From Zygnema circumcarinatum SAG 698-1b (taxonomy: Eukaryota; Plantae; Zygnematophyceae): a stretch of 64,000 nt of DNA. Location of the stretch: contig CM074804.1 of the NCBI GenBank assembly GCA_037447605.1, positions 1,984,001 to 2,048,000 on the forward strand, in the 5' to 3' direction. Numbering within the stretch: the first letter of the stretch is position 1; each line of letters opens with the position of its first letter. Of the stretch, positions 1-64,000 are shown in pieces. The translations under genes and the position numbers were made by a program. Under the pieces are notes generated by a model, which was not told the origin of the DNA, ran no database searches, and worked only from the letters and a program-made list of their open reading frames with translations.

Positions 1-3000
1 CGTCTTCATTGGTTGACATTGGTTCTGCTGACTCGAACGCTGCGGCTAGCAACTCATTATTGAACTGAGTTATGTTTGCTTCTTCAGATGCTGCAAACGG
101 CTTTGAATCACATGTTTTCTCCTGTTTTTCTTCAACCAATGGCCCCACATCTTGTATTAAAGCCTCTTCTGCACCTGCACCACAAGTATCCCTCAATTGC
201 AAGGGCCCTTGCGCCATCTGTCCCCAGAACTGAAAAACGAGCAGCAGCCTTCGGAGGTCATGGCTGCAGCTATAAATCATGTGCTCCATAAGCGAAGGGG
301 GAGGCTGCAAGGCTTCCGCAGCTGCTACCTGCATCCCAGCAGCGGCGATCAACAATCATAAACAAATTGTTACCTGTGAACACACAGAACTAACTGTCAC
401 ACCGGAAAAAAAGAAGATAAAACCACATGTAAGGCATGGCATTACACAGATACCATTGTTTGCTCGGTTTGTAACATGTAGAACTAGGAATCCATCTGCA
501 AAGAATGAGACTGTCAAAAAGGCAGCAACTCACCATGGCAGTCTGCAGAAATAGTTCTCGCGTGCGGGGAGTCTGGAACTCCACATGATGTCGGAGGAGT
601 GCTGCTGGCAGGGACGGGTTTGAAACTGCAAAGGACCCACCTGGGACGAAATTTCAGTTTGCTCTCCTTGTGTGCAGTCATACATGCAGCATAATGAGAA
701 GAAGCATCACCTTGTCAAAATACTTGAGTTTACATTCGTCTGAAACCATCAAAGCATTGACCCCAAGTCATTACTGCAGCATCAGATACGAAATTAAATT
801 GCACGAGTTGACTACAAACACACCACTGGTTGCTGCACTTTGTTGGAAAAAAGTAACCTCCAAATCTAATATGCAAAGTATGCAATCAGGTTTCATGAGC
901 CACAAAAAAAGGGCCACTCTGAGGCCTGTGTAAAGTTCCACTAAACGTTCTACAAAGTTGCTGAAGTTGACTTTTCTCTGAACTAACCGTTGCTCATGAG
1001 AATGATGGGTCTCTTCTTGCTGGCAGCGAGGTGTATGAGCGCTGCTGTGAAGCCCTTATCCTCCTCGAGAAGCACATCCGCCTCCTCAAACAGCATCATG
1101 GACATCATTGGGCCGAGGTCATCCCCTGATCACATACATAGAGAATGAGGATTCAAGGAAGGCTGATTAGCAAAGCGACCATTGCACAGGTTGTCGTTTC
1201 TCATCCTCCAGACCATTGGCTGAAAAAGCCATGTGAAAACCTTGAAATACGGGCACTGACCTCAGCAGTGTCTTTCAAATTCCTACCTGGAGTCGGAGTA
1301 GTACCGGTTATTGAAACTGAGGTCGTAACTTCTGATTCATTTTCGTTGGTCGTTGTAATTTTGGTTTTTCCCCTTTTAGACGACCCCATAACACTGCTCC
1401 ACTTTTCCGATGTAGACATGGCTCCTGCATTGTAGCTGGAATGTACCACCTCTGTCAGTTGGCACGTGCTGATCACTACTGCTGCGCAGCATTACAAGCC
1501 ACAAATGGCAAAGCGCGAGAAGGGAACCACGTTTTCTACACACAAACTGCCAATCGCCAGATCAACTGACATCCAGTGCATTGATATCACGACACAAAGG
1601 AAGATTCAACTATTGCTTCTAGTATGACAGGCAAATGATATCACGGATTGCTGCAGTTGCGTCGGAAACTATAAAAGAATTGCTTTCACAAATGACCCGG
1701 ATTAAGCTTGCTGTCTCTTCCCACAGACAAGACCAATGAAGAGTGAAACCTAGAATCAGACATTCTTTCTAATTGAAAGCGAAGTTGAGCTTGCACTACG
1801 TTCAAATAGCTTACCGTCTCTTTAATCCGTGTGACTCTGTCGCCTCCCCAAAGCGGTGCCGTACGAGATTTCCACTCCTGCAATCTGATGCGTTGATCTG
1901 CAACAGTGAACACACCGGTTCCATCATCCATCGAATTGACGAGCAGTTTTCCAAAACTTTCTTCTTGAGAAGTTCTATCCATTCTGAACTGGCTATGCTA
2001 ACAGGTAGAAGACACTGATCCTTTGACTACCTTCGCTTGTCGCCAATCAGGATGCAGAAGCAGATGCTGAGCAGAAAAGTTGACCACTATTTGTCAGACC
2101 ATTACTTTTATACATAACCAGACTCTAGACCTTGCGGAAGAGGACGGGGAGCGGGAGATGGAAAGGTAGGGGACCACAAATCTGATGGCACCTCAATTAC
2201 GTTGAAGCCCAGCTCCCTAGCACATGCATACGTCGTTGCTGTTTTTCCACACTGCACGGTTTTTCAAAGAAAAGATATAGAAAAAAAAATGAGATGGACT
2301 GCCGCATTCAGTTCTGGAAAGCTGCCGACAGTGCTCCAAATTATGTCTCATAGGCTTCAATGTGGGAATCGCCAGTTGGGAATCCATTCTCAGATTTGAA
2401 TGAAACGCGGAACGGTTTATTGATTTTACGTAGAACCTGTCGAATATTGATTGATTTATGCAACAACGGTGGGATATGCTGGCTCCCTTATTTTTCAAGG
2501 ACGCTAAGTAAACGGATAAACCTGCCCTTCCTTGGCTTCGTTCACCAATAAAGTGACCATCGAGAGAGGAAAGAGCTAATGAGTTTCAATGGACACGACG
2601 TGCTGGTTTTGTTGGCGCACTTGCCACATCTTTAAAGCGGGAAGCCAGTCATATCTCCGTCCTCCCTTACCCCATACTCATCCAGGGAGACAAGAGTCTG
2701 AATATAAAAATCGTCACGATGGCAACCTCAGCAGATCAAGTGCAGAGCCACATGAAGCAACTGATAAAACTCACCCCCACTGGCCCAGAGAGCAGCAGAG
2801 TATTGGGAAGCCCATCATCTTCCTTATCGCTGTCCACATCGCCAAACCCACGCAACCATTCATCGTCGTTGTCAACTCCTTTGTCAATTTCTGAAGAAGT
2901 GCTCCTTCTTGTTGGAGCATCGAAAGCTGGTGGCTCTCTCCGCTGAGTCAGAATCTTCACGCGCCATTTATTCAACCAATCGCAAATGGCTTGTACCGCC

Positions 3001-6000
3001 GCTTTGTTTCCACAAATCTGGTGGATAGGACATGCGCATGTTCAGTGCTGCCATATGACATGTTACATGAACAACTGAAAGATATAAAGCAGGATAGTTG
3101 GACTGTAGATGACACAGCATGGCTGATGTGAAGCACGCAGGGATACAATTGAAGTTGCTCACTGACATTTCAAATATTCCACTGCTACAAAGATCCAACA
3201 TGTGAATTTCACGGTCGAGAAATTGAAGTATCGTACAGAAACTGTCGACACACATGATAATGGGTCTTAATATCCGTCAGTCACTCTTCGCAGCAGTCGT
3301 GAAAGACTCGAGTCTTTCACCAAAATCTGTATATGGACTTCAGTCAGTTTAAAAGCAAGCTCTATGAGTTGTTGACATAAGCGAGAGAAAACTATCAGCT
3401 TAAGTATAGCGGACTGATACTAGAGATGATAAATTAGTCTTAGAGACGCTTCCTTCATCAGCAAGGTGTAGCACTACCCGCTACTTATAATCACGATGAA
3501 ACTGAATATTTTTGTAAAATGCAGGGATGGACATAGATAAGGCCATGATATGTAACCTGTTTATTCCTTCAATCTCCGCCAAGCTGACAATATTGATTCG
3601 CACTTCATCAGTATACCAGAGTCGGAATCAAATTGCAACACGCATGATACATTCGACTTACTGCACGTTTGCATAATAATTCACTGCTTATTCCAGAATA
3701 ATAATATGACTAGGTCGAGAAGGAGGATAAGGCCTCAGATTTTCGAGAACTAACCTCTTGGGAGGAAGCTGGTTGATACTTGTCTGTCCACATGAATTTG
3801 TCACTCTCTAAGGGCGCATTGACGTCGACACCAGCTGCTGCCAATTCTGTAGGCACGTTCCGTGAACTCAAAGGAAAAGGTTGTTCTTGTGGTCTGTTGG
3901 AGGAAACCGAGTACTGCTGCAACCTGTTCGAACCCACCGGATGCGCGACTAAACGAACATGTTGGGTAATGCAAAGCTTGAACAAAGTAGCAATTTGCAG
4001 AGTCATTCGGAAAGAAAAATTGAAAATGACTTCTTCGGTCTCTCCTTTGCAGCCTTTCAGTAACATTGCAGTTAAGTTGCGTCACAGACCATGCTCTTGA
4101 TGTCACAAAATATCCCAATGTCTTAACAACCGAACAGGACAGCGAACCACAAGGATTCCTGGCTTGCTGTCTGGTTTGCAAAACAGTAGATTCCATTGGA
4201 TAAAGCACTGCTCACCCTTCTACGTCAAATGAGCGCCATGACTGAGGGCCTTCCTTTAACTCTTGGCTATCAGCAAAATGCTCAGGAGCAGCATTTGCCA
4301 GATATTTGTCAATCCATCCTTTCCCCTGCCCGAGGCCCAATACTGAACACAACTCAGGCTGCAGCCTAAAAATGCCAGCATGCATGTTTGGAATGAACAC
4401 TGATCCTGCGTGATTCTTAGATAATCATAAACTGCAGAGTATATGTATGAAATCAAGATTAGACGGTGAGAGTCGTCATTACCAGTACTTAAATGTAAAG
4501 TTCGCACTAGGGATCACCTGCATGTAAGAATGAACGGTTTGAAGCCAATGTCGTTTCGATCCACGATTGCATTCGTTAGTGGTTTGAGAGGAGACGCCAG
4601 CTCCACACGCTCGCAAAATGGCTTGATTGTTGACTTTGGGAGAAACAGTCACCGGTCTTCTCTGCTTCAACACTTCTACCAGCCTCAGCGGTTGCCCGTC
4701 TATGGCTGCATAAGCTGCGGCGCCACCAGCAGCGCTTGGTGGCCCACTTTCTCCCAGAGTCCATTTGATCCACACAGGGGCCGGAAGTTGTTTCTGACAA
4801 ACACAATTTTCTTCTGTGAGAATAATTATATAACAATAATGTTGTCAGATGCTCATAGAAACATTGATTGTCTATAAAATTCAGCAACCGACTTTGGTGT
4901 AACTGCTCACCACTGAAAGGCACACATACGGTCCAGAAAGGAAACTTCAACACCGAAAAGACCTGCACTTGCGGTGGCTGCAGTGCATCAAAAAGCGTAG
5001 CTGAATCTATGAGGAACCGACCTGCTCAGACTGAGTAATGTGGCTTGGGGCACTTGGACGGAGGAGGCGATTCAGTGGAATCAACGGCAAATGGACAGGA
5101 CCTCCAGCAGAAGCGCTTTCCAAAGTGGGCTTCTTCGAAGAATGGGGAAGTACTCGGTTGAAAAAGGGATGAGGTATCTTCCATGCACTTAATCGTGCCA
5201 TTTCCTGTGACCAATGATCCCAAGCTCCACACAGCTTTTGAAAGCTGGGAGCAAAAAACTTTCGTTGCGACCATGCCCTCACCCTACTGCAAGGCCTTGA
5301 TGGACCACTCATGAAAGGGCTCTAACTTCGGAAGCAGTAATAGCGATGGCAGGAGAAAAACTCTTTTACAGATTGCGGTTGACAATCGTACCTCAGCAGC
5401 CATCCTCGACTCCAAATGCTGCTTAGCCGGATCACGTTGAACTGTTGGAGCTGGCAATTCTGCAAATGTTCTTTGCTTCACCTCTACGTCCAGGCTTAAA
5501 TCAATGACTTTATCCGACAGTGCAGGCTTCTCCTTGGACCTATCGCGACGTCGCTTCGTTCTGCCTGATGGAGGAACATACTCGTCCAAGTCTTCATCCT
5601 TTGACTTCGGCTGGCAACCATCCGCTTTACCCTTACCCGACTTCTCAAGTTCTGCCCTCTTTCTCTTCTCATATTGCAGCTTTAGAGTCTCCGCTTTTGC
5701 TTTCTGTACCTTACGCTTCTGAGATGCTGCCAAGAAGAAGTCTGGAAACAAAAATTGAGAGCATCGGAAACATCAGCAAATTTCATTGCAGTGCGTTAAG
5801 ATCCCTAGTCTCCTAGTTTCCAAGCAAAATCTACATGAAAGCCTTTCTAGCACTAGCCATTTGCTTCTATGCCATGAGAGCATTTATGCTTATGCGTCAT
5901 TTTCTATTTTGAATGCCAAACGAACTTAAAGCCGGCAATTTATGAAACAGTTGACGCTTAAAACTTCATGTTCAGCTACCGCCTTCAATCGAGCACGAAA

Positions 6001-6839
6001 GCACGCTTCACACGAGCAGCTTCTAATGTGCTGAAAGCGTCTGCACTGGGCCTCTGGTTGCGGACTCTATGCGAAAAAAGCTCTAACAATAAGCTTAAAA
6101 GAGCTATGTGAACCAGGAGCTAATGAGGGCTCTGTGTCATTAAAATAAGGACAGAATACCAAGTTCACAGGTTTCCAATTTCGGCTCGAGTTCACAAGAC
6201 GTAACCACAAAAGTTACTCTGAGTGTTGCTTGCTGATTATAAAAAAAGGGAAAAGATTGCCATCAAAGTTACAGCTGGCAGAAACATACAGTGATAGGTA
6301 CGAATTTTTATGTTTTTGAAAACAGAATAGGCAGATGAAGCCTATTCTGAATATACGACAGATAAAGTGGAAACATTTAGGCGAAATAGAGCCAAAAAAA
6401 AAAATGAAAACTCTTAGGTGGGACTAAGAATCTCCGCTTTGCTACAAGAATTTTCTGGAGTCAAAACTTGTTCCAACTCCAGCTGGGTAACATCTAAGCA
6501 CTCACCATGTGTCAAATTTACTGTACTCTGAACAGTCGCGTCCATCGCTTCTGATTTGGATGTCCTCGTGTCCCCATTTTGAGGTGCCTCTGCCTGTGAA
6601 GCTGCTTCGTGAGGGCACTGCGTGACTTCCTTAAGACATGGATTGCTACAATCATAATTTACTCCTATCTCTATCACCATGCTTACTGCGCACGTTTCAG
6701 ATGCCCACAGTTTCAAAGGACCGTGCTTCCCGAGGGCCTGCCTTCTTTGAAGTATAACGCACAAGCAAGCGAGAACTTCTTGATGGCCGTCTTTGTATGC
6801 CACGACCTGTGCTGCGTCGACACATCCTATTGTTGCTCA
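1..6839 (-). CDS. ATAD5: ATAD5/ELG1-like RFC-like-complex large subunit (AAA+ PCNA unloader); multi-exon, 3' end runs off the left edge, exact start codon uncertain (possible ATG at 6680)
   Basis: Spliced translation gives MAAE|EMARLSAWKIPHPFF (~5400/5200), WTDKYQPASSQEV (~3745-3790), ICGNKAAVQAICDWLNKW (~2960-3010), Walker A LLLSGPVG|CGKTATTYACARELGFNVIE (2770/2185-2255), Walker B region MLFEEADVLLEEDKGF...KRPIILMSN (~990-1100) and HDLRRLLLVFQFW (~225-265). GT-AG junctions were phase-consistent where checked. Confidence 0.88.
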
Positions 6840-7140
6840 TCCTCCATAGGACAGAGCCTTCTCTGCTGCTTCATCTGTTCAGTGCAGGCTCTTCCAAATG
6901 TTACATCGTTAGAGAAGCAATTAGGCAGGAAGAAACTGTAAGAGCAATCTTCCAACAAACTCAAGCAAAGGCTATCTATTTCTTCCCTTCCAAGTCCACA
7001 AGCATGGTTTCCTCCTTATATAATTTGTATTTGTCTTTTTTCAATTTTGGGGATGTGCTGTGGAGTGTTGGCGGAGTGCAACCGGACGGCGCCTGCAATT
7101 GCCCAAGGGCAGATCTCGGCCGCTTTCGGTTTCAAAACGT

Positions 7141-7166
7141 GGCGCGAAAACGGCAGCGGCGGGAAA
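7141..7166 (-). promoter_or_regulatory. Two E2F-type sites upstream of ATAD5
   Basis: Minus strand reads TTTTCGCGCC (7141-7150) and TTTCCCGC (7159-7166), matching the E2F consensus TTTSSCGS typical of DNA-replication gene promoters. Function is inferred. Confidence 0.55.
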
Positions 7167-8639
7167 CACAGACAATTCGGAACCGTCGGTTTCTGGTTTT
7201 TTCAAAACAACTTCTGGTAAAAAAGTGAAAATGGCATTGAGCTCACGATGGCGAGGCCATCAAATGTACATGGACAAAAGCAACATGTGGAACCACGAGG
7301 AGCTGGTCGCACGGTTTCGCTCTTCAGTTTTAGTTTTGCTGTAAATTTAGTTTGACTCGGCTTGGGTTGTTTCGTGACTCGTGAGATCAATTAGCTCATG
7401 TTCAATGGAAAAGTTCAATAAAACTTGGAGAATGATACTGCACCCCCATTTTTCCGTAGGCTTATGTAATATATTCAGCCAATAAAGCTTCCAAGCAAGC
7501 ATTGCGCCTGTCTTTTTCTTTGTGCACATCGCAAGGGAAAGTGTTGCATAGTTCTTGATTATTTCAATTGCCATCTGCATTTGTGTCCCTTTTACGAGCA
7601 GTGCAGAGAATTCGAAGAAGCTCAAGATGTAACTATGTTCTAGAAATGGTCCTCCATGAATCTTGTTATTCGAGCCAACCATGTGTATGTCACGGGGACG
7701 GTGACTCGCCATTGCCGCGACAAGCTCCGCACTCCGCGCCATCGCACGCACGCGCGCACTTTGAACGAGTCGTGGTATTCTCTACTCTGTCCCGACGCAT
7801 TCAAACGATGAGGGATTCGGCATTGGCCTCGCGCGGGGAGGGTTTTGAATGAATGAATGAATGTCCTCAAAAGCGGACAAAGCAACGCCTCACCAACGCC
7901 ATGCAATTGTTGATGTGCCTGCAGATGCCGTCGCTCCCTCGCCACACAACTACGCATGCGCGAGCAACCTGCTGCCGCCCTCCCCTGCGCTTCTATGCAG
8001 TTCGGATGCAGTTCAGTCCAGTTCAGCTCAGTTCAGTTCACATCGATATAGCGACATTATATCGAACCGACTGGAGAATCGTGTCCTCTCCCTCACCGTA
8101 TCGCGATATACATCCGAATGGTCCGATACGAATGAGACACTCGATATGCATCGATCAGATCCCCGATACGGTCCTGCCCGCCGCCACTCGTGGTAAGCGG
8201 CGCTGCGATTGGCCGACGCTCCGAGGTAGTTGGAAAGGGGCCGAGGACGTGGCGGAGGGAGAGGGAGGGGAGGGAGAGGGCAGGAGCTGTAGGAGGGGGG
8301 AATTTTGTTCGTCAAGCAGGAGGAGGTGGGAGCTGCTGCATAAGCGGGCGGAGTATTGCAGTTGCTGCAGTATGAATTCGGCCGGTTTTTCGGTGGGAGC
8401 AGTGAGGAAGAAGGCGGCTGAGAGGGGCCGTACTCTCAGGAACCTTCTTTTGACTTGGAGGTGGAACAACCTGACCAATTCTGCAAGGGACCACTTAGTG
8501 AGGAAGTTGAAGAATGCGTATTGGGAGTACGTTGATTGTTGTCGAACCCTGAAGCGCTTCCTCAAGACGCCTAAGAACGCCCAGAACGCTAAGTCTACGG
8601 TAACTCCTCGATACCAAAACTTTTGCAGCCCCCACCACC

Positions 8640-11335
8640 TTGAAGCGCCGCATAGAAACGTCTAACCCTAAAACTGCCGTATGGCAGGCATTCCTAATGA
8701 AACCGTTTTGGAGACGTCCATTGAAGATACGATCCTTCAGAAAACAAGTAAATGCTATATGCGTTTCGTCTAAGACGGTGTTCTTAGATTTCTTTGGCCG
8801 AAAAGCGTTGGCGAGTGAAAGAAGAAATGAAGAATGCAAGGCAATATCACCAATTTCGGCAAAACAAGAACGGAGAGAAGGGTGCTGCTCAAACGAAGAA
8901 GAGGCTGTTAGCTTTATTAAACAAATTAATAAAAGGGATGGTTTTGTGCGACCTTTGGCGTTGCGGGCATTTGGGAACGTCGAGCGTTTGAAAGTAGCGG
9001 CGTGTGGTTTTAGGGGTGATGTCATCTTCGGAGGAAAGGGGGGTGAATTGGAAATTAAGAAAGGCGATTTAAAAAACTTATTGGAGAATGCTTGGTTAGG
9101 AGATGATGTTATCAATGGTTTCTTGCGTCTTTTACAGGTAAGCTTGGCTACGCTTTTCTAGCCCATTTTTTTCCTTTCCTCACCCCCTCCCTTTCCCCCC
9201 CATCACCTCTCTCTCGCTCTCTCTCTTTCTCGTTCTCTCGCTCTCTCCCTCCCAAATCTTTCTTTCTGAAGGCAGCAGTGCCGGGATTGTGGTATGGGTC
9301 ACTCGGTTTGACTTGGGAATACCCTGACTTTGTTTAATGAACGTTGCCTGACCTTAGTGTTGTTTTGAGCTATCTAAAATCTTACGTTGTGTTCATTTGA
9401 TGATGTCGATGTGTTTAGGCTCGTGCGAATGCATTTGCATCTTCTGAGCTAGGGTGAGCGTCTGTGCAACTTCTTCTTTGACCTTTATGCTTGCTGTATG
9501 CCTCTTGGGAGCAAACAGTATGATTCGTTTATTGAAATCGACACTCTTTTTTGCGGTGACTCGTCTCTAGCAGCCAGTATACTCAGAATGTAACGTTCAT
9601 TTGTTTTTGAGAATGGGAGAGTAAAAGCGAGTGGTTTTTTTATGTGGCAGGTTGAAAGTACAGTTTTTGAGCACTTTCCTTTTCACCAAACTGACAGATG
9701 TCCCGCAGTTGGGATGTCCGACTGGATTTAACATTCAGGGCGTTCGTCGATGGACACGGAATGTGGTGAATATTTTTCCCGGAAAAACTTGTAGCTTTGA
9801 ACAATTCCAAATAGTCAGAATTCCCAAAACTTTAAAAAGCAAGTTGTTTTCTTCCCCTTCTCTTACTTAAAACCGTATTTCCTGGGGGGAAATAAAAACC
9901 AGGATGGTTGTTAAAAAGAGATGGTGGAAAGTATATGACGTAGACGAGGTGCTCCTTTTCTTTTCTGATTTCCTTTTCTTTTGGGATGGTTGGCAGAACC
10001 TGTTTGATCAAGACTTGGTCCTGCTACCAGTGAATTTGCATGCCGCTAAACACTGGTATGTTCTTTCAAAATATATATATTTTTATATCGAATGTTACGA
10101 GTGATTCAACGTGGAGTTTATAATTTGGACGCTTTTTGTGTTTTTAGAGTTTTACTGTGTGCTCAGATTGTGTGGTGGTGGTGGTGCTTAAACAGGGTCT
10201 TGGTCGCTGTCTATATGAAAGAAAGACGAATTGAATACTACGACTCGTTGCCGAGACATGTGGAGGCGAGCTACGTGGACTACGTGTTGACTGTGGTATG
10301 TACTTATTTTTGAAGCCCTTCACAAGATAACTCGCTTGTGCAAGATTCTAAAGCAGTACTGTTGTTATGCTTTGTCGCCTATTGACTGCTTATTGTAGCA
10401 ATAACACCAAGGCCTAAAAAGAATTCATCTCAATTGTCCGATGTGCTGTAATGCGTGGTTAATACCCTCACTAAACTTTCATCGTATATTGGATTCCTAG
10501 ATAGGGTAGAAGACCATGTAACACCAAGGCCTAAAAATAATTCATCTTAATTGTCCGATATGCTGCAATGTGTGGTTAATACCCTCACTAAACTTTCATC
10601 TTATATTAGATTCCCAGATAGGGTAGAGGACCATGTACGAAAGTGGACCTACTATAAGAATATCACTCTTTTGAAATGCATTTCCAAGCTACTGAATTCT
10701 CTGGCCTTTTTCACCTTCCCTTTTCTCTGATAAAGGAACCGGATGTTCAGGTCTTTAGGGTTCTTTGCACTAGCCAGATGAAGCATTACATTGCTCTTGC
10801 TTTTTGGCTCATGAGTGTATTTCATGTGGTAATCTGTTCCTTTCAATTGGGTTTCGATTGTCCAGGTTGAGAGATACATGCATGCCATGGCTGAAGCTGA
10901 GAACAACATTGAGTTTGCGACAGCAGCGTGGAAAAAGCATCAAATGGTAGAAGGTGTCCCTGTACAGGTTTGACGTCCTTTTCCCCATCGCCCCTCTGTC
11001 TATAGAAGGTTTGTATTGCCTGTGAGGTTGTTAGGGTTCCACTAAAAGTACGATCCTTGTCATTTCTGGGTCTTGGTGTGAGAAGATGCTTTGCAAGACT
11101 GACTTCCTCATGCATGAAAGTGTTTGAATGGTGATCTTTTCATGCCTCCCCTCCCCTCGCATTACAGGATGATAAAACAGCTTGCGGAGTATTTCTGTGC
11201 ACTTTTGCGGATTTGCTTGCCCGGGGGCTCCGCCCACCCTTTCAATTCAGTGCCGCGGATGTGGAGGGGCTCCGGAATGGCATTGCGCTCTGCCTCATGA
11301 ACGGAGTGCTGCCTTACACCCCCAGCCAAACATAA
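8640..11335 (+). CDS. Ulp1/SENP-family SUMO protease (peptidase C48), 7 exons, catalytic triad intact; start uncertain (first in-frame ATG 8697)
   Basis: Exons ..-9137, 9419-9453, 9651-9765, 9997-10055, 10196-10295, 10866-10967 and 11168-11335 are all GT-AG and phase-consistent. They translate to DLKNLLENAWLGDDVINGFL, VQFLSTFLFTKL, GVRRWTRNV, DLVLLPVNLHAAKHW (His), IEYYDSL (Asp), VPVQ|DDKTACGVF (Gln, Cys) and PFQFSAADVEGLRNGIA; TAA at 11333-11335. Confidence 0.9.
10402..10635. repeat. 117-bp tandem duplication inside a Ulp1 intron
   Basis: TAACACCAAGGCCTAAAAA...GACCATG occurs at 10402-10518 and 10519-10635 with scattered substitutions. Confidence 0.9.
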
Positions 11336-12651
11336 GCAACGAGCCGGGGGGCGCAAAATGAGAGGCTAAAGGTGGCCCTAATTCGAGGAGCGCGGGTCAT
11401 ATGGTGAAAGATATGGCCGCCAATGGGACCTCCTTACTGGAGGTCCATCTTTGAATTCAACAAAGTTCAAATTTTAAGGCCGTTGATTTGGCGACGGCCG
11501 AGGATGAAAAAGTGATCCGTTGAAAAAGATGCCAACGAATGCTCTTCCAAACAGGGGATGGGTAGATATGGATGAAGGAATAACAGATAGATCGCCTATT
11601 CATTTTGACATTTGTAGGGTCTTTCTTGGCGGTGCGGGACAAAGAGTTTTGAGAATTGAGTGTATAGGTGTTTGTTCAAGAAAGAAGGCTTAGAAGTTCT
11701 GTAGCAAGTGGTTAGGTCAAAGATGCGCTTTGGATTGCCTGAAGGCCGAAGTTGGTGCAATGTAAATAGATGTACAAAGGGAGACTTGTTGTTCGATTTT
11801 GAAGCCACACCCCGGGCTTAGAGTGAGGATGAGGGGGGGGAGTGCGTCTGAGAAAGGAAACGAATCCAGTTTTCACTTGTTTAGTCGAACGGAAGATTAT
11901 TTTTTTTTATTCATTATTTTTTTCAATTTCAAATAAGTACGCCGTTTTTTCAGTTTCAAATAAGTATGCCGCGTCACTCTCAGATGAATATGATGTTCAC
12001 GTTTCGTAGTCGCTGGTTCTAGTGCAGAGATCATCCGCACACATACATCTCCCATGCATGGGTACCCCATACATGCAGGTCTTTGCGTATCCCATACTTA
12101 CAAATCGCCCATAATGCACACATACATACATTCGATAGGCGATAATCAAAGCACTGAATTTCCCTACCCCAACAACAGCACATTGTGCATGAGAAATCAA
12201 CTCCTCTCGAAGCAAACAACAATAACAACTCAACACCAACAAATGATCGCTAGTAGGGCCGGTGAAATAGGGGGCGAAATATCCAAAACAGAGGGGCGGG
12301 ATAACCAAAACAGGGAAGGCGAAATATTCGAAAAAGGGGGTGGGAAATCCAAAATAGGGGGGTGCAGTATCATTCTCCTAGAACTTTCCAGGACGATTAC
12401 CAAAAGCAAAACCCAAGAGAAGAAAGAGGTGCCATATATTTTTTCGCATGTCTCGGACTTTGTGGCAAAACCCTAAAATCGACTTCAGTATATCGCAAGC
12501 ACCGTGAAGGGCACATCTCTACAAATTCACAGCTTTCATCCATTTCTCTCCTCGCAGACGAGCAGAAACGGTAGCGATGGCACACAGCTCATTCAGGCTC
12601 CGCTTCAAGCCACCTTCTGCATTTCGACGAGTTCGTCCCCCTTTACAACTC

Positions 12652-15600
12652 TTAAGTTCCATATTTATGGTAGTAAAAAGGAGCAGGGAATTTTCTCACT
12701 ACCTCCTCCCACTTTCTTTCTACGACAAGTATGGATTTCTCTCCTAAATGCTGCAAAAAAAGGACATTATCTGAGAATGGGACTACTTTTACTGCAGGGC
12801 TGTCCTGCAGCTGCATGCTCAGCTGCGCCTGCTTATGTTGCTGCCTTTTCCCCTTCGCTTCGGACCTCTGAGAATCCTTTGCATTTTTTGCTTCTGGAAC
12901 ACTGCCTGCCCTTGTGCTCGGAGCCAACGGTTGGCTCAGATCAATGTGGCACATGCACCTGCACCGGGCAGCCAAGGAAGCAAAACCACTGTGAGGTCGG
13001 CCTGCACGTTCAAATGGAAATGAACTGCATAACGTGGAGCATATGTCTTGTGTTTAGACATGAGGTTTACAACCCAGACACAACTTCAGACTCCAATGCT
13101 ACTTGCTATTTAGAATTGTTTGGTTGTTTGTACTTCACATTTCAACAATAAATAGTTTTTTCCTTGGAAAAAAGCAAATAGCTCCTCATCAGCGTTACTG
13201 CACTACCGATGAATACATGTAACCATAAGTGTACACACCTGCAAGCTCTGCAAACAGCACAAACCGCATCACTCACATTGAACTGTATGCAATCAACTTT
13301 TCCGCACCGCCAGTCGGCCCCATCGACAGTCTGGTGATGCCGCCTGGCATTTCCAACAACTCGTTTGGAAAATTCCCTGCTGTTCCCTTCGACCACTCCG
13401 AAAAGCACTTCCTTTCCACGTCCAACACATGAACCTCATTCATCGCTGTTGCAACGATCAGCTCCGGTCGAGAGGGATGGAAGAGCAGCGCTGTAGGAAG
13501 AGACCCGCCAGGAGAGGAAACGACCCAACGTTGCCTGCCGATAATCAAGGTAAGAGGGGTGTCAGAACAAGGAAAGCAGTAGCTCTCCTATATTGGAATG
13601 CCGTAACTAAAATAACAGCCTTAACTGACACAATAAGGACATTGGCAGGAAGCCTCAGGATCAAAGTTTTTGGTTAGGTTTTGTTTCATCCATCGGTTGC
13701 CCGTCATGGATAAGATTCATCATTGGCCTCCTGCTTCCGTCACACTGACCAATATTGCGCCAATGTAAACACAGCGAGAGGTGTGAAATTTACAAACTAT
13801 AACCATTAGTGTTCCTTTATGTGCGGCGTTAGGTTGAGAGCCCGATCTATGCAGTGGCCCAAAACGTGCAAAATGCCAAAAAGAAAAAATGAACTCTAGG
13901 TGTTATGATTTGCTCAGGCCATCACACCGGCAGCATGATCAGGGTTGAAAAGTAATGCAGAAGATACCGCCACTTCTCTACATATTTGAAAACAAGTGGA
14001 ACTCCACACTTCAGTCCAGCTGTTCATGGTCTCACCTCATTGAACCCAAATCGTAGATTCCAACGTGGCCGCAACTGTCCACAGCTGCGAGCCATCGCCC
14101 GTTGGGACTGACGGCCATCAAACTAGTGGCGGGGGGCACATTATCGCCGTCCTTCACATCAAAATCGGGGCACGTGGGAGAACACCGCCCAGCAACCTCC
14201 TCTGACTCAATGTCGACCACCTGCATACCATACAGCCATAAGACTTACATCATCAACTTGACTCTCTTCAGAGCCTGTCAAATCGATACATTTGTGTCTG
14301 CGTAAATGGAATGCGCTTGATTGCATTCTTCGTGCTCCAGCAGCTGACATCTTTGACATGACAATGACGGTATAACTGCTGATGCGGGATTGTGTTAACT
14401 TACCCAGATACTGCCGGTTCTTGCTGCCACCAGCAGCTGGGCCGAGTCAACGCTGAAAGTCAACTGGTGACCAGGTGGCAGCTTAGCGGGTAATTTTCTT
14501 CTCTTTATGGCCCATCTTGAATTCCCTAGGGTTTCCATCTGCTCCTTGTGTGGTTGATCCAACTCATACAGCCGCACCTTCGTCCAATCTGACAGCGCTA
14601 GGAACTTGCCGTTAGGTGAGATCGCGCTGCAGGATATATGCTCCTGCGCATTCGTCTTTATCTGTGCCACCAGCACTGGCAATTGCCTTTCTTTAACTGG
14701 CGCAGAATTCTCGCCAAACTTTGCTCTAAATGTACCCCTCCTATCTCCATCTGCCACCCCGTTGCCCAACCCCGACCCCCATCCTCCAGCTAACTTTTTC
14801 TTTGATCTCTCATTACCACGGCCTGCTCCTCCTTTCCGTTTCCCAAGTACCCCATTACCTAATAATGATTTCCCCATCCCATTTGCCATCGGCTCATGCC
14901 TTTCCCCGGCTTCTTTCCAACCCTTCTCAACATGATCCACTTCGTGTGCGGATGTTCCAGAATCCACTTCCTCCAGCCGCCAAACATCAAGGGATGTGGG
15001 CTGCTGTACCAGCAACAGTTGCCTTCCACACGGCGTGGATCCATTGGCAAGCTGCATTGGTGGAACCTGAGGTGTTGGGCAGACAGCATGTGGATAAAAC
15101 GACATGAACGACTCCGCTGGATATGTATATAGCTGTGCGTCGTTTCCTCCTGACACAAGCATGCTCACTCCAGGCTTATGCCACCTGGGTTTAACTGGAT
15201 GACTGCTGCCTCCTTTAGTAGATTTTCTGCCCCTTTCCACTCCACCGTCCAAATGTCCACCTTGACCTGGAACATCCAAATGTAACAGAGTCCTCATTAC
15301 AGCATTTACTAGAAAGCCGCCTACATAATTATGACAATTAGTGGACATGCGCAAAACCCAGAAAATAGAGAGCATGTGGACTTAAATAACGAAAAGTTCA
15401 AGGAAAGCAGAGAAGGACATAATCTCCCAGCACTTGTCTAAAACGACAAAAACAATCAGGTTATCGTACTTAAATTTGAACCGTTACCAATTCAAAAAAC
15501 GCCACCATGTTGCCCAAAACATGGTGCAGCTCATCAGAGTTACTACCGGCCGATTTCTAAGCAATGCAATAAGCAAATTGTGATCCCAAAAGTCCGGACT

Positions 15601-18600
15601 CCACGTGGTTAAGCCCAATTCATAACTGTCCTCAAATTGCTACTCAAGTCGGCTCCAATAAATAGAGATCCATCTTTTACTCCCCTCGCAAACAATGTCA
15701 GCTGCTCACCTTCTGCTGCACCCGGCAATGCTGCAACAGCAAGAGCTCTCACGTCATGACTGTGTGCTTTTCTTCCGCCTACAAAGACCCATGACCCTGC
15801 TCCTCCCATCGCTTCCCCTGCTGATGCAGCTGCCATATCACTACTTGAGATTCGATGGAAAAGGTTCACCTGCAGGAGGAATGCAGAAAACTCTTAAGCC
15901 ACTGAGCTTCGAGCACTTTCATCAATCCATCACTTTTCCTTACATTCGATTGACATGATGGCCATGGCAAGGCAATATTGCCTTGACACAGAGCTAATAA
16001 GGTTTTTCTGCAGGCGCAAGGAACGCTTGTACGACACTCCTTACTTCGCTACTGCTATCCCACATCCATTGTTCAGACTTGTGTAATGACTAAATTTCAG
16101 TCATTCTATAAGTCCCCCCAGACTTCCTAACTCGAAAGGCAAGTTACACTCCTGAAGTTGCCATCTCAACTTAAACTCCAACCGTTATGGACTCTTATCT
16201 TAGGTTCAGGCTCAGAGGCTCAGAGCTTGACATGCCCGATTGATTTGGGTGGCGCAGACAACCGCCCCCGTAATGCAATGAGGTCATCTTCTGTCACCTT
16301 CCGCATTCAGATTTGCTCTCCCTGCGTCCGATACCATGTGACGGACATTGGTTGGACACACTGACAGAGCTGTATCGCATATGAAGAGCGGTGCATGGAC
16401 CAAAGATCCATGCAAGGCTCCAACTTTACTGGACCGAGACTCATTGAACATGTGGAGCCCTTGAGGAGCCCCGCTGCTCAGGAAGTCATCAGAGAAAACT
16501 CCACCACTATCGGCACAAAGAAGAAGTTCAGTAGACTGCTTTCTTTTCAGCGAGAGATAAGGAAAAGAGAGTGAGCTCTCTGTTCGCTCTAGAAGGATAG
16601 AACAAGTACAAAGCGTGAAACCAGTGCCTCCTTTCTATGCGTGAAAGAAGCCTATCATGTTCATTTTCCAATTGAATCGTATTTTTTAACAACATTCCAG
16701 AACTTGCCAGGGACAGGTTGGCCTTTAATTTGTTCCTTGGCTCTCCCATTAATCGGGTACCTTGCACAGACCTGTCCATCGATCCCAGCAGAGAACACCG
16801 AATTGTGTGAAGGTGCCGCTGCCAGAGCCAGCACATCCGCCTTGTGGCGTGTGTGAGCCTGCAGAAGAGTTCCCTGTCGTCCATCCCAAAATTGTGTGCA
16901 TCCACTGCCATCTCCGCTCACTACTGTCTCATCTCTGCTCCCATCCAAGAAGCTCAAAATCAAACAATTGGTCTCCAGACATGATCGCGAGGGCCACAAA
17001 GAGAAACACGGAACTAAAAAAAGTGATGTAGTTCTTAGGAGTGGCCCTGTAAACAACCTGAACATAGCGTCTGTAATATCTGCTGCTACGATCATTCTCT
17101 TCAAGTCAATCTCTTTCGCATATCGTACTCATGAACTCTGGGAATATATATGTCATAGTTCAGCATGTCCACGCCTCCAAGGCACAACTGGCTTTTAGCA
17201 GCTAACAGTTACATTGTACCCGTCCTCAACCCCTCTGACCCGTTCGTAATAATTGATCAATCGACAACAATTGTACTGATGATCGTTTAAACTGCAATTC
17301 TAATGAGGTTTCCTATCATTGAGAGTTGAAGGACTTCACGTCCCCTCCCACGCCCACGAACCAATTCAACATGAAGAAAAGGCGGGAGACAGAAACAAGA
17401 CTTTACTGACCTGAGAACAAGCAACGCCCATATGCAGAGATCATCTGCACGTGGGGTTCCACCTGTGCCGGCTGTGATTCGGTAAACCTCTCGAACATTT
17501 CCAACATCCCAGCAGCGAATGCATCTGCAAGCAATAGTGCAAATCTTCTTCAGTTCTTGTGAAGGCATGGCCAGGGGCGACATGCTAAAGAGTGCATAAG
17601 GCAATTGGCAGTTGTGGAAAATCGGCCCGGTGAAACATGGAATCGCTTCCACACGTTGGATTGCTGCGACAGTGGAAAACTAAAGCATATTTCACAGTTA
17701 ACCCGTAAAGTGCAGAAGGTTCATTACCCGTCCGAGCCTCCCGTAAAAAGCCGGGTTCCACAAGCATTCCAGCCTACCGACAAAATCCTCCCTGCAGAGA
17801 AATCACAATCGCGTTCGTAAAACAGGGAGCAGAGGAAGACTGCTAATCAACTGACTTGTCCATTCCCCTACAAACCAGACTACGTTGCTGTCATGATGGC
17901 TACAATTTTCACTCTCGACGCTCTCAATTTCACACCAAACACGACTCTAGAGCAGGCTACATGCAAATCTTACAAAAAACGATTAAATTCAAAAAGGTAA
18001 TTGGAATCCTCGAATTGCCAAGTTTACCAATGAAAGAGCTAATCTATAAAACCCCGCTCTTGCCTGACAGAACAATCTAAAGGAAGGTGAACTGCTCGAC
18101 TGTACGGAACATAATCACATCCGCTGAATTTCTCAAAATGTCATGTACTCGATTACAATCCTCCACGATGGCACACTGCTCATTTCAATTGAGGCAATTA
18201 CCCATAAAAAGCTGATTCAATTCCTCACCTGCCACCTTGGGAAGCGCCTTTCCAAACTGCAGGCCGCTTGAATGGCTGACATAGAATACCCGAGCTCGGC
18301 CATCATCACATGCAACAGCAACCCTTTCTTCACCATTGTTAGGCACCGTTGCCTGCCCTCCATCCTCCTGTGCTGACATCTCATCCGAACCACTTGACTC
18401 CTCACTATCCGCATCGCTTTCATCGCCATCCTCCACAGTTTCTCCCTCATCATATTTTCTTCGCTCTTGTGCATTGCCAGTGGCATTTGGCTCCACTGCC
18501 ATAGCCCACACAGGCCCGCCATAAGAGTCCACCACAGCCTGTCAAGTGCCAAAAAGGCAAAGAAAGAAAAACGACGTCATTACCAAGGTTTGGCTTCAAA

Positions 18601-19513
18601 TTGACACCGAAACCTGAGTACTACGATGAAAGGATCAAGGTTGTGCCTCTCGAGCCGGTTCGCTCAAGCCAACTCGTACGCTTTAAACCGAACCTTTTCG
18701 TTAGAACTACTGCAATTCTAACTCAGCTGCTTATCTCTACTTAGGGACAACACACGCTTGTACAATTTCAAGCAAAAAGCACAGTTCCCGTAATATCTGC
18801 TTTAGGGTGTCCAAGGGGAATTGGCAGACCCCCTCAACCTCCTTTCTTCTTTCCAGCCTATGTTAACAAAAGTGGGTAAAAAACCGAACCTTTGGGCTCA
18901 GCGATTTTAAATCCCACTCAGTAATATGGCCGTCGAGCCCAGCTGAAAAAAGACGGCCGTGCGGCGAAGCAGGGCTGGCAAGACACCATATCAACGACGA
19001 TATTGCAGCTTCCCTTCGCCCTGGAATTCTCTGGCCGCTCAAGCACAATTTCCCAAATTCTGTTAGGCAATAACGAAAACATACATGCAAAAGGTTCGAT
19101 GAACTCCGAGTAAAACCATCCTGAACAGTAAAACCGCTTCAATGCGTGATTTCACACACGTAGCTACAATTCTACAATTGAAGATAAAAAATGAGCTTTT
19201 TGAAAAACCAGCTCTGCTATTTTGTCAATTTGTAGCAAAAAAAAAAAAACCGAAAGAATAGATACGGAAGAAAGAGATCAACTAGCGGATCTTCAGATGC
19301 GACCTTGCAGGCGAGCCTGGTCAGTCTGCATGCTGGAAACGAGGTTCTCACCAGCTGGCAGGTCCAGCCTACAGAGCCCGCCGCGACTCTCCAAATCTCC
19401 AATTCTCCGCTGTCTCGAGCAGCTGCAAGCAGAAGACCGTCCAGGCTAGGAGCGAGAGCTACCACTGGAGTAGGAGACCATTCAACGAGACGGCAGCGAT
19501 GAAGTTCCAGCAT
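12652..19513 (-). CDS. UTP4: U3 snoRNA-associated WD40 protein UTP4/cirhin (plant POPCORN/PCN-like), multi-exon
   Basis: N-terminus MLELHRCRLVEWSPTPVVALAPSLDG...LEIWRVAAGSVGWTCQL. Internal segments ISSLIWC...GRLFSAGLDGHITEWDL, SYGGPVWAMAVEP, SGDGSGCTQFWDGRQGTLLQAHTRHKADVLAL, RKAHSHDVRAL and SGGNDAQLYTY. C-terminus VLFLQHLGEKSILVVERKWEEV...HKYGT*. These match recalled plant PCN motifs. Confidence 0.93.
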
Positions 19514-20742
19514 GGCGGAGGACTGCGCTGGAGCCGGTATCGCAGGGGTCGCAGCCGACGACGACTCCTTGCAAGAATTCAGGCGCGAGGTCTCAAACTG
19601 AGGCGGACAGTTTGCAAGCGTCGGCAGAACAGAAAGCGGCTCTCCGCAGAAAGCAAAAGCTCTATCCGAATCCGGCGGCATGGCATTGTGCGGCGCCACG
19701 GGAGCGCTGGGGAGACGAGAGAGAGGATGCCCTGTTAGCAGCGCGAGGAGGGAGGAGGCGAGGTGGAGGGCCGGAGAGAAAGGGTGCAGGGCAAGGGCTT
19801 GGGCTTCTGCGGCGGCGGAGGGAGGCGGAGGCGGAGGCGGGAGAAAGGGCGAGAGGGAGAGCGGGCAGGGCCCTGCGCCGCGCCCCTCCCCCTCTGGGGG
19901 CAGCCAAAGGGTCCGTACAAGCCGTACCAGGCCCCGCCGACGCCGTTGAGATCTTGAGACCCACATTTGAAATAAGTTCAAAACGTTTCCTTTCACATAG
20001 ACATCAAAATTTCTTTTTTAAATGTCCTTCCTGTTTCCAACCACCGTATTTTTGTATGTGCGAGTGGCATGTGCCGCCGCAGGTTTCAAAAATTTCTTTT
20101 TCTTACTGTTTCCAGGAAAAAAATTCAAGGGGCGAAAAACCAGTGAGCAGCTTTAGGGGCGGTGCGCTGTGACTCGTACGGCGGCCAGTGGTCGCGCACG
20201 GCCCAGCTTGGCGCCGAAGGTACCGTACGGACGTCTCCGGGGAGAGGAGGGCAGGCAGAACCCTCCAGAACAGCAGCACTGGCACTGGGACTGACACTGG
20301 CTGTGGTTTTGGTGGGGGGGGGGGGAGAACAGTATTTATAGATTCATGCTTGCCATAAACAATGGGGTAATCGAGATAAGATATGCCTGCTTCAAACCTG
20401 GAAAAAGGCCACTGCAAACCTCCCATTCACTAACTAAGCAATGGAAGTGGGCGCGGGTTGGACAATGGCACTTATTGGCGAACCACTGCAGGGCAGCATA
20501 GTTCATGCTTTCCACACGGGCTGGTCTTCCTATAAGTCCTGCAGAATGGTTCTTACTTTCTCAACACTAAATGACTATGAGCTGACTGCTCCCAGGTTTC
20601 AAACAACTGATCAAAGAGCATGAACATGGAGGAAGGTGGAGGACTGATCAAAGATGGTGGAGGTTCGATCAGCTCCTATCGCTTGGAACATAAAACTCGA
20701 GCAGTTGTAACTTCAAAAGAAGGAATCTGCGAGTCTTGTCAT

Positions 20743-23700
20743 TTACGTGTGCAAAGCTGCCCGAATGGTATCTGCGAGACTAATAATCTCAAATGGTCGC
20801 TTTCCACGGACAGATTCCACTGTTTGAGCACACGAGTCCGTAATCCAGAAGTGGGCAAATCTGCCGCGGAAGTCATCTGCGGCTGCAGACAGACCATGGC
20901 CCAGCACTGCCCGTCAGCTCCTAAACCCAGAGCGCATGTCCTTCCTGACTTGCCAGGAAAGGACAATTGCACGGCCATCAGCCTGGACCTGCCTCGCAAC
21001 AAGCACTACAATCCAACAGGTCGCCATTCAGGGCATGCACAGGATTTGAAAGGGGTCGTAGAACTTTCAGCAACCATACACAACTCAGCTGTCTGAATGA
21101 CAGCTGGCAGGCCTGCCAATGAAAACTACAGAGACGCCCATTCGCATGGCTGTTTGAGGGTTCATGCATGACATCAAGTGTGCCCTCATTCAAACACATG
21201 CCCACATTTGCCACTCTAATTTCTTGAACAGTCTGGCAACTACCACCATTCGTGAAAATCTAGCCGTATCATCCTTCCTAAAATATATTACGATATGGCC
21301 TTCTTCAAAGTCGTTCCAAGTGGAAAGGGAAACGTCAAAGGTGATGGGAGTGAGTGAACATGATAGCTGGAGTTGGGACGAGGAAAGGACAGCCGTCACC
21401 TGTAGAATCATAGCTGAACCGCTCCCATGAGCTCTGTGGAAACACGCCATGGGTAGCATAAGCGCTCACTTTTGAAGCTCCCAGAGATGCCAGGAGACGC
21501 TGCATTAAGCAACTCCCTCCCTCCCCAGCCATCAGAGCTCCCACCATACTCTCATCGACCCTTTTTTCCAATTATGGAAATAAAATAACATGGCCATGAA
21601 GCGGGCAATAAGGACAGAACAGCAGCAAATGAGTTACCGCTTCGTCAGCAGAGTTATGATTGCAAGTTTTTTTGAAGTAAGACGTAACAGACTCAGTCAT
21701 GTTTGCCTGTTCACGTGCAAAAGCGAGATGAGTGAAGCTACCTGACATTCTATGAGAGTGCCACCAGTGTTCACGAGGTCGTCAACTATAACTACATGGC
21801 GACCTTCCGGATGGCCCTCCTTGAGCTTTACAATGCGCTTATTCCCGTCACGAACCTTAGTGCAGACTATCTGCAAGCCATTGCAAGATGATTTTCAACT
21901 GCCTTTCGCAAAGAGACGCGGGCACCTCGTCAGAAAATGAATCCTCAAGTCTACACACATTGAAGTATCAATTCACACTCGTGTAATGGTTGAGTGACTA
22001 GTAATGACTATTATTGTGTCTAAAATAGAACCTCTCTGCATGGAAAAAGAGTTCTGCGCTGGAAGATTCACTCAAAATGGACAAGGAGGATGAAAAGATT
22101 AAGGTGGGAGTGCACAAAACAACTACATCTAGGCTTGGTCTCCAAATTTGCCATGGAAAGCTGCAGCAGAGCAGCAGCATCTTTGCCAATGGGGACTGAG
22201 CCGACTTACAATGTCATGAGAAAGAGTGAGGCAAAAGCGGAGTGAGTGTCTCGCAAATGCAGACGAGAAAGAGGGAGGAGCTCACAGTGGGGTAGTGCTG
22301 CAGCTGCCTCCCAAACCGCTTCCATGCGCCCTCGTCGGGAAATGCTATGCTCACCTGCTCATCCGCACAGCTCATACACCTCAATTGCATGCACCACTGC
22401 AACAGACACACGCAGATTGTGGAAACATCCGGATGTACACTCTTTAGAGAGGGCAATAGAGTTCGAACCAGTGACAGTTCCTCGAGATCGTCGAGTAATA
22501 TGCCTTACCATGCCAGCATCAGGAAGTGTTTGGAGGCGTTGCTTGAGAAGAGGGATGCCGCTCTCAAAAAAAGGCATTACACTGTCACCGAAGTAAAAGC
22601 GCTCTTGAAGAGCATGGATATCGAAAATGACTAAACTTGTCGGCCCCCCTCTCGACATGGGAATGTTGGAGAGAATGCGAGACAGGGTGTAAGCAGTGGC
22701 CACGTCCCCTTCGTCCTCCATGCGCTCCATAGTACCCGTTGGGAAGAAAGGGAGAACCAAAGTGAAGCTGCTGATGAACATACGTGGGAGAGCATAGATG
22801 ATGGAAAGCTGCTCAAAAATGACACTTGGTGAACTGAAGGACGCTAAGAACGCCACGTGGCGACCCCTTATGCCGTACGCGTTGGGAATGAAAAGGTTTG
22901 GAAAACCGGATTCAAATTGCCTGCCGAACCAAGCAATGGATCTTTATTAGGCTCATGACATCTGATAAAGGCTGAAGGGCTCCAAATACCTTGAGACGGT
23001 ATGCGGCAACATAAGGGCATGGGAGACAAGGAGTACATCTATGGGCACCCAAACGGGAACTAGTTCTGTAATTCGTGCTTGCGGCTAATCCCGATCCTGC
23101 ATTTACATGTATGCGACTGCATGCCCTTACTGGAAAAGGAGACCCAATTCACACAGAAGCAAGTCACGAGAAAATCACCACAATTGGTCCTAGAGAAAAA
23201 ATCTCTCAAGACGATCATTTTTAATAATGCAAAGGAACCATAATTATTTCAATAGGTGACGAGTTACCACATCAAGCAGGCCTCAGACATACTTCGTGAG
23301 GCAATTCTCAAAACATACCAGGTCCATAAACGAAAAATGTAATGAATGTCAATGCTATTGTAAACACTAGTGTTCTACAGAATGCTCTTGTATTTCAATC
23401 CATTTGATTTCCTTCCAGAAACAAAGCATCGGACTATTCCAGGGTCAGGGATTTGAATGTCACAGAATTGCCCCATAAAAAGTCCGTCCTCTTTTGATGG
23501 ATTAAAAAGGTGGCAGGCAAGAAACCTTGATAAAGCAGAGGAGATCAAATCCGAGAGGGCTAGCTTAAGTGCACAAACATTTGTCACAAGCAACTTGCAG
23601 GTTCTCATTACAAGTGCTTCGCCATAGCTGCAGCAGACATACGCTGGACTTTGGCATAGAAAAAAAGGCCCACTTACCCCCATTGAATCGACTTCAATTC

Positions 23701-26099
23701 AATATTGTCACTTCCACGAGCTATGCTCCGTGCTAAGTCCTCCGACTCTCTGCAGTAGAAGAGACACACCACTTTCGACTGCTGTGACGGCGTCACACTC
23801 GCTAGAACAGATGTGGTCATGAGGTTGGGAGTCTCCGCAGCTGCAGGAGCGGCTGTCAGGCGTGCTGCACTCGGCAGAGGCGGAGGGACACACACCCACG
23901 CACACCAAAAAACCACTAAAGTGTCAGAGGCCTCTCCAGAGAGTGTCGAAAGTGGCCAGGAAATATCGAAGGCTCAGTCGTAAACCACACCCGGCAGACA
24001 TGATGCATGCCAGATCCTATTACAACTAATGATCTTCTTCAACTCCTTGAAAAGGAAGTAACAACGCTAAGATAGCCATGGAAAAAATGGTCTAGAAGGG
24101 GCTAAGGAGTTGCGCAGCATGAAATCCTAGAACAGCTTTGGAATTCAACAAGAACCATATCCCCTGCCGACTTTCGGCTTTCAAAGCAATGTCCACATTT
24201 GGAACCAATATCAAAGTAAGCGCTCCGACTTCTATGTAATTCCCGCTGGCTCAGCAATCAGCATTTTAAACGAGCATTCTCTCAACTCTTTTCCTCCTCC
24301 ATGATAAAAATGAATCTCGGATGCTGCTGCCATTGGGATGCAGTAATGTAAGGGGCATAGGTAACAGGCGTAAAGACTTTATGACTCTAAGGATAACAAT
24401 TGCATAACAACAGTATGCTTACTCGCAGTACAAGACTAAAGTAAGCAACAAGCTCATCATTCTTATCAAACAAACATGATTCTAACAAAAGGAAGGCAGT
24501 TCCGTGATTTTGATAAGCGAAATGAACTCGTCCCAATTTCAGTCAGAGCTGACGTTCAACCGAACAGGTCATCTATCTCAAAAACTAACTCTAACAATGT
24601 AACATAAACAAACAGCTGGTGATAGCGGAATTCAGGTCTCAGAAGAAAAGCCACAAATCATGAGATTTAGATATCGGCATTGAAATGATCGCTCGTGGCA
24701 AGCAATTGTGATTGAACTTCAAATGGTTCCTGAGACAACAAAATAAATATTCTACACCAGCAGGCCACAACGAAACCACACGTTATAGGAGCCCGGCAAG
24801 TCCACAGCTGCAATGCTAATTCAGAAGAACAAAAGTAAAACAAAGGTGTACTGCTGCAAGTGCAAGAACAAAAGTGAGAGATGCCAGCTTGTTGTGAAGT
24901 TGAACGACTTTGAGGAAGACGATGAAGACAAAGGGAAAAGGATATGGACAAAGAGTATACCAACAGTGCATAACTGCAAGAAGTGTTTTAGTGCTTGCAG
25001 CCGCAACAGGGTTTCAAGGAAGAACGTACACGACATTTGTGTTGTGATCCCGAGCAGAAGCAACTCAAGGCTCAGAGGGAAGGACGAAGATGGCTCACAA
25101 CCGGACTAAGAGGCATGCACAAGGACTGCAAGGAACAAAAAAAAAAAAAAAGGGGCAAGAAGTTTCAGGCCCCTCCTCTGGACCTGGTCAGAGCAGCATA
25201 TACTTAGCCAGCCTGGAGAGCAATCCATTTTCAAGCACATTGAGGAGTCCTAACTGAAACATCCTATAGCTTCACATCCACACAGTCCTTCGACGATATA
25301 GATGCAAAAATGCCATTTATCCATCTTCAAGGAGACTCACATATAAAGACCATAACCAGCAAATTTAATCATATGCCTCTTAAAAATTGCTGCTAATGCA
25401 CGTACTGTTAAACATGCAGAGGAAATCGCCGAAAATTCAACCTACACGCGAACTAGTGTCTCTTTGGCTAACGACAAGAAAGGAGCCCAACCGGATTAGG
25501 GAACTTTACTTGACTAAAGCTGAATTGAAAGAGACAGACTCACGCTTATTCAAGCCCACTTCCTAACCCGCCTCAGTGGTCGGTGACACGGACGAAGGAA
25601 CAAGAAGTGATAAGAGTGTGCATGCACATGCGAAGGGGTAGAGCACGTGCAAGACTTTCAAAAAATGGCGAATGACGTCTTAAGTTATCAACAAGCTCAC
25701 TTCAACCGATGAGCACTTAAGGAATTTGAGATGGTCAAGCAAGAACACAAATCAGTCCACCAGCCGACGTCTATTCGAGCTTCGGTCCTGGATTCAAAAC
25801 TGTATGCGTAGGGGAATGATTCAGAATTGTCTGTCTTTCGCGAAATTCTCGATGTTTTGATAGCAGGTAAAATTACAGGCGTTTCATCGAACAGCACCAG
25901 CTGTTCGTAGCAGCAAGGCCCCTGCCGCTTCTTGCTGAAGTGCAGGGGAAATGCAGCGGGCCTGACCTTGTGGGCGCAGGCGTAGGCGCAGCTGAAGGGG
26001 CCGGCGCCATGGGCGGTGAGGCGGCGCAAGGAGGCGGGGCTTAGCCGAGTGCGAGACAGCAAGGCCTGCGGGAGGCGACGCACGGGAGGTGCAGAGCAT
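20743..26099 (-). CDS. PRS4: Class II ribose-phosphate pyrophosphokinase (PRPP synthetase, PRS3/PRS4 type) with probable N-terminal transit peptide
   Basis: Exon 26099-25967 (44 codons+1) joins in phase to 23864-23678 ([14 protein letters not shown]...IQW). It continues [10 protein letters not shown]...[16 protein letters not shown]...[43 protein letters not shown] (PRPP-binding motif), AYATHGVFP and [10 protein letters not shown]...RAALHT* (TAA 20743-20745). Cannot separate PRS3 from PRS4 orthology by eye. Confidence 0.92.
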
Positions 26100-26314
26100 G
26101 CTGCTGCTCCCTGGGCTCCCCTTCTCCCTCCCTGCCTCCCTGCCTCCCTGCTCCGAGGCAAATGCAAAAAAATGCAAGAAGCAAGCAGGGACTGGGCCTC
26201 GGCCTGAGCCTGAGCGTGGGCCTCGGTCTGGCTTAAGGGCCGGGCGCTGCTTTGCTTTGCTTTACCCCGTCACCGATTGCCTTCGATATGTCGAAATTGG
26301 ACCACTCACAGCCT

Positions 26315-26334
26315 GCCACGTCAGACCACGTGGC
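26315..26334. promoter_or_regulatory. G-box/ABRE-like pair upstream of PRS
   Basis: GCCACGTCA (26315-26323) and CCACGTGGC (26326-26334), about 220 bp upstream of the PRS ATG. Motif match only. Confidence 0.35.
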
Positions 26335-26384
26335 AGATCGTGAGTGGCTGTCGCACCCTTCAGCTGCCGTACAGTCATTATGTA

Positions 26385-26640
26385 CAGTAGAGCCCCCTAA
26401 TATTTTCGCCCCTCTTATTTTCGTTACCCAATATTTTCGCCCTGATTTTACCAAAACCACTTTTTTGTACGGTAAGTCCGTGTTAGCAGTGATAGCCGTA
26501 CTAGCCGTATTAGCCGTACTGTACTAGCCTTACTAGCCGTACTAGCTGTACTAGCCGTTACGGGCTCACCGTGTAGCGTAACGGAGCTGCGTTCGACGGA
26601 TCCGCGCCCGTTCAGTTATACTTGACATGTTCATATTCAG
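26385..26640. mobile_element. Left end of a Tc1/mariner-type MITE, interrupted by an LTR
   Basis: TA|CAGTAGAGCCCCCTAATATTTTCGCCCC... followed by AATATTTTCGCCC-GATTTT..AAACCAC-TTTTTGTAC and TAGCCGTAC repeats. Colinear with the complete MITE at 37412-37894; right TIR not found. Confidence 0.7.
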
Positions 26641-27146
26641 TGTCACGGACCGGCCTGATCCAGGAATTGCCGACGGACAATGCGAGACGGCGGCGCCATT
26701 TGTTGGCGGCCCACGGGACAGCACACCATCCAGCTAGGCGCACTCGGAAGCGCCGCAAGATGCCGCCGATTGTCATCAGTTGACCTATCCGAAGGCTCCA
26801 CGCAGTCAGTCAGGCCACTCAGTGGGCAGTTGGCCAATCAGGGACTGTCACTACTAAGGCTCAAGATCTATTGTCAGTGTTAGGTAGATGGGATGTCAGT
26901 GATGCTTGTTTGTCTTTTAGTGCTGGGCTTAGTATTTGTATTTGCTGTGTGGTTTGTTGTCTTGTTCTTCTCTTCTTCCTCTTCAGTTCTAGCAACAGAT
27001 GCTAAGTGTGAGAGAGAGAGAGAGTTCCATGCCATAGATAGAGAGAGAGAGAGAGAGTAAGAGTCTTCTTGCTGATAGCATTTAGACGTCCCATTCAGCC
27101 CAGCTAGACAAAGATTTCAGTGAGAAGATCCTTTCATTGTCATGAC
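26641..27146. mobile_element. Probable LTR of a Gypsy-type retrotransposon (right boundary uncertain)
   Basis: Begins TGTCACGG abruptly inside the MITE and has LTR-like GC-rich then CT/GA-rich sequence. A Gypsy RT fragment follows after an assembly gap. No partner LTR or clear PBS seen. Confidence 0.45.
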
Positions 27147-27309
27147 TATCCCCAGCCAACCGCTGGCTGGGGTGACTTTCCAAAATACAACCTTTATCTA
27201 AATTGAGTCCTGTTTTCCCTTTGCTGTCACTATGCCAAGCTACCATCTTGTTCTATCCTGCCTTGCATCCCTCCCAATGACCAATGATAACTAGAAGCCN
27301 NNNNNNNNN

Positions 27310-27817
27310 ATTCCAGCCAGACTCACCAGCGCCTGGCCAACCAGGTATTCGGCCCCTGTCGCGCCTTCTGCGAGCCTTACGTGGATGATGCATCCCTCCA
27401 CAGCAAGGACTGGTCCTCCCACCTGCAACACATTGACCAAGTGCTTCAACAGCTCATTAGTGCGCGTTTGAAGATTGCACCCAAGAAGTGCAAATGGGGC
27501 CATCAGGAGATCACTCATCTCGGGCACCGCCTCGGCATCAATGGCCTGAAACCATCACTCGACAAGATTGAAGCGATTGCCCTTATGCCGATTCCACAGA
27601 CCCTCACTCAGCTCAAGTCCTTCTTGGGGCTCACCTCATTCTATCGCCGGTTCATCAAGGGCTATGCCCTTATCGCACGTCCCCTACATGCCTTGGAGAA
27701 GCACGGAGTCCAATACGAATGGAGCCGAGCGCAGGATTTGGCCTTCCACGCGCTCAAGAGTGCCCTCCTTCAGGCTCCTTGTCTGCATCAATTTGACCCC
27801 ACCCTGCCAACCATCAT
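27310..27817 (+). mobile_element. Ty3/Gypsy reverse transcriptase fragment (small contig between two gaps)
   Basis: Open frame HQRLANQVF...EPYVDDASLHS...KKCKWGHQEITHLGH...LKSFLGLTSFYRRFIKGYALIARPLHAL...QAPCLHQFDP covers the YxDD motif and the RT thumb/connection. Confidence 0.93.
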
Positions 27818-28579
27818 NNNNNNNNNNGCCGGAATTAAAACTGACAGAAAAAGATAGGGCACATAACGTAGCGTGTTTCAGGAAAAATCTCAGTTTTAAT
27901 TCCCGCCATTTCCGACTGCCGTCCGCGGACTCCACTTTTTTCGCGTCTCGTTTCGTCACGTCACGGTCCCAAACATACTTGCCACGTCATATGTTGCCGC
28001 GACCAATTATGTCGCTCCACGTGTTGCGCCCTTATACCTTGTAGACGCGCGCGCTTTGTACATTTCAAATCACCATCCGTACATCCGACGAAAAAAGGTC
28101 TGTATCTATTCTGAAAAGTGTGAAACAGCATGTTTCGCCAAAAAAATATTTTTTTTGCTGCCCGGCGAAATTGTACACTACATTCAGAATCCGTACACTT
28201 TAAATAGTCGCCCCCGTAAAAAAAACACATATTATTAACACTATTTGTCCATACGGCATGGGACATTGGGACCGTTCAGAAAATAAATAATTTACACTAT
28301 TTGTTCACTTCGTACAAAAAAGACACCGCGCTTTCTGTAAGGGAATCGCAGCCGTCCATCTCTATTTTTTTTTTATCGAAGCTACTTAATCCCTCAGGGA
28401 TGGATGCCACCCTGTACTCGCGCTCGACCGTTGGATGGGGCTAGGCGTCATCTTGGCCGTTGATTTCCCGATTGTGGGCAGCGGCCATTAAGTACGGTAC
28501 GTGTACAGTACGGCCGGCCTTGCCATCGTGAGTTCAATCAAACATCATTCTCCTTGTACAATGTTACACAGTTCGGACC

Positions 28580-28905
28580 AGTGGATCGGCAACCATTGGA
28601 CAACCATTGGATGGCAATGGTTGGACGTCTACTGGTTGGCAATCAGTCGATTGGTTGCCAACCAGTGGCATCCACTGGTTGGCAACCAGTCGAATGGTTG
28701 TTTCGGTCCGCAACCACTGGTTGGCAACCAGTCGAATGGTTGCCTACCAGTGGATCCACTGGTTGGCAACCAGTCGACTGGTTTGGAACCAGTGGATGCC
28801 ACTGGTTGGCAACCAGTCGAATGGTTGTTTCGATCTGGCGGCACTGGTTGGCAACCAGTCGAATGGTTATAACCATTAAATCAAATGGTTGGCAACCATT
28901 AAATC
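28580..28905. repeat. Palindromic 42-43-bp minisatellite
   Basis: Core ACTGGTTG-G-CAACCAGT starts at 28631 (variant), 28674, 28716, 28758, 28801 and 28843, giving periods of 43/42/42/43/42 bp. Confidence 0.93.
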
Positions 28906-28964
28906 ACTAGTTGTAGCGAACTGAACGCTACAGTTACCAAAATGCCGTCAAATGGGGTAACGGG

Positions 28965-29128
28965 TTATCATTTTCCTTGTTTCGCAAAAATACAATCTGC
29001 CGATGGAGGGTGGGTATCGATTCCAAAAAGGTGTGAAAAAAGCATTTTCCGTTTTTAATCCTTTTTGAAATCTGCCCGGCCGGGAAGGGGTGTTTGGATC
29101 CAAAAAAGGGGTGGAAATATCACTACCC
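28965..29128. mobile_element. Orphan right-end TIR of the long-TIR element family at 29418-30318
   Basis: Direct copy of ~30155-30318, ending GGGGTGGAAATATCACTACCC. No matching left end seen in 27828-28965. Confidence 0.8.
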
Positions 29129-29417
29129 AAGATTTAAGATTGAGAATTAAGAAATTAAATGAACTCGTTTCTCAATTTCTCAACCTCTGCGGTTTAACGA
29201 TACATTGACCGACGACATAAATAGGGGGAGTCAGACCTTGACCATTGCCAAATCAATTTCGTAAGCCTGTCGGACGAATTAAGCTTTGGCTAGGTACGCA
29301 TTTCGGTACGGCTGGGATCGGTGGAGCCGGGGATCCCAACCCGGAATTCGTACACGAAAGAAGTTGACTTTTAGTATAAGAACCCCTAATAAGATTGAGA
29401 ATTGAGAAATTAAACAA

Positions 29418-30318
29418 GGGTAGTGATATTTCCACCCCTTTTTTGGATCCAAACACCCCTTCCCGGCCGGGCAGATTTCAAAAGGGATTAAGAACGGAAA
29501 ATGCTTTTTCACACCTTTTTGGAATCGATACCCACCTTCTTCCATCGGCTGCTTTTATTTTTGCTAACCAAGGAAAATGATACCCCGTCACTGCATTTTG
29601 AACCCTGAATTTTTTTTTTGAGGGAAAGAAATATCTGCCAGCCCGAATCCGCTCGAAGTGGAAGATCCGTCCGCCACGAGATCGTTCGTGGGTGTCCGTC
29701 CTTCACACGTGTGTGTCAATCGCAGCTGTCGATTCCCTCGCAGATCGCACCACTGCAGGTCACCGTTCGATCTGCAGCCCGGCTCGATCTTAGCGAATGG
29801 AAAGCGCCCACGAGTCCCGTCAAAGCCGAATCGCACGTGCGAGTGTGCGCGTCCTTCGGCCCGAGATCTCGTCATTGTTAGTTCCCAGCCAATCAACAAC
29901 TGCCACTTGTTACATTTTTGACGTGGAAAATTTTGATTGGTCCAAGCTCTCAATGTACGAAATTCTGGGTTCCTCAAAGTTGCGACCGTACCACATTTGT
30001 ACGGACAAACATTTGAGACGAGTTTGGCGGGATACGTGGGCACTTGCCATTCGCTGTGACCGAGCCCGGCTGCAGATCAAATAGTCACCTGCCATGTTGC
30101 GATCTGCGAGGGAATCGACGGCTGCGATTGACCACACGCGTGAAAAAAATTCAGGTATCATTTTCCCTGGTTCGCAAAAATAAAATCAGCCGACGGAAGG
30201 TGGGTATCGATTCCAAAAAGGTGTGTAAAAAGCATTTTCCGTTTTTAATCCTTTTTGAAATCTGCCCGGCCGGGAAGGGGTGTTTGGATCCAAAAAAGGG
30301 GTGGAAATATCACTACCC
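29418..30318. mobile_element. 901-bp non-coding long-TIR (foldback/MULE-like) element with 8-bp TSD
   Basis: About 165-bp near-perfect TIRs start GGGTAGTGATATTTCCACCCC. A second inner inverted pair lies at ~29700-29830 / ~30010-30140. Perfect TSD TTAAACAA at 29410-29417 and 30319-30326. Confidence 0.9.
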
Positions 30319-30917
30319 TTAAACAAACTCGTTCCTCAATTTCTCAACCTCTGCGGTTTAACGATACATTGACCGACGACATAAAGGACATTTCCCATAG
30401 AAACACAGCGTCTAAATATCGTATCGGTAAATATTTTCCGATATTTAACTGAAGTCGGCAGACGCACTGTTTCAATGTAAACATGATGTTGCTCTACTGC
30501 AGATCTGCCACCTGTCTATGGAGAACTGTGACTGTAACTAAGGACTGAGGGCAGTCACAAGGAAATCAAACAAGAACAGGGGAAACACTACGTGTTGTGT
30601 GGACCCGTTCCCACCGAATGCGAAAAGCAATGGGCCATTTTTTGGTCCGCCATACTCCACAACCCTAAAGGCCTACGAACCCTAATCCCTGCGTGCCCTA
30701 AAGTTCTAACATTCCTAACATACACACAAATGCGTGCAAATTTTCAAATGTTGATGCTACTAGCGCTCCTAAGTCCTTCACTAAAAAAAAAAACTAAAAA
30801 CAAAAGCTTGATGCCTAGTCGACACATCCAGGCCCGCCCCCCCCCCCCCCCCCCCCNNNNNNNNNNCCCCCCCCCCCCCCCCCCCCCCCCTTTTCAATAC
30901 CCAACAGCTCGCTCCAC

Positions 30918-30977
30918 TGAGGTCATAGCTGACGCCATAGCTGACGTCATAACCGACGTCATAGCTGACGTCACAGT
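30918..30977. repeat. 12-bp tandem repeat rich in TGACGTCA
   Basis: tgaggtcatagc tgacgccatagc tgacgtcataac cgacgtcatagc tgacgtcacagt, immediately 3' of the methyltransferase stop codon. Confidence 0.85.
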
Positions 30978-31002
30978 CGTCATGCATACGTCACATGTGA
31001 CG

Positions 31003-34000
31003 TCACGTGCGCCAGGGGCAGGCCCGGCGCAGGAAGGCGGCGAGGGGGGCGGAGCGGCGCGTGGCGCAGAGGACGTGCGCGCGGTTGCGGAACTCGAAGG
31101 CGGGGAACCAGCAGCCGGTCAGACTCACCAGGGCGTGCTTCGTGGCGGGGTCTGGCAAGCAAGCAGGCAGGAGGAGGACGACGAGGATGAGAGGGGGGAG
31201 GGGGGGGAAGGGAGAGGGGGGGGAGAGGGGGGAAGGGAGAGGGGGGAAGGGAGAGGGGGGCGAAGGGAGAGGGGGGGGAGAGGGGGGAAGGGAGAGGGGG
31301 GGGAGATGGGGGACGAGAGGGAGAGAGGGGAGAGGCAGGGAGAGAGAGAGAGCGAGAGGAGAGGGACAGAGAGAGAGAGTGGAGAGCGAGAGGGAAGAGA
31401 CAGGGAGAGAGAGAGGAGAGAGGCAGGGAGAGAGAGTGAGTGGAGAGAGAGGGGAGTGAGAAAGAGCAAGGGGAGAGACAGGGAGAGAGAAAGGAGAGAG
31501 GAGAAAGTGGGAGGGGGGGTGATAGGGAGAGAGAAAGAGCGAGAGGGGAGAGACATGAAGAGAGAGAGAGAGAGGAGAGAGGAGAAAGAGAAGGGGGAGA
31601 GACAGGGAGAGAGCAAGAGCGAGAGGGGAGATGGTTTCAAGGTTTTAGGGGTTTTCCGACTTTTAGCGTTCAAGCTTATATGGCTTTCCGGGATTTACGG
31701 TTTCGGTTTCAAGGGCCCAAAATAAGTGACTTTACAAAAAGTGACTATGAAACTTTACGACGTCGCTTCAAAATTCTATTTTCTCTCAAACTCATGAAAT
31801 CAAGGAGGAAAGAATTTAAAACCCTAAAACACCCTGAAACCCTAAAAACCCTATTTGCCCTAAAAAAGGGTTCAGGAACTGAGCCTCACCGTTCCAGAGT
31901 TGAAGGAAGCAGTCGTAGCCCATAGAATCAAATTCCTTAACGACTTCTTCGAGGGTGATCACCTGCCACTTGTCCAAAAAGTGGTATCCAAAATCGACAA
32001 TATCAATCCTGTGCTCTTGAAAGGCCTTAGCAGCGCCCTTCAAAATATAGGGGTCGTGCCTGCATCATTGCATACCCCAACACCAGTTATTTTTTCATTA
32101 AAAAAAAAAAAAGAGAAAAAGATACAAAGAGAGAGAGACATCCACCCTCCTTTTGTGCTTCTAGCAAAACCTATGGACTGCCCAAATTTCAAAAGGAGGA
32201 GATTCCAAAGAAAGAAGCAATTTTTGGAACCTTGATATCACAACACAGCGATCAAAGCTTCCACAAACCCTAACCCTAAAACATCACATTAACAGATCTC
32301 TTTAAAGTTGGCCATGTAAAAAAAATCTCATAACTTCAACCACCCAAAACATATCTAACGAAAGATCTTAGACACGTCTAACAAGTCAATATACACAGCC
32401 TCATTTCGTCCATCTTTTCTCGAAACCCAAATATCAATATTCGACTTGAGTAAAATTTTCGATGAAAGCTTCACTTTGTACGAGTGAGGCGTTTGCTGTG
32501 GATGCAATGTGACTTTATCGAGGGGCGAGAACGCCTTGTATGGATGGACTACAACATGACCTTATTGAGATGTCAAGCCCTTGAGCGTCTCCTATCGACG
32601 TAACATGTCTTAATCGCAAGACAAACGCGTCTGGTAAGAAATATGGTGTGACTTTATCGAGCGGCGCATACCCTTCCGCGTCCACTCGCAGGAAGTTGAT
32701 CCGCGCGATCTCGTTCTCCTCCATGAACTCGTCCACGGTCATGACGCGGACCCGCGTGTGCCCATCGGTCACTTCGCCAAACCGCCCTTCTTCGAAACCA
32801 AGCCTGGAAGAGAGGGTGGTAGAGGAGAGTGAATTGAGGGAGGGAGAGAGCGGAGGGGGAGGGGGGAGGGGGGAGGGGGCAGGGGGGAGGGGAGAGGGGG
32901 AGGGGGAGGGGGAGGGAGAGGGGGAAGGGGAAGGGGAGGGAGAGGGAGATTGGGAGGGACGGGGGGATGAAGGGAGGGGGAGGAGGAGAGGAGAGAAAGG
33001 GGGAGAAAGGCAGAGAGGAGTGGACGAGGGTGAGGAAAGGAAGGAGAGGAAGTGGGAGAGAGAGAGGGGGAGGTAGTGGGGGGGGAAGAGAGAGGCGGAG
33101 GGGGAGGTAGATAGGCAGAGGAGAAAAGAGAGGGAGAAGAGATGGGGGAGAGGGAGAGGGCGAGGCACAACGAGGGGGAGACAAAGTGGGATGGAGGGAG
33201 GGAGGGAAGGACGCAGAGAGGGTGAGAGAGACAGACAGACGGAGAGGTTGAGGGAGAGGAAGAGGAGGAGAGAGGGGGAAACAGGAGAGTGAGATTCATT
33301 TCCTTTCCAAAGCAGCACTGCCGTGTGTTTATCAACACATAGGGGAATCAAGGCAGCCAAATCAACAATAACAAGAGTACTCAAATTTTAAAAAAAGGAA
33401 CAAAAAAAGGGGAGAAAAAGGAAGAGATCTTGACACTATAAAGCTTTGAACTATCCCTGGTAATGAGATTTTTGGGTTTACGTCTAAAATTCAGCATAGA
33501 AAGGGCAGTGTGAAACGTACGGCGTGATGGGAAAATCATCGATTCCGCTGTGGTTGCTCACTGCTCCATGTATTACTGACAATTTCTCATACTTCAGCCA
33601 TTTCTGAACCGCCGCTAACGCCACACCTTCAAGCGTTTTAACTTACAAAACCATGTGCCCTTAGTGACACGCATGTGACTATTGATAATGTTAGGGTTCA
33701 AGGTCCTCCAGAGGTTCAAGGATTTTAGGGTTTAGGGTTTGAGGTTCAAGATTTAGGGTTTAGGGTTAGGGGTTCAGGATTTAGGGTTTAAGGTTCGGGG
33801 CTTATGGTCAGGGGTTTAGAATTGGGGGTTTGGAGTTAGGGATTTAGGGTTTAGAATTCATTTAGGGTTTCGGGTTTGAGATTTAGGGTTTACGGTTCAG
33901 GGTTCAAGTTTAGGGTTCGGAATTTAGGGTTTAAGGTTTGGGTTTCAGGTTTTAGGGTTCGTGGTTTAGGGTTTAGAGTGTTTCTTAGGGTTTCGGGTTT

Positions 34001-36915
34001 CGGGTTTGGGGTTTGGGGTTTGGGGTTTAGGATTCGGGGTTCAGGGTTTAGGGTTTCAGGGCTTTCGTAGTCTGAAGTACAGCCGGATAAAATCGACAAA
34101 CGCTATTGACTTTGTGAAATGGAAAGGTCTTTTGTTATCTGTGAAGGTCCCCCTGTTTAACTTTATCGAATTCCATTGAGCTTTAACTTTATTGATTCCT
34201 TTCCGCAGAAAAAAAGGTTCCACAGTTGCGTAGAGTTACAGGTAGGAATGCCTATCAATCTGTCTATCTGCACAGTTTTCTGCCTGAGAAAACAAATAGG
34301 AAAGAAAAACAAAATCAAGAGAAGATAAATGAGAGGAAAACACGTACCTCCATTTCTTTGAGAAGTTTGAAATTCGCAAAACTCGCCTCGATCGCATACA
34401 AACGAACATTCGGTTTTTTGCTTTCGAAACTGCGACGGTCAGGATCTGGAATCCATGCGGCGTGACAATGGTCACGCCTCTGAACCCTAAACCCCAAATC
34501 CCGAAACCTAACAATATCCTGAACCTACGCCTAAACCCTAAACCTCGAACCCAGAACTCTAAACCCGAACCATAAACTCTCAATTCTAAACCCTCGAACC
34601 AAAACCTTAAACCCTAAACATTGACCCTAAACCCGTAAACTCTAAACCCTCGACCCTAAACCCTTAAACTCTAAACCCTAAACCCTGAAAACAGTCGCAA
34701 ATACTCTTGATGAGGACCATGCTTTTTAGGTCCACGTTTCATACCTAGATATGATTACGAAACTCACATACCACAAAGATCATTAAAGCATATAAATTCA
34801 AAATGAAGACGAAATTTTAAAAAATCTTCTCGGTGCTTATCTAACCATATTCAAAATTCAAAACTCGAAAAAAGAAAAAACCAAAAAAAAAGGAGTCTTG
34901 CAGGTCGTACCATTTTCGTGCGTTTCCTGTCGGCAGTGTCCGCACTTTCCGCAGAGATCCAAATTTTGAGCGACGCCTTCTTGGAAGGTCTCCTCGAGAA
35001 ATTTTCCCCAACTTTCCACATTTTTGTGTCGCACTAAATTCCACGTATCCACCCAACTCACAATGCCGTACCCTAGAACCATCAAAAAAAAAAAATTGAA
35101 ATAAAATACGATGAAATGAACGGAAGGATCAATCAATTCAGGACAGTAAACGAAGTGCGCTCTAAAAGAGAAAATTAAGAAAAGGAGCAGCGAGGAAACT
35201 AATATCGCAATGCTCTCTTGAAGCCCCTGTAACTCCCACCCCCATTTTCCCCATCTCCCCATTCCCACTCGCCCCACCTGCATTTTCGCTCTCTCTCTAT
35301 CTCTCCCCCTCCCCCCATCCTTCCCACTCGCCATTTAACTCTCAATCTCCCTCCAGCCCCTCCGCTCCCTTCCCCCCAACCACTTCCCTTTTATTCTCCC
35401 TCTCCCTCCCTTCTCCTCCCATCCCTCCACTCCCCCACCCCCCCTCTCCCCGGCCTCTTCCCCCCAAAACCTCCCCCTCCCCCTTCCCATCCCACAACCT
35501 CCCTCCCCTTTTCCACCCTTCCCCGCTCTGCCTCCCCACGCCTCCCCTTCCCACTTCCCTTTCCCTCTTTCTTCTTCTCCTCCCTCTTGTTCTCCATACC
35601 ACTCCCTTCTTCTCCCCGTCCCAAATCCTCTCTCCGCCCCTCTTTCCCCCGCCTGCCCCCCCCCCCCACCCGTCCCCTTCCCTTTCCCCCCCCCCCTCCC
35701 CTTCCCCCTCCTACACCTTCCCCTCCCTTATCCCCATCTCCCATCTCCCATCTCCCCTCCCCCACCCTCCCCTATCCCCCTTCAATTCTCCTCCTCCCCC
35801 CCCTTCTGCCCTCCTCTCCTCTCTCATTTCCCCCTTCCTCCTTCCCCACTCTCTCCCACCTGCCCCGTTCCCTCCTTTCCCTCCCCCTCCCCCTCCCCCT
35901 ACCCCCACTCCAACCTCCCCCCCCTATCCCCCTCCCCACCCCACCCATCCGCCTCTCTACCCCCATTCTCCCCCACTCTCCACCTTCTCTCCCCATCCCC
36001 TCCCCACCCCACCCATCCGCCTCTCTACCCCCCTTCTCCCCCACTCTCCACCTTCTCTCCCCATCCCTCCCCCTCTCCTCCCCCTCTCCCCTCCCCGTCC
36101 CCTCCCCCTCCCTCCCCCTCTCCTCCCCCTCCCCCTACCCCTACCCCTCCCTCTCCATCCCCCTACCCCACCACCCTCCCCTCCCCCTTCCCTCCCTCCC
36201 CCTCTCCTTGGCCTCCCCCCTCCCCCCCCCCCCCCTTTCCCTCTCTCCATCTGCACCCGCCTTCCCCCCACCCTCCCCCCCCCTCCCTCCCCCACTCTCT
36301 CACCCTTGTTCGCCCCCACATCGACCAGCACGAGCCCGCTCTCTTCCCCCCACAGCACCGCCAGAAACGCGTCCAGTCCGTACAGCCGCCCGCAGCCCAG
36401 GGCCGCCTCCGCCTCCCCGCCGTGCGACCCGAACTTCTCCGCCTGGAAGAGCCGCTCCTGCTCGGGACACGCGTCCTGCCGAGGGGCCTCCTCCACCACC
36501 GCCGCCGCCGCCGCCGCCACCGGCCCTGCCGCCCGCCCCAGCGCGCGCATCTCAGCCGTCCATCGCGGATCTCACGCAGATCCGCGCGGATCTAGGGGTC
36601 GGGGCTCAGGGGCTCGGACCGCAAAGGGCTCGGGATCCAAATGTAGCCGCTTAGGGGTGTACGGTTCAGACTTTAGGGCTTAGGGTTTAGGGTTTAGGGT
36701 TTAGGGTTTAGGGTTCAGGATTTAGGATTTAGAGGAGGGTTACCTGGCTCCTGGCGGCGAGTGAAGTCCAGAGACAAGGCGGAGTTGGAGGAGGGCAAGC
36801 TGACATAGGACGAGGTGAAGGCGAGCAGCGCGAGCAGCACCGCCATGGCCTGGATCTCCCAGGTCAGACATGCCCTCACTCTCCGCCACGTGTCGCTCGG
36901 CGGGCGGCTCGCCAT
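31003..36915 (-). CDS. FkbM-family (Methyltransf_21-like) SAM-dependent methyltransferase with N-terminal signal anchor, 8 exons, ~410 aa
   Basis: Exons 36915-36744, 36570-36304, 35072-34911, 34445-34348, 33603-33521, 32803-32672, 32059-31890 and 31151-31003 are phase-consistent and total 1233 nt; the exon 2 acceptor is a weak GAG. Motifs: LVDVGANKGY, LYAIEASFANF, IHGAVSNHSG, VMTVDEF, INFLRVDAEGHDPYILKGA, LTGCW. Confidence 0.88.
31170..31632. repeat. Polypurine (GA-rich) low-complexity tract in the last intron of the methyltransferase gene
   Basis: Almost exclusively G/A on the + strand. Confidence 0.95.
32810..33290. repeat. Polypurine (GA-rich) low-complexity intronic tract
   Basis: Almost exclusively G/A on the + strand, with many GGGG runs. 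Confidence 0.95.
33691..34061 (+). repeat. Degenerate interstitial telomere-like array (TTTAGGG)n in an intron
   Basis: About 50 heptamer units such as TTTAGGG, TTCAGGG, TTCGGGG and TTTGGGG. Confidence 0.92.
34483..34688 (-). repeat. Degenerate interstitial telomere-like array (CCCTAAA)n, opposite orientation
   Basis: CCCTAAA/CTCTAAA/CCCGAAA heptamers on the + strand. Confidence 0.92.
35340..36300. repeat. Polypyrimidine (C/T-rich) low-complexity intronic tract with internal direct repeats
   Basis: Almost exclusively C/T on the + strand. Includes a repeated block ATCCCCCTCCCCACCCCACCCATCCGCCTCTCTACCCCC (~35925 and ~35995). Confidence 0.95.
36672..36732 (+). repeat. Short telomere-like array (TTTAGGG)n in intron 1 of the methyltransferase gene
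   Basis: tttagggcttagggtttagggtttagggtttagggtttagggttcaggatttaggatttag. Confidence 0.92.
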
Positions 36916-37411
36916 GGACGCCGCCTGCACTCTCTCCCTTTCCCTCCCGCTCCCACTCTCCCTTTCTCGCCCTATATTCCTTCCTCTCTCTCTCTTTCTC
37001 ACTCTCTCTCTCTCGCTCTCTCTCGCACTCTCTCTCTCTATCTCTCGCTCTCGCTCTCACTCTCCCCCTCTCCCTCTAGACAACTGTCTCCCACTCTCTT
37101 TCTCAGAAGCCGACAAACGGCGCCGACTACGGCCGGCCAAATGTCTGGCGTGAAAATCCGGCTCCTTATTGGTCAAGATCCTGCTGACGTGGCGAACTTC
37201 CTGTACGGCTGCCCAGGATATATGAGATTTTTGCGTACAGGCAATTTTCTATTGCGGCATTATTGCTAAGTAATATAATGGCGGCACGCCACGTAAGCAC
37301 AATCTCCACGTGGCGTGTTTCCAGTGGCTAACGCTGCCGAGGAAATGCGATTGGAGAAATAAAAATCAATCCGAATTTCATGATTGATACAGTTGTACGT
37401 CCAATGCCGTA

Positions 37412-37894
37412 CAGTGGGGGGTCCTCGTATTTACCACCCTAAGGAGTGCGTCCTCAATATTTTCGCCCCGATTTTGCTGAAACCACCTTTTTGTACAGTA
37501 ACTTGTGTTAGCCGTACTATTCGTACTATTCGTACTGTCCGTGCTTGCCGTACTTGCCGTACTATCTGTACTAGCCGTTACGGGCTTGCGCAAAACTCAC
37601 CTAATCTCCCCGCTCGTGCCGCCGTAAGAGGCGCTCGCTCTTCTCCCCGTCTTCTTGACTTCGATACGATACAATACGATACGATACGGTGAATACGATA
37701 CAAAACTCCCCGATACGGTACTATCCGTACTATCCATACGAGCTGTAGTAGCCGATACAGTACGATATGGTACGGTACGGTACGTACGGCCCAACATGAA
37801 CTCTAACATAATACCGAACCTTATATATGCAAAATTAATATTTTCGCCTCATATTGGCCGGAACCAGGGTGGAAAATATGAGGACCCCCTACTG
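37412..37894. mobile_element. Complete Tc1/mariner-type MITE (483 bp)
   Basis: 29-bp TIRs CAGTGGGGGGTCCTCGTATTTACCACCCT / AGGGTGGAAAATATGAGGACCCCCTACTG (3 mismatches), flanked by a TA target duplication (37410-37411, 37895-37896). Non-coding, with internal TAGCCGTAC and GATAC repeats. Confidence 0.92.
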
Positions 37895-37989
37895 TACTTT
37901 GAGCTAAATTAATTGCGTTGCCGTAGGCAAAAGCTTTGTCATCGTTTTGATCCGTACGACGGGTTCGATTATGTTGTGAAAGATTAATT

Positions 37990-38738
37990 TAATGAAAATG
38001 GGGTATAGTTGCCGCGAGTCTGACGTTGCCACGTCGCGCGTCCTGATTGGTTGTGCGTTTCATTGGATCGAATGCGCAGAAAATGGGGTATATTGCGTAC
38101 TTATTCTGTCATTGCCACGTGTCGTTTTCTATGTATGACGGCGTTTGATTTTGATGTTTTATGTGGTGTACGGATTCGGTTAGTTTGTGAATGATGAATT
38201 TAATGAAAATGGGGTATAGTTGCCGCGAGCTTGACGTTGCCACGTTTGCGCGTCCTGATTGGTTGTTCGTTTCGTCGGATCAAATGCTTATCCAGTCAGG
38301 TGTTGCCACGTAGCCCTAAAATCGAAAAAAAAACCAAAAAAAAACCACACACAAACTGCGAAGACAGAATGAGGCCCGCGAGTCTGACGTTGCCACGTTG
38401 CGCGTCCTGATTGGTTGTGCATTTCATTGGATCGAATGCGCAGAAAATGGGGTATATTGCGTACTTATTCTGTCATTGCCACGTGTCGTTTTCTATGTAC
38501 GACGGCGTTTGATTTTGATGTTTTATGTGGTGTACGGATTCGGTTAGTTTGTGAATGATGAATTTAATGAAAATGGGGTATAGTTGCCGCGAATCTGACG
38601 TTGCCACGTCGCGCGTCCTGATTGGTTGTGCGTTTCGTCGGATCAAATGCTTATCCAGTCAGGTGTTGCCACGTAGCCCTAAAATGGGAAAAAAACCAAA
38701 AAAAAACCACACACAAACTGCGAAGACAGAATGAGGCC
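37990..38738. repeat. Hierarchical tandem repeat (~209-bp subunit within a ~364-bp duplication)
   Basis: AAAATGGGGTATAGTTGCCGCGA recurs at ~37995, ~38206 and ~38570; 38013-38376 is duplicated at 38377-38738. A diverged copy lies at ~55445-55700. Confidence 0.88.
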
Positions 38739-41190
38739 TCATTCTGTCGTCGCAGTTTGTGTGTGGTTTAAAAAAAAAAAACATAATCAATCTAAATATT
38801 ACAACATGAGGCCTCATGTTGTATTAATTAGTTTGATTTTTTTTTTTTTTGTTTGTAAAAGTCACACACGCAAATACACACACACACACAAACACAGTCA
38901 CAGGGAAAAAAAAAAGAAAAAAACAATCTTAATATTACAACATTTGGCCTGATGTTGTAATATTGAGAGTGTTCTTTTTTTTTTTTTTTGTTTGTAAAAG
39001 TCACACACGCAAATACACACACACACAAACACAGTCACAGGGAAAAAAAAAAAGAAAAAAACAACCTTAATATTACAACATTTGGCCAAATGTTGTAATA
39101 TTGAGAACACAGTGTTCTTTTTTTTTTTTTTTGTTTGTAAAAGTCACACACGCAAATACACACACACACATACACAGTCACAGGGAAAAAAAAAAAAAAA
39201 CAATCTTAATATTATAACATTTGGCCTGATGTTGTAATATTGAGAGTGTTTTTTTTTTTTTGTTTGTTTAAAAAAAATCAAAAAAAAAAAAACAAAAAAA
39301 ACACAGACACACAAACGCACACTGTAGCGAAACGCTACAGCCACCGTGGCGCTCAGCGCACCACGGAGATCTCCGTACAACGTACCGTACTGAAAAAAAA
39401 ACTAAATATTACAACATTAGGCCTCATGTTGTATTAATTAGTGTGTTTTTTTTTCTTTTTTTTTGTGAAAGTCACACACGCAAATACACACACACACAAA
39501 CACAATCACAGGAAAAAAAAAAAAAAAAAACAAAAAACAAAAAAAAACATAATCATTCTAAATATTACAACATGAGGCCCCATGTTGTATTAATTAGTTT
39601 GATTCATTTTTTTTTTTTTTTGTTTGGAAAAATCACACACGCAAATATACACATTAACAAACACAGTCACTGTGAAAAGAAAAAAAAGAAAAAAAAACCA
39701 GCTAAATATTACAACATTAGGCCTCATGTTGTATTAATTAGTGTGTTTTTTTTCTTTTTTTTTTGTGAAAGTCACAAACGCAAATATACACACACACAAA
39801 CACAATCACAGGAAAAAAAAAAAAAAAACAAAAAACAAAAAAAAACATAATCATTCTAAATATTACAACATGAGGCCCCATGTTGTATTTGTTAGTGTTA
39901 GGCTAGTTAAGAACTTGTAATACACTAAGTTATTTGGTACTAAGTTCTAGAGGTGTGCTCATAGTCCGAATTGCATGAAGGACCGCCTAAGCGACCGTAC
40001 AAGTAATCAGGGGTGTGCGCGTAGCGCGCGCACAAAGATCTGGCCGAAATACAGGTGTACGGAGCGGCGCGCGGGTGTACGGCCATCAGAGCGCAGATTG
40101 GTCAACGCGCGAGTGCGGAGTACGGAGCGCGAGGCGGCGGAGTGCGCCGTGAGTGCGCGGACTGACAAACGGCGCTGATTGGTCGTAGCGCTGACGCGCG
40201 GACGCGGAGTACGGACGCGCGACTTCTGATTGGTCGCGGCGCGATCGCGAGGACGCGGAGCGCAAGTCGGTGGCGCGAAGCGGCGAAGGAAAGTTGGCGA
40301 TGAATCGAGCAGCGCCACGTGGGCCACTCAGTTAGTGGGCCCGTTGGTTCGAGCGTACGGCAAAAGAGTCGGCGGCCGGAAAATGTCAAAGGGGACCTGA
40401 CGAGCAGAGGATCTGTACGGCAGAGCAATCCGTTGGTCGGTGTCTCGTAGGTTTACGAGACCACCTTCGTAGGTCCTAGTTTGGTCTTGCCGCTTTGCCG
40501 AATGCAAGGGCTAGCAATGGTGAGCGTGACGTGACATCTAGTGTCACGTCACACGGCCATGGTAGTATATTATGGAGGTCTGTTTTGTAGGTGTTAACCT
40601 TCTCGTGACTCACATTGGGGACGTGAGGCTATCTTGCTTTGGGCCTGGAAGATAGTGGGAAGAGTTCAGCTTGTAGTGGGGTGGTGTATTCACATAGCTT
40701 GAGTTTAGGTGCTTGAAGCTTGGCTCTAGAGTTGTCAAGTTGTATTCATCTTTAACTTAAGGAGTTTTAGGCTGGAGGCTTTCTCCTTACATCTTCTTCA
40801 TTCCGCTGATCTGTTCTATTGCATTCAGTATTGTTGTGTGTCCACATCCTTGAAGAGTGTGATTGAACAAGTCATTGAAGATGTCGAGTTCTACCGAGGG
40901 TAGAGGAGAAGTGGCAGCACCTCGCACGGAGGCCGCTGCATCAACAGTATTAATTAGTTTGATTCATTTTTTTTTTTTTTTGTTTGGAAAAATCACACAC
41001 ACAAATATACACATTAACAAACACAGTCACTGTGAAAAGAAAAAAAAGAAAAAAACCAGCTAAATATTACAACATTAGGCCTCATGTTGTATTAATTAGT
41101 GTGTTTTTTTTCTTTTTTTTTTGTGAAAGTCACACGCGCAAATACACACACACACAAACACAATCACAGGCTAAAAAAAAAAAAAACAGG
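38704..41190. repeat. AT/CA-rich satellite of ~120-150-bp units, each with a GGCC-centred palindrome (interrupted by a solo LTR)
   Basis: Units consist of AAGTCACACACGCAAATACACACACAC.., a poly-A tract and AATATTACAACAT-[GA/TT/TA]-GGCC-..ATGTTGTA. Perfect palindromes at 38800-38823 and 39069-39102, and a 66-bp hairpin with one mismatch at 38704-38769. Confidence 0.88.
39890..40946 (+). mobile_element. Solo LTR of a Ty1/copia family (1057 bp)
   Basis: TGTTAGTG...CAACA termini with perfect 5-bp TSD GTATT (39885-39889, 40947-40951). Homologous to the LTRs at 42668 and 45334. Confidence 0.93.
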
Positions 41191-43482
41191 CTGCTGAATG
41201 AAGTGAAGAATGTTAGTGTAAAGTAGTTAGGGACTTGTTGTACACTAAGTTGTTGGTACTAAGTTCTAAGGAGGGGTGTGCTCAAAAGTGTCCACATTGT
41301 ACGGAGGGGCGTCTAGGCGACCGTACAAGTCTTTAAGGGGTGTGCGTATAGCGCGCAGAGTCTGATTTGGCAAAGCAAGGCATCAGAATGTCGGTGCAGC
41401 AAATCAGTGGTACGATTTGTAAGGCCAGGACCTTGGGTGTACGGACATTGGTCGGTGGCGCGGCGCGGCGTGGCGGAGTCAGATGTGACGTGGCACGACG
41501 CGACAAATCGGGACGTGACGAGGCGCGAATCAGCGCGCGGAGCAGAACTGACGAGGTACAGAGTCAGCAATGTCTCATTTGGAGGACAGTGGCGAATTGA
41601 AAGGCGCCACGTGTCGGGTTAAAGGGAAGGCCTGTACGGCCTAGGTCGGTGGCGCTCGTAGGCTTACAGGGTCCCACATGACGCCAAGTAATGAGGAGTC
41701 AGATCCTACGGTGGAGGACTCGGATGGAGATAAGGCTGAGGCGGATCTGACGGCATTGATGTGCTGGATCCGTGCAAGCTGAGGAGGATCCAACGGCGCG
41801 AGATTAGGATCGGGATAAGGGTCTTGCAAGGCGTAGCATGTGCGGCCGTGACGTGACAATGTCACTAATGGCGCCATATTGTATTTAAGGGTTAGATTGT
41901 ATGGTAGAAGTTAACCTTCTCGTGACTCACATTGGGAGTGAGGCTATCTTGCTTAGGGCCAAGGAGATAGTGGGAAGAGTTCAGCTTGTAGTGGGTGGTT
42001 TATTCACGTAGCTTGAGAGGAGGTGNNNNNNNNNNTGTTTTGTAGGTGTTAACCTTCTCGTGACTCACATTGGGGACGTGAGGCTATCTTGCTTTGGGCC
42101 TGGAAGATAGTGGGAAGAGTTCAGCTTGTAGTGGGGTGGTGTATTCACATAGCTTGAGTTTAGGTGCTTGAAGCTTGGCTCTAGAGTTGTCAAGTTGTAT
42201 TCATCTTTAACTTAAGGAGTTTTAGGCTGGAGGCTTTCTCCTTACATCTTCTTCATTCCGCTGATCTGTTCTATTGCATTCAGTATTGTTGTGTGTCCAC
42301 ATCCTTGAAGAGTGTGATTGAACAAGTCATTGAAGATGTCGAGTTCTACCGAGGGTAGAGGAGAAGTGGCAGCACCTCGCACGGAGGCCGCTGCATCAAC
42401 AGTATTAATTAGTTTGATTCATTTTTTTTTTTTTTTGTTTGGAAAAATCACACACACAAATATACACATTAACAAACACAGTCACTGTGAAAAGAAAAAA
42501 AAGAAAAAAAAACCAGCTAAATATTACAACATTAGGCCTCATGTTGTATTAATTAGTGTGTTTTTTTTCTTTTTTTTTTGTGAAAGTCACACGCGCAAAT
42601 ACACACACACACAAACACAATCACAGGCTAAAAAAAAAAAAAACAGGCTGCTGAATGAAGTGAAGAATGTTAGTGTAAAGTAGTTAGGGACTTGTTGTAC
42701 ACTAAGTTGTTGGTACTAAGTTCTAAGGAGGGGTGTGCTCAAAAGTGTCCACATTGTACGGAGGGGCGTCTAGGCGACCGTACAAGTCTTTAAGGGGTGT
42801 GCGTATAGCGCGCAGAGTCTGATTTGGCAAAGCAAGGCATCAGAATGTCGGTGCAGCAAATCAGTGGTACGATTTGTAAGGCCAGGACCTTGGGTGTACG
42901 GACATTGGTCGGTGGCGCGGCGCGGCGTGGCGGAGTCAGATGTGACGTGGCACGACGCGACAAATCGGGACGTGACGAGGCGCGAATCAGCGCGCGGAGC
43001 AGAACTGACGAGGTACAGAGTCAGCAATGTCTCATTTGGAGGACAGTGGCGAATTGAAAGGCGCCACGTGTCGGGTTAAAGGGAAGGCCTGTACGGCCTA
43101 GGTCGGTGGCGCTCGTAGGCTTACAGGGTCCCACATGACGCCAAGTAATGAGGAGTCAGATCCTACGGTGGAGGACTCGGATGGAGATAAGGCTGAGGCG
43201 GATCTGACGGCATTGATGTGCTGGATCCGTGCAAGCTGAGGAGGATCCAACGGCGCGAGATTAGGATCGGGATAAGGGTCTTGCAAGGCGTAGCATGTGC
43301 GGCCGTGACGTGACAATGTCACTAATGGCGCCATATTGTATTTAAGGGTTAGATTGTATGGTAGAAGTTAACCTTCTCGTGACTCACATTGGGAGTGAGG
43401 CTATCTTGCTTAGGGCCAAGGAGATAGTGGGAAGAGTTCAGCTTGTAGTGGGTGGTTTATTCACGTAGCTTGAGAGGAGGTG
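40581..43482. other. ~1.45-kb direct duplication across a 10-N gap; probable assembly artefact
   Basis: 40581-42025 is repeated at 42036-43482, differing as far as I can see only in homopolymer length. The junction is exactly the gap at 42026-42035. Confidence 0.8.
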
Positions 43483-46365
43483 CTTGAAGCTTGGCTCTAG
43501 TGTTGTCAAGTTGTATTTCATCTTTATCTTAAGGAGTTTTAGGCTGGTGGCTTTCTCCTTACATTTTCATATTTCCGCTGAGTTGTTCTCTTGCATTNNN
43601 NNNNNNNAGAGGAGAAGTGGCAGCCCCACGCATGGAGGGCTCTGCAACAACAAGTGGTATCAGAGCCGAAGGCGAAGAAGACGTGAAGTTTACCATTCCA
43701 ACTTTCGATGGGAAGAACTACAAGCGGTGGAAGTTTCGCATGCTCACAGTGCTGGAGAACAAGCGGCTGTTGGGGTATGTGAATGGCTCCATTGTGGCCC
43801 CCGATTCAGAGATTAATCCACTTGAGTTTGAGAAGTGGAGGGTTAAGGATTGCAAGGTTAGGACCCTGCTTTGTGCTGGCGTTAGGTGAGGAACCTAAGA
43901 AACCTGATTTCAGAGTTAAAGACAGCTCGGGAGATGTGGGATACTCTAGAGAAGATTTATGATGTGGTAGATAATGCCACTGTAGTTTATCTCTACACGG
44001 AGCTAGGAAAACTCAGTTTGGATTCAGGGGAGGAGCTGAAAGACTATGTGATCAAGTTTGATAATCTGATGCAAAAGTTTGATGGGATGAAGCAGCCCCT
44101 TCACTTGGATCACAAGATTAGTCTATTCCTTGGAGGCTTGCCGGACAGATTTGACCCTGCTTGCACTGCTCTACGAACTCAGCTTTCCACGACTAAGATG
44201 ACCTTTGAGCAGGTCAAGAGGAGAGTGGTAGAGGAGGATGGTCTTCAAGACAAGAAGCAGTACAGGTCAAGTTCGGAGAAACTGTATGCTGCAACTGCTC
44301 GCCCATACAGGAACGGCAAGGGACCAAACGCAGCCAAAGATGGTGGAGAGCTGAAGACTCAGAGGACTTGCTACTCTTGTGGGAAGACCGGTCACTTCAA
44401 GAGGAACTGCCCCAACGTTCAGAATGGCGGTTCATCCTCGAATGCAGATGCTCTAAACGAGCAAGAAGGGAGGAGGGGTGATGGCAGGTATCCCAGAGAT
44501 GAACGCAAGAGGATTCACGAGACGAACTTGATGTTCTCGGATTGGGAACCTAATGATGAGTTTGTCGGATGTCTTAGAGTTGAAAATTCAGCTAAACCTT
44601 GGGTGATTGATTCCGGTGCTTCAAGGCACATGTGCGTGGACGACTCACTCTTTGCAGAGAAGGAGACTTTGGAGGGAACCCGCTCGGTCTACTCAGCAAC
44701 TGGAGAAGGAGTCTCGGTGACGCAAGGCGGAACAGTCAAGTTGGAGGTGCTCGGGGAGGGAAGCACGCAGAGGGTTGTCCATGTTGGTAACGTACTGCAT
44801 ACTCCCGGACTACAGATTAATTTCCTCTCTGTTAGTCAGCTGTGTGAGAAGGACTATGGAGTATGGTTTGAGAAGGGTAGTTGTGAGGTCATTCACAAGG
44901 AGACAGGGCAAGTCTTGTGCAAGGGAATCCAGCAAGGTGGGCTTTACTTTCTAGAGTGGAAGGAGGCTCAAGGGCTGAGCTATCCCGCCAAGGACCCTGT
45001 GGAGGAACCCATTCACCATAAGATAGATCCAGACCAGCTTGGAGGAGGAAAGGGGATGCTAGAGCAAGCATTGAGGCTCAGGGGAGCAGGGGATTATTTC
45101 GCCAACGACATTTCAGATAGCCAGGCTAAGGGGGTTGAAAGACCCATCACCGAAAGGGTGGACATTAGTGGTGGTGAGAATGTGTGCGAATTCCAGGATC
45201 ACTCAGAGTTNNNNNNNNNNGAGGGGGCAGCTTGTTAGGACAAGGGAGCATTCATTTGGTTGTGGGACACTAGAGAATAGTCGTGGTCTCATGGAACTAG
45301 GACCCATGGAGAACTAAGTACCAAGAGGGGGATTGTTAGTGTAAAGTAGTTAGGGACTTGTTGTACACTAAGTTGTTGGTACTAAGTTCTAAGGAGGGGT
45401 GTGCTCAAAAGTGTCCACATTGTACGGAGGGGCGTCTAGGCGACCGTACAAGTCTTTAAGGGGTGTGCGTATAGCGCGCAGAGTCTGATTTGGCAAAGCA
45501 AGGCATCAGAATGTCGGTGCAGCAAATCAGTGGTACGATTTGTAAGGCCAGGACCTTGGGTGTACGGACATTGGTCGGTGGCGCGGCGCGGCGTGGCGGA
45601 GTCAGATGTGACGTGGCACGACGCGACAAATCGGGACGTGACGAGGCGCGAATCAGCGCGCGGAGCAGAACTGACGAGGTACAGAGTCAGCAATGTCTCA
45701 TTTGGAGGACAGTGGCGAATTGAAAGGCGCCACGTGTCGGGTTAAAGGGAAGGCCTGTACGGCCTAGGTCGGTGGCGCTCGTAGGCTTACAGGGTCCCAC
45801 ATGACGCCAAGTAATGAGGAGTCAGATCCTACGGTGGAGGACTCGGATGGAGATAAGGCTGAGGCGGATCTGACGGCATTGATGTGCTGGATCCGTGCAA
45901 GCTGAGGAGGATCCAACGGCGCGAGATTAGGATCGGGATAAGGGTCTTGCAAGGCGTAGCATGTGCGGCCGTGACGTGACAATGTCACTAATGGCTTCAT
46001 ATTGTATTTAAGGGTTAGATTGTATGGTAGAAGTGCTAACCTTCTGTGACTCACATTGGGAGTGAGGCTATCTTGCTGAAAACAAGGAGATAGTGGGAAG
46101 AGTTCAGCTTGTAGTGGGTGGTTTATTCACGTAGCTTGAGAGGAGGTGCTTGAAGCTTGGCGTTAGTGTTGTCAAGTTGTATTCCAACTTTATCTTAAGG
46201 AGTTTTAGGCTGGTGGCTTTCTCCTTTCATTTTCAATTTTTACGCTGAGTTTTTCTCTTGCATTTAGTGTGCTTTGTGTGATTGAGCAATTCATTGAAGA
46301 TGTCGAGTTCTACCGAGGGTAGAGGAGAAGCGGCAGCACCACGCAAGGAGGGCGCTGCAACAACA
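42668..46365 (+). mobile_element. Ty1/copia LTR retrotransposon (gag-protease visible; INT/RT/RH not seen)
   Basis: 5' LTR 42668-43652 and PBS TGGTATCAGAGCC (tRNA-iMet type, 43655-43667). Gag FDGKNYKRWKFRM has a frameshift at ~43886, then zinc knuckle CYSCGKTGHFKRNC and protease WVIDSGASRHMC. PPT AAGAGGGGGAT precedes the 3' LTR 45334-46365. TSD AAGAA on both sides; gaps at 43598 and 45211. Confidence 0.95.
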
Positions 46366-47154
46366 AAGAATGGGAATGTAAAGTACAAACCTTTTTTGAT
46401 TAGGATCATATATTGAGCGTTTTTTAGATCTTCAGAACATCATTATCTCGGGACGGGTCCTTAAAATCCCGATCCAGATTGTTCGATATATAGAACACAT
46501 GGTGAGAGTGTAAGTCACGAACCTTTTTTTATTATAATCATATAATTCTGACTTTTTTTGATCTTTGCGAAAATCATCATCTCCAGGACCGAGTCCTTCC
46601 GAAATCAATCCAAGGTTATTTGCTAAACAATACTTGAAAGTAAGCGTAAGAACGAACCTTATTCGATGATTTCCATATTTTCCAGAATTTCCATAATTTT
46701 CATAATGCATTTGACAAGTCTTTAAAGTCCGCAGGATCGGGCGGATCGCCGACAATTTAAATACACTCTATATGACCAGTCTTTAAAGTCCAAAGGGCGA
46801 CTGGCCGCATGCATCGGCTGTAAAAGTGACTCGATGTATCGACTCGGGCTGCATCGCATCGGCTGCATCGGCTGCATTGCATTTCCGCTGCATTGTGACA
46901 TGTGACTGGCCGACAGACAGACTCACAGACTGGCCGACAGACTGACTGACCGACTGACTGACTTGTTAGTTAGTAGCCTCCATCCTTCTTCAACACCCTC
47001 TTCAACTTCTTCCTTCGCCCTTCCACCATTCTCCCTCTCACCTCTCTCCATGTTCCTTCCTCCGCCTTCCTCCTCAACACCCTCCTTCCTCCTCCTCCTT
47101 CCTCAACACCCTCTCCTTTTTCTTCCTTCGCCCTTCCACCATTCTCCCTTTCAC

Positions 47155-50100
47155 TGTTGGTGGAGGGACTCCTCCACTGCTGCCGGCTTCTCCACTCGCA
47201 TCACCCTCCATCGGAGTTCGCGTTCCAATCGATGATGACATTTCCCAAACTCTCACATTCACTCATAGCCCATTTTACTCACAGAGTGAACCTCACAGAA
47301 TATGCACAGCGGAATAACAGAGAGAAAAGGATAGGAGAAAGCTCTCGGCTCTAAAACTCCTTAATAATGATCTTAACACCACAATTGAGAGACCCCCTCT
47401 CAACTAGCCCAATAAACTCAAAGCCCACTCACTGCAAAGACAAGTAAAGTGTAGTGTTAAGCAACACGAAAGCAACAAATTTTCCTCGTGAAGTCTACAA
47501 TAGCTACTGGTGATCCAGAAGTTAAGATAAACAACCAAACAAAACAACACACTATATACTATGTCACAACATCCGTGACACTACCATACAACGAAGCTCA
47601 CAACATCGGCTAGCGGCCCGCAAGGGCCCTATCCCGAGCCTCATCCTCAGCCACGGACTGCTGCTCACACGATCCTCGCATGTTTCCTCCGCTGATCCGC
47701 CACCGCCTTGCGCCAATCCACGCCTTTGGCGCCAGCAGATCCGACCTGCCTAAGATTGATGACGCTGCCAAACTCCGCTGGTTGCCGCGACAATTAATGA
47801 TATCTCGGACGCCGCCCGTGCATAATGATGAATCGCTACGTACACGATTTTGACGCCGCGATCGCTGGCCAAGTCCGGACCGCTCAATCCAAAGGTGCTG
47901 ACGCCACCGGCCACTTCCGACATTCGCTACAGATTCGCCGCCGCCATTACCTTCACTTCCGCTCCGCCGCCGCCGCCCGCCATCGCCACTTTCTCCGGAA
48001 TGCCCGTCGCTGCCGCGCCCTCGCCACTTGACCGCTTCCACTCCACCAAAATGTCCGCACCGCTTACTTCAACTTAGGCGCGCACCGCCGCCAAGGAAAC
48101 ACACAACACAAACACATAAAACTAATGTTCCAACAAAACATGCTAACTATCATACACTAACAATCCCCCTCTTTGGAACTTCTAGTTTTGCGCGGGCCCC
48201 AGCCCGATCAACCTCCCGTTGACTAACAGTGTTTCCCCACTAACTCCCTTTGTTAGCATATCTCATACCGCCTGCGCCTACTTAACTTCACCTCAATCTC
48301 GCTCTCGACCAACTCCCAGACATATAATGGTATCACCGCTAATCAATGTGCTTTGGGTCCCTTCTTGGTGGAACACCACGTGGTTTCCCACCAGGCAATC
48401 ACTCATTGATCGGCTTCCAGAACAAGGTAATCGTCGCTGGTCCCTCTTGCATTCTTCAAAGAACTGCATGAACCACACCTCCTTCCTCAAGCATGACAAG
48501 CACTCCATGTACCGCCCGCGTTCTACATAACGCCACCAGTCCTCGCGAATCTCTTGAACTCCACGAAATCGCCCTCCTCCATTCGCAAACGAAACCCTCA
48601 AGCTTCCAGCGCGGACGCATCGACATCTCCTCCCACCGGGAGTCTGTATAGCCAATCACTCCGCTGGCCCCTCATACTGACTTCGCGATCGAGCCGCCCC
48701 TTCACATATCCTAAAAATCCTCTTCACGCTTCCCAATGCTCGAGGTCCGGATTCTCCATGAATCGGCTGGCCGAGCTCACTGCTTTCGCCAAGTCCGGAC
48801 GCGTTCCGATCATCAAGTACATTAGACTCCCAATCGCGGATCTGTATGGCACTCCGAACATCTTCTGTGCCTCCGCATCCGACGAAGGTGACATCTCCTT
48901 CGAAAGCCTAGTGCCGATCTCCATGGGGCTGGAACACGGCCTAGCGTCCTCCATTCGAAATCGGGCAAGCACACATCTGAAGCATACAATTTCCTTTGAC
49001 ATGTAAACAAGCTCCATCCTGCCCCTCTTCAAATTCGCAGAGAGATTCCCAAAGCAGATATCGCTACTTCCCGTGACCGACATTTTGAAATTTGCTTGTA
49101 GCAATTCCTTCCAAAGATTCGATCTTTTCAAGGAGAGGCTCACCATGATGGTATCGCTCTACATGTATCCCAACAAAACATGATGTCTCCGCCTCCTGAC
49201 TCAAGACATCAATGATCTTGTCTCAAACCCAGCAAAGTCATTCCTCCTCAAAAGATCGCCAATCTTTTCTACTCACACTTGCTTCAAGCCGCATGTGCCT
49301 TTCACCAGTCGACGCACTAGGTGCTCCCTGACTCCACCTTCCCTCCCATTGCCCACGTGAAATCTCTTCCCGCGGAGATCACCGCCATACGAAATGCCGC
49401 CTTGATGTCCAATCGATCGCATTCCTTCCGCAATGGAAATCAAGGCTCTCAAGGAATTGAACTTTACCACTGGAGCGAACGTCTCCATGTAGTCAATCCC
49501 ATACTGCTGGCCGTATCCTTTCGCCACTAATCGCGCCTTGTACCTATCCACGCTCCGTCTGCCTTCCTCTTCACTTTGAAGACCCACTTGCAGCCGATTG
49601 CTCGCCTCCCTCGAGGCAGCTCCTCCAATCTCCACGTGCCGTTCTCGATCAAGCTGTCCCATTCGCTATCAATCGCAACCCGCCACTTATCGCCATCGAC
49701 TCCGTCGTGCGCCTCCTCAAAGGTCTGTGGGCTCGGTAATCATGAAGCAGTGAGCAACTCCCACAAGGTCAGCTGAATCTGAGGGCACTCTCTTGGATCA
49801 GATTGGTACCAGGTGAAAAGCGATCTGGTTTCCTCGTGTCTCGGCCGCTCCTCCGAACTGTCTTCGCACTTCGGCCTCTCGGGTAGAAGTAGAGTCCGGG
49901 AACAAAACCTGGGGCCATGTTCGCTAACATCGCCTTCCTCTCGCCGCTTCAAGATCCTNNNNNNNNNNCTTCAGGAGTGTAATCCAAATCTTCCTCGAAT
50001 AATCGTCAAGGAAGGTGACGAAGTACCGCGCTCCGCCACTGGTCGCCGGTGTAACTGGGCCACACAAGTCAGAATGTACCAATTCCAACTTCTCTCGCGC

Positions 50101-52714
50101 TCGATAGGACTCGTCTCCACTCCTCACGAATGGTCTCCTGTGCGCCTTGCCCTCCACACATTCTCGGCAAACCCCCAACTCCTTCTCCACTACACCCGGG
50201 TCTAGCCCACGGACTAGCCCCCTCTCAGCCAACAGCTTCATGCCTCTGTGGTGTAAGTGACCAAGTCTACGATGCCATACATCTACGGCATTCTCTGAAA
50301 CTGCATTCACCTCCTCATGATTCTCCCTCTTATAATCATGATAAGACAGCCCTCCTCTCTCATATCCCCTGTAGAGCTGTGTCACTGTTTCGAGTGGATA
50401 GCCACGCATGACTTCTCCTCAAACAGAACACTGTATCCCTTCTTGCACACTTGGCTCACAGACATGAAATTCTGCATGAGGCCTGGGGTGTGAAGAACAT
50501 CACCAATGAGCAGTTTCTCCTGAACATCGTCTTCATTGATGACTGAGCCGTCTCCGAGGACCATCCTCACGGCTCCACCTCTCGTCACGGTGACTCCTTC
50601 ACCGGTTGCTGAATGAACTGAGCGAGCCTTCTCCAAGTTGTCGAGCTTGGAGAACATCGATGTGTCTCCGCACATATGCGTGGAAGCGCCGGAGTCAATC
50701 AGCCACGGCCGCTTCAGGTCCTCTGCCTGAATCCTTCCCACAAAATCGTGCTCAGTATTCTCTGCCAACATGAGGTTGCTCTCAACTGCTACCGTGCAGT
50801 CTGAACTCTTGTGACCTCTCTTCTTGCACTTGAAACAAGTGCCGCTGAACTTCTTTTCCTTTCTGCCGGATGAAGTCGCTGCTTTCCTCCCTTCTCGACC
50901 GCCTCTTTGTTCTCAAATGGGCCGCCGGAGTAGTGGCCGTCTACATGTAGCCATGTCACATCTCGAGCGCTCTCCTCGGCTGACTTCTCGCTTCCTCCCT
51001 CTTCGATTCGGGTCGAGTGTGCAACGCCAGCACCTTCTTCTTTGGCCGCCGCACATCCCTAATCGAATCCTCCTCCTTTATCCCCACGCTTAACTCGCTC
51101 GCTTGGCCATAGAGGTATTGAATGCAACGCCCCTCAAGGCCTAATCAAATCTCAATCTCCCGCAAAACCCCCCTGTAAACCGGGCTTATCTTATGGTCTA
51201 CATCTAATCCGCTTCCCCTAAGGCTATGAACCTCCATCAATGCATCAAATCCACCATATAAGCTTCTAGTTTCTCCTCCTCAAGTCATCTTCATCTTGCC
51301 TAGCCGAAAGTGTAAAGATTCGACTTATAGTCACATCGTTTTCACATCATACATCTCCCTCCTGCATACTTCCACATAGCATAGGCTAGATCATATGTGC
51401 CATGTAGGATGGACTTCCTCTTACGCTCATGCAATAATCTCGCGTCAGCTTTCGTTGTCCTTGGCCTTCCATCGTAGCGTAGAATGCCACGCTAGGCTCG
51501 ACTGCCGCTCAGCCGAGGCTCCAACCTGGTGAACTCCGCGCCTTGATGCCGCCATCAACGCATTTCCAAGCAACCCTTTTGCCCACAAGCAAAGGCACCA
51601 ACCTCCATCTCCACGCTTTGTAATCCTGCCCATCGAACGCCGGTATGCTGAACTTGACGTGGTCCTCCGCGTCACCATGAGCTCTGATACCACTTGTTGG
51701 TGGAGGGACTCCTCCACTGCTGCCGGCTTCTCCACTCGCATCACCTTCCATCGGAGTTCGCGTTCCAATCGATGATGACATTTCCCAAACTCTCACATTC
51801 ACTCATAGCCCATTTTACACACAGATTGAACCTCTCAGAATATGCACAGCGGAATAACAGAGAGAAAAGGATAGGAGAAAGCTCACGGCTCTAACACTCC
51901 TTTATAATGATCTTAACACCACAATTGAGAGACCCCTCAACCAGCCCAATAAACTCAAAGCCCACTACCACCGCAGCACAAGCAAGTGTAGTGTTGGGCA
52001 ACACCCAGCAACAAATGTGAGTCTGCCAATAGCTAATGGTGATCCAGAAGTTAAGATAAACAACCAAACAAAACAAATACACGGCCTGCGTCACAAATAT
52101 CCGCGGACACTACCATACAACCAAGCTCACACCATCGGCTAGCGGCCCGCCTGGGCCCTATCCCGATCCTCATCCTGCGCCGTCGGATCCTCGTCGGCTC
52201 ACACGGATCCCGGGTGACAAGCTTCTCCCGCCGCATCCGACTTCGGCTCTAAAGCAATCCGCCTTGCGCCAGATCTACCCCGCCCAAGATTGATGACGCC
52301 ACAAACTCCGCTGGCCGCCGCAGACGCCAATCGGCTATCCGGACGCCGCTTCCGCATAATGATGAATCGCGCCGGTTTTGACGCCGCGATCGCTACCGTC
52401 CCCGACCGCTCAATCCAGTTAGTTGGACGCCAAGGCCGCCACTTCCTCGGATTCGCTGGCTGGCGATCTGCCGCTGCCGCCACATCTTCACTCGGGCCTC
52501 CGCCGCCGCCAGTCCGCCCCACGCCACTTCCTCGACCTGTCGCCGCTGGGCCGCCACACTTCGACTCCGCCACAAGGCCAGCGCCTCTTTCCACCGACCA
52601 AATGTCCGTACCGCCGCCTACTAACTTAGGCGCGCACCGCCGCCAAGGAAACACACAACACAAACACACAAAACTAATGTTCCAACAAAACATGCTAACT
52701 ATCATACACTAACA
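47155..52714 (-). mobile_element. Full-length but degenerate Ty1/copia LTR retrotransposon
   Basis: 5' LTR 51695-52714, iMet PBS, gag (FDGQDYKAWRWRL), knuckle CFKCKKRGHKSSDC, protease WLIDSGASTHMC, pre-integrase VWHRRLGHL, integrase [36 protein letters not shown], RNase H IGYTDS, PPT, and 3' LTR 47155-48162. TSD TTCAC (47150-47154, 52715-52719). Many stops and frameshifts. Confidence 0.96.
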
Positions 52715-55122
52715 TTCACCACACTCCATGTTCCTTCCTCCTCCTTCCTCTTTCCTCCTCCTCCTCCACCAATCATTATTTGCCTGGGCTATTTCGGTTT
52801 TTGGTAGAAGAAATGAGGCCAGCTTAAGCCGGCAGCAGTTGTAAGGCGTAGAAATCAAGAAATCTACATAAGTGTTGCCACGGGTGATTTTGGAACAAAA
52901 CGGGCGCTAGCACCACTCAAAGAATCCCTTCACTAGACAAAGCGAAAAGAAATGGGTGCCGAGGAGGTAAAGTTAAATGTAAAAGATGATATCACGGCTT
53001 TGTTCCTTAACCGCTTTTGTCACCGGTAACGGCCGCCGACCGCCCCCGCATGTGCACGAACGGGCTTTATTTTGGCCTCTACTGAGGCCTTTTTACGTTT
53101 TAGTAATCATGGATTGTGGATCAGTTTCTGCTGACACGCCCGTGTTGACGCTGCGTCAGCTGCTCCACGCCGCGTCACGACTCACGCCGGGTGTCTTCGC
53201 AGTCGGTGGACGGCTCGGGACACGCCATCATTAATCAATAAGGGCCGATCTCGACGGTGCAATTTCCGGGCGACGCTGGGCTGGGCGTAGTGACAACGCG
53301 ACGCTGCTCATGCTTACACGCGATACGACGCCAAGTAGACAGCGTAGACGCGCAGATTGGTTGGCCTGTTGACTTTCGTAACTTTCCTGCCTGGCCAATT
53401 TTTGTTCCGCTACCGCCATCAACGGCCGCAGCAGCTTATCAATGAGTCGCCCTCAACGCTTGCCACAATCAAGCGGTTACGTGGGACTACTCATATGCGC
53501 GGTCCGCTGATTGGAACGAACGTCAGACGGACGCACCGAAAATAAATGATGGTGTTAGACCCACGCCAAAGGATCTACAAATCGAGGGCAATCGGTAAAT
53601 AATTGCCGGCCACCGCATCGGGCACGAAACGTCAGATTTGGACAATCGCTAGGACGCAGGATGTGGGTCCTTTTTGTACGATTTTTGTAATCGTTAGGAT
53701 TGTGGATTGCCGGCCGACAATGCCGAAACGGATGTTTGTACCGGTATGCTAAAACCGTGAATGTACCTTGTGTCATTAAACTACGGACACGCAAAGCATT
53801 GAATGCTTCGTTGACAACGTCAAACGGCCACATCGTGTTGGTCAAATTAAAACCGCTCTAGCGCGTCGCGGGTAATGGTGTTTGGCAAGTCGTAGCGACT
53901 TTGACCCCAGTTTGACAAGCGGTAAGCCCAGTTGCGAATCCATTATTCACGACAGCCTTGTGACTTAACAGGCACGTTGGATTGATCATTTAGCGTTCGG
54001 TTAGAGCCTGGGCGTCGTTGGTTTTCTATTTGTGCCAAGCTGCGTGGAGATATCACGTCACTTCATCCGCGGTACAAATCTAACCTCCCTACCGACGTAG
54101 GAAGGCCACGGCTGATTGGTCGCGGCGCGAGAGTGCGGAGGGCGTGGAGGCGTAGCGACGCCAATGTAGCGGCAGGATGGAGATCAGCAGTGATTACCTG
54201 GCGAGCGAAGCGTCGAGTAAACGAGAATTAGCCGACTGCAATCAAGTGGCCCCGCGTGGACCCACTCATGTAGCGGCCGGAAAGGCGAAGGGACGGCCGG
54301 GCCGAGAGGAAATAAATGCGGCGGTCAATCCCCGCTGGAGTCGGTCGTCGAGCACGTCGGCGTCGGAGCGATAAATTAAAGCGTCACCGTCTGAAGCACA
54401 AAGCGGCTATTGGGACAATGCGTCTTTTGTGGGCGGATGTGGCCCTTTTGTGCGGTTTTTAAATGTCGAGGGCATTTGTGATTGTCGATTGACAATGCCG
54501 AAGCGGCCATGCTTGCGAGGGGTGGGTTGGTAAAAGCTGTAAGCGGCGCTACGGTCTTACTCACAAGGAGGAGGTATCACTTAGAGCGCTTGCGTCCTAG
54601 TACTCTCACCAGGGCGGTGTGGAGCATTAGGGGGACCACACAGGACCCGGGGAAGGGGTCACCGGGATCGAACACTACTTGGTCGCCAGGGTTGATCTTG
54701 GCCTTGATATCTTGAGACATATATGTATTGCGTGCCGATGTGTTCGAGGATCCGCGGAGTCCGGCCACATCGCACCGCTACGTTTTAGGCAGCCAACCCG
54801 TCGTCAGGTACAATTCACGAGGGTTGCCGTTAGTGCGGTGGTTATCGTCGGACGCGCGTAGGATCGGCGATTACCTTCCGGCATCACCGGCAGCGCCGCG
54901 TAGCAGCCAGCAGCAGCCGCCCGGAATGCGGTGATGATGACGTTAAATGCGTTAGCCTACGACCCATTTGAGTCGAGGGAGGAGACGCGTGTGATGCGCG
55001 TGGGCGGCCACTTCGATCCTCCATGCTGGTAGGAGGTTCAGCGGGGGCGTAAAGTGGGTATTTGTCGTCGCCCAACCAGCATACCGACGACCGATTTGCA
55101 CCACAGAGCTGCGCCACCTACG

Positions 55123-55227
<105 letters not shown>

Positions 55228-55444
55228 GCTCGGAGTGCTGGTGTGTGTTTCCGCGCAGACTAAAGAGGCGGTCTTCAGTTGTTACATAAACCGTAACAGC
55301 TTGTTTTGTCAAACACGGGACACGCAAGATTTGGAATGGTTCGGTTGACAATGCCCGAAACGGTTATGGTGTTACCCCCCTATTAGTTATGGTGTTGGTC
55401 AAATTAATCACAGCTCCAACATACCAGGCTAAAAAAAGAATTTA

Positions 55445-55700
55445 ATCAAAATGGGGTATAGTTGCCACGAGTCTGACGTTGCAACGTCGCGTGTCCGGAT
55501 TTGTTGTGCTTTTCGTTGGATCGAATGCGCAGAAAATGGGGTATATCGTGTAACCATTTAGTCATTGCCAAGTGTCGTTTTCTACGTACGACAGCGTTCG
55601 ATTTGAATGTTTTATGTGACCTACGGATTCGATTAGGTTGTCAAAGATGAATTTAAAGAAAATGGGGTATAGTTGCCGCAAGTCCTGACGCTCCCACGTC
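55445..55700. repeat. Diverged copy of the 38-kb AAAATGGGGTATAGTTGCC repeat
   Basis: Colinear similarity to 37995-38230, e.g. GGATCGAATGCGCAGAAAATGGGGTATAT and GTGTCGTTTTCTA. Confidence 0.8.
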
Positions 55701-55846
55701 ACGAATTTGATTAAGTTAGGACAGCTTTATTGAATAATGCGAAATAAAGTATATCATGTACCTATTCAAATTTTGGTGTGTTCGACGCTCGCTTAGCTCA
55801 CTTCACATACTAAGGTTCAAGACATTTCTATAAAAAGGCAACGCAC

Positions 55847-57620
55847 TGTTAGTGTTAGTGTATGATAGTTAGACATTGTATGGCACACACTAACTTGTTG
55901 TGGTACTCAGTTTGTAGAACATGAGATCTGCTAGGCGTAGTGCTCTTAGATTTAGGAATGTTGGTGCTCTGACTTTTGGTGAGTGCGCCGCGAGTGCGCG
56001 GAGTACGAACGAACGGCGCTGATTGGTCGCGGCGCTGACACAAGTAAGTGGAGTTCGGACGAGCAACTTTGATTGGTCGAGGCGCTGGGCGCCGGATTCG
56101 CGCTGGTACCTGACGCCGCCGCTAACTTCTGATTGGAATGCGCGCTGGCGCTAAACGCTGGAGCGCAGTGCTGCGCGCGAAGTTCGTTATAGAAGATATT
56201 TGGCGCGAACCGAATGCGCCATTGCGGGACCACTCGCAATGTGGGTCCGCGAGTTTGAGTGTGTACGCCGCAGGTGCTCTGCTGGCTTAAGATCGGGAAG
56301 GAGCGCCGGGCGAAGGTTAAATCAGACGGACAGTGTACGCAGCCGCATTAAGAATTCAGGTCGGGCGCCGCCGGTAGTTTACGCAGGCAGCTAGCCGTCG
56401 CTATTCCGAAAGTGCGCCTAAATTGCACTCGCATGTGAGCTTACACGAAGTGACGCACGTGACATGTGTGTCACGCCACGGACGCCATATTATATAGTGC
56501 ATAGTTTTATTATGGGAAGTAACCCACCCACACTACTCTTTCATAAAGGCCTCGTCTTATTCTCAAGGCTCCCGCCAGGTGCCGCTAGGCCGCCAAGCAC
56601 TTGTGTCGTGAGGTGGAGTAAGAGGGACCTTGAAGTAGTGGGAGAACTTCATCAGTGGGAAGACAGCTTATTATAAGGAGTTTTAGAGCCGCGGAGCTTT
56701 CTCCTAACACACTCTCATTGTGATTTCCGGCCAGGCTTGTCTTGTAGCTTCATTCTCTGTTATGGGCGCATGAGCGGCAAGATAGCCTTTTGAAAGTTGT
56801 TTGAAGGCCAACCGTGGGAACTCGTTCCAATGGAGGGCTACACCAGGTGGCCGGCTGGGGAGTAGACCGCTTTCCAACAAGTGGTATCAGAGCCAGGTTG
56901 GCGAGGAAGACCACGTGAAGTTCAGCATCCCAGCGTTTGATGGTTCGGACTACAAGGGGTGGAGATGGCGGCTGGTTCCCTTGCTCGTGGGCAAGGGGCT
57001 GTTGGGGTACGTTGACGGCACCATCAAGGCACCGGTGCAGCCGGAGGGAGCCACGGCGGAGCGGCAGTCGGAGTTCGACACAGCGCTCGCCAGATGGAGG
57101 ACCAAGGACAACAAGGCCCTCACCCAGATCACATGAATGGAGGGGAAGTCCTCTTCATGTCAGAGTGACCTTAAGACTTCACATGCTATGGAGATGCTTA
57201 GAGGAGATGTATGACGTGAAAGGATAACGTAATTGTCGCCTTTACACGCAGCCTTTGGGGAAATGAAGATGTCCTCGGAAGAGAAGCTTAGTGAATATAT
57301 GGTCAGATTTGATACTCTAATGGAGAGATTTATACCGCCGCAAAAACCGTTAGGAGAATTCATAAAATCAGCTTTCTGGGACCGCCGCCGCATTTGATGT
57401 AGCAATGTTCTTAGAACTCACGCAATCTAACACCGTGATGACCCTTGAGCAAGTGAAACGAGGATCAAGGAGGAGAACACCGCCCAAGCACGTTGGAGGC
57501 ACCGAGAGAAGGTAAGTCAAGGCCGCATCACCACAAGTTCGGAAGAGTGGAGCCAAGAGCGCATCGCGGGGAACGCTTCATGGTGTAAATAACCTCACCG
57601 GGCAAAATGCTCGAGTCTGG
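55847..57620 (+). mobile_element. 5' part of a Ty1/copia element (LTR + PBS + degenerate gag), interrupted by a Gypsy insertion
   Basis: LTR TGTTAGTG...CCAACA 55847-56879, PBS TGGTATCAGAGCC 56882-56894, and gag EEDHVKFSIPAFDGSDYKGWRWRL. Stops follow, and a decayed zinc knuckle ends at ~57620. Confidence 0.9.
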
Positions 57621-60600
57621 TGTCAAGAGAGGGAAGTGGAGAGAGAGAGAGGAGCCGCGGAGCTCAATGCCGGTAATAAAGAGCTCGATGGTTCCCCATC
57701 CCGCTGAAATTTTAAGCCTGAACCCCTACCAAAGATGGAGGACCGGTGAGCGGATCGCCAATCGTGAAGTTCGCTGGCGAGATCCTAGCCGAAGCTATTC
57801 GGCTATGACATGGTCTCAGCCAAGATTCACGGGCGCGCCGTTAACGCTGGCAAAGGGCTGCCGCGGCATGGCAAGACGGCAGCACCGACAGAAGCTACCG
57901 TCACCAATCAGACAAAGACGCACGGTACTTGCCAAAAGATGCCAGATTCAAGGGTCGTGCCGCCAGCTGCATGCCGACGCTACGGCGGCGCCAGCCGCCG
58001 ATCTTCCGCCGCGATCCGTATACGGGTAGCGTCCGCATACCCGCATGACGCATCAAAGACGCATCCAAAAGAGATCCCTTGCCCGCGGCAAGGATCGAGC
58101 CCAAGACCTCTCGTGGTCTTGGCAGCATCCTAACCTATCTGCTAGGCGCTGAGATGAAGGGGTAGTCATAGTGTCACTATGAGTACGCCTGTGGTCACGC
58201 CGTGAAGGTTACGCTGTTACTACTCCCCTATGAGTACGAACGCTCTCGCTCACCGGGAGATAATCTTGGCGTACCAAGAAGCGAAGAGGTACCGTCAAGG
58301 GGTAATGAGGGCCTGTTAATCCCGGTCAAGTCCCTTCCGAGTAGCGCTGGATCTTTGGGTCTCGAACCCCTAGCCGCCTCGCCCGCCGCTAGCCGTCTCA
58401 AGGCCCCAAAGACACCAGAGCCTTGCAATTTGTCGACGGCTTCACGATCCCACGCGGCTATGTTCAACCCCATAGCCCCAACCATTTCACGCAGATACTG
58501 CGGGCGGGAAGTCCGACCACTCACAAACCTGCGGGTTTGATGGCCTCTACCTCAGCCTTGCGTCACCCTCAACTTCCACTGGAGGGGAGGTGGTCGACTT
58601 CCTCCCATCGCCATGTATGCCTTAAGAAGACCCATACATGAAAGACCGATGCACTTTCATACGAAATGAAGCCAAACCGTAAGTTTAATTCGACCGATTC
58701 GCTTCACGACCTAAAAAGGTCCCACGGAAGCGCAGGCCATTAAACTTACTTGCCCGCCGTGCCTGTGCGTAAGTTCGGCCAGACCAGCAGCACTGGGTCG
58801 CCACATAAGCAGCGTCAATGCAACACGCACGACGACAAGATGCAGTTTCTCGCTGCCACTGGCCGCTAATGTGGTCTCGCCTCGGGTCCTCAGAACGCCG
58901 GACATTTTCCGAGTGAAAGCACTAACGGGTGGGAGGTTGACCGCCAGCCTCTTTCCTGCCCCGGCGATCTCTGGGGAGCCCTGTGAAATATCCATGTTCC
59001 ACTACATCCGTCACGATCTCTTGGTCAAGTAGGGATTTAGAGGATGTCACTCAAAGTTCAAGAAGAAAGGAGTGGTACCGATTGATTCCTGGAATGCATT
59101 ATTAATGGCGTACTCAGCCACCGGGAGCAGTTCATCCCATCCATCCGGGATAGGTCCCACATAATGCCTCAAATAGTCTTCCAGAATCCGGTTAACCCTC
59201 TCCGTCTGCCCATCTGTCTGAGGGTGGAAGGCTGTACTCATAGCCTGCTTAGTCCCGATAATACGGAGGATTTCCTTCCAGAAATGCCCTGTGAATCGGG
59301 TATCACGATCCGAGATGATCTCAGATTGAAGTCCATGTTGACTCCAGACCTTGTCAACGTAGAGTCGTGCGATTTCATCGGCTCCAGCTGTCTTAGCAGT
59401 GGGTGCAAAGTGCACCATCTTGCCGGGAGCCGTCGACGCAACACGCAGGATGGGAGAGTCAAAACTCTAACCGCCGGGCTGTAAATTGCGGATCAAATCC
59501 ATACCCACACCTCCCACCTCCTAAGGAGGGGCTTAGGGTCGGGAGCAAGCTGTGCACTGTGTCCTGCGGCGCAGGCTTTCTATCCCGCCGGCTAAGTCGG
59601 GTATGCGAGTACATACGCTTCCACGCCCTACTGTAATTCCGGCCACCAGAATTCTCGAGCAAGGCTTCACGGGTTTTGCAACTCCTGCTATGGCTCTGCA
59701 TTTTAGGATCGCGGCATCTCACTCGCATGAGCCGCAGCATGTATCCAGCCTTTGGGTACGACTAATCGCCGATCGCGGGTACCAAAAACCGTACCCGGCA
59801 CGAAGCTTGTTCTTATAGCCATTGCCTTGGCCGCCCAGAACAAAGGATCACTAGCAGTACCCTCCCGAATCATCTGCCCGAAATCGAGAGCAGAGGTTGA
59901 CCGCGCCACCGTGGAGGGGGTTTATGACAAAAACATACCGAGATGTAACGCCGGGTTGGCGCCTGCCCTTCGCCTCCACCATCTCGCATCACCAACACTG
60001 AAATGACGAAAGATCATCCGTGCTAGGATTAATGGGTTGCCCGCCGCCGGGTCCGCTACATTCTCGTGATACCCACTTCTGCAACCGAACTGGAGGAACT
60101 CGTACCTAGCCGTGCTCTCAAAGAGTCTCACTGAAAGTGGAGAGGGAACGCTGATCTGCGGTCGCGACTGCGGATCGCCACCGCTTCCTCCAAATAGCAA
60201 CGCCATGTCCTCGGCGTGAACAACGCCAAGAGCTCTGTCACAAGGAGTAGTTTCGCCGATGGGTTCATCTTACACTGTAGCAGAGGTTGGTCGTTCGGGA
60301 ACAAGACCAAGACTCAAAAGCTTAAATTCCTGCCGCCACATACCACTTCATATATGGCAACCGCTGATCACCTAACCTCAACGTAGTGCCGTCATTAAAG
60401 CGTACTTAACACCATCAAATGCCGTCCGCACTCGGGTGTCCATGCATACCGACACCTAACGCGGTCAAATTGGTAAGAGGCGTTACCAACTTACTAAGCT
60501 CGATAAATTCTACGAAAATACCTGTAAATCCAAGAAAAGACCGCAGAATCGATGAAGATCACCGTACGTTCTATGTTCCTTACAAAGGTATTGACTTTGG

Positions 60601-62848
60601 TCGGATCAGCCAGCCCCTCGATCGCTCAAGATATGCCCAAGATACAACAACTCGCATGAAGTTACACTTCTTTCGCCGGCATAAAACGGTGTTTTCAAGA
60701 ACACCAACACTTCATATTAATGACAAGATGCTCGGCCCCGTTTTGTCAATACTCGTGATATCATCCGTGCAGACAAGGACAAACTCATCCATGCCGACCT
60801 AACATTTCGCTCATCATGCTTGAATGTACCGAGCGTTGGTCGTACCCAAAAGCGCACCTGTACCGAAGTGACCAATCGAAGGCCCCAAATGTCGTTTAGG
60901 AACATCGCGATCCGCGGACACACGGATCCGGAGCGGTGCCCCGCATTGCTGTCGGTGAGGTGAACACCTTCACTGCAGACGTCCTAAGACTTACCTATGC
61001 TGTAAAGCAAACCTGTTATTAACCGTGATCTTATTGAGTGCTCGATAATCGATGCACATTCGCAAAGACCCATCCTTCTTTCCAACGAAAAGGATAGGAG
61101 CCCCAAAGGGGCTTTGGCTCACGCAGATTGGCGAGCTGCTTTCGCATCTCCTCAGTCTCCTTTGGACTAAGCCTATAGATAGGCCTCCAAGGAGGTTTCT
61201 GTTCTGGCTCAAGGGGTATGGTATGCCCCACCTTCTGGCCGGAGGCGACTCCCTAAGTGCATCGCCCGGGAACATTATCCTCAAACGCCAACAAGGGGTT
61301 GGAAATACGCTTGGGACAAGTTGGTATTTTTCACCAAGCAGTTGTTACAGGTTACTCTTCGTCCCCTCACATGAGCGCCTTGCCGGCCATGACTTGCACC
61401 ATAAACAAGATGCAATTCGTTTTTAGTGCTCTGCCCAACTGCATGGCGGAGCACAGAAACGACAAAGATGACCGCGACGAGGCTGGTCCCGAAGGAGTGC
61501 CTGGTTGCAGAGTCATGCGTCTTCCTTCACTGCGGAGGACGCAATTAGGGACAACAAAATCCAACTGAAAGGCCTATAAGCGCCAGCCATTTGCTCTAAG
61601 ATCAAGTCTCTGCTCGGGCTAATAACGTCAACAAGGCTGACCACCCCCTGAGTAAGATCAATCTTTCACTATCACCGACGCCAATGTAAATCTGGCCAAG
61701 GCCCATCCCCGAAAGCTGGCACCATCGGAACAGGCCGACCGCAGAAATCCCCGCGAAGCCTCGACAGGCCGCGGGCTAACAAAGTTAGCGCCCTCAAGGC
61801 CAGTTGTCCAAGAAACTATCGCTGAAGTGTCCATCGCCAACTCCCCCGAAGGTCATAAAGACGATGAGACAAGTGGAAAATGGACCGTAGCACATTCGGT
61901 GCGTGGGGGCGCGCTAACCGCCACACAAGGGGATGAGGAGACTTCCCCAGCACAGTGGTAGAAGCTCCAATCACCCACCTAAGAAGGGAGAAGCCCTTCT
62001 TCCAAAGCTTTACCACTTTCCACTCAGTCTGTGGATAAGCCTTCACTGCGACGTGTTGTGGGAGCAGTACTCTCAGACTGAGTACATGGTCTTTCGACCG
62101 CAGCAAGCGCAAGGCATCGAATGCACATTGCACTAAGGCATCACTGCCCATGGCATTCAAGATAATGACATGCCATCCATTCATCAAGACAGCATTCGGA
62201 AATGCGGTTGGAGTCACAAGCATAGCAGGTGGCAATGAATAATCAGCAGGGAATGCATCGCACACAAACAACAGATTCCCGCTGAAAACTCCCCCAATCA
62301 CTTTAAGAATGTCATCCGCTTCCTTGAATATTAACATTCTTACACTAGTGATGTATGTGCCCACGCGCCGCCCATCGCCAAGCCCACCACAGAGACCCTC
62401 AAGTTGCCAGCGGGGAGTCAAGCCTCACCGCCCTTCCCCTTCCTATCCTTCGAAAGATGGGCAAATATAAGACCTATGCCCCACTTTCCCCGCAACGGAA
62501 CACTTGTTTTCCCAAGGCCAAGAAGCCTCCATCTCCTCGTGGGAGTGTTTTATGGCCGTTGGTGTCACGGTGAGAGGAAGGAAATTTCCTCTTGCCATTC
62601 CCCTTAGGTCGGCCGCCTGGCGCACCAGTTTTGCGCGGCTGTTCGACCGTGTCCGCCCGCGGGGGACGGGAAGGCCCTGCACCATCTGTAGACCCAGCGT
62701 CAGTTTGAATCGCAGCTGCAAACATCTGCTCATCATCCATAGGTCCCCAAGGTTCCAAGGTACGAGGATTCAGCCGAAGCTGCTTCCGAACGTACGGCTT
62801 CAAGCCGTGACTGAACCGGAAGAAGAATTCTTCGGATCCAGGTGGGAA
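57621..62848 (-). mobile_element. Degenerate Ty3/Gypsy chromovirus (gag - extra domain - PR - RT - RH - INT - chromodomain - PPT - 3' LTR); 5' end lost in gap
   Basis: Gag with knuckle C..(C)GKVGHRSYIC (~62460-62505) and protease FLD/TG..NFVS (~61780-61830). [16 protein letters not shown] (~61030-61075). Integrase IISDRDTRFTGHFW...[24 protein letters not shown] (59047-59418), GPF motif (~58715) and frameshifted chromodomain EVEAI..QYL..W.GYG.EH (~58430-58560). PPT GGGGAGTAG (~58220-58230); putative 3' LTR ~57621-58219 ending TTGACA. Confidence 0.88.
61912..62340 (-). CDS. Extra retroelement domain between gag and protease resembling a Dam-like DNA N6-adenine methyltransferase fold (catalytic motif degenerate)
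   Basis: Part of the stop-free ORF 61816-62421. Spacing FVCDAF ... GWHVIILNAMG ... SLRVLLPQH ... WKVVKLWKKGFSLL ... SPHPLVW parallels the recalled D[A/L][F/C] ... VW.NPPF ... A..LLP.W ... P.G..LF pattern of retroelement Dam-like domains. Recognised from memory only. Confidence 0.5.
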
Positions 62849-62858
62849 NNNNNNNNNN

Positions 62859-63061
62859 CACTTACTTGTGTCACCGCCGCGACCAATCAGCGCCGCTCGT
62901 TCGTACTCCGCGCACTCGCGGCGCACTCACCAAAGTCAGAGCACCGACATTACTAGATCTAAGAGCACTACGCCTAGCAGATCTCATGTTCTACAAACTG
63001 AGTACCACAACAAGTTAGTGTGTGCCATACAATGTCTAACTATCATACACTAACACTAACA
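62859..63061 (-). mobile_element. U3 end of an LTR of the same family as 55847-56879, in inverted orientation
   Basis: The reverse complement matches 55847-~56050 with only a handful of substitutions. It ends CACTAACA at 63061 and has no PPT on the outer side. Confidence 0.9.
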
Positions 63062-64000
63062 AATTCTCAAGTACAAGTCAAAAGCTTTCGGAGCTTTCAG
63101 AGATTGGCAGACTCAGATGGAGCGAGAGAGCGGTCAGAAACTGAAGACGCTGCGCTCGGACAACGGAGGGGAATTCAAGTCGAAGGAGTTCGGCGGGTAC
63201 TTGAAGGCTCGCGGAATAAGGCATGAATTTTCTGCTCCTTACTCCCCTCAAAGTAATGGAGCTGCTGAGAGGGTCAATAGGACGCTGGGGGACATGGCAC
63301 GGACCATGCTGATAGATTCCCCCTTCCCGGCATCCTTTTGGGGAGAGGCGGTGATGACCGCAACTTACCTTAGAAATAGATGCCCATCTTCTGTGCTTAA
63401 GGATCAGGTTCCTGAAGAGGTGTGGAGTGGGAGGAAACCCACGGTGTCCCACCTGAAGACCTTTGGAGCGCGCTACTGGTCGACAGTGCCGAAAGCGAGG
63501 CAGAAGAGAAAGTTCGACCCCCGAGCCGTGGAAGGGTACCTTCTCGGCTACAACATGGACAGTCGCACCTACCGGGTGTGGAACCCTCGAGCAAACGAAG
63601 TGCAGAGCTCGAGAGACGTTACGGTGGACGAGAAGGGGGCGGTGACTCGGCTCAGTGGGACCCGACCCCAAAGGTAGGTTGGAAATTCTGTACGGGGATG
63701 TGGAGACCAGCGAAGGGCATGGGCGCCTCTCAGGTCCAAGCTTAGAGGAGATCAGCGCACTGGAGCGAGGGAGCTGAGCCGGAAGCAACGCCCGAACATG
63801 AAGCGGCCGTGGGAACACGAGGCCCGAGAAGCCGCGAGCGGGGGAGCCGCGACCGTGGCCGGAGCGGCACCACTACACCTCACCTGTCCGGCAAGAGAAA
63901 CTAAGCGAAACTGTACTTTACATGGGCAGATCTAAGGATTTGGAGACGGCTGAGAAAGAGGCTATGTTGTCGAGCATGCCTCCCGGGTTTGTCCCGGGGA
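63062..64000 (+). mobile_element. Ty1/copia integrase (rve core + SH3-like) fragment
   Basis: KLKTLRSDNGGEF...GIRHEFSAPYSPQSNGAAERVNRTL...FWGEAVMTATYLRNRCPS...KFDPRAVEGYLLGY...SRDVTVDE (63062-~63680), decaying afterwards. Confidence 0.93.

Follow-up and report, generated by a model that had tools for sequence, protein, structure and literature searches.

Ulp1/SENP protease domains have been acquired repeatedly by DNA transposons, including MULE, CACTA and Ginger elements and, reportedly, Zisupton elements. The last of these make an 8-bp target-site duplication (TSD) and have a reported C48 accessory domain. ULP domains have been described in MULEs of plants, hydra and lancelet, as well as in Ginger1 (PMC2836005). 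The first-pass annotation of the locus described here had stated that Ulp1 domains ride on MULEs (Kaonashi) and on Zisupton; the statement on MULEs agrees with the literature (PMC13317346; PMC2528002), and that on Zisupton is confirmed only as far as C48 is counted among the accessory domains of DNA transposons (PMC5751038). The best lead on what a transposon ULP may do is the anti-silencing VANC/KIU system of Arabidopsis, in which the Ulp1-bearing VANC (KIU) genes of VANDAL MULEs have been linked to sequence-specific hypomethylation of their own family (reviewed in PMC13317346).

Here, we analysed a 64-kb stretch of DNA (the window) from a streptophyte alga, in which a 4.95-kb element (7427-12378) carries a ULP gene. 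On balance, and with some reserve, we read this locus as a single insertion of a non-autonomous class II (cut-and-paste, TIR) transposon that has the ULP gene as its only cargo and is most likely Mutator-like. It is a new example of a ULP-bearing transposon and not a new kind, plant and animal cases being already known. A small, clean, TIR-bounded element with an apparently intact ULP as its only gene would lend itself to tests in a streptophyte alga: (i) its protease could be studied in an assay on its own, separately from a transposase; and (ii) data on copy number, selection and expression would tell whether deSUMOylases are retained by transposons to their own advantage. Known from one copy, the element for now adds an ordinary case to a pattern already described.

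Ends and non-coding parts of the element

The 21-bp TIR (GGAGAATGATACTGCACCCCC) occurs exactly twice in the 64-kb window, in inverted orientation (Table 1). The two copies match at 21 of 21 positions, with no such pair expected by chance (100 shuffles), and no third copy was found in the window even when up to 6 mismatches were allowed. Upon gapped alignment, the inverted repeat extends to 26 of 28 positions, and farther in the two ends are unrelated. Directly outside the TIRs lie the two TSD copies, identical at 7 of 8 positions (chance probability of at least 7/8, 3.8e-4). Both the perfect 21-bp TIRs and the 8-bp TSD with one mismatch that had been claimed for this locus were borne out, and together they form the footprint of a DDE-type insertion. 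An age inferred from the TSD mismatch, as had also been proposed, carries little weight, because one difference in 16 bp of TSD stands against none in 42 bp of TIR. Two other delimitations were tried and rejected, namely, a longer TIR taking in the flanking CT, because the TSD would then be lost, and a composite of two MITEs, as the terminal 21-mer occurs in the window only at the two ends, which therefore belong to one element and not to two flanking MITEs.

At the right end, the TIR looks like one more unit, the fifth and a diverged one, of the ~22-bp subterminal array; these repeats are absent from the left end and are candidate protein-binding sites. The 5' non-coding part is GC-rich (53%), has undepleted CpG (observed/expected [o/e], 1.04) and contains few stops in all frames, and the ULP gene may have its promoter or leader here. 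A 270-codon stop-free stretch (7853-8662) was rejected as coding: it has no family match, and we attribute it to composition because the region is stop-poor in every frame. No Rfam match was found in the window.

Table 1. Coordinates of the element and its parts in the 64-kb window
Feature	Positions	Strand	Basis
Left target-site duplication, TAAAACTT	7419..7426		7/8 identical to 12379-12386
Left TIR, 21 bp, GGAGAATGATACTGCACCCCC	7427..7447	+	Exact; 0 expected by chance
5' non-coding part	7448..8371	+	Composition; no Pfam family in stop-free segments
Tentative exon 1, 76 codons, ATG 8372, donor GTAACT	8372..8599	+	In phase with exon 2
Exon 2, 150 codons, ATG 8697 inside	8688..9137	+	C48 start matched to SENP2
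Exon 3, 35 nt, linker between first helix and FLFTKL motif	9419..9453	+	GT-AG, phase kept; too short to search
Exon 4, 115 nt, …FLSTFLFTKL…VRRWTRNV	9651..9765	+	Gene model; SENP-core resemblance by eye only
Exon 5, 59 nt, NLFDQDLVLLPVNLHAAKH(W), putative catalytic His	9997..10055	+	Motif only, 19 aa
Exon 6, 100 nt, VLVAVYMKERRIEYYDSL…, putative catalytic Asp	10196..10295	+	PF02902 positions 98-120, E 0.057
117-bp tandem duplication, 2 copies, 92%, inside intron 6	10402..10637		Repeat analysis
Exon 7, 102 nt, variable insert region, ends VPVQ (putative oxyanion Gln)	10866..10967	+	Gene model
Exon 8, 55 codons + TAA, DDKTACGVF…, catalytic Cys and C-terminal helices	11168..11335	+	PF02902, 6dg4, SENP5, Atlas C48
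3' non-coding part	11336..12269	+	No protein family found
Four tandem ~22-bp subterminal repeats (GGGGGCGAAATATCCAAAACAG and variants)	12270..12357	+	Repeat analysis
Right TIR, 21 bp	12358..12378	-	Exact pair with left end
Right target-site duplication, TAGAACTT	12379..12386		7/8 identical to left copy

The ULP gene and its C48 domain

The seven exons of the first-pass annotation form a computed model that opens with the ATG at 8697 and stays in frame until its single stop, a terminal TAA (11335). All exon borders are GT...AG and the phase is kept throughout, as had been claimed. The description of the gene as "correctly spliced" stands for the borders and phase of a gene model computed from the sequence; the splicing itself is that of the model and not of RNA. 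A possible extra 5' exon fits the phase as well and is optional, because the original model begins at the ATG in the next exon; this tentative exon 1 has no homologue, its Pfam matches being at chance level only. Base composition also separates the two parts of the model, with a GC content of 47.5% and a CpG o/e of 0.94 in the exons versus 41.3% and 0.58 in the introns. Exons were joined for length and stop counts, and homology searches were done exon by exon.

Three separate exons match the Ulp1/SENP family (Peptidase_C48) in collinear order. Each match is weak singly; taken together, they argue convincingly for C48 identity at the level of sequence comparison. More specifically, the first ~110 residues of exon 2 are an orphan N-terminal region and the last ~40 (…DLKNLLENAWLGDDVINGFLRLLQ) begin the C48 domain, with the exon end matching SENP2 residues 29-72 (E 0.015; all four matches are to SENP2). 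The same alignment (…LLENAWLGDDVINGFLRLL) contains the SUMO-contacting N-terminal helix motif WLNDxxIN. Exon 6 matches the PF02902 profile at 13.7 bits, and exon 8 matches it at positions 171-206 (E 0.016, 15.5 bits) or, together with its stop-free lead-in, at positions 163-206 (E 0.005, 17.1 bits). Relative to the PF02902 gathering score (20.7 bits), the single exons fall below (13.7 to 17.1 bits), and the collinear exons 6 and 8 together rise above. In addition, exon 8 matches the chains of Ulp1-like 6dg4 and SENP5, as well as C48 clusters in the Atlas (score 0.94). Exons 4 and 7 gave no family match either alone or as stop-free read-through, exon 6 matched no C48 chain in the PDB, and the stop-free read-through of exon 5, which at 19 aa is unsearchable alone, gave no C48 match. 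Matches of exon 2 residues 69-105 to alphaRep/HEAT proteins were dropped as a domain call, because their score is a sum across repeat targets, in which no stretch passes by itself.

The His/Asp/Cys triad and the oxyanion Gln had been reported as intact, and the four residues differ in how they are placed. The catalytic Cys is placed by alignment, with ACGVF opposite DCGVF of SENP5 (9gnn) and of Ulp1-like 6dg4; the residue preceding it is Ala here versus Asp in both solved chains. The putative catalytic Asp (YYDSL) falls inside the Pfam-aligned stretch of exon 6. By eye, from motif and spacing, we placed the putative catalytic His (KHW, the W codon being split by intron 5) and the putative oxyanion Gln (VPVQ|DD, six residues before the Cys). 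The gene thus apparently encodes a Ulp1/SENP (C48) cysteine-protease domain that is divergent yet complete in structure and is preceded by an orphan N-terminal region.

Word searches with the whole of exon 2 and with its C48 part found no relative, and an exhaustive HMMER search of 1.84 billion representatives likewise found none, returning one spurious repeat-protein match. A metagenome protein-pattern scan for relatives of exon 2 was blank. That exon 2 has no counterpart among proteins predicted from public genomes and transcriptomes is a mild argument against the gene being annotated or strongly expressed.

Transposase, copies and superfamily placement

Across all six frames of the element, 69 stop-free segments of at least 40 aa yielded no match to a transposase family, and neither did 113 segments of at least 110 aa from the rest of the window; MULE, SWIM and FAR1 families were likewise missing from the 69 element segments. 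No VANC-type or DNA-binding domain, and no domain besides C48, was detected in the element. Thus, the claim that no transposase is recognisable in the element held. The wider description as a TIR transposon that lost its transposase is sound for its structure, a TIR/TSD insertion without transposase; "lost" is an assumption, because the element may never have had one (Pack-type capture). The 21-mer had no match in metagenome contigs, and no second copy of the element was found in the window or in those contigs. With one copy seen and no relative found, the element is at most a candidate for mobility as a family.

We place the element provisionally as a non-autonomous TIR element, probably of Mutator-like type. 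Classical MULEs usually make a TSD of 9-11 bp, and an 8-bp TSD fits hAT, P, Zisupton, Novosib and Merlin elements too; Ginger TSDs are shorter, at 4-5 bp. Of the MULE features (TSD of 9-11 bp, G-rich termini), the locus has a TSD of 8 bp and a terminus beginning with GG, and it lacks a mudrA-type transposase, so that it is at best a non-autonomous MULE derivative. The hAT consensus terminus is YARNG. Assignment to hAT was rejected, as the terminus is GGAGA and no Dimer_Tnp_hAT was found, although the 8-bp TSD fits. The TSD length likewise fits Zisupton/KDZ, and a KDZ transposase with SWIM finger was not found in the element. With its perfect TIRs and no domain besides C48, the element also departs from Kaonashi KI-MULEs and KIU-VANC, which are marked by a non-TIR, VANDAL-type MULE structure and a VANC-type domain fused to Ulp1.

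Origin of the gene and comparison with known systems

Under the preferred reading of a non-autonomous Mutator-like insertion, the element would depend for its movement on a related autonomous element, whose transposase would have to recognise the 21-bp ends; the same transposase might also recognise the 22-bp subterminal array. More tentatively, the CpG-rich 5' part of the element could drive expression of the ULP gene, whose product could act in trans as an isopeptidase of SUMO (or another ubiquitin-like modifier) that aids the element family, for example by stripping SUMO off silencing or repair factors. Such a role would have counterparts in the ULP domains that MULE, CACTA and Ginger elements retain, as well as in the Ulp1-bearing VANC genes found on Arabidopsis VANDALs. 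By analogy, we offer an anti-silencing role for the ULP gene as a hypothesis, which is less novel because the VANC (KIU) precedent is published.

The alternative that survives best, although we consider it unlikely, is a Pack-type capture, in which a non-autonomous TIR element took a genomic host ULP-like gene together with its introns, and the gene is a passenger without a role, intact because capture or insertion was recent. The 6-7 introns of the cargo and its gene-like contrast between exon and intron composition are consistent with such an origin, as are the perfect TIRs, from which the insertion may be young; moreover, ULP sequences in plant MULEs have been called transduplicated (PMC13317346). 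The domain, however, is divergent, with weak exon scores and Ala before the Cys where SENP5 and 6dg4 have Asp, and this divergence is unlike that expected for a fresh copy of a core ESD4/OTS-type gene.

Distinctly less probable is a two-component system, in which the element is a selected, ULP-only "helper" unit whose deSUMOylase acts in trans and lifts silencing of, or assists repair for, a transposase-supplying Mutator-like family, with the 22-bp array as the family recognition motif. If true, a working partnership of ULP and transposon would exist in a streptophyte alga and so beyond the land plants, in which such systems have been studied. A shade more doubtful still is an immobilised, domesticated gene, that is, a single fossil copy whose ULP is now used by the host and whose ends survive by chance or recency. 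The intact reading frame, the undepleted CpG of the exons and 5' region, the single visible copy and the orphan N-terminal region would all suit domestication, but the perfect 21-bp TIRs and near-perfect TSD speak against long residence, and no conservation was detected in any other organism. That the locus is no transposon at all, but an ordinary host ULP gene between chance or locally generated inverted repeats, is scarcely credible: the single copy, missing transposase and unassignable superfamily would fit, whereas an exact 21-bp inverted pair (0 expected in shuffles) that has a direct repeat of canonical TSD length immediately outside it (7/8; P ~4e-4) and a subterminal repeat array by one end as is typical of TIR elements, would not.

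Among known systems, Pack-MULEs resemble the present locus in being non-autonomous TIR elements with an interior host-like gene that has introns. They usually carry gene fragments, whereas the present element carries a whole, apparently intact catalytic domain and ORF. The Zisupton/KDZ elements share with it the 8-bp TSD and the reported C48, and differ in the KDZ or SWIM transposase, which it lacks. Kaonashi (KI) MULEs and KIU are likewise Mutator-type with a ULP (C48) accessory ORF, for which escape from silencing has been proposed; KI-MULEs, however, are non-TIR, and ULP is one of three genes beside the transposase (PMC13317346; PMC2528002). In contrast, the present element has perfect TIRs, an 8-bp TSD and an algal host, with no transposase and no other detectable domain. 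The ULP TIR-MULEs of melon and rice and the CACTA-ULP elements of grapevine and rice are also class II elements bounded by TIRs, and their ULP1-like region may run in the same direction as the transposase or opposite to it (PMC2528002); what defines these families is a transposase (mudrA or Tnp2), which is lacking here, as are CACTA termini and a 3-bp TSD. Similarly, Ginger1 and animal Mutator elements carry a Ulp1 domain on a cut-and-paste element (PMC2836005), where it is C-terminal and fused to the transposase or integrase, unlike the stand-alone ULP gene of the present element. Finally, the cellular Ulp1/SENP proteases (SENP2, SENP5 and 6dg4) have the same domain order and the motifs WL.D.VIN, HW, YYDS and Q-x5-CG (in the present gene, HW and the Q are placed by eye), whereas the present gene is only weakly similar to them, has an orphan N-terminus and Ala for Asp before the Cys, and lies inside a transposon.

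Boundaries and insertion footprint

The element, an insertion of ~4.95 kb at window positions 7427 to 12378, bears the footprint of a terminal inverted repeat (TIR) and a target-site duplication (TSD). More specifically, the TIR 21-mer (GGAGAATGATACTGCACCCCC) occurs at exactly two sites in the 64-kb window, with 0 mismatches at each, and was absent from all 100 dinucleotide-preserving shuffles; tolerating up to 6 mismatches revealed no further site in the window. With gaps allowed, the inverted repeat lengthens to 26 matching bases out of 28, past which the left and right ends resemble each other no more than shuffled sequence does. The octamers abutting the TIRs (TAAAACTT on the left and TAGAACTT on the right) are identical at 7 of 8 positions (chance ~3.8e-4). 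Moving the TIR boundary 2 or 3 bases further out was rejected because it abolishes the TSD, so a 21-bp TIR with an 8-bp TSD is the best reading. The first-pass annotation had taken the TSD mismatch as a sign of age; the mismatch is present, and the argument from it to age is weak, given 1 change in 16 bp of TSD versus 0 in 42 bp of TIR.

Tandem ~22-bp units (n = 4) adjoin the right-end TIR, which itself resembles a fifth, diverged unit, such that the right end (12270 to 12378) reads as five units (GGGGGYG.A.TATC…) with the TIR last. The left end carries the TIR alone, without such an array, and the one-sided array might be a candidate protein-binding site.

Coordinates of features of the element and of the surrounding window (exon numbers count the tentative 5' exon as exon 1)
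Feature	Position	Strand	Details
TSD, left	7419-7426
TIR, left	7427-7447	+
Exon 1 (tentative)	8372-8599	+	ATG 8372, donor GTAACT, phase kept
Exon 2	8688-9137	+	in-frame ATG 8697
Exon 3	9419-9453	+
Exon 4	9651-9765	+
Exon 5	9997-10055	+
Exon 6	10196-10295	+
Exon 7	10866-10967	+
Exon 8	11168-11335	+	TAA
CT-rich tract	9207-9251		intron 2
Tandem duplicate	10402-10637		intron 6
~22-bp units	12270-12357		right end of element
TIR, right	12358-12378	-
TSD, right	12379-12386
AAA_lid_RFC1 match	2-355	-	stop-free segment
FkbM-type ORF	32518-33387	-	289 aa
Copia-type piece	43469-45235	+
Gag, zinc knuckle, Pol_BBD	43886-45235		copia-type piece
CT/AG microsatellite	55126-55225
Copia-type piece	63060-63872
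Integrase core, SH3_retrovirus	63060-63674		copia-type piece

The internal protease gene

The gene within the element (ULP gene) is modeled as a Ulp1/SENP-type protease in seven exons from 8688 to 11335 with GT...AG at every junction, evidently the same seven-exon model proposed from the sequence at the outset. With the tentative 5' exon, which phase alone suggests, the model comes to 1257 nt with a single terminal stop. GC content is 47.5% in exons versus 41.3% in introns, CpG observed/expected is 0.94 versus 0.58, and over the 945 bp that precede the gene GC is 53% and CpG observed/expected 1.04. Such a composition would be expected if the gene is genuine and has its own promoter region, which it would suggest rather than prove. 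Intron 6 holds a 117-bp unit in tandem duplicate (92% identity), which may have arisen by duplication in place or be a small repeat that was inserted, and a CT-rich tract lies within intron 2.

Homology searches were conducted on each exon singly, and exons were joined only for length and stop counts. In the PDB, the final 41 residues of exon 2 matched SENP2 chains and no others (E 0.015); their segment …LEIKKGDLKNLLENAWLGDDVINGFLRLL pairs with SENP2 where the catalytic domain begins. Exon 6, which contains YYDSL, matched positions 98-120 of Pfam Peptidase_C48 (E 0.057), and exon 8 matched positions 171-206 (E 0.016), or 163-206 with its stop-free lead-in (E 0.005). Likewise, the ESM-Atlas clusters closest to exon 8 are C48 (score 0.94, 193-204 shared features). 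Exons 4 and 7, searched singly, gave no match, nor did the read-through segment of the short exon 5 in the family search. The level of each single-exon C48 match was also reached by chance, by unrelated families, among 69 six-frame segments of the element; we regard three collinear, same-strand matches to one family out of 24,736 as not due to chance.

The catalytic residues had been described as intact (i.e., His, Asp, Cys, and oxyanion Gln). This stands for Cys, which is aligned, and for Asp, which lies within an aligned stretch; the putative His (in KHW, whose W codon is split by intron 5) and the putative Gln, six residues before Cys, are placed by motif only. ACGVF in exon 8 pairs with DCGVF in both SENP5 and the Ulp1-like protease 6dg4, so that the residue preceding Cys is Ala here versus Asp in both aligned chains. 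FLFTKL, VRRWTRNV, and LLPVNL…HW occur at what we take to be the positions expected from the SENP1/Ulp1 family. Match scores of the ULP exons are low relative to a core SUMO protease, and the predicted catalytic domain is divergent.

No relative of the ~110 residues that open exon 2 emerged: word searches with the whole exon and with its C48 part returned nothing, and an exhaustive search of exon 2 against 1.84 billion representatives returned only a spurious repeat protein. No public protein in that library, which may lack the proteome or transcriptome of this species, resembles exon 2, and this makes annotation or strong expression of the gene somewhat less likely. Residues 69-105 (window 8892-9002) form one HEAT/alphaRep-like repeat unit (…AVSFIKQINKRDGFVRPLALRAFGNV…), whose scores against designed alphaRep proteins are sums of matches with no single significant stretch. 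An alphaRep/HEAT domain in exon 2 was accordingly rejected, the weak matches being an artefact of repeat targets.

Missing transposase and genomic neighborhood

In a Pfam scan of the element in six frames, none of the 69 stop-free segments that reach 40 aa matched a transposase, integrase, zinc-finger, or VANC-type family, which bears out the original description of an element lacking a transposase. Only ~0.95 kb and ~1.04 kb lie outside the ULP gene, and this space is therefore too small for a transposase. The remainder of the window gave 113 stop-free segments of 110 aa or more, in which we found domains of copia/gypsy-type retroelements and a small number of host domains, and no DNA transposase. 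No piece of the element is repeated elsewhere in the window except a CT microsatellite, and neither the TIR 21-mer nor exon 2 matched metagenome contigs.

At the start of the window, an AAA_lid_RFC1 match (RFC1-like AAA+ lid; E 3.8e-4) points to what appears to be an ELG1/ATAD5-type (ELG1/RFC1-like) gene running off the window on the - strand. The element therefore lies on the 5' side of this gene, apparently a few kb upstream of it or within its 5' region. Elsewhere in the window are pieces of RVT_1, RVT_2, and RNase H, along with a long CT/AG microsatellite, and an ORF with an FkbM-type methyltransferase domain (E 2.5e-6) sits where GC skew is extreme (32-38 kb; +0.32 then -0.52).

Affiliation and possible roles

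The first-pass observation was real and accurately described, and the element is most likely one insertion of a TIR DNA transposon that is non-autonomous and has a ULP-type protease gene as its sole cargo. Because it contains no transposase, we infer that it relies on one supplied in trans. An 8-bp TSD is compatible with hAT, P, Zisupton, Novosib, and Merlin. A Mutator-like affiliation is our first guess, on the basis of the GG terminus and the documented association of ULP with MULEs; judged by its terminus, hAT membership is disfavored.

The ULP gene might be an accessory gene benefiting the element family, in which case it would act by deSUMOylating silencing, chromatin, or repair factors, or the transposase; the recurrence of ULP domains in other DNA transposons provides a precedent. 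It might instead be a Pack-style captured passenger, still intact since the event was recent. The domain's divergence, together with the orphan N terminus, would sit better with a transposon lineage than with a recently made copy of a core host gene. Finally, the gene might be in use by the host. The functional interpretation offered at first, either a trans-acting anti-silencing deSUMOylase or a gene under domestication, is reasonable as a hypothesis.

ULP domains are recurrent: plant, hydra, and lancelet MULEs carry them, as does Ginger1 (PMC2836005), and so do grapevine MULE and CACTA families (PMC2528002). In VANDAL MULEs, Ulp1-bearing VANC (KIU) genes are linked to hypomethylation that is family-specific (PMC13317346). 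Land plants and animals already provide examples of DNA transposons with a ULP protease, whether or not the transposase is present, and the element described here is a further instance of this phenomenon, in a streptophyte alga.
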